From Macrostomum lignano (taxonomy: Eukaryota), in NCBI GenBank assembly GCA_002269645.1, contig NIVC01000991.1, forward strand, positions 248,001-312,000: 64,000 nt of DNA, written 5' to 3'. Numbering within the stretch: the first letter of the stretch is position 1; each line of letters begins with the position of its first letter. The notes under the pieces were generated by a model, which was given only the letters and a program-made list of their open reading frames with translations, had not been told where the DNA came from and ran no database searches. A program made the translations under genes and the position numbers. Shown here in pieces: positions 1 through 64,000 of the stretch.

Positions 1-19
1 AATTACGCTTGTATCAAGG

Positions 20-390
20 TAAAGGAGACATCATGCCCTTCTCCGAATTATCAAGGTCACAGATCAAGACATCATGTTACCCCCACCCCGGATTCTCAAG
101 GTCAAAGAGATGTCATGCTCCCCCCCCCGATTCTCAAGGCCACAGAGATATCATGCCCCCCCTGGATTCTCAAGGCCAGAGATATCATGCTCCCCCGGAT
201 TCTCAAGGCCACAGAGATATCATGCTCCCCCGGATTCTCAAGGCCACAGAGAAATCATGCTCCCCCCGATTCTCAAGGCCACAGAGATATCATGCTCCCC
301 CGGATTCTCAAGGTCAAAGAGACATCATGATATCCCCAGATTCTCAAAGTCACAGAGATATAATGCTACCTCTTGATTCTCAAGGCCAGG
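20..390. repeat. 35-bp minisatellite (GATATCATGCTCCCCCGGATTCTCAAGGCCACAGA)n
   Basis: Tandem period 35 (e.g. copies at 181 and 216), about 10 copies, downstream of the aminotransferase stop. Confidence 0.9.
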
Positions 391-745
391 GAATAATATT
401 TTAATAATAAAAGTTATGTGGTTAGTTGAAGGCATAATGAGTTTATTATATAAGTACGAGTAGGGTAGAATGTCCAATTGTGTTTCGGTAGATTTATTTT
501 AGAATGGGCTTACCTTATTTATCGACGGAATAGCGACATATTTAGCTGTACAAATTTCGATCACAGTGAAAATGTTCAAATTGAAATCTATATAGGTCAA
601 TGATATCGCAGATGACATTTCTAGTAAGCTCAAGATTGGCCAGCTAGTGTTATTCAATGTTATCGAGAATTGTTTTTTTCGCAAACATTAATAGTCTCGT
701 GATACGAGCTAATACGTCGTAATTAAATGTGTCAAAAAATATCCG

Positions 746-2329
746 TCAAATTTTGCAGCCAACCCACTCCGCCTGAGCAATGAGTATGACGTCATCGACT
801 AGATCTTTACTGTACTCTTCGATGTCGCTGGCACTGGGCGCCGAAGGTTCAGGGGCTGAAGGCGCGGAAGCGGCAGCAGATTCAGCTGTGTTGAGTTTCG
901 CTACATCCGCGTCTGCGGCAACGGAGGTGTCAGGATCGGCGGCTGCGACGGCACCTTCTTCATCCTCGGGCTGCCAGCCACGCAGGGCGCGAGTCCAGGC
1001 CGCAAGTTTGGCCACCGCCGAGGCTGTCGGGTCGCAGAAATTCCTGACGAACTCCTCGCCTAACGGCTGCATCTCGGCGTTGGCCACTGGCCGGCGACGG
1101 CACTCGGCGAAAGCTCGGTAGCCGTCAAAGTCGACGAAGCAGAGCCGGAGCGTGAGCTCGTCGTCGGGCCGGTCGAAGGCGCCGGAGCAGGGCAGCAGGG
1201 CGATGCCCAGCTCAGCCAGGAGCCGCTCGCACAGCTGCTCTCCAGTTGTCAGGCCCTCCTTGGCCAGGTGCTCGCGAACTGGCTCGAAATCTACTAGCAG
1301 ACTGTAGCCGGCTTGCGGCTCGGTTGCTAGGAGACCCGCCGAGCGCAGCTTCTTGCAGGCGTAGGCGGCCACGGCCGCTAGCACGCGCCTGCAGTGCCGC
1401 ATGTAGGCGTTGGCCGAGTGCAGGTCGCGCAACAGTCGAACTACGGCGAACTGCGCCGGGGTTGGCGCGCAAGCGAACGTGTGCGAGGCGGCGCTGACCA
1501 CCGCCAGCCGGAGCTCGGCCAGCTCCTCCGGGAACAGAGCGTAGCCCAGACGCCAGCCGCCCAGACTGGCCCACTTGGACAGGCCGCTAACCACCACTGT
1601 GCCCTCCGGGTAATAGCTGGCCAACGAATAGAACTCGTCACCGAAGTGCAGCCTGGCGTACACTTCGTCGCACGCTACAATATAGGAGTTGCTGCGCAGA
1701 TACGCGGCCAAGGACTCGAGCTCTTTGCGGCCGTAGGACAGACCGGTCGGATTGTCCGGATTGCACATGATCAGCAGCTTCGGCTGGCGCGGATCTGACC
1801 CGGCTGAGCGAGCCGCTCGATCCAGAGCGTCGCAGTTGAGCTTCCAGTCGGTATCGGCGGACAGAGGCACCGGCCAGTGTCGCCGGCTGCCGCTGAGAGC
1901 GGCCTGTGCGGCATAGGCGGGCCACGCCGGTGTGGGTACGAGCACGGGACCGTCAAACACCAGACTGACAAGGAAGGTCAGCTGCCTCGCGCCCGGACCG
2001 ACAACAACGTCGCGCGAATTGAACTGCTCGAAACTGTCGTAGTGTTCGTGGAATTCCACCAGCATCTGGCGGAGCTCCTCCAGCCCGGGCGTCGGCAGAT
2101 AGTGGCTGGCCTCGGCGAACTGGCGCAGCGCTCGAACGCCAGTCTCCAGCGGCGGGAACGGCGACTGACCAAACGCCAGATTGACAATTGGCTCGCCTGT
2201 CTCCTGACGCCGCCGCAGCTCAAGGCTGGTGGACAGTTTAGCAGCCGGACTGCTCAGTTGAGACAGCGGCACTGACAGCGGAGTTGGCAGCTGCTGATCG
2301 CGGCCGTCTGATGAAGATGAGGAAGACAT
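746..2329 (-). CDS. Class I/II PLP-dependent aminotransferase (aspartate aminotransferase-like), uninterrupted CDS, 527 aa
   Basis: Motifs NLAFGQSPFP, YLPTPGLEELR, CNPDNPTG, DEVY, SGLSKWASLGGWRLGY (PLP lysine) and LRLCF (carboxylate-binding Arg). A 3' splice acceptor (AG 2333-2332) lies 2 nt before the ATG. Confidence 0.93.
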   Translation of the reverse strand: MSSSSSSDGRDQQLPTPLSVPLSQLSSPAAKLSTSLELRRRQETGEPIVNLAFGQSPFPPLETGVRALRQFAEASHYLPTPGLEELRQMLVEFHEHYDSFEQFNSRDVVVGPGARQLTFLVSLVFDGPVLVPTPAWPAYAAQAALSGSRRHWPVPLSADTDWKLNCDALDRAARSAGSDPRQPKLLIMCNPDNPTGLSYGRKELESLAAYLRSNSYIVACDEVYARLHFGDEFYSLASYYPEGTVVVSGLSKWASLGGWRLGYALFPEELAELRLAVVSAASHTFACAPTPAQFAVVRLLRDLHSANAYMRHCRRVLAAVAAYACKKLRSAGLLATEPQAGYSLLVDFEPVREHLAKEGLTTGEQLCERLLAELGIALLPCSGAFDRPDDELTLRLCFVDFDGYRAFAECRRRPVANAEMQPLGEEFVRNFCDPTASAVAKLAAWTRALRGWQPEDEEGAVAAADPDTSVAADADVAKLNTAESAAASAPSAPEPSAPSASDIEEYSKDLVDDVILIAQAEWVGCKI

Positions 2330-2378
2330 CTCTGTTTGGGGCGGGAGGGGGTTAAGGGGTTTGCATGTGTGCTAATGT

Positions 2379-3334
2379 GGATTCAACCTGAAATGTTTGG
2401 GGAATGGGGTAGATTCCACCTGAAATGTTTTGGGAGTGGGGTAGATTCCACCTGAAATGTTTGGGGAATGGGGTAGATTCCACCTGAAATGTTTGGGGAA
2501 TGGGGTAGATTCTACCTGAAATGTTTTGGGAGTGGGGTAGATTCCACCTGAAATGTTTGGGGAATGGGGTATTTTTTTATTAGAGGCAGGGGGTTGTGTG
2601 CACCCTGGCGCAATTTAAGCGACATTGTCACACAACCGGCGAGAGGCATTACTGCCCATTCCGCCGACTCCCCTGAGCAGGCATACAAGCGCGCGGATAC
2701 GTTACGCAGGCACACACTCACACAGGAGTGTACAGCGGCCCTAACTTTATCAATTGTTAGGCATGTACACTTCACTGCGCCTTGGGGGGTTGGCTCTCAA
2801 GGCCGTTAATTGCACAAGCGAGCCAAGCCAAGATTCCAATCCAGCCCCAAATTAATGTGGCTGCACTTGGAATTGAGCCTGGGTCGCGGCACACCAGAGC
2901 AGCTGCGCTACCGCTGGGCTACGGCCCCCGAGGAATGGGGTAGATTCCACCTGAAATGTTTTGGGAGTGGGGTAGATTCCACCTGAAATGTTTGGGGAAT
3001 GGAGTAGATTCCACCTGAAATGTTTGGGGAATGGGGTAGATTCCACCTGAAATGTTTGGGGAATGGGGTAGATTCCACCTGAAATGTTTGGGGAATGGGG
3101 TAGATTCCACCTGAAATGTTTGGGGAATGGGGTAGATTCCACCTGAAATGTTTGGGGAATGGGGTAGATTCCACCTGAAATGTTTGGGGAATGGGGTAGA
3201 TTCCACCAGAAATGTTTGGGGAATGGGGTAGATTCCACCTGAAATGTTTGGGGAATGGGGTAGATTCCACCTGAAATGTTTGGGGAATGGGGTAGATTCC
3301 ACCTGAAATGTTTGGGGAATGGGGGTAGATTCCA
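2379..3334. repeat. 32-bp minisatellite (GGGGAATGGGGTAGATTCCACCTGAAATGTTT)n interrupted by a SINE
   Basis: Period 32 at 2379-2570 and 2931-3334. Lies in the probable 5'UTR intron 2332-3451 of the aminotransferase. Confidence 0.92.
2571..2929 (-). mobile_element. tRNA-derived SINE, full length, subfamily A
   Basis: Minus strand begins GGGGGCCGTAGCCCAGCGGTAG (A box), has a B-box-like GGCTCAATTCC and ends TAATAAAAAAA. GGAATGGGGT(A) is duplicated on both sides. About a dozen differences from the copy at 56374-56732. Confidence 0.88.
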
Positions 3335-3787
3335 TCATAAAGTTTTTTTCAAAGCAGCCGAGAAAGTGAAGTTGAGTTTTCAGTGACTCACATGCTGGAA
3401 TTTATTGAAAAGTACAAATTTGTTGTAGTACGAGTATCCTTTCTAACTCACCAAGTATCGCCTAAAACGTGGACTCAGTTAAAAATTCCGTTCTTTAATT
3501 ACCGATCTGCATATCAGGCAAGACAGGGGGCACTGAAGCAGGGTGTCCGGGAGACAGAGGCAAATTAGCATTTAAGCTGCATTTTAAAAGCAAGCACACG
3601 GTGCACATCCTATCGCTAGGTTTGCGCTGGTTGGATAGATTTGGGTCGGCCAATAGATAGGGGTGGGCTTGCCACAGGCTTTAATGGCTGTTTAAATTCA
3701 CCAATGGACACACAGCTGCAGCCTTGCAGACAGACGCTTTTATTGGCGGTAGGGGGGGGGGGCGCCGGTGGAGTGCTGGCGCCACAC

Positions 3788-4472
3788 CTGCAGTTTGGTT
3801 ATCCAGTAATAGTTTTCCCTGAAGGAACTGCAGTTTGGTTATCCAGTAATAGTTTTCCCTGAAGGAACTGCAGTTTGTGTCTATCCAGTAATAGTTTTCC
3901 CTGAAGGAACTGCAGTTTGTGTTTATCCAGTAATAGTTTTCCCTGAAGGAACTGCAGTTTGTGTCTATCCAGTAATAGTTTTCCCTGAAGGAACTGCAGT
4001 TTGTGTTTATCCAGTAATAGTTTTCCCTGAAGGAACTGCAGTTTGTGTCTATCCAGTAATAGTTTTCCCTGAAGGAACTGCAGTTTGTGTTTATCCAGTA
4101 ATAGTTTTCCCTGAAGGAACTGCAGTTTGTGTCTATCCAGTCCTAGTTTTGCCTGAAGGAACTGCAGTTTGTGTCTATCCAGTCCTAGTTTTCCCTGAAG
4201 GAACTGCAGTTTGTGTTTATCCAGTAATAGTTTTCCCTGAAGGAACTGCAGTTTGTGTTTATCCAGTAATAGTTTTCCCTGAAGGAACTGCAGTTTGTGT
4301 TTATCCAGTAATAGTTTTCCCTGAAGGAACTGCAGTTTGTGTTTATCCAGTAATAGTTTTCCCTGAAGGAACTGCAGTTTGTGTTTATCCAGTAATAGTT
4401 TTCCCTGAAGGAACTGCAGTTTGTGTTTATCCAGTAATAGTTTTCCCTGAAGGAACTGCAGTTGTTTATCCA
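3788..4472. repeat. 42-bp minisatellite (CTGCAGTTTGTGTTTATCCAGTAATAGTTTTCCCTGAAGGAA)n
   Basis: Period 42, about 16 copies. Explains the spurious 237-aa and 127-aa ORFs. Confidence 0.92.
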
Positions 4473-4476
4473 TATT

Positions 4477-6087
4477 CCCGATGGGAAATCTGGAGGGGTG
4501 TTGGAGGCTCACTTTTTGGCGCTAGCCTCTAATGATTTTTTTATTTGGTTACACTAAACCAATGGGAGGCTAGAGGCTAGGTTAGAGGCTCGACTCTTGG
4601 GTGTCGCAGCCTCTAAAAATGACCCAGATTTGATGCTCGCTATTGAGGCTCGTATTGGAGGCTGGATTAGAGGCTGGCGATTCGATGCTGAATTGGAGGC
4701 TGGATTAGAGGCTGGAGATTCGATGCTGAATTGGAGGCTGGATTAGAGGCTGGCGATTCGATGCTGAATTGGAGGTTGGATTAGAGGCTGGAGATTCGAT
4801 GCTGAATTGGAGGCTGGATTAGAGGCTGGCGATTCGATGCTGAATTGGAGGTTGGATTAGAGGCTGGAGATTCGATGCTGAATTGGAGGCTGGATTAGAG
4901 GCTGGCGATTCGATGCTGAATTGGAGGCTGGATTAGAGGCTGGATTCGAGACTGGCGTAGTTTTTTTTCAAAGGCAATACTAAACAGTTAGACAATGTCT
5001 GTTCAAAAAGATGTTAAAAGGCCATATAATCGGTCATATGGATTGTATTGTAACATACTAAACAATAACGATATATGGAATTATGAAATATAACTTATCT
5101 GCAACGCAGATATCTGCATAGTATATTTTCCCTCCTTAAGATTTGGTGCACACAACATATTTGCTTATACAGAGACAGGTGTCTTACTAGGTACAGGCGA
5201 GTATATACAGAGTTCACATTTTTGTGGGAGGGATATTTGCTCCTCTATTTGCAAAAGAGCTGCAGGCACACACCATTACGAGTAAGACTCCAACTTGAGC
5301 TTCTCTTTCAGTCTCAAATCCAACCTCTAATCCGACCTCTAATCCAGTCTCGAATCCAGCCTCTAATCCAGTCTCAAATCCAGCCTCTAATCCAGTCTCA
5401 AATCCAGCCTCGAATCCAGTCTCGAATCCAGCCTCGAATCCAGTCTCTAATCCAGCCTATAATCCGACCTCTAATCCAGCCTCTAATCCAGTCTCTAATC
5501 CAGCCTCTAATCCAGTCTCTAATCTAGCCTTGAATCCAGCCTCGAATCCAGCCTCTAATCCGACCTCTAATCCAGTTTCTAATCCGACCTCTAGTCCGAC
5601 CTCTAATCCAGTCTCTAATCCAGCCTCTAATCCGACCTCTAATCCAGCCTCGAATCCAGCCTCGAATCCAGCCTCTAATCCGACCTCTAATCCAGCCTCT
5701 AATCCAGTCTCAAATCCAGCCTCTAATCCAGTCTCAAATCCAGTCTCAAATCCAGCCTCTAATCCAGTCTCAAATCCAGCCTCGAATCCAGTCTCGAATC
5801 CAGCCTCTAATCCAGTCTATAATCCGACCTCTAATCCAGCCTCTAATCCAGTCTCTAATCCAGCCTCTAATCCAGTCTCTAATCTAGCCTTGAATCCAGC
5901 CTCGAATCCAGCCTCTAATCCGACCTCTATCCAGTCTCTAATTCAGCATCAAATACAATCTCTTTCAATGCTGAAGATTATTTTTGAGGCTAGCATCAAA
6001 CCAGCCTCGAAAAATTCGCTTTGAGGTTCATTCGAGGCTGTGTTTGAGGCTAGGGTAAAAATTAGAGACTGCTGTTTTCCCATCGGG
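4477..6087. mobile_element. Non-autonomous foldback-type DNA transposon
   Basis: Perfect 12-bp TIRs CCCGATGGGAAA (4477) and TTTCCCATCGGG (6087). Subterminal arrays of the same 12-bp motif in opposite orientation (GGATTAGAGGCT at about 4650-4950; AGCCTCTAATCC at about 5310-5945) flank an AT-rich core. No clean TSD. Confidence 0.75.
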
Positions 6088-6551
6088 ATCATTGCTTAAA
6101 ATGGAAATAAAAAATTAAAAAATCTAATTCAAATAATTTTATCCATTGGTAGCAATTGGTTACTAAGATTTCCAAAGTGAAAATATTTATTCATAACTTT
6201 ATCAATTTCATGGCAAAGGCAATTTATTTAACTTTTTCTCAACACCGGTCACGACCATGTTTGAAGCAAGAATTTGCCTGTTTAAGTTAATAAGCAGTTG
6301 CCTGTTTTGCTGAATACGTGTGTAATTAGAAAAACAATATTAGAGGGTCAGGAGCATGCTTAGCAGAATTCACAGGGCTGAATTTTTTGGATTATTAGCA
6401 ACAGTAAAATATAAAAATTTTGGACTTCTCAAAGCATTTATACTCGTAAAACAAGAAATGTTTAGATTGATTTATAGATGCTTATTCAAAACAAAATTGT
6501 TTCGGCTTTTATAAGCTTAAGTTGGAACACATATAAGATGGCAAAGCACTC

Positions 6552-7145
6552 AGATCCTCAGTGAACCCTCAGAGATCCTCGGTGACTCTGCAGAACCTCA
6601 GTGACTCTTCAGAACCTCAGTGAACCCTCAGAGATCCTCGGTGACTCTTCAAAACCTCAGTGACTCTTCAGATCCTCAGTGAACCCTCAGAGATCCTCAG
6701 TGACTCTTCAGAACCTCAGTGACTTCAGATCCTCAGTGAACCCTCAAAGATCCTCAGTGAACCCTCAAAGATCCTCAGTGAACCCTCAAAGATCCTCAGT
6801 GAACCCTCAAAGATCCTCAGTGAACCCTCAGAGCTCCTCAGTGAACCCTCAAAGATCCTCAGTGAACCCCCAGAGCTCCTCAGTGAATCCTCAAAGATCC
6901 TCAGTGAACCCTCAGAGATCCTCAGTGACTCTTCAGAACCTCAGTGACTCTTCAGAACCTCAGTGAACCCTCAAAGATCCTCAGTGAACCCTCAGAGCTC
7001 CTCAGTGAACCCTTAGAGATCCTCAGTGAACCCTCAGAGCTCCTCAGTGAACCCTCAAAGATCCTCAGTGAACCCTCAGAGCTCCTCAGTGAACCCTTAG
7101 AGATCCTCAGTGACACCTAAAAGATCTTCAGCAACCTCTGAGATC
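6552..7145. repeat. 21-bp minisatellite (AGATCCTCAGTGAACCCTCAA)n
   Basis: Period 21, just downstream of the UCH stop codon. Confidence 0.9.
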
Positions 7146-7358
7146 TTCAACAGTGACCCATCACAATGACTCCACAGATCCACTAGATTTGTAGTGAACC
7201 TTCACAGATTTTTAATAAGCATTTGTATCTTAGATTTTGAAATAACGCTCCATGAAATACTCGGTGGTCCAACTAATGCTTGATCCATCATCCTGGATAA
7301 GAAAGTTCAGTCAATCAAACATTAGCAAGCAGTATTTTTGTCTAAAAAAGTCCTGCAT

Positions 7359-10300
7359 TCAAAACGGCGACTCGCCCTTAGCCAAAGCCACAATGCTAAA
7401 GTTGAGATCGTCGCTCTGCCTAGCCATGAACTTCTGCACAACAGTAGCGGAATCGGCGAGAAAGTTCGACTCGTTGGTGTCGCCGTGACTAACTGGGCCA
7501 TCGCGCCGGCCGTCGAATTCTAGAATTTTGCCGCCCCGATTCAGCAGAGCGATGTAGTGAAGATTCGTGCGCGACTCCCGGTCAGGAGCGGAGGTTTGGC
7601 CTTCGGTGGCTACCGACTCATGGGCGGTGTTCAAGCCCTGCGTGCGGGTGCCGATATGTATCGATTAGAATTTATGTAGGCTAGTCATTTGCAACTGTTA
7701 ATGATTAGTAGTATAGTTAGTACGTATACAAATCATAAGTCTGAGATCCTTAAAGCATGTTCTGCTTATCTGTAGATTTTATAAAGCCGATATGTATCGA
7801 TTTTTATAAAACCGATATGTATCGATTTATAATAAAGCCGATATATATAGATTTTTTTAACAAAGCCGATATGTATCGATTTTTTTAACAAAGCCGATAT
7901 GTATCGATTTTTTTAACAAAGCCGATATGTATCGATTTTTTAAAAGGCGATATGTATCGATTTTTAATGAAGCCGATATGTATCGATTTTTAATGAAGCC
8001 GATATGTATCGATTTTCAATAAAACCAAAATGAATTGATATTAATAAAATCGATATGTAACGATTCTAGACATTATTTTGGATAATTATATTGAAAAAAT
8101 ATTCAACTCTGACATTGACATGTACATCTATGAATCATCGTGATGTAAAGTGAACGTACGTAATCTCAACCACACCGTCCACAACTCTAAACGAAACGAA
8201 GAAAGTACATTTAATAAACCTGCGCTACTATTCTAGGAAAAACACTGTAATGTTTACATGTACATTCTTTTGTTGTTTCGCACCGTTGCGTCCCTCCTTC
8301 TCGCACCGCCAACACCACCACTAACAGAGCCAGAGGCACCCGACGATAAAAGCTTGGCGATAAACTTCAAACGCGACTGTACCTCGTCAGTTTCCATTAT
8401 TTTGGCCCGCTCCTCCGGCGTTGAGTCCTTGGTTTTGGCGAAGAACTTGTCCAATGTAGAGTCCTCTGCAAGGTTGATTAACTAAACTTGTTTAAGAATT
8501 TGTTCTCTTGTAAGACTGCGGGTGATTCTCAACTGAGTTTAAGGAGTGATGGATTCTATGAAGACAGCGGGTGATTCTCAAGTGAGTTTAAGGAGTGATG
8601 GATTCTAGGAAGACAGCGGGTGATTCTCAACTGAGTTTAAGGAGTGATGGATTCTATGAAGACAGCGGGTGATTCTCAAGTGAGTTTAAGGAGTGATGGA
8701 TTCTAGGAAGACAGCGGGTGATTCTCAAGTGAGTTTAAGGAGTGCTGGATTCTAGAAAGACAGTGGTTGATAGCTTGATTTTGTGCTTATTTCAAATAGA
8801 AACGACTCACTCTCAATCTGCAGCTGATCTCTTTTATTGGCAATAGCATGAAGCAAAGCAACAGTGCCGCACGCATTCGACACTGTCTGCTTCATAAAAT
8901 AAACCCCTTCAGTGCTTGCTGGCAGCTTTTCGCCAATAGGAGCCGCCTCAGACTTGTCAGTGATGGGGTAGATGAATAGTAGACAGGCTACTGGCTTTGG
9001 CAGCATGTCTAGGAGCTCCTTGTCCAATGAGAACACATCCATAAAGTTCCATTGAGTAGACAGACCAAGACTATGGGCATACTTGTTTAGCACCTGTTTG
9101 AAAAAATGCAAAGGAAAAAAAGAATAAAAAAGTATGGACCTTGGCTTTTTAATTGTTAGAATTGCAGTGATATTTGGGATAGGCTACTTTCATCTAAGTT
9201 TAGGATGCTAAATTGAAATTTTATATGCCATAGCATGGCCTTTAGGTATAAAAATCTATTTGGTAGAAAAAAGTTCAACATTTGATTGATAGATTTTAAC
9301 TTTTGATAGATTTTATAGCAAAACAGCCAAATTTCTTATTATTTTCTAGGCCTAGCAAAGGATTTAATTGATTTTGAAAATAGATATAGTCAATATATGT
9401 TCAATTTTGTTTTAAAATTATAATGCTATAACTTTTATAAGGACATTTGTTAAAATTTGTTTAAATTAAAAGAACTTTTTGGTAAAAGTCAATGTGGTTC
9501 AAATAAGGAAATACTATTTTAATATTTATTAAAAATCTAGAGCCTAGTCCTGATCATACTAAACTTATGCTACAAGAAAATTTCTACTTTTATCTGTGAA
9601 TATATGCAAGTGTATAATTTTTACCTACCAAACATGAAAGTTTCTTAAAAAATATGGCATTCTTTAAAGAGCCTTCATATATTATTATTTTTTATTTGAA
9701 TTTGATATATATATATATATAATATAGTCTATATAGGCAGTCCAATGCAGGCAGTCCTTGCAGGCAATGTGGGAAGCCCAGTATTTTCTAGGTCTATAAA
9801 CCATATGCAGAGACCATGAATAGAAGACTGCTATTGCAATAAATGTGAAAAAAGGAAGGCCTTTTTCCACTCATTGGCTGTCTATTTATTATTTGGTCTG
9901 AGGCCACATCAAGCCACTTATTTTGGCAGCAATTTCAGTGAAAAGAACTGAGCAGAGAACTGGACAAAGAAGAAAATATGAGCATACAATAGTATAATAT
10001 TGCATTTTATATACGCACATATTTATATACCCTGCTAGCTCTAGTGGTTGATCTTTACTAGAAAGCAACTAGGAAATTGAACAAAGAGCCCATAACTATG
10101 AAGCTTTGAATGAAGCAGCTAAGTCCCGGATGAATTGCTTAAACTAAACCCAAATAAGCTACAAAATACTTGTACAAACTGAATTTTGTATAACAGCTCC
10201 AAAAAAAGAAAAATCCAGAGAGCTGTGCCTGTGGTAAGAAATTCAAGGTAATAATTCCTGCATGCAATTAAGGCATTTATAATAAAGTACACTTGCATGC

Positions 10301-13300
10301 TTAAACAGAAAATAAATTCATCCTATTAAGCTCGCTTCTTTGTTTGCGACCTGTGGCCCATGGTCTTGAACTGAAAACCTCATCTGGCCCTCAAGTGGAA
10401 AAAGGTTGCTGACTCCTGCTTTAAAGCTTCATATGAAATCTGAAAAAAGCTTTGTTCAAAGTTTTGTTCCTTTAAAGGCCCCATGGGCCACACCATTAGC
10501 AAAAACACAACTTTATTTTCAGGGAGATCGTAAAGCACATATGTTTATGATGTCTTTGTAGTTTATTTGTCTGTCTTTGGTTTTTTCAGCACCCTCTGCT
10601 TGTCAGCTGTTGTTTGAGGCTGGTCGGCAAGAAGTTCCAGAAGGTAATTATTTGTCTTGCGCCAAATAGTCTAAGACATTTCAAAAAGTTTTAATTTCAC
10701 TTTGAAGAAAAGTAATTCAGAGGTTAATGCATTTTTTGTTGATTTTGATTCACTAGTAACAAGATAGTTACTAAAAGAGAAGAGCAGGATGGGTTGTGGG
10801 AGCTCTGACGGTGGCAGTGGGGGGGGGCAGGGTGGTGGGGGAGCAGGGTGGTGGGGGGAGCAGGGATTGGGGTAGAGAAAAAGAGGGGGTCTAGGCAGAC
10901 CCAGCAAATGGGAGACCAAGCTTCGCACAACCTTGTTGAAACTTTGCTTTAACAACCTCAAATTCTACTGAAATCATTGTTTTCATCTTTCACTATCAGT
11001 CCTAGTCCTACTATCTTAAAATTCAAAGACTTAGATTTCCAGAATGAAATTTGTTGTTATTTATAAGTACAATTGTCAGGTTATAGAGATTTCTCCAAAA
11101 AGTGTAACTCTCCCTAGCGAACTGCAAGACCTCAGTAGGTCGAAATGGCTTGAACTGAGAAATTCTATAGAGCAATGGCTGTTTGAAGCTGTGTATGAGG
11201 ATGAGACATATCGGGCATATCTTGTACAGGTGAGTATATTTTATACTTTTTTAAGTATTAATTAAATAATTCACTCATCCATGAGTCATGAACCATAACT
11301 CAACCCCTTAAGCCCACCATTTACAAAATTGCAGAGTGGATGAGCAAAGTGGACCATGACCATAGGACAATGATAGACTTCGCCTTGGCAGCCAAAATGC
11401 AAAGGGCGATCAATTTTAATGGTCGCAAGATGGCAGAAAGAGCTCACACTGCTGGCTGTCTAACATCTCTAACGGATGACATGCTTGGCTTTGAAAAAGT
11501 TTTTCTATGGTGGTTATAAGGTGAGACAACAGTTTTGTGATATATTGCATTTAGAAACTGCAACTGAAACTGCATGCAAGCTACTAAAAGTAGTTACTTG
11601 AAAAACAATGCTGTCATGATTTAACTTGCACAAATATAAAATGCATCTATTCCAGATATTATGAACACCATCTACAGAGACTTTACCCTCCAGCCACAGC
11701 TGAGACCAGCCCACGTTCCATCAACAGTGGAAGTGTAGAAAATGTGTATGAATATGCTAAAGCATGCCACTGACTGTGTGACACCTTGATCTCACAAGAA
11801 GACATCAACAGCCACAAACAGCCAGCAGCAAATGCCAGGGCAACAGCAACAGCAGCAGGAAGCGCTTGAGCAGCAGCAAATGCCGGGGCGGCAGCAGCAA
11901 TGCAGCAGATCTGCCCTGCTGCCTAGTATCCATCATGCAAAAAGAGACCCTTTTGGCAGTTTGAAGCACTGGCAGACCTCGAACCTTGGGCCAAAAACAG
12001 GAAGACCTTAGAGAAGAAGAGTGCATACTGCAGCAGCTTGAGCGAAGACTCACGAATGGAATTTCTAACTGATGATGACATTGACAGCGATTTTGACTAT
12101 TGACTAATCAATGCAATTGTTCAATTGCTCACTTGATCACTTATTCACCATGATAGTTTTATGCATAAGTTCGGCTTATAAAATGTAGGGTTACTAATGT
12201 GAAAATTTCAGGGAACAAATTAAAGTATATTCAAAAAGCAAGGGCAGCTACAAGAAATGACAAATATATGAAAATGAAATTATTATATATGAAAATGAAA
12301 TTATTATATATGAAAATGAAATTATTATTACTAAAATATTACATGCTTATAGGAAAATAAGCTAAAGCTACAAATATTTTTCAAGCTGTAACACTACCAG
12401 GCCAATTTTCTAATCTTTAATAAACAACTATACTACTTTCAGTAGAGTATGATGACTTTCTGCTATACTTTTTGTTTGCATTGAGGGGCGGACGTTGCCC
12501 AACCTTGGGGTGACTATATAATTAGTGCACCTCACTGATGTCGAACAGCTGCAGGGCACACATTGCCCGACAATTGGGGTGAACTAGGATTTTCTACTGG
12601 GCAATAGTTATTTTCTGCTTTGTAGTTTAATGGAAATATCAACTAGGAAGCTTTAAACAAAACAACCATTATATATGTAAAAAATTTTACAACACTTATA
12701 TTAAAACATTGTACATGACACTCTAGGCCTAAATTCAATCAAATCAAAGCTATAAATGTTTAACTTTTTTTTTCGAAAAGATAGGCTTATTATCCTAAAA
12801 TGAATTTTATATGTGAAAATAAAAACAATACATAAAGTTTTATTTGTTTTTAAATTAAAATCCATATGAAATCCAAAATATAAAATCTGTTAGGGTGCAA
12901 GACCAAGATGGCCATAGTTACAACATTAAATCTCTATTATATCTGCTTTCTCTTTAATAATAACTAGCAACTTAATCCCATTGAACTTTTCACCCGGTTT
13001 TTTTTCTGGAATTTTGTGATCCAGGCCCGATTTTTATTGATTTCTAGGCCCAGATCAGGTTTTTTGGCCCAGAACAGCCCTTTTTTCTGGAAAAAGATCC
13101 GGAAATATGATCCGGTAAAATTTTGGGGAAAGGGAAAGCTGTTCTGGTTGGATTTTCCTTAATTTTTCACCCAGAACACTATAGAATTCTGGGTGTAGAC
13201 CCAAATTTCAGTAGTGTTCTGGGTGAAAATGTTCCAGATGAGATTTTGGGATTTGTGTTGGAATTTCCTAGTGATCTAGACCAAATGATCCAGAAAAAAT

Positions 13301-16300
13301 CATCTGGATCAGCTCCCTTGACCCAAATTTCAGTCAAGTTCCAGGCAAAGCTGATCCAGGAGAATTTTGGGACTTCAGTCAGAATTCCTCAGTGATCTAG
13401 ACCAAATGATCTGGAAAATTCACACAGATCAGCTGTTTCCTTGACCCAAATTTTAGCCAAGTCCCAGGCGAAGCTGATCTAGGAAAACTTTGGGACTTCA
13501 ATCAGATTTCCTCAGGTATCTGGACCAAATGATCCAGAAAATTCACCCGGATCAGCTCCCCTGACTTGAATTTCAGCCAAGTTCCGGGCAAAGCTGATCT
13601 GGGAAAATTTTGGGACTTAAGTCAAAATCAATCAGGCATCCATTACAAGTACCATGGGGATTTTGAGAGGAAGCCTCCAATGGAAAACCACTGAATATAG
13701 ACCCTAGCAAATGGTTATCCCATCAGGCAATCCCTGGCATCCATTTGGTCAGCGGCGCTAATTCCTCTTGGAAAGCGAGGGGTAATAAAGCCTCACTTCT
13801 GTTGCAACAACTTATCTGCTTTACGGTAGTACTATAGCGTCCGTAATGTGAGGCTGAGCCCATCCTCTGTACAGGTGACAATTGATCAAAAAATTGTTGC
13901 GCCCTATTTGTGTGCGAGAGGTTTGACTTCCACTGGCATATAGTCTATCACAGCTGCTTAGTTGACGCTTATTTGACGCTTAGAAACATGAGTCAGCCAA
14001 CCATATTGTTTGGCATAGCTGGGTGTCTAGACGGAGACTGTGGCATAGTTCCAAATAGCTCTAACTGGCCTAGTATGCAAAGCAGCTTCATTATTAAGAT
14101 AGATGCTAATCCAATTTATTTTGGTACATGCTCCAATGGTTTGTCTAAGGCGTTTGCAGTTGCACCAGCTGTGAGCAGATCAAGTCTAAAGTAGTCTATA
14201 TGGCCTACTAGGGTCAGTTACCATATTGTGTGGTTCAAGGTAGCTGCTAAGCTGACATGCAATGGATAATCAATCCTTACTTCTGTTGTGGCTCAAGGCA
14301 GGTGCTAAGCTGACCTGTGATGGATAATCAATCCTTGCTTCTGTTGTGGCTCAAGGCAGTTGCTAAGCTGACCTGCGATGGATAATCAATCTTTGCTTCT
14401 GTTGTGGCTCAAGGCAGCTGCTAAGCTGACATGCGATTTGAAAATACAAATGAATTATACGCTTCAGTATTGGCACACTGACTTTTTTCTTTCTTATTTC
14501 CATTTTTGAAACTATTAGGTAGTATGTATGATCATTGTTATGTATTGAAAGCAACCTCATAAACTGTTGAGTATTAGGTGCAACAGAAATTTTTTAAATT
14601 GTTTACTAAAAGTGCAGCTAGAACCCGAAGTTGAATGAATGATAATATGTCCTATACAGTTCAAACTGACTGCTATTTACAGAAGTGAATACCATACCCC
14701 TTTTTAGCACAATGGATTGCAACGAATTCTCTGTGCTGTCCAATGAAAAGAAATGGAAAATAGCTGCTAGCTAGTCTCTGGGCCATCCTGCTGTACCCCA
14801 CACATTGGGGCCGTCCAGCACCTCGGGTGCCCATTGAGTCTGTATTAACATCGTACTGATGGCTATTAGGCACTGAAATTCCTCTCGCTGACTTCGGATG
14901 TAACAGCATTGGCAAACTTATAGATCAATATAGCCAGAGAATTGCCGCAGACGGTGTGTGGCTTTGGCTCACAGATCCTGTGCCCGGATTTAGCGTAAAT
15001 AAACAACCCAATTTGCCAGGCAGGGCCAATCCCGGCACTGCGGCACAACTGACAGTGGCCAAAGTCAGCGTACATAGTCGGTCAAGTTTGCCAGGCAGGG
15101 CCAATCCCAGCGTTGCAACACAACTGAAAGTGGCTGAAGTTGGCGTATATAGTCAGCCAAATTTGCCAGGCAGGGCTAATCCCTTGGTCATGGCACAACC
15201 GACAGTGGCCAAAGTTGGCTGGTTGCTCACACCAGACGCTAACGTCGACACTGTCCTAAAGCACTGGCAGTGGTACATAACATGCTCGCGTGAATTGCCA
15301 CTAAAAAGCTGCCGTATTGGTTGCCTGTCAACTTTAGACTGGAAGAATGCGTCACTGCGAAGCCATCGAAACACTCTGCTACACAGTTGGCTGATGAAAA
15401 CAATAGGCATGAGGTGGTGGCTTCCAGTCAGTGTGGCTTCGCGGCGTCATGGGTCTCCTCACAATCGCCGTAGAAAGCCCAACAGACATTTACACGGGCT
15501 TTCTGTGGCAGGACAAACAGGACAGAGAGGAGGATAGAGAGGAGGACGGAGAGGATGACTTGTGCAACATCAGCATGGTACCTGCTGCTGACTTGTGCAA
15601 CATGAGCATGGCACCTGCTGCTGTGCTGGAGTGGCTGGTTGTCATCCAAGTCGGCTTACGAGACGTGATTAGGCGTGACTGTGGCCTTAACTGCTGTTTC
15701 CAACTGCTCAGATCTTGGGCTTGGCAGCTGGGCATAGGCCTGCGTTTGCCACAAAAAGCAGGAATAGAAAAACCCACCATTATGGGCACGGAGCCCTTGG
15801 CCAACCAAGCCAATGCTCTGCTGGTGCTACTCCATCAGGAGGTGGGCAGATTTAATGTGGCCTATCAGTGCAGAAAAGGCTGGAGAGATCTCATCGGCTT
15901 CCTGCTAATTATAGTATACAAATGCTGTTGAAGGAGGGCATCCCCCGTGGCTATTGCACAACAGATAATGTTGCTGTGGCCATTGTGGGTGTAGAGGTAA
16001 GGTACTGCAGCTTTGATGCGCCAGTAGTGCTCTTGATCTGCTGTGAGACAGCACAATTAATGGTCCGCTACCCGGCACTACTGGCGTTGCCTAGCTCAGG
16101 CCTTACCTTGCAAGGGCTTGTTTTTTACCCTGATGAGCCAATGCCCATCACTGCGGCCGGCGTTGCGAGCGGTATGGCCAGTGTCAAACTGCCGCGGTTC
16201 CACCGACAGCAGCCACTACTTCCGCCACTGCAGCTGGCATTGCAAGCAGTATGGCCAGCGTTGAACTGCCGCTGGATTCTGGCGCGGTTCCGCCGATAGC

Positions 16301-19300
16301 AGCCACTACTTCCACCACTGCGGCTAGCATTGCAAGCAGTATGACCAGTGTTGAACTGCCGCAGTTCCGCTGACAGCAGCCACTACTTCCGCCATTGCAG
16401 CTGGCATTGCGAGCAGTATGGATTCCAGCAGCTGGATTCCAGCGCGGTTCTGCCGACAGCAGCCACTACTTCTGCCATTGCGGCCGGCATTGTAGACAAC
16501 GAGTATTATCTACACTCTCATTACCATAGATACAGCCTGGGCATGGGCAGTCAGCATAATAAAATGTTAAAGCGAAGAAAGTTTTAAAAGTGCTACTACT
16601 ATCCTATTGCTGACGTCCAGTTCCTGACAAATTAATCTGGGGTGAATCTTATTGATGCTACTAGTTTCATACGGGGTTAATTGGGCTTATGGGACTAATT
16701 AGTCTTACTAATCTTACTAATTAATTAATAAATGTCACGCAGGATTTGAGAATTTGATAGTGAAGGCAGAATGCCTTAAAATGAGGAACTATAACTTAGT
16801 TTTATTTTTAGCAGAGGTGTTCAACAGATGCCAAGTACTCACTAACTCAACTCCAGACCCATTTATAAATACCTTTATATGAGTCTTCCACCTATCTGGT
16901 GCATTTAACTTTTCATGTGTACCACTTTTGCGTGACTAATATCCTATTCATGCCCTATTCATGTCGTACAAATTTATAAATTTATAAGATGTCGGCAAAT
17001 GTTTTTTACCTCAAGGGCCAGATAAGGGATCTAGCTCATGGCTGCGGGCCAGGTAAGAGAGATAATAAGATGCAGTAGAAAATGAAAAATGAGAAGGCAG
17101 AGGATGGGATGAGAAAAGAAATGAGATAAGATAAGAGTAGAGTAGAGATAAAGGGACAAGAAGATGAGCAAATGAGAGTAGGGAATAGAGAGGGGAGAGG
17201 ATACAAGAGAGGAGACAAAAGAAAAAGAGCTGAGAAGACAAACCCTGAGTAGGCAATTGATTGCAATAGTGAAGTGCCGACCCCTGGTTTAAATGACAAT
17301 GGGTGACATTCTTTTGTGGTGTCCTAATCCTTTATTCACCGTGTTGTTCCACTTTTCTGGTGCATTTACTGTTTTTGTCTTGTATACCTCTTTTGCATGA
17401 CATCAAATACACGTAACAACTTGCTATTCTATTTGGGGCAGAATTACACCCACACTTTTTTAGTAAATCTGTACTTTGTTGCCATTCACCCAAAATTGTA
17501 TGCTGATCTGGTTCACTTGCCCAGAATTTAGCCCGGATTCATGTGCTGATCCAGTTCACTTGCCTTGAATTGTGTACTGATCCGGTTCACTTGCCCTGAA
17601 TTGTGTGCTGATCCGGTTCACTTGCCCGGAATTTAGCCCAGATTTTTGTGCTGATCCAGTTCATTCGCCTGGAATTGTGTGCTGATCTGGTTCACTTGCC
17701 TAGAATTTAGCCCAGATCTGTGTGCTGATCTGGTTCACTTGCCCAGAATTTAGCCCAGATTTGTGTGGTGATCCAGTTCATTTGCCTGGAATTGTGTGCT
17801 GATCCAGTTCACTCGCCTGGAATTGTGTGCTGATCCAGTTTACTTGACCAGAATTGTGTGTTGATCTAGTTCACTTGCCCAGAATTTAGCCCGGATTCAT
17901 GTGCTAATCGGGTTCACTTTATTAGAATCATTTAGTGTGTGTGATCTATCTATACCCCTCAGCTTTGGTGGAAAGAGAGAAGTGCAGCCAAAACCAAATC
18001 TGTTCTAGCTAGCCTTGCAGGTATCTATACAATATACAGATTTACTAGTCAATAGATTTACTAGTATAAGTGCACTCAAGCACAAGTCTACTAGCCAGCC
18101 AGCCAGCCAGCCATGACTCACCACCCAGTTTTGTCAACCGTGTGAATCACCACTGCTATTTCAAGTTAAGCGCCAAGCCTACCAACCACACTCCACAGTG
18201 GGCTCAAGTTCCAACTATCACTCTGGTCATTGACTTTTGGAGAGGTGGCAAAGAGCAGTGAATTAAGTGAGGATTGACTGGCTAAGTAACGTGCAGGGTG
18301 TCAAAAGCATTTATTCAATATGACAAATTTTATTTTATTTTTTTGTTCTAATGCTCAGAACAGATTGTTCTATACTTCCTATTGGTGATTGTCTAATTTT
18401 TATCAATATCAATATTTTGTAGTGTTACCAGAACTATAGTGCATTTTTGTCTGACTATTCTCATCATTCATGTACTCCATAATTTTAATGTAATGAAGTA
18501 TTTTTCTGTTTTATAATTTTCTATATCTGTCTTCCAATTTCTTCCTTTCTTGTTGCGGGTGCATGAGACATCCCATTTTTGCAATGCTGGCCTTCAAAAG
18601 CCGGACATCATTGGCGTTTCTTAGTATCCATATTTTTTTCTGCGTGCCTGTCTGTTTCTGCGCCTTTGTGCGCGTAGCTGGGCTGTGTCTATGTCCCATT
18701 GGGGGCGCATCCGTGTGGTCCATCCAGGACCAGCCTAGCAGATAAGCCGTCTATCAGCTGGCTGCACTTAGCAGCATGATGCACTTGGCATCTTTCACTT
18801 TCTTTCAATCTACTTGTGTGCTATCTTTGATTGTCTCTGCTTTATTTATTTCTGCTCTCACGACTTCAAAATCTTAACCTGCAACTCTCAATATTTGTGC
18901 CGCACGCTAATACAGTTGTTAATCAGCATTGACTAAACTTTTGTTTATTTTATCCAGTTGTTTCTGCTTTGTGCTTGACCTGCTATTGCCAAAAATTTTG
19001 TCATTATTTAGAATTGTCTATCAATATTGTATTTGTTAAATGTTACTGTTTTTACTTATAGTAGCTATTAACATTTGGCATTCCTTCGGTTTACGATCAT
19101 TTTTCCACCTACATTTTGGTTCACGATCCCCATGTAATTTTTCATATAAATGATCATAGCTTGCTTGAAATAAACAAAAATTGTTAAACTGAGCTTATTT
19201 GTTACATTAGAAAAAACTGAATGGAATAGCCAACAAATGGTTTCTTTAATGGCATTGCGATGGTAGGCCCTAAGGATCCTATATATCCACTTTGGTTCAC

Positions 19301-20064
19301 AATCATTTACATGTATTTCTTCAATTTAAATGATCGTGAACCGAAGCTGAGGGGGGTGTCGAAGACATATGTAGTCATATATTTATTTGTTGGCTTGTTG
19401 GCGATTGAAATGTTATCTTGAGTTAACGTGCGCTCCCAAGTAACTTGATGCTTTATTATTCTCTGGACGCTGCCACCCCCCCCCTCTCAGCTTTGGTTTA
19501 TGATCATTTACATGTATTTCTGCCATTTAAATGATCGTAAACCGAAGTGGATATATAGGATCCTCTGCATAGAACAGTTCTGAAACGAGTTCTGTAACGA
19601 GCAACTCTTTCAATTTGATGAATGTATGCGAATGAACAGATCTCTTTGCATTGTTTCATACTGGTTGGCATTCGGTGTAGGACGAAGACCGCCACACACC
19701 AAGACTGCCACACTTGGGAGCTAAGGGAGAAATTTGAATTTATGTGTTATTAGATGGTGCTAGAGAGATGAGTGGGTAGGAGAGCCAGCCCCAGCAGTGA
19801 GAAAAGAACCTATGAGAGGAATAGCAATGCTAGAAGATTGGTAGCTCCCCCTCAATACCAGTAGCCAGTAATAGCTGTGTTGGTCTTGGTGTGTGGCGGT
19901 CTTAGTCATGCGCCATATGTATAGCCTGTATGCAGATGCAATAATTATGCTTAAAACAAACAAAATGATTTTATTTCGAAGAACAGTAAGAATATTAGCA
20001 CAATTAAAAGAGCATAACCTACTTCAGGGTTCGACTCCAGAGGAATCCAGTGAACAGTAGACAT
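7359..20064 (-). CDS. UCHL3: Ubiquitin C-terminal hydrolase, UCH-L1/L3 family, 228 aa; exons 20064-20023, 9093-8811, 8465-8383, 7637-7359
   Basis: Exon 1 encodes MSTVHWIPLESNPE. Catalytic QTVSNACGT (Cys), NLHY (His) and EFDGR (Asp) are present. All junctions are GT-AG and phase-matched (0,1,0); 687 nt total. Likely co-ortholog of UCHL1/UCHL3. Confidence 0.93.
7785..8065. repeat. About 28-30-bp AT-rich minisatellite (AAGCCGATATGTATCGATTTTTT...)n
   Basis: Tandem copies in UCH intron 3. Confidence 0.85.
8512..8752. repeat. 49-bp minisatellite, 5 copies
   Basis: GGTGATTCTC recurs at 8521, 8570 and onward, in UCH intron 2. Confidence 0.9.
10590..12103 (+). pseudogene. Possible decayed multi-exon gene of unknown family, antisense within UCH intron 1
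   Basis: Paired splice sites bound open segments 10590-10643 (HPLLVSCCLRLVGKKFQK) and 11080-11229 (VIEISPKS...RAYLVQ). Further exon-like blocks at about 11335-11520 and 11656 onward carry frame conflicts, then a Gln-rich stretch and an acidic end FLTDDDIDSDFDY*. Confidence 0.35.
13255..13630. repeat. Degenerate tandem repeat, about 120-bp unit, about 3 copies
   Basis: TGATCTAGACCAAATGATC and TTGACCCAAATTT recur at about 120-bp spacing. Confidence 0.65.
14228..14435. repeat. About 57-bp tandem repeat, 3-4 copies
   Basis: TGTGGCTCAAGGCAG...GCTAAGCTGAC...GGATAATCAATC repeated. Confidence 0.8.
14995..15225. repeat. About 75-bp tandem repeat, 3 copies
   Basis: TTTGCCAGGCAGGGC recurs near 15011, 15086 and 15161. 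Confidence 0.8.
16165..16490. repeat. GC-rich degenerate tandem repeat
   Basis: CAGCAGCCACTACTTCCGCCACTGCAGCTGGCATTGC occurs about 4 times. Confidence 0.7.
17490..17925. repeat. Degenerate minisatellite (GTGCTGATCCAGTTCACTTGCC...)n
   Basis: Mixed 27- and 39-bp units in tandem. Confidence 0.8.
18511..19060 (-). mobile_element. Decayed non-LTR retrotransposon 3' fragment, RTE-like
   Basis: Translation KQTGTQKKIWILRNANDVRLL...QQERKKL resembles the RGRP-W-D-AQDR C-terminus of RTE ORFs. Upstream frames carry stops. Confidence 0.3.
19273..19564. mobile_element. MITE-like element with 18-bp perfect TIRs
   Basis: AGGATCCTATATATCCAC and GTGGATATATAGGATCCT. Each arm continues as an about 85-bp imperfect inverted repeat with an internal palindrome. 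Confidence 0.7.
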
Positions 20065-22554
20065 AGCTGAAAATCCGTAGTTTAGTAGTGTCAGGATTCA
20101 GTGGTAAAATATTGAAGGAAAAACACCACTGCGTTCAAAAAAAGAAAGAAGTGTAATGTGCGAAAAAAGAAAACGTCTAAAAACGTGTACATCAAAGTCG
20201 CTAACAGTGTAATATTGACAGGCCCAGTTAACAAAAAAGTTTTTAAAAAACAGTTATTTAGGTACATTAAAATACTTATTTTGTTCTAAGTATTGTTGAT
20301 AAAAGTTTAAATATAAGGTTCTTAGAATTATTCGCTGATTTAAAATTAACATTTTAACGGTCGACGAGGTTCGAACGAACTAATGATGCTTTTCATATTA
20401 CCAATTCCAGAATCAGAAATCGGTTCGGATCTTCCAAGAAAAACAGCACTATAACTATTTAATTCTTTTGAATGTTTAACTGCCTTAACAACCTCACTTA
20501 GCACAATTTTTCACTTTCTTCTTGGCGATTGTCATTCAATAATAAAAACTTTATAGCACGTATCTCCCTGACTCCCTCTAGTTATGGAGACAAAAATTAA
20601 ACTTCACAAATTGGTTCTGGTTCTGGAACCAGAACAAGCAATATGAAAAGGCCCCTTCATCATCATTATCAGCAGACGTCCAATTTCGTAGGATAGCCCC
20701 CCCTTTTTTAATCTTCTCTATAGAGATTGCACAAGATCTTGAACTTGCAATCAATATTTGATGTTTTTTACTGTTTTCTTAATTGAATCTTGAATCTTGA
20801 TTAAATCTTGATTTTAAAATGTGCCAAAAATCTAAGATATAAAAAATAGAGTAAACTAAAGATAGGGGCTTCAGCCTTCAGTGAGATTTTAAAACTTCTA
20901 AATTTCTAATCTTTTACTATTTATAATAGATCTTGTTGTATGAGTAAAAAGACACCTCAATTTTAAGGGACTATTATCATTTTGCAGATGATTTGATTTC
21001 ATGTTTTAAAAAAGTTTTTTTATAACTTTTTTTAGGCCTGTTCCTTAGGCTTCTATCCAATTTTTGTGTGATACCTTAGTCCTTAGCATGCAAAATGCAT
21101 TATGCATTTATGCATTAATATGCATTTATGCTTATGCATTTTTTCTCTAGTTTCAAAAACTATATGTCTAAGCCTAATTACATGTTATTTTCATATTTTT
21201 CATTTGTATTCTTACACTCTATACTTATTACCAAGGACTACTTAACTACCTAGAAGGACTCTAAACTCTAAAATGGTGGCAAAATAGTTGAAGGCCAATT
21301 TTGTCTTTTCCCTAGGCCTATTGACGTAGGGCTTACTTCTGCCTCTATTAATAATATCCTACTATTGCCACCAAAGTTGCTGTAGGGCTCCGTCTCTCTA
21401 TACAATTTCAACCGCTGACACCAAAGTTGTTACAGGGGTTATTTCTTCTTGTTAATATTGCTGGTTATTATCTGCTTTTTACTAGTAGCGTATGTACTTC
21501 TATTGGTAGCGTATGTACTCTTATTGGTAGCGTATGTACTTTTACTGGCCTGAGCGGTCTTCTGGCACTAATCCTCTAACTCTATGTATCCCCAATTTAC
21601 TCTTCTAGGAGGATTTCTCTCAGTCCGGGTGTTGCCAGGATCAGAGGGTCACAGCGCACTTTGCTGGGTATTCGGCCCTGAGGTGGGTTTCTCAGACTCT
21701 AAGCCTGGATTTCTCTACCCTGTGGTAGGATTTCTGCCTTCTATAGGTGGGTTACTAGACTCCTAAGTCTAGGGTTTCTCAGATCCTAGATCTGGTTATC
21801 TTGTCCTCTGAGGACAGATTGTACTCCCAACCTTGGGGCAATTCCTATACTAGTATCTACTACTAAAAAAAAATGAGTAATACTGGAACAACTCTTAAAC
21901 TCAGTCTGAATTTGTCTGGTTAAGCTTGTAATATTCAAGCGCGAGCTCAAAGCAGAGCAAAGACTTTTTTATTCTTAGCCTCTAGTGGGCTTCCTTTTAT
22001 AGCAAAAATTTTAGAATGTTTTAAAACAAACTATAATATTTGTAACATGCAAAATATACAATATATAAAAAATATTCAACATATTCGTATAGTAAAACAA
22101 TAGTTATGTTTTCAAAATACAATTTTCCTAGAAACTAATAAAATGCGGCCTATTACACTATAAATTTTGATAAGTTGCATGTATTAAGATGATGTTTTCA
22201 TTTGGAAGTGTAGAATTTATTCTTCTTTCAACCAAATTATTATATGTCTATAGCTTTACGTGTTCAAAAGAATAATATACAGTAAAGTATACATACTCCA
22301 AGTTCAGTAACTTAACTACTTAACTAAAAAACCTAAAAACATGGAGAATTCATGTTTTATAAGATCAAAAAATGTCAAGTAGGCCTAGCTATTTATTATC
22401 CAAATCTTAAAGTTAAATAAAGCCAATTTTGTTATGACCATGTAACTTTATTCTATAGAGTGAAATCAAACCCTGAAAGAACTCCTGACTATACCACACA
22501 CCATGACGCAATACAATGTGAGTTAGTTAATTTTGTTGTTAATTAATTTTTTGA

Positions 22555-22760
22555 GCGAAAAAACTGATAACTAACTGCAAAAATGGTCATTCAAAACTGA
22601 CAAGAAAGTCTATTCGAAAATATAACTGATAAATAACTGCAAATATGGTCGTTCAAAACTGATAGGAAAGTCTACTCTAAAATATAACTGATGAATAACT
22701 GCGAAAATGGTCATTCAAAACTGACTTAAAAGTCTACTATAAAATATAACTGACAAAACA
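22555..22760. repeat. About 60-bp AT-rich tandem repeat, 3-4 copies
   Basis: ATGGTCATTCAAAACTGA recurs at about 60-bp spacing. Confidence 0.7.
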
Positions 22761-22799
22761 GTGTATAACATTAGCTTTTTAATCAGTTCTACTTAAAGA

Positions 22800-24600
22800 A
22801 CACTTTATACATGTAAATGAGGTCTATTTTAAGGCTGCAATTTCCATAGCCAGTGCATAGTAGCTCCCAAATCCTTGGCTAGCTCTGATTCTCTATAAAC
22901 CAAGCCTTTGAAAACAAAAAGGTGAACAAACCCATGAACTGTTTGCACCACCGCCTTAGGTGTATTTGTAGTCAGAGATCAAGCACAAGATGCACCTCAT
23001 CCACCAGGCATGCGGTCCACTATGGCAGCAAAATTGTGCAGATAATCAAGGTTCTTAGTCTGTTACATCAATAGGAAATTGCATGGCATCATTCAATTGA
23101 ATGCCTGATTTAAGTGATTTTAAATTGACTACTTTCCAAAAGTTTGTAGTGCACTTAACAAAATCTGTGGTATCTAACTGACCATTGACACATGTGCAGC
23201 AATCATTTTTTTTAAAAAACATCCAATACAAGACTCACTTTTTGATGCTCCAATTGGGAAGGATCACAAGCTACTGGGTTAAGTGATGTCAGTCTGACAA
23301 TATGTTTGTGCGATTGATCCATAATCGAGACTAGGTCATGCAATTTGGCATGATATAATGGGCTGTCTACTATAGGTATAAAATCAATTTATTTGTAGCA
23401 CTGGGTAGCCAGTTGTTTTGGATATTTTTTATGATATGGACAGTGTTGTATTGTAAGAATAGTGGCTTGCTATGATCAGCAAGATTGACTGCCTCCTATG
23501 GTGCAACTCTGCACAGTTTGCTCAACCAACTCAAAGCAGTTCCTATTTGTAAAATGATTATCACAAATGAAGGCAACAGCAGTTCTACCACACGTAAACG
23601 ATGGTTAATAACTAGCTTACTTGGTTATATAAGAACCAAGGTGCTAGGCTATAGATAGGAATTAGTCTAGCAACGTAAGCTTCACCTCCGATTAAAGGCT
23701 TAACCATGATAGCCAGAATGGTTCATGCCAATATATCTTGGGCATCCTCTGCAAATCCAATAATATGACCACTACTAAATCAAAGTAAAGGCTTAACATA
23801 GACCTTGTCAAAATTTACAACATAGTAGCGCTGCAAAGGAGTGCTTTTTTCTATATTAAGAGAAAACAAGTTGTCAACCATCATTGTCAGTTCCAACTGT
23901 GCCAAGCCCACTTAAATGTCATTTGATAGTGGCAGGATACGGCATGCAAACAACATCTTAGAGAGAAGAGCCATTGTGGCTAGAGAAGTACAGTTTTGCA
24001 GCTGTAAAAATGTCACCTGCATTATACTAGACTCCTTGTGATTGATAACTGCTGAGTTCTAGTTGTCAAATAAAAAATGACTGGTAGGAGTCTCTATAAC
24101 ATAGGTCCTTCATGCTTTCTACATGCACAGCAAGCTCTTTACTTGCAGTCTTCAACTTAAAGAGTAAGATTAGCCACAGCTTCTAATTGGCTGAATCACT
24201 CAAGTCAATGCTAATAGCCCAATGCTGAGACTGCCATGATAGTGTTGCAACAAAAGGCATTGACAGAGAAGTTGTGGTTGACAACAACCAGAACTTTGCC
24301 AGTTCAACCATTAACTATCAAGAAGTGCACAGCAGAGTCACTTTACTGCACAAGCCATCCTTCATTTATGAAGAAGCTGATATTGCCAGCTTGCTTAGTA
24401 AAGCTAGACTACAACTTTATTCTATAAATGGCATTAAATGATCCTATTTCATCTTCCAACTGCCCACAGTGACTGAATAGAACATCATGTCTATTGATAT
24501 CTCTGGACTTTTCTATAAAGACAACAAGACACCATGCTTATATTGTCATGTTTACCAAAATTCATGTTTTAATAGCAAGCAAAGTAAATAAAAAATTGTA
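22800..24600 (-). mobile_element. Highly decayed LINE reverse-transcriptase region (CR1/L2-like)
   Basis: Minus-strand remnants such as AISIDLS...KLWLILLFKL (compare alDisKAFDrVwH.gLl.KL) fall in RT order, with many stops and frameshifts. Confidence 0.35.
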
Positions 24601-25759
24601 TGATATCTTCACTTTGGCTCAGTTAGGCGCAATAAAGCAGTTGGCATTAGCATAGCATTCATATGCTAAAAAATCATTAGAGGCTAGACCCTTATCAGAC
24701 CCTTATTAGCTAGGTCACTAGAACTAGTGTAGCCCTTAGGGCTAGGACTAGGTATGTAGATTGTAAGAAGTACTCAAATTATATAAATATAATATTATAA
24801 AATGCAAAAAAGACTACAAAAAAGTCTACAAAATACTAATCTATATAACTAAATTTTTTACTCTGGCCAGTCAGTAACCACTAAGAAAAAATGTATTATT
24901 AATGCACAATATCACTAGGTCTAAACATACATTCTAATTCTATTACAGCATAGAACAAAGTCATAGGTCTACTTATACAAGTAGGAGTAAGAGACAAGCC
25001 TATATAGCATGTCAATGTCAATTTTTTAATTGTTGATGCTTCCACCTTCTACTCAACATTTAAAGCCATGGCTATACTCATATTGATACTACACTAGGAA
25101 ACAATTTAAAGAAAAAATAATTTCTTTAGCTAGGTCTAAAGAAAGAACTAACAATTTGAATTCATCAAAAGACTGAGAATTCAAATTAAAAGGGTCCACT
25201 ATGTTCAAAGTGTTAGAAAGAAAGAATATTTAAACAAATTCATTTACTGTTGGTTACCCAAAGGACAACTAACATAAGTTTCAATCATTTAAAAAACATA
25301 ATGACCATTCTGTGAAATATTTTGTGAAAAAATACAATTCAGACACTTCAAAAACTGGTCTGAACAGTTTTTGAAGTTAGCAATTTGTTTTCTATGAACC
25401 AAAATGATGTTTATTATGTACCAATAGAAAAAAAATTGCTTGTGAAGATTTGTACAATCTTGAAGACAAAAGAGATTTAAGAGAGCCAACCAAAAAGAGC
25501 ATCAGCACATGGGATAGTTTTACATTTTGAATTCTGATCTAGGCACAATAGACATGTCTCTGACCAGCTTGAATTACATTATATACATTACTTGACCACA
25601 CATTACATAGTAACCTACTTTTCTCTATTTTATTCTGTATTTCTGACTGTGCTGAATTTTTTTGATAAAATCATAAAGAAAAATCCTAATCATCAAGTAT
25701 TGCTAACAAGTTTTTGCAAACTTGGCAGTCCAATAATACAACTCGCACTACTTATATAA

Positions 25760-27448
<1,689 letters not shown>

Positions 27449-27694
27449 TGATGTCATCACTAGCTACCTGGAATTTGTTTTATCGTATTGTTGCAACTAA
27501 AGCTTTTTCCTTTAGACTAACTCTTAGACCATTCTTAGGGAACACAGTCTCGCTTGTATTTATACCTCAGAGGCTGAACCTCAGAGGGTTTCAGTCTGGG
27601 TTTTGAGGCCCGGGGTACAGTTGCATGGGTTAGAGAGGACAGACAGACAAGTGGGTCAAGGAGCACAAAAAAAGTACTGTCACAACGGCTATCA

Positions 27695-28135
27695 CCTTTC
27701 CCAGATCCTCAGTTGCTGGGCCAGCCTCCCAGATCCTCAGTTGCTGGGCCAGCCTCCCAGATCCTCAGTTGCTGGGCCAGCCTCCCAGATCCTCAGTTGC
27801 TGGGCCAGCCTCCCAGATCCTCAGTTGCTTGGCCAACTTCCCAGATCCTCAGTTGCTGGGCCAGCCTCCCAGAACCTCAGTTGCAGGGCCAACAGCCTCC
27901 CAGATCCTCAGTTGCTGGGCCAGCCTCCGAGATCCTGAGTTGCTGGGCCACCAGCCTCCCAGAACCTCAGTTGCTGGGCCAGCCTCCGAGATCCTGAGTT
28001 GCTGGGCCACCAGCCTCCCAGAACCTCAGTTGCTGGGCCAGCCTCCCAAATCCTCAGTTGCTGGGCCAGCCTCCCAAATCCTCAGTTGCTGGGCCAGCCT
28101 CCCAAATCCTCAGTTGCTTGGCCAGTTTCCCAGTT
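27695..28135. repeat. 28-bp minisatellite (CCAGCCTCCCAGATCCTCAGTTGCTGGG)n
   Basis: Period 28, downstream of the ARF6 stop. Same unit as 41100-41340. Confidence 0.92.
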
Positions 28136-29141
28136 CATCAAGATGAATGCTCATAGTCTTAAACAGGCAATTAAATGCTAAGCTTTAATCGAAAATGAGA
28201 TTATTGCAGACAATCAGTAAAGCGAAATCGCGGTGTCTGCTCAGTTGTTGGATACTGCGATCACAGTGCAAATCTATTTAAAATGAACCACACCAAAATT
28301 ACTCATGGGATTCAATATTATTTTTCCGTAAATATTTGCTTCACATAACTCTTTGTTGATATAAATGCCTTAAGTTTTTTTGCGTAAAATACGTTTTTTG
28401 CTATGCTATGCTAGCAGTTGTCACAAAGTTATATATGTTTCCTGACAAATTGACATTAACTTGAAGCATCAAATGCACTTTCAGCAGTTTTCCTACTCAA
28501 TGATTAGAAAAAAACACAAAACAAGCTGGTATATGTTTACTCGGGCAGTGTTTGATTGCAATAAATAGCTCGTATCTGTTTTTGTCTTCATGAATGCATA
28601 ATAATATATTTTAACTGACACAAAATATATGCTATGTGTATAGGAGAAATTGAAATATTTTACCTTGTACTGTAAATTTAACTCAATCGATTAAATTTGC
28701 CTGTTTTGTAGCTCACTTCGGTTTTGTTTTGTTAGCCCGTAGTTATTTATAATTGCGTGTAGATATGCTGGTTGTTGCAACTGTCACACATTCTTATACA
28801 TGTAGTATGCTAATTTTTAAAGGAGTTTTATGTATTTTTCCAGCAATATGATTCTTTGTTTATTTAGTTTTGCCTGTGTTTTTTATTAATCTCACTACTG
28901 CAATATTCATGTACCCAAAATCCCGTGTAAAGAATTATTTTTTGCGATGAAAAATAGATTGTATATGAATTCCTGCAATATTTATCCGTTAATAATAAAC
29001 AGAATTTTTTTTATGTATCAATGCTGTTACACATTAGTAGCATTAAAATATTTTTCAGATGGATTCTATTTTCTTGCTTTATTTATTTTAATCACGTAAA
29101 TCTCATCAAGTCATGGTTCGCTAAATAATGTCTCAACAGAC

Positions 29142-29633
29142 GGGTCCATGAGAATTGCCCGCAGACGAATTGCCCGCAGGAGATTTGCCTACGAGTGGAT
29201 TGCCCGCGGCGTTTTTTCCCGCCGAGGTTTGCCCGCAATGCTTTTTTACTGCAGATTTTGTCTGCATTGCCTTCCCAATGCTTATTACATGTAATAATTC
29301 TTAGTAAAGAGATTTAAACGATCAAAACTTTTTGATAGTAACTGCATTTCAAATGCATATTTTTTTGGGGGGGGGGGGGGCAAGGCAACACATACAGAAT
29401 CTAGCTGCCAAATGCGCTGCAGTAAAAAAGCATTGCGGGCAAACCTCTGGCAGAAAAAACTCTGCGGGTAACTCGCTCGCGGGAAAATTGCACTGCGGGC
29501 AATTCTTGGCAGGAAAATCTCCACGGGCATGCAATTTGCTCACGGGCAAAATGCACTTCGGGCAAATCTCGGCGGGCAAATCTGCGGGCAAATCTTGGCG
29601 GGCAATTCGTCTGCGGGCATTTCTCGTGCTCCA
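29142..29633. mobile_element. MITE with 9-bp target-site duplication (Mutator/Merlin-like)
   Basis: Imperfect TIRs containing GAGAA(T/A)TGCCCGCAGACGAATTGCCCGC. TCAACAGAC is duplicated at 29133-29141 and 29634-29642. Confidence 0.8.
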
Positions 29634-31799
29634 TCAACAGACATATATATTATATATATGCGACGTAAGACTTCAACAAATTCTTTAGAAATAAATCTAA
29701 ATCTTTTAGTTCTAAAGAAGCACTTTAGTCACTAGTGATTAGTGAATGACGAAATGCAATCAGGTGGAAATGATGAGGTGCAAGTAGCTCTAGATTCTAG
29801 GTTATGTTATGGCCTCTAGATTATTCACAATCCTCTAATTTTAAATCCCCTACTTAACGTACTGACGTCTGACCAGTGAATCTAAAAGCTCAGCTACATG
29901 TAGGTTGTGAATGCACGTGTGAAGTAGATAAAACGCTATTTTTAGCAGTATTGATTAACCACTATAAAACTTTTTGTTTTAATAAATTTATTTTAATCAA
30001 GTATTACAGAAAAAAATGGCTTCTGTAAAGACTAACAAATATTTGAAACTAAGGATTTTGTTTTTTTAGGTCAGTTTTTACTCAATTTTTGACGTCCTGC
30101 ATTTCGCAGATTGACCTGCCAAATATTTAAGATTCGAAGTTAAAACTGAAACATGTTAAATCTAGTCAAAAGACGATTTCAAGGTCAAGCTAATAAAAGT
30201 GTCTATATAAAACTTGTAAATTACTAATATAATGCTAATATAGTAATATTAAAATTGACACTCACAAAAATACGCCTACACTGCACAAAACAAAAGTCTT
30301 AATTATTTGTTTAGGCCCTAGCCTAGGAGTATTTAAACAAAAGAAAAATTCGAATTTTGTATAATGTCTAATCTTGTTCAGATATTTTATCCAATCTAGG
30401 CGTATATGTATATTTAATCTACTGCATCTATCTACTTATTCACTATATGTATATGTAATATAAATACTATAGTAGAGTATATACTATAAATATAATGTTA
30501 GGTCTACTATTATATTAGGCCTATGATAACACTTCACAAATCACAAGTTAGGCCTATTTAATTTTTGCATATGTAGATGTAGCTGTAGGTCTTGGCCTAT
30601 TACTGGCTATTATATTGCTTTTAATAGCATTAATGCTTTGCAAAATACAATATACAACTGATGGTTTTCTTTTACTTTCAAACAATGAGATTGAGATGCC
30701 ATACATCTATGGATTTTTAATTTTTAGACTTTACAAATAGGAAAACACAACATTACACATTCTGCAAACATTTATAAAGAAAAAGTCTATCTAAGAACGC
30801 CATGACTAGGGACACACCGGCCGTGCCTCTAACTCTATGTCTAAGGACACGGCCACCGTGTCCCTAGCTACCACGCTACTCTGTGCCTAGAGCCACGGTG
30901 GCCATGTCTTTAGCTGTGTGGACTCGCGGCATGGCCGCCATGTCCCTAGCTCTGTGTATGGAGACACGGCGGCCGTGTTCCTAGTAATCTACCACTCACA
31001 TGCCTGGGGGCACGGCAGTTGTCTCTGAACAATGGGCTTTAAATGCAAATGATTCGATACATGTACGTAGGTAGCTCGAATGTTGCCGGTAGTGTCCGTA
31101 AAGACAGTGAAATATTGTGTCAATCAATCTTTTCCAATATACTAAAACTCACGAGTATATACTGTGTCATGGATCCGAGTTTGTCTTTTGGTCAAATAGG
31201 CTATTTCTTCACTTCTCCGATTTTTGCCCAAATCCGTTTATCCCCCCTTTTCAAAATCATAGTTTCGCCACTGCATGTAAAAAGGCTGTAAGCCAAGGAA
31301 TTAAGGCGGCTTAAGGCAGTTAATAAACAATTTGATAGTTAATGCAAGACTGCAATTACTAGAAACTCATGATTAAGAAAAAAGCATTTAGAAATGGTTA
31401 GAAAAATTTGTTAAACACAAAAGGCACATCTTTTAGAATGCAATATAAAGCTGGCATAACTTTAGTATTGTTGAATCTTAAAATAATTGTAATTGTATCC
31501 AGTTATAAACTATATATTTTAAACATTGGTTAAAATCTCAATATATCACATAATATAACAAGGGAATGATAATGAAAGCTATGACTCATAGTATGAGTAG
31601 CAAAATTTAGAGCTATGAATGCTCAAATTTTTATTTTTTCACTTGGATCTAAGCTAAACTAATAGACTTCTATATTGCAAGATAAAACAAAGAACAAGTA
31701 TTATACAAAAAATAGATGCAGATTATAGAAAGCCACTATGTTTCTATAGCCTAGCTAGGCTGGCTTTGCCTGGCTATCAATTTTTAAGAATTCTTTTTA

Positions 31800-32367
31800 T
31801 TTATCACTTTTCAGGTTGAATATTTTAACCAAAACTCAAGATGTAACAATCTTTCAACTTTCTTAATGATACTGAAAAAAATTTTTATTATTGAATACAT
31901 TTATAAGACTTTTAACTCAAAAAAATGAATAGGTGCAGGAACAGTATTAGTCAGCTTAAGTTAGGACATGAATTTTTTATTTACATTGATTTAAAATAGA
32001 TTGCACAAAGTAGGAAGATAGGATAATAGAATAAAAATATAGCTAAAATGGCTAATCTTTTCCATTGACACATCTTTAATATCATTGTTGAAAGTAGCCT
32101 GTGCTTTTCACATATTGCCATATGTAGAGTTGCATCTTGCAAATATTACAGTTATTATTCAAACTTAATTTTGCTATTGAAATTTAATGTTAAAGAAATG
32201 AAAAGTTTCTTCAAAAGTTCTAATTATCTTTATATAATTTGGCAATGCCAGTCTCCATTTCCCAAATTCATCTGGGTCCTTTAGAAAGATAAACACTTTG
32301 ATTGTCTTCTTTTTAGACTTATAGCCTAATTGGACTTGTATCCTAGAACAAAGCATTTTCTTGGCAT
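31800..32367 (-). mobile_element. Decayed THAP-domain DNA transposase remnant (P-element-like start)
   Basis: ATG at 32367 reads MPRKCFVLGYKSN*, then after a frameshift VFIFLKDPDEFGKWRLALPN...FH. This resembles the THAP pattern MPRKCCVPGC...VFxFPkD...kW..alP...HF. Confidence 0.55.
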
Positions 32368-33489
32368 TAGTTATTGACAATTATCATTTGTAAACTTAAT
32401 AAAGATGGAAAGAACTAGCATTAGTAGAAGATTAGAAAAAAGTTTGCATTTTATGCCATAGATGACAAGTTCTCTGATAGCAGCTTTTTATAAGACATTT
32501 TTTATGAGCTATATAATACATTGAGAAAATAGAGGTATAATGTACCAAAAGACTTACTGCTTCTCTTAGAAGAAAGAAATAAAAACTGGGTTGTGCATCT
32601 TTTAGGATAGCTTTTATTTAGGCTGGAGAAAAACCTGTTCAATTGTTGAATAATAAATTCTAAAGATCATAAGAAAAATCAGCCTATAACTTTTTTCCAT
32701 TTTAGCCAATTTCTTTTTTTCCTATATTTTAGTAATCCTTAGAGCTTGCTTAACCAATGCTAGCTAAGTAAGCATTGCCATTAATAAATTCTTTATATTA
32801 TACAAATGTATGCCATGATAGCAATGTTGATTTAGCAACTATAAAACATTTATAAATAATATAGTATATAAATTTTAATGATATGCAACTTAATTTTGGA
32901 CTAAAAAGTTGATTCTGCAACTTATATAAAAATTATGTCTTTAATTTGCATTCTTTTTTTAAACTTGTCAATTTTCTGTCATTTTGGTCTATTATAATTT
33001 ACTCATGTATAATATTTACATATTTATATGTGCTTAGGAACTAACAGAATGGGTAAAATTGCCTTAGTGCTAGTTGAAGAACAGTGTTAATGCTAAAGCT
33101 AGGCCTATTAATGATATAAGGTGTCTAGAACCCTCTTATGGAATATCATCATTATTATTACCCAAATAACCAACCAATAGAGTATTTAGTTAGAAATCAT
33201 TATTGTCACAAAATGAATCAAAAATTATTATGAAAGGACCAAATTTGTCAAAAAATTCATACATTTTATTAGAATTCTTAATCTAGGACATGACAGTTTT
33301 TTCTCATTTTTTATGTGTGACAACACATAAAAAATGTGTTGTCACACATAAAAAATGAGCTCGTAGAAGCCAAAACTGCTATTTTGAACACTTGAAATAC
33401 ATTTTCATATACATGCACTAATGGAAAAGTGTGCATCCAACAACTTAAGCCATAGTTTAATTATATATCACATCCAAAGGCTACATATG

Positions 33490-33620
33490 GCTGTTTAGTC
33501 CAAGGACTAAGGGTCGCCACACACACCTAGCCTCAATTGCCCCAACAATGCTGGAACCCATTTTACAGCTGGGTGAGCTGAAGCAATACAGAGTTAAGTG
33601 TCTTGCTCAAGGACACAAAT
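33490..33620 (-). mobile_element. CORE-SINE (MIR-like core) remnant
   Basis: Minus strand TTGTGTCCTTGAGCAAGACACTTAACTCTGTATTGCTTCAGCTCACCCAGCTGTAAAATGGG (33618-33557) aligns by eye with the MIR core GTGACCTTGGGCAAGTCACTTAACCTCTCTG.GCCTCAGTTTCCTCATCTGTAAAATGGG. Confidence 0.7.
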
Positions 33621-33791
33621 TGTTCCAAGTGGGTCAAGACTAACATTCAATTCGGGTACTCTTTATATCCTTAATAATGTTACCAAATCTGTTGGGTAAT
33701 AATCTTATTAACTCATTACTTTTTAAAACACAATATTCATGAGGCAATACTAGTCTATTCAGAATTTGAACTCACCAGACTAAATTAAATC

Positions 33792-34247
33792 ATGGGTCGC
33801 ATGCACACGCCTGGCAAAGGTCTGAGCCAATCGGCTCTGCCCTATCGTCGCTCCGTGCCGCTCTGGCTGAAACTGAGCGCCGATGACGTCATCGATCAGA
33901 TCTGCAAGCTGGCTAAAAAGGGCCTGACCCCGTCGCAGATTGGTGTCATCCTGAGGGACTCGCACGGCGTGGCCCAGGCCCGCTGGGTGGCCGGCAACAA
34001 GATCCTGCGCATCCTGAAGGCCAAGGGCCTGGCCGCCAGCCTGCCAGAGGATCTCTACTACCTAATTAAAAAGGCAGTGGCCATTCGCAAGCATCTGGAG
34101 CGCAATCGCAAGGATAAGGATTCAAAGTTCCGTCTGATTCTAGTTGAGAGTCGTATTCACCGATTGGCCAGGTACTACAAGACTCGGGGCACCCTGCCTA
34201 GCAACTGGAAGTACGAATCGTCCACCGCTTCGACTCTTGTGGCTTAG
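33792..34247 (+). CDS. RPS13: 40S ribosomal protein S13 (uS15), 151 aa, uninterrupted CDS
   Basis: [23 protein letters not shown]...[11 protein letters not shown], full length and intact. AATAAA follows near 34338. Confidence 0.98.
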
Positions 34248-34494
34248 ATTGGATTTAGCGATGACTTTATTATATGTGAGACTATGAGCAGTTTGTGTTG
34301 AGTCTTAGTAGAATGAATTGGACTAGCAAGACAGAATAATAAACGGACAGTCAGATAAAGCCTCTGTTGGAAGAAATGCTGTTTTAGACTTGTGTTATTC
34401 ATTTTTAGTAGAAAACACATACATAGGCTACCTCACACTCTCCATTCTTAGATTCAATCCTTCAACTTCCGATATTTATCAAGCTGGAGTTGCC

Positions 34495-35240
34495 CATCCC
34501 ATAGAGAGTTCCCATAGATATCCTCAAGTTCGAGTTCTCACAGAGATCCTCAAGTTTGAGTTCCAATAGAGATGCTCAAGTTTGAGTTTCCATAGAGATC
34601 TTCAAGTTTGAGTTCCCATAGAGATCTTCAAGTTTGAGTTCCCATAGAGATGCTCAAGTTTGAGTTCCCATAGAGATCCTCAAGTTTGAGTTCCAATAGA
34701 GATCCTCAAGTTTGAGTTCCAATAGAGATCCTCAAGTTTGAGTTCCCATAGAGATCTTCAAGTTTGAGTTCCCATAGAGATGCTCGAGTTTGAGTTCCCA
34801 TAGAGATCTTCAAGTTTGAGTTCCCATAGAGATCTTCAAGTTTGAGTTCCCATAGAGATCCTCAAGTTTGAGTTCCAATAGAGATGCTCAAGTTTGAGTT
34901 CCCATAGAGATCTTCAAGTTTGAGTTCCAATAGAGATGCTCAAGTTTGAGTTCCCATAGAGATCTTCAAGTTTGAGTTCCAATAGAGATGCTCAAGTTTG
35001 AGTTCCCATAGAGATCTTCAAGTTTGAGTTCCCATAGAGATCTTCAAGTTTGAGTTCCCATAGAGATCTTCAAGTTTAAGTTCCCATAGAGATCCTCAAG
35101 TTTGAGTTCCCATAGAGATCTTCAAGTTTGAGTTCCCATAGAGATCCTCAAATTTAAGTTCCCTTAGAGATTCTTAAGTTTGAGTTCACACTAGGGATCC
35201 TCAAGTTTACGTTCCCATTGAGATCCTCAAGTTTGAGTTT
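34495..35240. repeat. 26-bp minisatellite (AGAGATCCTCAAGTTTGAGTTCCCAT)n
   Basis: Period 26, between RPS13 and NEDD4. Confidence 0.92.
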
Positions 35241-35399
35241 AAATAAGTCAGTCTACTCAAATGTTTTATGGTGAAAACTTATCTCTGCTACCATCAGCCA
35301 TAGTATGGCTTGACTAAAAGCCTGAAGTTCACTGGAAAGTCGCTGTGATTTTTATTCAATTTAAAAAGAAAAAAATATATTTTGTACAAATATTAAACA

Positions 35400-41794
<6,395 letters not shown>

Positions 41795-41917
41795 ATAGTG
41801 CGATTGATTATAAAAGTGTATTATTTTCTCAAAGAAGTTTATATGTACTATTAAATTGGAAAATAGGCCAAGAATCGCGACTGTTGTAAATTTTAAAGAA
41901 ATTAAACAAGCGCGCCA

Positions 41918-41995
41918 AAACACACGCTCACACAGGATGTACATCGCCCATTTGACTTTCTAGTCGATCAGGCATGTACACCTTGGAGCCTTGGG
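41918..41995 (-). mobile_element. Degenerate core-only remnant of the SINE family
   Basis: Minus strand CCCAAGGCTCCAAGGTGTACATGCCTGA...GATGTACATCCTGTGTGAGCGTGTG matches the SINE core. In the NEDD4 3' flank. Confidence 0.6.
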
Positions 41996-42411
41996 ATACA
42001 TTCAATTGCATGAGACATTGGGGGGGATTCCACCATAGATAAACAAACCCAGGGCACATTGTCAAATTTTACAGTGAACTATTTGCACCGCTTGAGATTG
42101 TAACGTTGTTTTGACTTATATTGTCCACAGGTCATCTACTTTTAACAAAGACCTATCTGAAGTTTTATTAGGGCCACATAGACTTCATGGTCCACTTGGC
42201 TCCACCACTAACTAACTTGTTGAATTATTTTCATTTTATTCTAACAAAATTGCACAATTTTTAATGTAGTTGCTTTTTGCGTTTTTGTAGTAAATTTGTG
42301 TTGCAGATGAGCTTTCTCTATTTTTTATTGATTTTTTAATCCAATGTGATCATCCCTCGTAGCCTTGGTAACCAACCATCCACGTCACTCCAGAATTTCA
42401 TCAAAATACAC

Positions 42412-43582
42412 CTTAAGAACCGCCCTCAAACCACCTGCAGAATCGCCCTCAAACCACCTGCAGAATCGCCCTCAAACCACCTGCAGAACCGCCCTCAAAC
42501 CACCTGCAGAATCGCCCTCAAACCCCTGCAGAACCGCTCTCAAACCACCTGCAGAATCGCCCTCAAACCACCTGCAGAATCGCCCTCAAACCACCTGCAG
42601 AATCGCCCTCAAACCACCTGCAGAACCGCCCTCAAACCACCTGCAGAATCGCCCTCAAACCACCTGCAGAATCGCCCTCAAACCACCTGCAGAATCGCCC
42701 TCAAACCACCTGCAGAATCGCCCTCAAACCACCTGCAGAATCGCCCTCAAACCACCTGCAGAATCGCCCTCAAACCACCTGCAGAATCGCCCTCAAACCA
42801 CCTGCAGAATCGCCCTCAAACCACCTGCAGAACCGCCCTCAAACCACCTGCAGAATCGCTCTCAAACCACCTGCAGAACCGCTCTCAAACCACCTGCAGA
42901 ACCGCCCTCAAACCACCTGCAGAACCGCTCTCAAACCACCTGCAGAACCGCCCTCAAACCACCTGCAGAACCGCTCTCAAACCACCTGCAGAACCGCCCT
43001 CAAACCACCTGCAGAACCGCCCTCAAACCACCTGCAGAACCGCCCTCAAACCACCTGCAGAATCGCCCTCAAACCACCTGCAGAACCGCCCTCAAACCAC
43101 CTGCAGAATCGCCCTCAAACCACCTGCAGAATCGCCCTCAAACCACCTGCAGAACCGCTCTCAAACCACCTGCAGAACCGCCCTCAAACCACCTGCAGAA
43201 TCGCCCTCAAACCACCTGCAAAATCGCCCTCAAACCACCTGCAGAATCGCCCTCAAACCACCTGCAGAATCGCCCTCAAACCACCTGCAGAATCGCCCTC
43301 AAACCACCTGCAGAACCGCCCTCAAACCACCTGCAGAATCGCTCTCAAACCACCTGCAGAACCGCTCTCAAACCACCTGCAGAACCGCCCTCAAACCACC
43401 TGCAGAACCGCTCTCAAACCACCTGCAGAACCGCCCTCAAACCACCTGCAGAACCGCTCTCAAACCACCTGCAGAACCGCCCTCAAACCACCTGCAGAAC
43501 CGCCCTCAAACCACCTGCAGAACCGCCCTCAAACCACCTGCAGAACCGCCCTCAAACCACCTGCAGAACCGCTCTCAAACCA
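42412..43582. repeat. 23-bp minisatellite (CGCCCTCAAACCACCTGCAGAAT)n, about 50 copies
   Basis: Period 23. Explains the two 430-aa ORFs. Confidence 0.95.
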
Positions 43583-44247
43583 CCTTCGATAAAAAAGTAT
43601 TTGGAATCGCATTATGCATGTTCTGTTATGTCTTATAACAATGTTATACTTTAAGTCTACATATGTTGCAAACTATTTTATATATATTGTATGAACAGTT
43701 TTTGCTATCTTAAGTTACGTAAAAGCGATAGAACCTTTCAAGTTACGTATAAATATTTCTTGCGTCATCACAAATTAGTCAGGTAATTAGAATTTAATTT
43801 AGCCTAAGTTCCATTGCTTGTCTTTTCTTTTCCTGCCCGCCGTAGACTATATCTCGATTCAGTCAGATTATTGTTATATTATTATACGGGAATAATTATA
43901 ACTAAGCAAATCTGGCTTGTAAATACTATAAAATAATAGCATATGCTGCTTATATTTCATACTTATAAATGCTTTTATTTTATTTAATGTTGTGCTGTTG
44001 ATAAGAGTAAAAATATTATGCTTAGCCTACTTGGCGCTTGACACTGAAGAATCGTGATAACATTTTTATCCTTTAATAAGATGAAAAATAATTAAAATAA
44101 AACAATTTTTATCGGATTTCAAACCTGCTTGATTGAGTGCGCAATTTCATATTGCGTGCGTTTATCATTATTATTAAATATCTAATTTGCTGTTTTCTTC
44201 TGTTATTTAAAATTGGTGTTATTGCACATTTAGTTAGTGGGAGTAAG

Positions 44248-44755
44248 ATGGGTGTAGGCTGTGGGGAAGGTGGGTGTAGGCTGTGCGGAGTGAGGTGGGT
44301 GTAGGCTGCGCGGTTTGAGTTGGGTGTAGGCTGTGCGGAGTGAGGTGGGTGTAGGCTGTGCGGAGTGAGGTGGGTGTAGGCTGTGTGGAGTGAGGTGGGT
44401 GTAGGCTGTGTGGAGTGAGGTGGGTGTAGGCTGTGTGGAGTGAGGTGGGTGTAGGCTGTGTGGAGTGAGGTGGGTGTAGGCTGTGCGGTTTGAGGTGGGT
44501 GTAGGCTGTGCGGAGTGAGGTGGGTGTAGGCTGTGCAGTTTGAGTTGGGTGTAGGCTGTGCGGTGGGAAGTGGGTGTAGGCTGTGCGGTGTGAAGTGGGT
44601 GCAGGCTGTGCTGAGTGAGGTGAGTGTAGGCTGTGCGGAGTGAGGTGGGTGTAGGCTGTGCGGAGTGAGGTGGGTGTAGGCTGTGCGGAGTGAGGTGGGT
44701 GTAGGCTGTGCGGAGTGAGGTGAGTGTAGGCTGTGCGGAGTGAGGTGGGAGTGAG
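44248..44755. repeat. 25-bp G-rich minisatellite (GTGAGGTGGGTGTAGGCTGTGCGGA)n
   Basis: Period 25, downstream of the kinase stop. Confidence 0.92.
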
Positions 44756-44874
44756 CCGTGTGAAATTTAAGATAATTCAGCATTGAACTGTTAATTTTGT
44801 ACCATCGCTAAAAAGTATCAAGCAGTTGGAACAAGGCCATGCAACAGTTTCTCGAAATTTGTACGACGCAAAGT

Positions 44875-47800
44875 TCAAAAGTCGGCAAACCAATTTTGAT
44901 TCTCAACGGCGTAAGTTTGATTAAAAAAGTTGCCCATATTGAAGTCGCTTTGGACCGCTTCAAAGAAGAAGTACATGTCGTTTGGACCGTCTAGGGCTGG
45001 CTGGTAGGCCACCTGAGCGAGGTGAAAATGGGAGAGTTTTTTCCTGATGTTTTTTGTGAATTTATTAAGCACCTGAATGTGACATTCAAATGAATGACAT
45101 TCTATTTGAAATGGTTCCTACGTACTCATTAGACAAACTAGTGACTTTCACCTTTTTAAAATTGCGCGTAATTATCTGCCAGACAGGTTAGTGACGTCAT
45201 CTACGAGCGCTCGTATTATCGATCGACTGTAAAGACACTCCTATCCGAAATTAGTGGCGTCGTCACTTGTTTAAACTGGTGCCTAAACACCTTGTCAGAC
45301 AGGATAGTGACGTCACCTGATTAAACTGGTGCCTAAACACCTTGTCAGACAGGTTAGTGACGTCACCTGTTTAAACTGGCGCCTAAAAAACCTGTCAGGC
45401 AGGTTAGTAACGTCACCTGATTAAACTGCTGGTGTCTAGACACCTGTCGGACAGATTTGTGACGTCACCTATTATCGATCGTCTTTAAATACACTCCCAC
45501 CTGAAATTTTTGACGTCACCTGTTTAAACTGGCGCCAAATTACCTGTCGAGCAGCTTAACAAAAATCTCACCTGAACAGTTCGATTCAACAGGCCGATAA
45601 AATCCACGTCTCTAAAGAACGGATGATGCCGAACTTCGTGCACTTTAGTTCGCAAATTACCCAACCGGAAGCTGGGATTCCGCATCAGCAGGCGTCGCAC
45701 CAGATCCACGCAGACGGCGTTGATCTCCGGCGGGAAGACGACCTCGAACTGCTTGGCCTCCGGGCATCTCTCGCGACGGTAGCACTCGGGCCCGATGCCA
45801 ACAAGCAGCTCGAAGATGATGACCCCCAGGCTGTACCAGTCAACGGCGAAGTTGTACGGCTTGCGCATGATTATCTCAGGTGCGATGTAGCCGATGGTGC
45901 CCACGGCTTTGGGATCCGTGATGAAGCAGCTCGCGTCCTGCAGCGCGTAGGAGATGCCCATGTCCGAGATTTTCAGCCAACCATTCTTGCCGACCAGGAT
46001 GTTCTTCGGCTTCAGGTCTCTGCGGGGGGGGGGGCAGCGGCACTGCGGAACTGTTCATTGTGTCTCTTGAGCTTTACTTGTGTCTGTTGAGCTATAATTG
46101 TGTCTCTTGAGCTTTACTTGTGTCTGTTGAGCTATAAATTTGTCTGTTGAGCTATAAATGTGTCTGTTGAGCTATAAATGTGTCTGTTGAGCTATAAATG
46201 TGTCTGTTGAGCTATAAATGTGTCTGTTGAGCTATAAATGTGTCTGTTGAGCTATAAATGTGTCTGTTGAGCTATAAATTTGTCTGTTGAGCTATAATTG
46301 TGTCTGTTGAGCTATAATTGTGTCTACTGAGCTATAATTGTGTCTGTTGAGCTATAATTGTGTCTGTTGAGCTTTACTTGTGTCTGTTGAGCTATAAATG
46401 TGTCTACTGAGCTATAATTGTGTCTGTTAAGCTATAATTGTGTCTGCTGAGCTATAATTGTGTCTGTTGAGCTATAATTGTGTCTGTTAAGCTATAATTG
46501 TGTCTGTTAAGCTATAATTGTGTCTGCTGAGCTATAATTGTGTCTACTGAGCTATAATTGTGTCTGTTGAGCTATAATTGTGTCTGCTGAGCTATAATTG
46601 TTTCTGTTGAGCTATAATTGTGTCTGTTGAGCTATAATTGTGTCTGTTGAGCTATAATTGTGTCTGTTAAGCTATAATTGTGTCTGCTGAGCTATAATTG
46701 TGTCTACTGAGCTATAATTGTGTCTGTTGAGCTATAATTGTGTCTGCTGAGCTATAATTGTTTCTGTTGAGCTATAATTGCGTCTGTTGAGCTATAATTG
46801 TGTCTGTTGAGCTATAATTGCGTCTACTGAGCTATAATTGTGTCTGTTGAGCTATAATTGTGTCTGCTGAGCTATAATTGTTTCTGTTGAGCTATAATTG
46901 CGTCTGTTGAGCTATAATTGTGTCTGTTGAGCTATAATTGCGTTTGTTGAGCTATGATTGTGTCTGTTGAGCTATAATTGTGTCTGTTGAGCTATAATTG
47001 CGTCTGTTGAGCTATAAATATGTCTATTAAGCTATCTAGCAATGTTTACATGAATCAGCATGTCAACAGTTTAGTGTATCTACTGCGTTACTTATATGTC
47101 TTCTATGGAGCTAATAAAATATTGTAATATATAAAATACCAAGGTTTTAATATATAAAATAGGATTTAGGATAGGGTTTAGATTAGGTTTATGTTAGGGT
47201 TGAGATTAGTTTTATGATCTAGGGCTTAACTTATCACCTATAGGGTTTAACTAGTTAAAACCCTATCATAAAACCAAACCTAAACCCTGACCTAAACCCT
47301 AACCTAAACCCTAACCTAAACTCTAATCTAAACCCTAACCTAAACTCTAACCTAAACCCTAACCTAAACCCTAACCTAAACCCTAACCTAAACTCTAACC
47401 TAAACCCTAACCTAAACCCTAACCTAAACTCTAACCCAAACCCTAACCTAAACGCTAACCTAAACGCTAATCTAAACCCTAACCTAAACCCTAACCTAAA
47501 CCCTATCCCAAACCCCGATGCCAGTAAAATAAAGCTCACCTGTGCACAATGTTCATCCGGTGCATGTATTCAATGCCCAGCACCAGCATAGCTGCCATAA
47601 ATTTCACCTCCTCGTAGCGAAACGTTTTCTTCAATCGCAGATGGTCGTGCAAGCAGCCGCACTCCATGAAATCGGTGACCACGTAGAGATTCTGGCTGCA
47701 CTGGAAGCTATCCACCAGCCTGATGATGAAGGGGTGATGCAGCACCGCCAGCATGTTCCGCTCCCTGATTATACTGTAGGCGCTGCAGGCGTTGTGCACC

Positions 47801-48167
47801 CTGTGCTTGTTGAATACCTGCGGGGTTCGGTTGATTGATGGGTTGACTGCCTGATTGATTGCTTGATTGATTGGTTTATTTCTTGATTGATTGATTAATT
47901 GATTGATTTATTTATTTATTTCTTGATTGATTGATTGATTGATTGATTGACTGATTGATAAACTGATTGATTGATTGATTGACTGATTGATTGATTGATT
48001 GATTAATTGATTGATTAATTGATTGATTGGCTGATTGGCTGATTGATTTACTGATTGACTGATTGATTGACTGATTGATAAACTGATTGATTGATTGATT
48101 GACTGATTGATTGATTGATTGATTATTTGATTGATTGGCTGATTAACTGATTGATTGACTGATTGAC

Positions 48168-48202
<35 letters not shown>

Positions 48203-48323
48203 CTGATTGACTGATTGATTAACTGATTGACTGATTGATTGATTGATTGACTGATTGAGTGATTGATTGATTGATTGATTGATTGATTAATTGATTGATT
48301 GATTGATTGACTGACTGATTGAC

Positions 48324-48358
<35 letters not shown>

Positions 48359-48387
48359 CTGATTGACTGATTGATTGACTGATTGAC

Positions 48388-48422
<35 letters not shown>

Positions 48423-48515
48423 CTGATTGACTGATTGATTGACTGATTGACTGATTGACTGATTGATTGATTGATTGATTGATTGGCTGATTGACTGATT
48501 GATTGACTGATTGAC

Positions 48516-48554
<39 letters not shown>

Positions 48555-48619
48555 CTGATTGACTGATTGATTGATTGATTGATTGATTGGCTGATTGACT
48601 GATTTATTGACTGATTGAC

Positions 48620-48662
<43 letters not shown>

Positions 48663-48735
48663 CTGATTGGCTGATTGATTGACTGATTGACTGATTGATT
48701 GATTGATTGATTGATTGATTCATTGACTGATTGAC

Positions 48736-48766
<31 letters not shown>

Positions 48767-48867
48767 CTGATTGATTGACTGATTGATTGATTTATTGATT
48801 GATTAATTGATTGATTGGCTGATTGACTGTTTGATTGATTGATTGACTGATTGATTGACTGATTGAC

Positions 48868-48904
<37 letters not shown>

Positions 48905-48927
48905 AATTGATTGATTGGCTGATTGAC

Positions 48928-48972
<45 letters not shown>

Positions 48973-50424
48973 ATTTGATTGATTGGCTGATTGACTGAAT
49001 GATTGATTGATTGACTGATTGATTGATTGATTGATTGACTGATTGATTGATTGGTTGGTTGGTTGATTGATTGATTGACTGATTGATTTATTGATTGACT
49101 GATTGATTTATTGATTGACTGATTGATTGATTGGTTGGTTGGTTGATTGATTGATTGACTGATTGATTTATTGATTGACTGATTGATTGGTTGATTGACT
49201 GATTGATTTATTGATTGACTGATTGATTGGCTGATTGACTGATTGATTGATTTATTGATTGATTGACTGATTGATTGACTGATTGACTGATTGATTGATT
49301 GATTTATTTATTTATTTATTTATTGAAAATTTATTGAATCAATTGTTAGTGGTTACGCAACATATTATACAACGGCACCTTGATTGCGTAGCTCTCTTTT
49401 GTTTCCCTAGCAACGGCCAGAAACACCACGCCAAAGGAGCCGCGGCCGAGCAGTTTCTCCAGCCGGTAGCCCAGAATGTTGGGATTTCGGCTCGGCGGGT
49501 TGCTGAACTGCTCGCGCATCTTGCAAGAGTGCATCCGCAGCCAGTGCTCATAGTCGTGCAGGCAGCTCACCTGTATGCCGCGTGCATATTGATTGATTTG
49601 GCATGGAACAGGGGTGTCAGGGGTGTGAGAACACGGATGTCAGGAGTGTCAGAAGAAGAATGTCAGGAGTGTCAGAACAAGGATGTCAGAGATGTCAGAA
49701 CAAGGATGTCAGAGATGTCAGAACGGGGATGTCAGGTGTCAGAACGGAGATGTCAGGGGCGTCAAAATAGGGATATAGGAATGTCAGAGGTGTCATAATT
49801 GATGTCAGAGGTGTCATAATTGATGTCAGAGGTGTCATAATTGATGTCAGAGGTGTCATAATTGATGTCAGAGGTGTCATAATTGATGTCAGAGGTGTCA
49901 TAATTGATGTCAGAGGTGTCAGAACAGGGATGTCAGGATTGTCAGAACAGGGATGTCAGAGATGTCAGAACAAGGATGTCAGAGGTGTCAGAACAGGGAT
50001 GTCAGGATTGTCAGAACAGGGATGTCAGAGGTGTCAGAACAGGGATGTCAGGATTGTCAGAACAGGGATTTCAGAGATGTCAGAATAAGGATGTCAGAGG
50101 TGTCAGAACAGGGATGTCAGGATTGTCAGAACAGGGATGTCAGAGATGTCAGAACAAGGATGTCAGAGATGTCAAAACGGAGATGCCAGGGTGTCAAAAC
50201 AGGGATATAGGAATTTCAGAGGTGTCATAATGGATGTCAGAGATGTCAGAACAGGGATGTCAGGGGTGTCAGAACAGGGATGTCGGGTTGTCAAAACAGG
50301 GATTTCAGTGATCTCAGAACAGGGATGTCAGAGGTGCCAGAACGAGGGTGTCAGTGGAGCTTACCGGTCTGTCTGTATCCATGCTGCCAGTGACCTGGTC
50401 TTTGCATTTGCAAGCTCGAAGCAT
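44875..50424 (-). CDS. Divergent AGC-group Ser/Thr kinase, 391 aa; exons 50424-50365, 49570-49379, 47817-47540, 46019-45572, 45072-44875
   Basis: [36 protein letters not shown] and a C-terminal FADF*. Junction phases 0,0,2,0; total 1176 nt. Confidence 0.9.
45180..45535. promoter_or_regulatory. About 50-bp degenerate repeat carrying five perfect CRE palindromes (TGACGTCA)
   Basis: TGACGTCA at 45192, 45308, 45358, 45460 and 45511; variant TAACGTCA at 45408. In kinase intron 4. Function unproven. Confidence 0.4.
46068..47030. repeat. 20-bp minisatellite (GTCTGTTGAGCTATAATTGT)n
   Basis: Kinase intron 3. Confidence 0.95.
47160..47515. repeat. Telomere-like 12-bp repeat (AAACCCTAACCT)n
   Basis: Minus strand alternates TTAGGG and TTTAGG. 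In kinase intron 3, next to the donor site. Confidence 0.85.
47830..49320. repeat. About 1.5-kb degenerate (GATT)n microsatellite
   Basis: Fills kinase intron 2, with GACT and GGCT variants. Confidence 0.97.
49610..50355. repeat. Composite minisatellite built on a GATGTCAGA subunit (21-, 23- and 46-bp periods)
   Basis: Fills kinase intron 1. Confidence 0.9.
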
Positions 50425-50764
50425 ATTTCAATTAGGGTAATTAATGTACTTAATTAGTTTGAAAAGTTTAAATCAGAATTATGATTGCTTTTTCGTTTTG
50501 TTTTATGCTATATTTTTAATAAGTAAGAGAGTTTGCAAGAAAGAAAAAATTCTGCCGCTTTCATGCTTCATGTTGGATTCGTCTATGGCCCAAACTGTGC
50601 CAGCCAAATAGAATAGAATTAAGTGGAGGAACTGTAATTAGAATCGTTAAATATTATTTTAAAACGCGATCGAGGGTGTGATATGGATCTGTGAACTTCA
50701 ACATGGTTTGGTGAGTACCAGCGACTTAGCTTTGCTTAACTGCGTGCAAGATTCTAGTTTTTAA

Positions 50765-51790
50765 AATACCTGAAACTTCTACCCGTGAAGCACCTGAAAC
50801 TTCTACCCCTGAAGCACCTGAAACTTCTACCCCTGAAGCACCTGAAACTTCTACCCCTGAAGCACCTGAAACTTCTACCCCTGAATGGGTTGCTTTCACA
50901 AACGCGAAATTTCACAACCGCTAAATCACCTACTTTCATAACCGCGAAACTTCATAACCGCTAAAATATTGCAGTCACTTTCATAAGCGCGAAACTTCAC
51001 AACCGCAAGATTTCACAACCGCTAAATCACCTACTTTCACAACCGCAAAACTTCATAACCGCGAAACTTCACAACAGCTAAAAAGACTGTTGTATATGAA
51101 AGTAAGTGCAAAAAATTTAGTGGTTGTGAAGTTTCGCGTTTATGCAAAAAAATTAGCGGTTGTAAAGTTTCGCGTTTGGGAAGTTTCGCGTTTATGAAAG
51201 CAACTGCTTTTAGCGGTTTTGAAATTTCGAGTTTGTGAAACCGACCACCCTGAAGCACCTGAAACTTCTACCCCTGAAGCACCTGAACCTTCTACCCCTG
51301 AAACACCTGAAACTTCTACCCCTGAAGCACCTGAAACTTCTACCCCTGAAACACCTGAAACTTCTACCCCTGAAACACCTGAAACTTCTACCCCTGAAGC
51401 ACCTGAAACTTCTACCCCTGAAGCACCTGAAACTTCTACCCCTGAAGCACCTGAAACTTCTACCCCTGAAGCACCTGAACCTTCTACCCCTGAAACACCT
51501 GAAACTTCTACCCCTGAAGCACCTGAAACTTCTACCCCTGAAGCACCTGAAACTTCTACCCCTGAAACACCTGAAACTTCTACCCCTGAAGCACCTGAAA
51601 CTTCTACCCCTGAAGCACCTGAAACTTCTACCCCTGAAGCACCTGAAACTTCTACCCCTGAAGCACCTGAAACTTCTACCCCTGAAGCACCTGAAACTTC
51701 TACCCTTGAAACACTCGAAACTTCTACCCTTGAAACACCTGAAACTTCTACCCTTGAAACACCTGAAACTTCTACCCCTGAAACACTTGG
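50765..51790. repeat. 24-bp minisatellite (ACTTCTACCCCTGAAGCACCTGAA)n interrupted by a MITE
   Basis: Period 24 on both sides of 50886-51247. In the probable ABCA 5'UTR intron. Confidence 0.92.
50886..51247. mobile_element. MITE with about 40-bp imperfect TIRs and internal AACCGC/AACTTC subrepeats
   Basis: Left end TGGGTTGCTTTCACAAACGCGAAATTTCACAACCGCTAAA; reverse complement of right end TGGTCGGTTTCACAAACTCGAAATTTCAAAACCGCTAAA. CCCTGAA is duplicated on both flanks. Confidence 0.78.
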
Positions 51791-51891
51791 AAAAACTGAA
51801 ACTCCTCCCCCCCCCTGAAACTCCTAAAAGACCTTAAACACTGCTACAGACTACGCAAAACTATCGTAAACTTTCTTTCAGCCCGCCAATC

Positions 51892-54800
51892 ATGCTGGCA
51901 AAGCGGCAATTTCGTTACTTCCTTCGGATCTACTTTCTTCGTCTTAAGGGTGCAAAATTTCTTTGGCTCCTACCACTGATCGCCTGCCTCCTGTCCAACA
52001 ACTTCATCTACGTACCTTTGGCTCAGCTAATTGGATTCTATGGTAAAAAGTTTGTCGATATCAAGCAGGCGCACAATTTCGCGTCTGACAATGAAGTGCT
52101 AACGCAGACGGACCGGTACATTGGCGAAGTGGCTGCGATGGACGCGGTGCTTAGAGAGCTGGGCACCAGAAGCTCGGATCCTTCGCTTTTGTTCAAACAG
52201 TGCCAGAGCCCGGAGGATTGCAATGCTCAACATTTCAATCGATTGTACAGCAACAGCCCCGGCGGATACGTCAGCCAGGTTTGAGTTGCGGCAAAGTACA
52301 CTTGAGACATTTGTCCCGAAAGAACTGAGACCTATGTCCCGAAACACCTGAGACTTATGTCCCGAAACACCTGAGACTTATGTCCCGAAACACCTGAGAC
52401 TTTTGTTCTGAAACACCTGAGACTTTTGTCCCGAAACACCTGAGACTTTTATCCCGAAACACCTGAGACTTTTGTCCCAAAACACCTGAGACTTTTGTCC
52501 CGAAACACGTGAGACTTTTGTCCCGAAACACGTGAGACTTTTGTCCCGAAACACCTGAGACTTTTTGTCCCGAAACACGTGAGGCTTTTGTCCCGAAACA
52601 CGTGAGACTTTTGTCCCGAAACACCTGAGACTTTTTGTCCCGAAACACGTGAGGCTTTTGTCCCGAAACACGTGAGACTTTTGTCCCGAAACACCTGAGA
52701 CTTTTATCCCGAAACACCTGAGACTTTTGTCCCAAAACACCTGAGACTTTTGTCCCGAAACACGTGAGACTTTTGTCCCGAAACACGTGAGACTTTTGTC
52801 CCGAAACACCTGAGACTTTTTGTCCCGAAACACGTGAGGCTTTTGTCCCGAAACACGTGAGACTTTTGTCCCGAAACACCTGAGACTTTTTGTCCCGAAA
52901 CACGTGAGGCTTTTGTCCCGAAACACGTGAGACTTTTGTCCCGAAACACCTGAGACTTTTTGTCCCGAAACAACTGAGACTTTTATCCCGAAACACCTGA
53001 GACTTTTGTCTCGAAACACCTGAGACTTTTTGTCCCGAAACAACTGAGACTTTTATCCCGAAACACCTGAGACTTTTGTCCCGAAACACCTGAGACTTTT
53101 GTCCCGAAACACCTGAGACATTTTGTCCCGAAACACCTGAGGCTTTTGTCCCGAAACACCTGAGGCTTTTGTCCCGAAACACCTGAGACTTTTATCCCGA
53201 AACACCTGAGACTTTTATCCCGAAACATCTGAGACTTTAGCAGTGCCAGAAGAAAAAGTAACTGCAACTAATTTCTATAACTGCAGGTGGACTTCAAACC
53301 GAACGACCCACTTATTGTCTGTCTGCTGGAAACTGGAGCAGAGATCTACTGTCCCTTTCTTGGCTATCTGGCAAGCATTGGTCGGACAAAGGATCCTCAC
53401 ACTAAGCTGCGGTTTAAGGTTAGTCATAATTTATATATAGGCTCTTGTCTGTCTTTTGCTTCAGAACTGCACTCAGAGTTGCAACAGCTGCAATCAGAGT
53501 TGCAAAAGCTGCAATTAGATTTGCAAAAACTGCAATCAAAGCTTTAAAGCTACGGTACTGCATAGTTACAATATTCTTGCACTGATTTACGCGCAACCCA
53601 ATCGCAAAAATCAGGCCATTCGAATGTTCCGAGCTGTCGGGCAACATCAGCGCGACTCGCATCACTCCAGCAGCGAAGGCCGTACCATGTGCCATCTGGA
53701 AAGAAACTTTGCTGACATTCTGCCAGTACTAACGGCTGGTCAAAGCTTCTTATCAGTCGGAATGATGCACTTCTACTTTCTGGTGGCTACTCTGTCCTGC
53801 ATCTACGACTTGAAGGGCAATGGATTGTTACAGCTGCTGGTGCAGAAAGGCCTGTCTGTCCGGGCATATTGGCTAGTGATCTGCCTTGTCGCTGCTGTTG
53901 AGGTGAGATGCGCAACACTTACCAATTTATCCCAGCTGCATAGTGAATGGATGTTTATAGAGTTTAGATGACAATATACCTGATCTATGTGCGTTGAATG
54001 CTTTATAGTTCATCAAAACTTCAATTAGAATTTGCTCTTTAGGAAAGAAGTATCATAGCTGGTAGAAGCACGTGCGTGGTTTCTTTAATGCTTCACAGGA
54101 AATTGTTTGATTTATCCGTGGTTTACCCACAGATGTTATAAGTATACATGACAAATAGATAGATCACTAACTTTCTGTAAAGCAGGAACAACGGGAGGCC
54201 GTAGCCCAATGGTCCAATCAGAGCGGCGCTCTGAGTTGCCTGCAGCCCAGGCTCGATTCACATCAATTTGGTGGGCTAAATTGGAACCTCGGCTTGGCTC
54301 TGCTCGTTCAATTACCGGCCTTGAAGGCCAACCCCCAAGGCACAGTGAAGTGTACATGCCTAACGATGAATATAGTTAGGGCCGCTGTACACTCCTGTGC
54401 GAGTGTGTGCCTGCGCGTATGACTGCGTACGTATCCGCAGAGAATCCACAGACAATGTAGAGTCGATAAGCTGTTAACGTATCTGCGTTGGTGGCACCTA
54501 AAATTGCGCAGACCTGTCTCCAATGCACCAACAGGTCCTGTTCGGCGCCACCGTATTCACTGTGTCCCTGGCCGCCCAGTGCCCGAACTTCTACCAGAGC
54601 GCGGCTCTCGCCAAAGTGTTCGGCCACTGTGCGCTGCAGTTCCTGTGCATTGCCGCAGCCTGCCTGCTGGTTTCTGTTACAGTTGGCCGCTACGGCAAGG
54701 CCGGCCTGGCCTTGGGGCTCATAGCTGTGCTCGGCATGATCATCAATCTGATCAACAGTGTGTTGCTGAGTGATCAGAAGGCGGCCAGGACTGCCCTGCT

Positions 54801-57800
54801 GCTGCTCCATCCGCCCGGACAGCTGGGCGATGTTGTTCAGGTGAGTCTGATAGGTGGTTAGACAGTTGGCAGTTAAGGTCGGGCGGACACTGGGGCAGTC
54901 AGGTCCAGCGACAGACAGTACGAAAGACACTTGGACAGATGCAAAGATAGCCCACAAGGCTTACACTAAGACACTAAAAGACGCTAATATAGACATTAAA
55001 ACAGACACTAAGACAGGCACTAAGACAGGCACTAAGACAGACACTAAGACAGGCACTAAGACAGGCACTCAGACAGGCACTAAGACAGACACTAAGACAG
55101 GCACTAAGACAGGCACTCAGACAGGCACTAAGACGGGCACTAAGACAGGCACTAAGACAGACACTAAGACAGGCACTAAGACAGGCACTAAGACGGGCAC
55201 TAAGACAGGCACTAAGACAGGCACTAAGACAGACACTAAGACTGACACTAAGACAGGCACTAAGACAGGCACTAAGACAGGCACTCAGACAGGCACTAAG
55301 ACAGACACTAAGACAGGCACTAAGACAGACACTAAGACAGACACTAAGACAGGCACTAAGACAGGCACTAAGACAGGCACTAAGACGGGCACTAAGACAG
55401 GCACTAAGACAGGCACTAAGACAGGCACTAAGACAGACACTAAGACTGACACTAAGACAGGCACTAAGACAGGCACTAAGACAGGCACTAAGACAGGCAC
55501 TAAGGCATTCACAGAAATGCACTTACAGACAAATCAGAAGCAGAATATCACAAGCATCATTCCCTGCTCCGCACTTCAGACCATCCTGCTCACAGACTCC
55601 AGCAAGGTGCCTCCAGCTGGGTATGCCACGCTGGCATTCGCCTCGCCAGCCATTCACACGATCTGCTACATCTGCCTGGCACTCTACTTGGACTTCGTGC
55701 TGGCCTCGGGCAACGGCCTGTGCCTGTCAGCCGGTTACATCCTCCAATCCGATTTCTGGTGTCGTTCAAAAAGCGACGGATCTTTGGGCGAAGTGCCGGA
55801 GTTGACAACTCCACTAGCCAATATTGAGCCAATTAAGGAAGACCTGAGGCCTGTGGTCACAATGTCTAACATGTCTAAATCGCTACCAACTGGTTGCTAC
55901 GGTATAAATCATCGAGAGAACGAGGAGAGAAACCTGATACTCGACAATATTTCCGGTAATGCGAGTTTGTACGCTTCAGTGGCTAAAGGGAAATAATTAG
56001 TAAATTGGACTAGCAATTCAAACCCCCTCTGGGAGAGCGCCCGATATAGAGAACGCAGTAGAGTTCGACTTACTTATGATAACCAATAGAACCTCAGTAT
56101 AAATAAGCTAGTGCGAAAACTTTATTGTTACCAGGGGCGTCGCCATGGATTTTATGGTGGGGGACAAAGCCAAGAATTGTACATGAATCGGTGTTGTCAG
56201 CAATTATTTTGGCGTCACAGGCACTCATTTTAGCGCCGCAGCAGGCACTCATTTTTGCCCCGCAGCAGGCACTCATTTTAGCGCCGCAGCAGGCACTCAT
56301 TTTAGCGCCGCAGCAGGCACTCATTTTAGCGCCGCAGGCCCCATTTTGTTGCCGCAGGCGCTATTTTTTTTTAGGGGGGCTGTAGCCCAGCGGTAGCGCA
56401 GCTGCTCTGGTGTGCCGTGACCCAGGCTCGATTCCAAGTGCAGCCACATTAATTTGGGGCTGAATTGGAATTTCGGCTTGGCTCGCTTGTGCAATTAACG
56501 GCCTTGAGAGCCAACCCCCCAAGGCGCAGTGAAGTGTACATGCCTAACAATAAATAAAGTTAGGGCCGCTGTACACTCCTGTGTGAGTGTGTGCCTGCGT
56601 AACGTATCCGCGCGCTTGTATGCCTGCTCAGGGGAGTCGGCGGAATGGGCAGTAATGCCTCTCGCCGGTTTGTGTGCCAATGACGCTTAAATTGCGCCAG
56701 GGTGCACACAACCCCCCTGCCTCTAATAAAAAGGCACTCATTTTAGCGCCGCAGCAGGTACTCATTTTAGCGCCGCAGCAGGCACTCATTTTAGCGCCGC
56801 AGCAGGCACTCATTTTAGCGCCGCAGCAGGTACTCATTTTAGCGCCGCAGCAGGCACTCATTTTAGCGCCGCAGCAGGTACTCATTTTAGCGCCGCAGCA
56901 GGTACTCATTTTAGCGCCGCAGCAGGTACTCATTTTTGCGCCGCAGGCCCCATTTTGTTGCCGCAGGCGCTATGTTTTGTCGCCCTGAAACAAAATTATT
57001 GATTTTCGTAACAGGTCAACAAAGGTGGTGCTGAGGGGACAAAGCATTGGCATGTCCCCCACTGGGGAACATGTCCCCCCTGCCCCCCCCCTCGCTGGCG
57101 AAATAGTTATTCCTCTCAATTAGGTTAGTAGCTACGAGGATCTCTTACTAATATAAAATTTTATTAGTATCCTAAAATTTCCAGATTAATCTATTCTACA
57201 AAATGAAATCAATTCAGGTAAATGTTAACAAATTAATAAATTAACAATGGGTTCATGTGCCATTTGTTTGAAATTTACAAACAACAAGCGTATGTAATCG
57301 AATGACGTACACATATTTGTAGTTCATCAGCAAAATACATACTTTAAGCAACACTAGCTGGCATAATTGTAACAGTTTCTACAAAGGCTGTTGATGCTAC
57401 ATGCTTGAAATGCTGAAAACACTGACATTCTGGGATGGATTTTCTTTCAAAGGGTCCGATTTGAACTCCGTAACGTTTATTTGCTTTGTCCGTGTAGTCT
57501 TTTCCGTATCTCGCTCCTGCTTGCTCGTTATTGACGCCCTGGCTTTGGTCCTGCCGAACGAGGCAATATCGAATACTAGTTCGAATATTTCGCACAATGT
57601 CAATAGCGACATTCCCAAGTAGATACCCATGATGCCGCCAATATCCGAGATGAACTCTTGCACTCCGTAGTCTATAGAGAAATTCAACCGATCGCACAAT
57701 ATTCGACGCGGCTTGAAGTGTATCTTGATCACATTGTTGCGAATGTACTCCGCGGCTGTTGATTGGTTTGCAGACACTAGCAGGTCCAGTGCAGGTACGC

Positions 57801-60800
57801 TTTGGTTCCTGCTGCGGGCCTGTTGCCAGGCCTGCGCGATGCTGCTGCGGATGAACGGAGCCATGGAGCTCTGGGTGGGCCAGTCGGAACCGGAGACGCT
57901 AACCGAGTATTCCAAAGTACTGCACGGCCGTTTGGACTGACAAGCAGACTTTGTGAGCCGGTCAAACTGGCTGCTTTTGTTTACTAACAGTTGGTCGCGA
58001 AAGAATACAAAGAAAGTTGAATCTCCGGTGAGATTCATGACGAACTTTTTTCCTCTCAGAGGCCACGGCAGCGGACCGACATTGCCGGACATGTTGACCA
58101 AGTCCTGCGTCTGCTTGTGAAACTCGTAATAGAAGCAGTAGGAGTAGCTGTATGAGTGATTGTAAGGAGTCTGGTCGTACGTGTTCACGTACTGAACGCT
58201 GGGCACCTCATCCAGACAGTTAAACTGACCACTCTTGTACACCTGCTGGGTCATGTCGATCTCGACAGTGTGAAACTTGCCAGGTCCAAGCGAGAACGAG
58301 CTGACAAAATCGGACGGATATTCGCCTGGTGGCGTGAGGAAGACTCGAACCCCAGCCCGCCGGTCCGGCCCATTGTAGTCCGCAACGTTGAGCGACCAAT
58401 CCGACACAGGGATTTGAGTCCGCCTGGCGAACACCGTCTGCAGGATGTCATTGCCGCTGGTTGCCAGGCCATCGAAGGCCGAATCTGTCACCAGCGTGAC
58501 TACAATACCAGACGAAGAACCAGTTTGCACTATTTTACTCTGCCATGTGCTGTTTAGAGCCCACTTTAAACAGCGCAGGTACATCGGATGGTAGAAGGTC
58601 TCCGCTTCGATAGGTCTATACTCGGGCATGCCGTAGTCCGTATTGTACGTCACGTCGCTAGTGATGATGTTCTGCTCGTTCCGGTGCGCCAGCGCGTCAA
58701 CCAACAGCCGGTAGGGCAGCGACTGCGGATAGGCCATCGAGAAGTCCATCTCAAAAATTTCAGCGGCGCGACCGGTGATGCCAATGGTTGCCAGTTCGCG
58801 TTGCATGATCAGTCGCGATGCATTTAACAGATTGTTGATCTGGGCGGCTTCGGCTGCTCCAACGTTGGCTGAGTAACTGCCGGAGATCGGGTTCTCGTAG
58901 CAGGCGTACACGTCCGGGAACCGGAAGTTCAAACTGTTGCCCTCGAGGCTGCTGGTGATTTGCCTAGCCTGCAACTTGACGACTAAATCGTAGAATCCTT
59001 TGAGAAACAATCCCGCCATGGCGAGGAACACGGACAGCCAGGCCAGTCGGACAGTCAATGGTTTGTTGCTAACCATCCTTGGCAGTCCGTGCGACGTTGT
59101 GGACGCCATCGCCTCCTTGAGTTGCAGCATTATTTGGCAGTTTTTTGGTAGGAAAAATATACCTTAGCAACTATTTTTGCTTTATTCTTTCGCTGAAGTT
59201 TGCTTTTATCCTTACTGAGGCCACTCTGGCTAATTGAGTGCCGGAACAATGCACACACCACTGCTCAACGCGGAGTGATTTATTAGCTAGACTAAGCTAG
59301 CCGGCGGAAAAGTGCGACGAACAGCTTACGTAGACTGCAATTGGACTTTATACTGAAAGCTTAAAATAAGCATATTTTGCGCTCTATTTCTGCCTAACTG
59401 ATTGTTTCAATGCAGCAATGTCAATACATTTTAGGCTCGAAGGTATTGTGTAAACTTTGCCCACTGCACAGCTCTCAGGGCAGTCAGACAGTTCGGGTAC
59501 CTCAGAGTCCCTGTATTTTATTAAGCACATAATTTCCGATTTATTGTATAAACAGTTCCGGGAGCGACCGTTTGTCTAATCAGAGATTACATTTTATAGG
59601 CGTCTGGATTAGAAACCCGTTTTGGTTTTGCAATTGTAAAGTAGAAAGACAAATTGGACAGTGACCAATCCAGGCGCAATTGTAAGTAGTCCCTGGTGTA
59701 AAAAAGTTACCATGACGGCGCGGGATGTTGGTAAAAACATTAGCGCGTTTTTCCAGCTGGAGCAGAGAATGGGAAGGGCCAGGCTGCACTGCCTGATTGT
59801 CCTGCTTTGTACTTTTATTGTAAAATAGCCAATCGGAATCCAGATACATCTGGATGTAGAAACTGCTAAAAACTCAAGTTGAAGTACCAAATGTACTTCC
59901 AAGTTTCTGCTGACAGTAAGACAGACACTAAGACAATTTTGCTCTAAGTAACTTTAAAATTCACATTAGCTCGTAACACACCCTCTTCTGCAGTGACAAT
60001 CTACGAGAGCCAGATCACGGCAATCATCGGGCACAACGGTGCCGGCAAGTCCACCCTATTGAAGATCATTTCCGGCGAAGAACGGCCAACCAGCGGCTGG
60101 GTGTGCATCGACGGCTGGCACACGGACAGCTCGGTGACTCCGCTGCGTCTTCGCGGCCAGCTTGGCATCTGTTCGCAGCGGAACTGCCTTAGCAATAGTT
60201 TGACAGTGCGGCAAACTATCGATCTCACTTTGATTAGCTGCGGCATGTACCCGGATCAGGAGACTGAAGAGCTCGACGATATACTCGAACTGCTGAGGCT
60301 GCGAGTCAAGCTGATGAGCTCCGTAGGGACGCTGAGTGGCGGACAGAAACGAAAGCTGAGCATAGCGCTGGCTCTGCTCGGCAATCCCAGAGTTGTCATC
60401 TTGGACGAGCCGACAAACGGTGTTGATCCAGTTTCTAGGCGTCGGATTTGGAAACTGCTGCAGGAACGGAAACACGGATGCGCCATCCTACTCAGCACTC
60501 AGTTCATGGACGAGGCGGACACCTTAGCAGATCGTAAGATTCTGCTATCAGCCGGCTCGATCATTTGCTGTGGCTCGTCGCTATTTCTAAAAAACGTATT
60601 CGACAGCGGATTCATATTCGAGGTGTCCGTCAAGTCGCCGGAGCTGATCCCGACGTTATTGAAGCGCATCGCCGACGAGTTTCGCACGATTCGTTTGAAG
60701 AAACAATTTCGAAATAATCTGGAGCTGCAGGTGTCCGCTAACGAGCTCGAATTGTTGCCAACATTTGCCGCGTTTTTAGAAAAGCGAGTCGACTTGATAG

Positions 60801-63323
60801 CAGCTTACGGATTGGCCCAACCAACTCTGGCAGACATTTTTATCCGACTGAAAGACTTCGATCCGAAACAGATTTTGAAACTGTTCGAAACTAAAACTGT
60901 TAGCCTGTTGGCCAGCGAAACTAATCAAGCTGAGAGTCTCAGCAGCATTGTCAACCAGCCGAAAGGAAACGCGCTGGACACTCTGGAAGCAAGAGTTCTA
61001 GCGCCGTCTGTTACTAAACGGTTCAACGCCATACTAACTATTAATATACGTCGAATCTATCGTACGAGAGCAAAGCTCTGCCTTCGCCTGATAGTGCCCG
61101 TCCTGCTGCTGGTCTGTGTGGCCGCTGCCGCTATAGTCGAGAGCGTCACGCGCAATCGGAATCAGCAGAGCCGACGGGTGCTGCACTACCGAAACATGCA
61201 GTTCAACAAAGGCGTGTGCGTGTTCGACTCACCGAGCTCTAAGTGAGCATCCCAAGGGTGACGGGCGACACACTTTCAAGACGTAGAAATCCAAGTTTTA
61301 AAAGAAATAGATCGCTACCCAGATCATGTTACTTAATAGTACAGTCACGGGGCGGGATAGCTCAGTGGTAACACCTCTGACCATCGCACAGTCATGTTAG
61401 TTTGGCGCTTGTCACGCGGTCCACCCCCGAGAGTGTGCCCCCTCTGTCGATGAGACTTCACAGCAGCCTACGGCTTGGCCCAACCAACTCTAACTGACAT
61501 TTTGATTCGCCTGAAAGACGTTGACCAAAAGAAGGTTGCGAAACTGTTCGAAACTAATACCTGTTAGTCTGTCAGCTTGTTAGGCTCTTTGGGGGTTGCA
61601 ATTATGCCTGTGGTACGCATCCGTGTGCATGTGCAAGACTGCCTCTCCTTGCTGACTGTGGGTCAACTATAGTCTTGATTGCGGCGGCAGTGCCTAAAAC
61701 GTTCCCTATAGTCTCTTAAAAGGCGTCAAAATTACGATCGATGTCTTGCCCAACTATACCTAGAGGTCGAATTTCAATTGCAGAAACAAAAAGGAGCCGA
61801 CGGCTGATGACTGCGCAAAATTATTCAACGCCAAGTCTAGCTCGGGATTCAAGGTGCTGTCCAAAGTTCAGGTGACTGGCATCGACGGTTTTCTAGAACA
61901 GGATGACGTCATCGATATGATGAAGCAATATTGCGACGGCTCAACAGAAGAGAAGGTGTGCCCAGTGTTTCACACGGATGTCTGGAGCACGTCGGTACCA
62001 AATGCAAAGCGCGAGGCAAGCATTGGCCTGTACAGTGTATCACCCATCTATAACAGCACCGTTATAGCGGCCACCATCATGAGTGCCTACTCAAGCGTCA
62101 TGAACTACTTTGCTGGCAGCAGCGGAGGCAGTAAAGCTCAAATACGCGTTGAAGCTGTGGATGATTTCAAGAAAACTTTTTTGCCTCTATTTGGAGCTTT
62201 TGTTCAGATCATAATCTTGTCCGTGCTGCCGGCCACTTTCATGGAAGACACCGTCGAAGACAAAGAGGCTTGCGTTCGTTCGCAACTGAGTTCCATTGGT
62301 GTCTCTTCGGCTCATTATTGGGCAACCACCTTTGTGGTGCATTGGATTCAGTACGCCATTATTTATATTGTCAGTGTCATCCTGTTAGTCAGCATTCTTC
62401 CGCACAACTTTCTAAACCTGTTCTACACGACTGGCGTCTTCATTCCGACTCTATTTTTTGGCCTGACAAACAATCTACTATTCTCATACATTGTCAGCTC
62501 ATTCCTGTCGAACATTCAGCAGTTTGCTAGGATCAGCTGTCTATTCTTCTCCCTATGCGTCAGTGCGTCACTGCTAGCTGTCCAGCTCAACAGCGTCGCC
62601 GGCATGATAATGATCTACCTGCTGCCGCCATTCGCTTCTGTAGCCTTGACTTTCTACGGCACTAAAGTGTACTACTTCACCAATGCCTACTATTGGATTG
62701 ATGGCGAACAAGCTGCTCCGGAAGGTAGTTCAATCTACTTTGCGCACATGCACGTGTACAACAGCTTGATTGCCATGGTTTGTCACACCGGCCTGCTCGT
62801 CATACTACTCGTGGCATCCGAGAATCGTCACCTGGCGCTACACCGTTGCCAGAACCTCTGCCAGCGCTCCGACGAGACCTCCTATCCGCAGGGCGAAGAT
62901 CCGGGCGTCGATGAAGAGATTCAACGCATCGAGGAGCACCGTCATAATCAGGCGAACCTGTTGGAGGTGCGGCACATTGGCAAGACCTATCATCCCGGCC
63001 GAGTCAAAGCCGTTCGCGACGTCACTTTCGGCGTGACGCGAGGCGAAATATTCGGCCTGCTGGGTCCGAACGGTGCCGGGAAGACCACCACAATGTCCGT
63101 GATAGTTGGCGATCAGAAACCCAGTCGGGGTGAATGCGAAATTCGTGCCGGTGAGCAATGGCTGAAAAGTTGCAGCGCCGCACGCCTTGGCGCCATTGGC
63201 TACTGTCCGCAGCACAACCCCCTGTTCCCCTGCATCACGGTGGCCGAACATCTGTTCTTCTACGCCAAAATCCTTGGAGTTCACGAAGGCCTAGCCGAGA
63301 AGGACGTTCGCACCCTACTTCAG
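51892..63323 (+). CDS. ABCA-subfamily full transporter (ABCA5/6/8/9/10-like), 3' partial; exons 51892-52278, 53287-53418, 53615-53902, 54535-54840, 55580-55955, 59994-61242, 61784-63323, continuing past the window
   Basis: TMD1 with GLLQLLVQKGLSVRAYWL and LALYLDFVL. NBD1 GHNGAGKST, LSGGQKRKL, ILDEPT, STQFMDEAD. TMD2, then NBD2 GPNGAGKTT and GYCPQ. All junctions phase-matched (0,0,0,0,1,2); 1426 codons so far. The exon 3 acceptor is the least certain. Confidence 0.88.
52300..53238. repeat. 23-bp minisatellite (ACACCTGAGACTTTTGTCCCGAA)n
   Basis: Fills ABCA intron 1. Confidence 0.95.
54193..54490 (+). mobile_element. tRNA-derived SINE, subfamily B (different 3' tail)
   Basis: A box TAGCCCAATGG, GGCTCGATTC, shared core to GTGTGTGCCTGCG, then unrelated tail. 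In ABCA intron 3. Confidence 0.8.
54985..55503. repeat. 12-bp minisatellite (AGACAGGCACTA)n
   Basis: Fills ABCA intron 4. Confidence 0.95.
56132..57101. mobile_element. Non-autonomous DNA-transposon-like element carrying a 24-bp minisatellite (GCACTCATTTTAGCGCCGCAGCAG)n
   Basis: Starts CAGGGGCGTCGCCA. The right end retains only TGGCGA (partial inverted match) after GGGGACA/TGTCCCC subterminal motifs. Confidence 0.5.
56374..56732 (+). mobile_element. tRNA-derived SINE, full length, subfamily A
   Basis: GGGGGGCTGTAGCCCAGCGG (A box), GGCTCGATTCC (B box), tail TAATAAAAA; near-identical to 2571-2929. Confidence 0.88.
57397..59130 (-). CDS. DEG/ENaC (amiloride-sensitive sodium channel family) subunit, intronless, 577 aa, nested in ABCA intron 5
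   Basis: N-terminal TSHGL (HG motif), TM1, FP motif, GVRVFL...LGPG, RPC, and TM2 ISDIGGIMGIYLGMSLLTLCE. AATAAA on the minus strand at 57165-57160. Confidence 0.9.
   Translation of the reverse strand: MLQLKEAMASTTSHGLPRMVSNKPLTVRLAWLSVFLAMAGLFLKGFYDLVVKLQARQITSSLEGNSLNFRFPDVYACYENPISGSYSANVGAAEAAQINNLLNASRLIMQRELATIGITGRAAEIFEMDFSMAYPQSLPYRLLVDALAHRNEQNIITSDVTYNTDYGMPEYRPIEAETFYHPMYLRCLKWALNSTWQSKIVQTGSSSGIVVTLVTDSAFDGLATSGNDILQTVFARRTQIPVSDWSLNVADYNGPDRRAGVRVFLTPPGEYPSDFVSSFSLGPGKFHTVEIDMTQQVYKSGQFNCLDEVPSVQYVNTYDQTPYNHSYSYSYCFYYEFHKQTQDLVNMSGNVGPLPWPLRGKKFVMNLTGDSTFFVFFRDQLLVNKSSQFDRLTKSACQSKRPCSTLEYSVSVSGSDWPTQSSMAPFIRSSIAQAWQQARSRNQSVPALDLLVSANQSTAAEYIRNNVIKIHFKPRRILCDRLNFSIDYGVQEFISDIGGIMGIYLGMSLLTLCEIFELVFDIASFGRTKARASITSKQERDTEKTTRTKQINVTEFKSDPLKENPSQNVSVFSISSM
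61462..61576 (+). pseudogene. Frameshifted ABCA coding fragment inside ABCA intron 6
   Basis: AAYGLAQPTLTDILIRLKDVDQKKVAKLFETN versus exon 6 AAYGLAQPTLADIFIRLKDFDPKQILKLFETK (60799-60916); followed by a +1 insertion and a stop. Confidence 0.75.
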
Positions 63324-63463
63324 GTAATTTTAGATTTGTCTTCCTGCATTAGCTCAAACAGAGTAGAAATAGCAGCAGCGTATTCTGTCTAGTAAAGCAC
63401 GGTTAATCCGGCCTCGAGAGTGTTGCTATTGTTGTATAATTGTATAATTGTGTTGTATAATTG

Positions 63464-64000
63464 CTGTGTGACCGGGCCTATTGGATGAGTGTGCCAGGTG
63501 TCTTCAGCTGTGTGACCAGGCCTATTGGATGAGTGTGCCAGGTGTCTTCAGCTGTGTGACCAGGCCTATTGGATGAGTGTGCCAAGTGTCTTCAGCTGTG
63601 TGACCAGGCCCATTGGATGAGTGTTCCAGGTGTCTTCAGCTGTGTGACCAGGCCTATTGGATGAGTGTGCCAGGTGTCTTCAGTTGTGTGACCAGGCCTA
63701 TTGGATGAGTGTGCCAAGTGTCTTCAGCTGTGTGACCAGGCCTATTGGATGAGTGTGCCAGGTGTCTTCAGCTGTGTGACCGGGCCCATTGAATGAGTGC
63801 CAGGTGTCTTCAGCTGTGTGACCGGGCCTATTGGATGAGTGTGCCAGGTGTCTTCAGCTGTGTGACCATGCCTATTGGATGAGTGTGCTATAGGTGTCTT
63901 CAGCTGTGTGACCGGGCCTATTGGATGAGTGTGCCAGGTGTCTTCAGCTGTGTGACCATGCCCATTGGATGAGTGTTCCAGGTGTCTTCAGCTGTGTGAC
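63464..64000. repeat. About 44-bp minisatellite (TGTGTGACCAGGCCTATTGGATGAGTGTGCCAGGTGTCTTCAGC)n
   Basis: In ABCA intron 7, continues past the window. Confidence 0.92.

What the first reader, a model, noticed from the sequence alone, without database searches (positions are those of the whole stretch)
55956..59993. Intronless DEG/ENaC channel nested antisense in an intron that splits ABCA NBD1
Seen: ABCA exon 5 ends LDNIS-G|GTAATG and exon 6 starts CAG|TG-ACA-ATC, giving LDNISVTIYESQ just before Walker A. The 4038-bp intron contains the whole intact 577-codon channel gene with its own polyA signal. Known: animal DEG/ENaC genes are usually multi-exon. Inference: a retroposed or intron-stripped channel living inside a lipid transporter gene, with possible transcriptional interference or mutually exclusive expression.
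Basis: partly seen in the sequence, partly recalled or inferred. Interest (0 to 1): 0.72.

Follow-up and report, generated by a model that had tools for sequence, protein, structure and literature searches.

The report
Sodium-channel gene nested in ABCA intron
A complete, apparently working DEG/ENaC sodium-channel gene sits backwards inside one intron of an ABCA lipid-transporter gene in a Macrostomum-type flatworm genome; this is an ordinary nested gene, and having no introns is normal for its local gene family, not a sign of retrocopying.

Summary
A GT..AG intron of 4038 bp (55956-59993) splits the first nucleotide-binding domain of an ABCA transporter. The spliced peptide aligns without a gap across the junction to human ABCA3 and ABCA4. 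Inside it, on the minus strand, is an uninterrupted 577-codon ORF (57397-59130). It matches Pfam ASC over its full length (E 3e-40), has the family motifs, and gives a confident model that matches FaNaC, ASIC and ENaC.

All close relatives are Macrostomum lignano proteins, the best at 71% identity. Four M. lignano paralogues have 0, 1, 1 and 2 short introns, so a CDS without introns is within the clade's normal range. No poly(A) tract or target-site duplication marks a retrocopy.

A drift simulation indicates the ORF has been kept open by selection. Nested genes on the opposite strand are common in animals. Whether the arrangement is old, and whether the two genes interfere, could not be tested: no RNA data or orthologous locus was reachable.

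Verdict: real and correctly described, but ordinary. It is a new member of known kinds. Interest is low.

The parts
55580..55955 (+). ABCA exon upstream of the intron. It covers the end of TMD1 and the first beta-strand of NBD1 and ends ...LILDNIS + G. The 5' boundary (AG at 55578-55579) is inferred.
   Evidence: The reading frame is open, and the peptide aligns to ABCA3 482-573 and ABCA4 847-944. The donor G|GTAATG was read directly.
55956..59993 (+). Phase-1 GT..AG intron of the ABCA gene, 4038 bp, the largest seen in this gene within the window.
   Evidence: Donor GTAATG; acceptor CCCTCTTCTGCAG with a polypyrimidine tract. Homology runs ungapped across the junction. The other introns in this gene look to be about 0.5-1.3 kb, judged from ORF gaps.
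59994..61243 (+). ABCA exon downstream of the intron. It carries the rest of NBD1 (Walker A GHNGAGKST, signature LSGGQKRKLS, Walker B VVILDEPT), the regulatory domain and the start of TMD2. The 3' boundary was not determined.
   Evidence: Pfam ABC_tran E 3e-32; ABCA3, ABCA4, ABCA1 and ABCA7 at E 1e-75 to 1e-89.
57397..59130 (-). Uninterrupted 577-codon CDS of a DEG/ENaC channel subunit.
   Evidence: - Pfam ASC E 3e-40, full length.
- 71% identical to M. lignano A0A1I8GD92.
- Motifs HG (14-15), FPDVYAC (71-77) and TM2 GGIMGIYLGMSLLTLCE are present.
- AlphaFold model pLDDT 79.8, and Foldseek E 1e-22 to FaNaC/ASIC/ENaC.
57160..57165 (-). AATAAA hexamer 231 nt after the channel's stop codon, a candidate poly(A) signal. 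No A-tract follows it.
   Evidence: It is the only AATAAA or ATTAAA in the 497 nt after the stop. The flank is 29% GC, so the hexamer alone is weak evidence.
59131..59993 (-). 863-bp spacer between the channel's ATG and the ABCA acceptor. It is the presumed 5' UTR and promoter of the channel (inferred) and also holds the host intron's branch site and polypyrimidine tract.
   Evidence: In-frame stops lie upstream of the ATG. TATAAA occurs at -222 and -468, which is not significant. No Pfam or Rfam hit.
56375..56732 (.). Copy of an interspersed repeat, lying downstream of the channel's 3' end inside the intron.
   Evidence: Other copies lie at 2574-2929 (96.6%), 54259-54415 (88.6%) and 38310-38473, and in M. 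lignano contig NIVC01002341 at 82-90%. It is not a tRNA and has no Rfam hit.
56206..56367 (.). 24-bp minisatellite array flanking the interspersed repeat.
   Evidence: TRF result; the repeat finder family D1.
56732..56968 (.). Second 24-bp minisatellite array, 9 copies at 96% match, 95% identical to the first array over 152 nt.

Best explanation
The window comes from a Macrostomum-type free-living flatworm genome. A full-length ABCA transporter gene (TMD1-NBD1-TMD2-NBD2, plus strand, from about 51.9 kb to beyond the window end) has a 4-kb phase-1 intron just before Walker A of NBD1.

That intron holds, on the opposite strand, a complete and selectively maintained gene for a DEG/ENaC channel subunit. 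The predicted protein has two transmembrane helices and a large ectodomain, and by family analogy it would form a trimeric sodium-permeable channel.

Inferred: the channel is transcribed from its own promoter in the 863 bp between its ATG and the host's acceptor, and it ends at or near the AATAAA 231 nt after its stop. The host pre-mRNA simply splices the intron out.

The channel belongs to a Macrostomum-specific expansion of divergent DEG/ENaC genes that are intron-poor as a group, with 0-2 short introns. Its CDS without introns therefore reflects the clade's normal state or the loss of one or two short introns. A recent retroposition is not needed. The extra length of the intron is explained by the gene (1.73 kb of CDS plus flanks) and about 1 kb of interspersed repeat and minisatellite.
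For: Shown:
- Splice junction and ungapped ABCA homology across it.
- Four-domain ABCA architecture.
- Channel ORF, Pfam ASC full length.
- Family motifs, with invariant G498, G499, G502, G506, S508 and E514 in TM2.
- Confident model, with all top fold matches to FaNaC, ASIC or ENaC.
- The nearest relatives that carry a source name are all M. lignano.
- A repeat family is shared with an M. lignano contig.
- Paralogue gene structures have 0-2 short introns, at least three distinct positions among them. One position is shared by P0123 and P0125 and is absent from P0124 and the window gene.
- No A-tract or target-site duplication.
- Under unconstrained substitution to the observed divergence, 0 of 300 simulated ORFs stay open; 4 of 300 do at half that divergence.
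- Identity to P0001 is uneven: TM1 and TM2 83%, core ectodomain 80-82%, C-tail 40%.
- CDS GC is 0.52 against flanks of 0.29 and 0.41.

Background:
- Macrostomum genes average 3-5 introns of 0.56-1.4 kb and exons of 0.72-0.86 kb (PMC5730564, PMC10468722).
- Intronic genes make up about 6% of Drosophila genes (PMC3786989).
Against: - There is no transcript evidence for either gene. Exact-sequence look-ups of the channel and of P0001 found no contig.
- The transcription start, the UTRs and the use of the AATAAA are inferred.
- The species is not identified.
- No close Macrostomum ABCA relative turned up, so the host gene's orthology and the age of the nesting are unknown.
- The gene structure of the closest relative, P0001, is unknown.
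- The ectodomain has only 6 cysteines, against 14 in ASIC1 (from my own knowledge), so channel properties may depart from those of characterised members.
- Three M. lignano DEG/ENaCs of another branch gave no peptide-evoked current in oocytes (PMC9234716).
Confidence: 0.8

Rival explanations
1. Processed retrogene: an mRNA of a multi-exon DEG/ENaC parent was reverse-transcribed and inserted into the ABCA intron, then acquired a promoter there.
For: The CDS has no intron. It sits alone, with no other DEG/ENaC sequence anywhere in the 64-kb window. None of four paralogue loci lies near an ABCA gene, so the location is derived. LTR retrotransposons, a source of reverse transcriptase, make up 21% of the M. 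lignano genome (PMC5730564).
Against: There is no poly(A) tract after the poly(A) signal and no flanking direct repeats. The clade's other members have only 0-2 short introns and one is also intronless, so lacking introns does not discriminate. The nearest known relative is only 71% identical, so any such event would be old and its hallmarks erased. That leaves the idea hard to exclude but without positive support.
Confidence: 0.12
2. The channel ORF is a silent or recently inactivated copy. It is intact by sequence but not expressed, for example because it is silenced by host-gene transcription running through it.
For: No transcript evidence could be obtained. No significant promoter motif was found. 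The NCBI annotation of M. lignano lacks even the 71% relative, which is known only from UniProt.
Against: The ORF is open over 577 codons despite 29% protein divergence from its nearest relative: 0 of 300 neutral simulations stay open. Conservation is concentrated in the transmembrane helices and the core ectodomain. All family motifs are intact.
Confidence: 0.05
3. The two ABCA parts are separate transcription units, or an assembly join, and the channel lies between two genes, not inside one.
For: No junction reads are available. The intron is about 3-7 times the genus's mean intron length (PMC5730564, PMC10468722).
Against: The upstream exon ends in the middle of NBD1's first beta-strand region, and the downstream exon begins 9 residues before Walker A. 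Neither piece would be a complete domain alone. Canonical GT/AG sites in a compatible phase restore an ungapped alignment to ABCA3 and ABCA4. A repeat family occurs on both sides of the intron and within it, which fits one contiguous genome region.
Confidence: 0.03

Closest known systems
DEG/ENaC superfamily (Pfam PF00858 ASC). Nearest solved members are the FMRFamide-gated channels FaNaC (7yvb, 8on7-8ona), then ASIC1, ASIC5 and ENaC.
   Same: Full-length ASIC-type architecture: a short N-terminus with HG, TM1, the post-TM1 FPxxxxC motif, a large ectodomain, TM2 with the GxS filter (GMS) and a conserved Glu, and a short C-tail. The fold matches at E 1e-22, TM-score 0.5-0.63.
   Different: Only 14-18% identical to the solved members. 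It has 6 ectodomain cysteines, against 14 in ASIC1 (the ASIC1 figure is from my own knowledge). The helices at 420-466, where a thumb-like region would be expected (my own reading of the model, not tested), carry no cysteines. The gating stimulus is unknown.
Macrostomum lignano DEG/ENaC paralogues: A0A1I8GD92 (P0001), PAA48052 (P0122), PAA81733 (P0123), PAA90405 (P0124), PAA58710 (P0125).
   Same: They form the same lineage-specific clade and align from end to end. Gene structure is intron-poor throughout, and P0124 is also a single-exon CDS.
   Different: Identity is 71% to P0001 and only 25-39% to the others. None of the four loci examined lies in or near an ABCA gene within 10 kb either side. 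The P0122 annotation is truncated at its N-terminus.
Nested (intronic) protein-coding genes of animals, for example Drosophila 2mit in an intron of timeless2 (PMC3786989) and mammalian host/nested pairs (PMC11694760).
   Same: A whole protein-coding gene lies inside one intron of a larger host gene, in the opposite orientation and with a function unrelated to the host's.
   Different: There is nothing distinctive in the arrangement itself. Here the host intron interrupts a catalytic domain, but this has no consequence once the intron is spliced out.
ABCA full transporters (ABCA3, ABCA4, ABCA1, ABCA7).
   Same: TMD-NBD-regulatory domain-TMD-NBD order. ABCA proteins are the best matches by more than 50 orders of magnitude in E-value over other ABC subfamilies.
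   Different: The NBD1 H-loop histidine is replaced by Gln (LSTQFMDEAD, against THHMDEAD or THFMDEAD in ABCA4 and ABCA3). The N-terminal ectodomain looks short and gave no PDB or Pfam match.

Membership tests
DEG/ENaC (PF00858 ASC) | Full-length match to the family profile above the curated cut-off | tested here: met
   139.1 bits against a cut-off of 23.6, E 3e-40, profile positions 3-455 of 455, residues 9-518.
DEG/ENaC (PF00858 ASC) | Two transmembrane helices flanking a large ectodomain, with short cytoplasmic ends | tested here: met
   The AlphaFold model has helices 25-54 and 490-535 with a mixed beta/alpha ectodomain between them. pLDDT is 79.8 and pTM 0.74.
DEG/ENaC (PF00858 ASC) | N-terminal HG motif and post-TM1 FPxxxxC motif | tested here: met
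   TTSHGLPR (H14, G15; G15 is conserved in at least 90% of 15 relatives). FRFPDVYAC, with F69, P72 and C77 nearly invariant.
DEG/ENaC (PF00858 ASC) | TM2 signature with the G/S-x-S selectivity filter and a conserved Glu | tested here: met
   DIGGIMGIYLGMSLLTLCEIFEL. G498, G499, G502, G506, S508 and E514 are invariant in the alignment. The segment aligns to TM2 of FaNaC and ASIC.
DEG/ENaC (PF00858 ASC) | Fold similarity to solved ASIC, ENaC or FaNaC subunits | tested here: met
   All top 50 Foldseek hits are FaNaC, ASIC or ENaC chains. Best is 7yvb at E 1.2e-22, TM-score 0.53/0.63.
DEG/ENaC (PF00858 ASC) | Conserved set of ectodomain disulfide cysteines (14 in ASIC1; figure from my own knowledge) | tested here: inconclusive
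   There are only 8 Cys in all, 6 of them in the ectodomain: 77, 187, 305, 332, 397, 403, with 479 near TM2 and 513 in TM2. Five are invariant within the Macrostomum-centred alignment. The reduced set is shared by the clade, so it is a clade trait and not decay.
DEG/ENaC (PF00858 ASC) | Trimeric, amiloride-sensitive, sodium-selective current | not testable with these tools
   This needs heterologous expression and electrophysiology.
ABCA full transporter | NBD with Walker A, Q-loop, signature and Walker B, and ABCA proteins as the best matches | tested here: met
   GHNGAGKST, CSQ, LSGGQKRKLS and VVILDEPT are present. ABCA3 and ABCA4 score E 5e-89, against 8e-33 for the best non-ABCA protein. 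The H-loop His is Gln.
ABCA full transporter | TMD1-NBD1-(R1)-TMD2-NBD2 on one polypeptide | tested here: met
   The concatenated plus-strand exons align to ABCA4 867-1179, 1704-2069 and 2078-2269, and to ABCA3 482-861. Pfam finds ABC2_membrane_3 plus ABC_tran in the 61854-63392 ORF. The gene runs off the window within NBD2.
Nested (intronic) gene | The entire transcription unit lies inside one intron of a host gene whose flanking exons are joined in one mRNA | tested here: inconclusive
   The CDS and candidate poly(A) signal lie well inside the intron, 1441 bp from the donor and 863 bp from the acceptor. Continuity of the host exons is supported by homology. Transcript ends and junction reads are not available.
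Processed retrogene | Remnant poly(A) tract at the 3' end | tested here: not met
   No A-run follows the AATAAA at 57165-57160. The sequence runs into unique and G-rich DNA.
Processed retrogene | Target-site duplications flanking the insert | tested here: not met
   No direct repeat brackets the gene. The only bracketing repeat is a 17-nt inverted pair at 88%, about what chance gives in 4 kb by my own estimate.
Processed retrogene | An intron-containing parental gene whose introns are precisely missing | tested here: inconclusive
   Paralogues have 0-2 short introns, which map to window residues 288, 363 and 460. These paralogues are only 25-39% identical. The structure of the 71% relative could not be obtained.

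The most novel reading that the evidence does not exclude
The nesting is conserved across Macrostomum species and has a function. Antisense transcription of the channel through the ABCA intron, or host transcription through the channel's promoter, would make the two genes mutually exclusive between cell types. Alternatively, the Macrostomum-specific, cysteine-poor and intron-poor DEG/ENaC clade arose from one ancient retrocopy that then multiplied and colonised new sites, introns included.
Probability: 0.08. Interest if true: 0.4.

Novelty: new member of a known kind. Interest (0 to 1): 0.15.

Why it matters
The finding has little weight on its own. It adds one unannotated member to a flatworm-specific DEG/ENaC expansion and one more example of a gene nested on the opposite strand.

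Its practical value is for annotation:
- Nested single-exon genes like this one, and its 71% relative in M. lignano, appear to be missing from the GenBank gene set.
- At least one paralogue model (PAA48052) is truncated at its N-terminus.

The clade's divergent, cysteine-poor ectodomain and unknown ligand may interest people who are identifying the ligands of invertebrate DEG/ENaC channels.

Tried and rejected
1. Exact-sequence look-up of the channel and of P0001 in public assemblies, to obtain transcripts or the orthologous locus. Neither is on record.

2. Search for a Macrostomum ABCA orthologue, to test synteny:
   - the NBD1 exon found only distant ABC and ABCA proteins;
   - a 585-aa query without the NBD found nothing.

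3. tRNA-derived SINE idea for 56385-56460. ARAGORN found no tRNA in the window and Rfam found nothing in 55500-60300. The element is nonetheless a genuine interspersed repeat.

4. Transposon carriage of the channel gene. No terminal inverted or direct repeats beyond chance.

5. Other genes in the intron. The remaining ORFs (58156-58557 plus strand; 59580-59902 minus strand; minisatellite ORFs) have no family match.

6. A second DEG/ENaC copy or parent within the window. None found.

7. A link between the neighbouring NEDD4-like gene and the channel. The channel's C-tail has no PPxY motif, so I treat the neighbourhood as coincidence.


Full report
**Observation**

- The plus-strand frame that ends ...NLILDNIS runs into G|GTAATG at 55955/55956. 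The frame resumes after CCCTCTTCTGCAG| at 59993/59994.
- The intron is phase 1 and 4038 bp long. Splicing gives LDNIS-V-TIYESQITAIIGHNGAGKST.
- The spliced 401-residue stretch aligns to human ABCA3 (residues 482-860, E 5e-89) and ABCA4 (847-1158, E 9e-89). No gap falls at the junction, and the best non-ABCA protein reaches only E 8e-33.
- Concatenated plus-strand exons from 51.9 kb to the window end cover TMD1, NBD1, the regulatory domain, TMD2 and the start of NBD2. The host is therefore one full ABCA transporter gene that runs off the window.
- The upstream exon carries the first strand region of NBD1 and the downstream exon carries the rest. Neither half is a viable unit alone.

**The nested gene**

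- On the minus strand, 57397..59130 is an ORF of 577 codons. In-frame stops lie upstream of its ATG.
- From local base composition, an open frame of this length has a probability of about 2e-13.
- It matches Pfam ASC (PF00858) over the whole profile at E 3e-40.
- It carries the HG motif, the post-TM1 FPDVYAC motif and the TM2 signature GGIMGIYLGMSLLTLCE, with a G-M-S filter.
- An AlphaFold model built on 15 relatives has mean pLDDT 79.8. Its top 50 PDB matches are all FaNaC, ASIC or ENaC chains; the best is E 1.2e-22 with TM-score up to 0.63.
- Membership of the DEG/ENaC superfamily is therefore secure.
- One AATAAA lies 231 nt after the stop, at 57165-57160 on the minus strand. The flank is 29% GC, so a single hexamer is near the chance expectation and is only a candidate signal.

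**Origin of the window**

- The best relative is Macrostomum lignano A0A1I8GD92 (P0001) at 71% identity over 98% of the length. Every next-best relative that carries a source name is also from M. lignano, at 39% and then 25-30%.
- A 358-bp interspersed repeat inside the intron (56375-56732) has other copies in the window at 79-97% identity. It also has a copy at 82-90% in an M. lignano contig.
- The density of mini- and microsatellites fits what is reported for M. lignano (PMC5730564).
- I conclude that the window is from M. lignano or a congener. I could not decide which one.

**Is it a retrocopy?**

I fetched the loci of four M. lignano paralogues and rebuilt their exon structures.

| Paralogue | Introns in CDS | Intron length | Position in window residues |
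|---|---|---|---|
| P0124 | 0 | - | - |
| P0122 | 1 | 77 nt | 288 |
| P0125 | 1 | 88 nt | 460 |
| P0123 | 2 | 73 nt and about 616 nt | 363 and 460 |

- The position-460 intron is shared by P0123 and P0125. It is absent from P0124 and from the window gene.
- The clade is therefore intron-poor as a whole, with occasional loss or gain of short introns. A CDS with no introns lies within its normal range.
- The general rule that animal DEG/ENaC genes have many exons holds for vertebrate ASIC and ENaC genes (my own knowledge). It does not apply to this lineage.
- Positive hallmarks of retroposition are absent. No A-tract follows the poly(A) signal, and no direct repeats bracket the gene. The only bracketing repeat is a 17-nt imperfect inverted pair, about what chance gives in 4 kb by my own estimate.
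- An ancient retroposition, for example at the base of the clade, cannot be excluded. Nothing here calls for it.

**Is the gene alive?**

- There is no RNA evidence. Exact look-ups found no contig.
- Indirect evidence favours function.
  - I applied unconstrained substitutions to the ORF until protein identity fell to the observed 71%. On average 8 stops appeared, and 0 of 300 replicates stayed open. At 85% identity, 4 of 300 stayed open. Indels were ignored, which makes the test conservative.
  - Identity to P0001 is 83% in both transmembrane helices and 80-82% in the core ectodomain, but 40% in the C-tail. The few indel columns (six gaps in P0001, one in the window protein) fall in or near the C-terminal tail.
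  - The CDS is 52% GC, between flanks of 29% and 41%.

**Contents of the intron**

| Interval | Content |
|---|---|
| 55956 to about 56120 | unique sequence |
| 56206-56367 | 24-bp minisatellite array |
| 56375-56732 | interspersed repeat |
| 56732-56968 | second 24-bp minisatellite array |
| to 57396 | AT-rich 3' flank of the channel |
| 57397-59130 | channel CDS |
| 59131-59993 | 863-bp spacer up to the acceptor |

No tRNA, no Rfam family and no other protein family is present.

Mean intron length in the genus is 0.56-1.4 kb (PMC5730564, PMC10468722). The other introns of this ABCA gene appear to be 0.5-1.3 kb. The 4-kb size is thus accounted for by the nested gene plus about 1 kb of repeats.

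**Mechanism**

- Shown: the anatomy, the family assignments and the integrity of both genes.
- Inferred: the channel is transcribed from its own promoter in the 863-bp spacer and is polyadenylated near 57140. The host removes the whole unit by ordinary splicing.
- Speculation: transcriptional interference or mutually exclusive expression. Both are known for some host/nested pairs (PMC3192792, PMC11694760) but were not tested here.

**Comparison and novelty**

- Nested genes are common in animals. They are about 6% of Drosophila genes, and most of these encode proteins (PMC3786989). That such genes often lie on the opposite strand is my own knowledge.
- The channel is a new, apparently unannotated member of a known superfamily, within a flatworm-specific clade.
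- None of the four paralogue loci lies near an ABCA gene. The location is therefore derived, but I could not date it. The orthologous M. lignano locus was unreachable, and two searches for a Macrostomum ABCA relative found none.

**Verdict**

The feature is real but ordinary, so I score interest at 0.15.

Noticed in passing
window 61454-61572 and 60791-60908: A 119-nt fragment in the next ABCA intron is 81% identical to part of the preceding exon. It encodes ...AAYGLAQPTLTDILIRLKD... against ...AAYGLAQPTLADIFIRLKD... This is a small duplicated exon piece, presumably a dead remnant.
   Followed up: partly
window about 60550-60580 (NBD1 H-loop, peptide LLSTQFMDEAD): The switch histidine of the NBD1 H-loop is Gln here. 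ABCA3 and ABCA4 have His at the aligned position. This may mean a degenerate or slow first ATP site. NBD2 could not be compared because the window ends within it.
   Followed up: no
window 57397-59130 (-), protein residues 55-489: The channel's ectodomain has only 6 cysteines. The helices at 420-466, where a thumb-like region would be expected (my own reading of the model), carry none. The reduced set is shared with the Macrostomum paralogues. The clade may stabilise its ectodomain differently from ASIC and ENaC.
   Followed up: partly
L002 9770-10000 (M. lignano NIVC01004250, gene for PAA48052 / P0122): The annotated 489-aa protein lacks its N-terminus, including TM1. The window channel aligns in frame from L002 9770, so the real ORF starts at least 230 nt upstream of the annotated start.
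   Followed up: partly
window 56375-56732; also 2574-2929, 54259-54415, 38310-38473: An interspersed repeat of about 360 bp has at least four copies in the window (79-97% identity) and a relative in M. lignano contig NIVC01002341. Here it is flanked by 24-bp minisatellite arrays. It is not a tRNA and has no Rfam match.
   Followed up: partly
window 36887-40704 (+): A NEDD4-like E3 ubiquitin ligase gene (several WW domains and a HECT domain) lies about 11 kb upstream of the ABCA gene. NEDD4-2 regulates vertebrate ENaC through PPxY motifs (my own knowledge). This channel's C-tail has no PPxY, so I treat the neighbourhood as coincidence.
   Followed up: partly
window 45524-45961 (-): An exon encoding the C-terminal lobe of a protein kinase domain (Pfam Pkinase, E 2e-14), from an unrelated minus-strand gene between the ligase and ABCA genes.
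   Followed up: no
window 54997-55504, 36448-36864, 39548-40213, 42346-43654, 51219-51837, 52355-53182: Long, very regular mini- and microsatellite arrays fill many introns and spacers. One example is a 12-bp unit repeated 42 times at 54997-55504 in the ABCA intron just upstream. They create long spurious ORFs on both strands.
   Followed up: no
UniProt A0A1I8GD92 (P0001): The closest relative of the channel is named 'Acid phosphatase' in UniRef, although its only precomputed Pfam domain is ASC (PF00858). The name looks like an annotation error.
   Followed up: no
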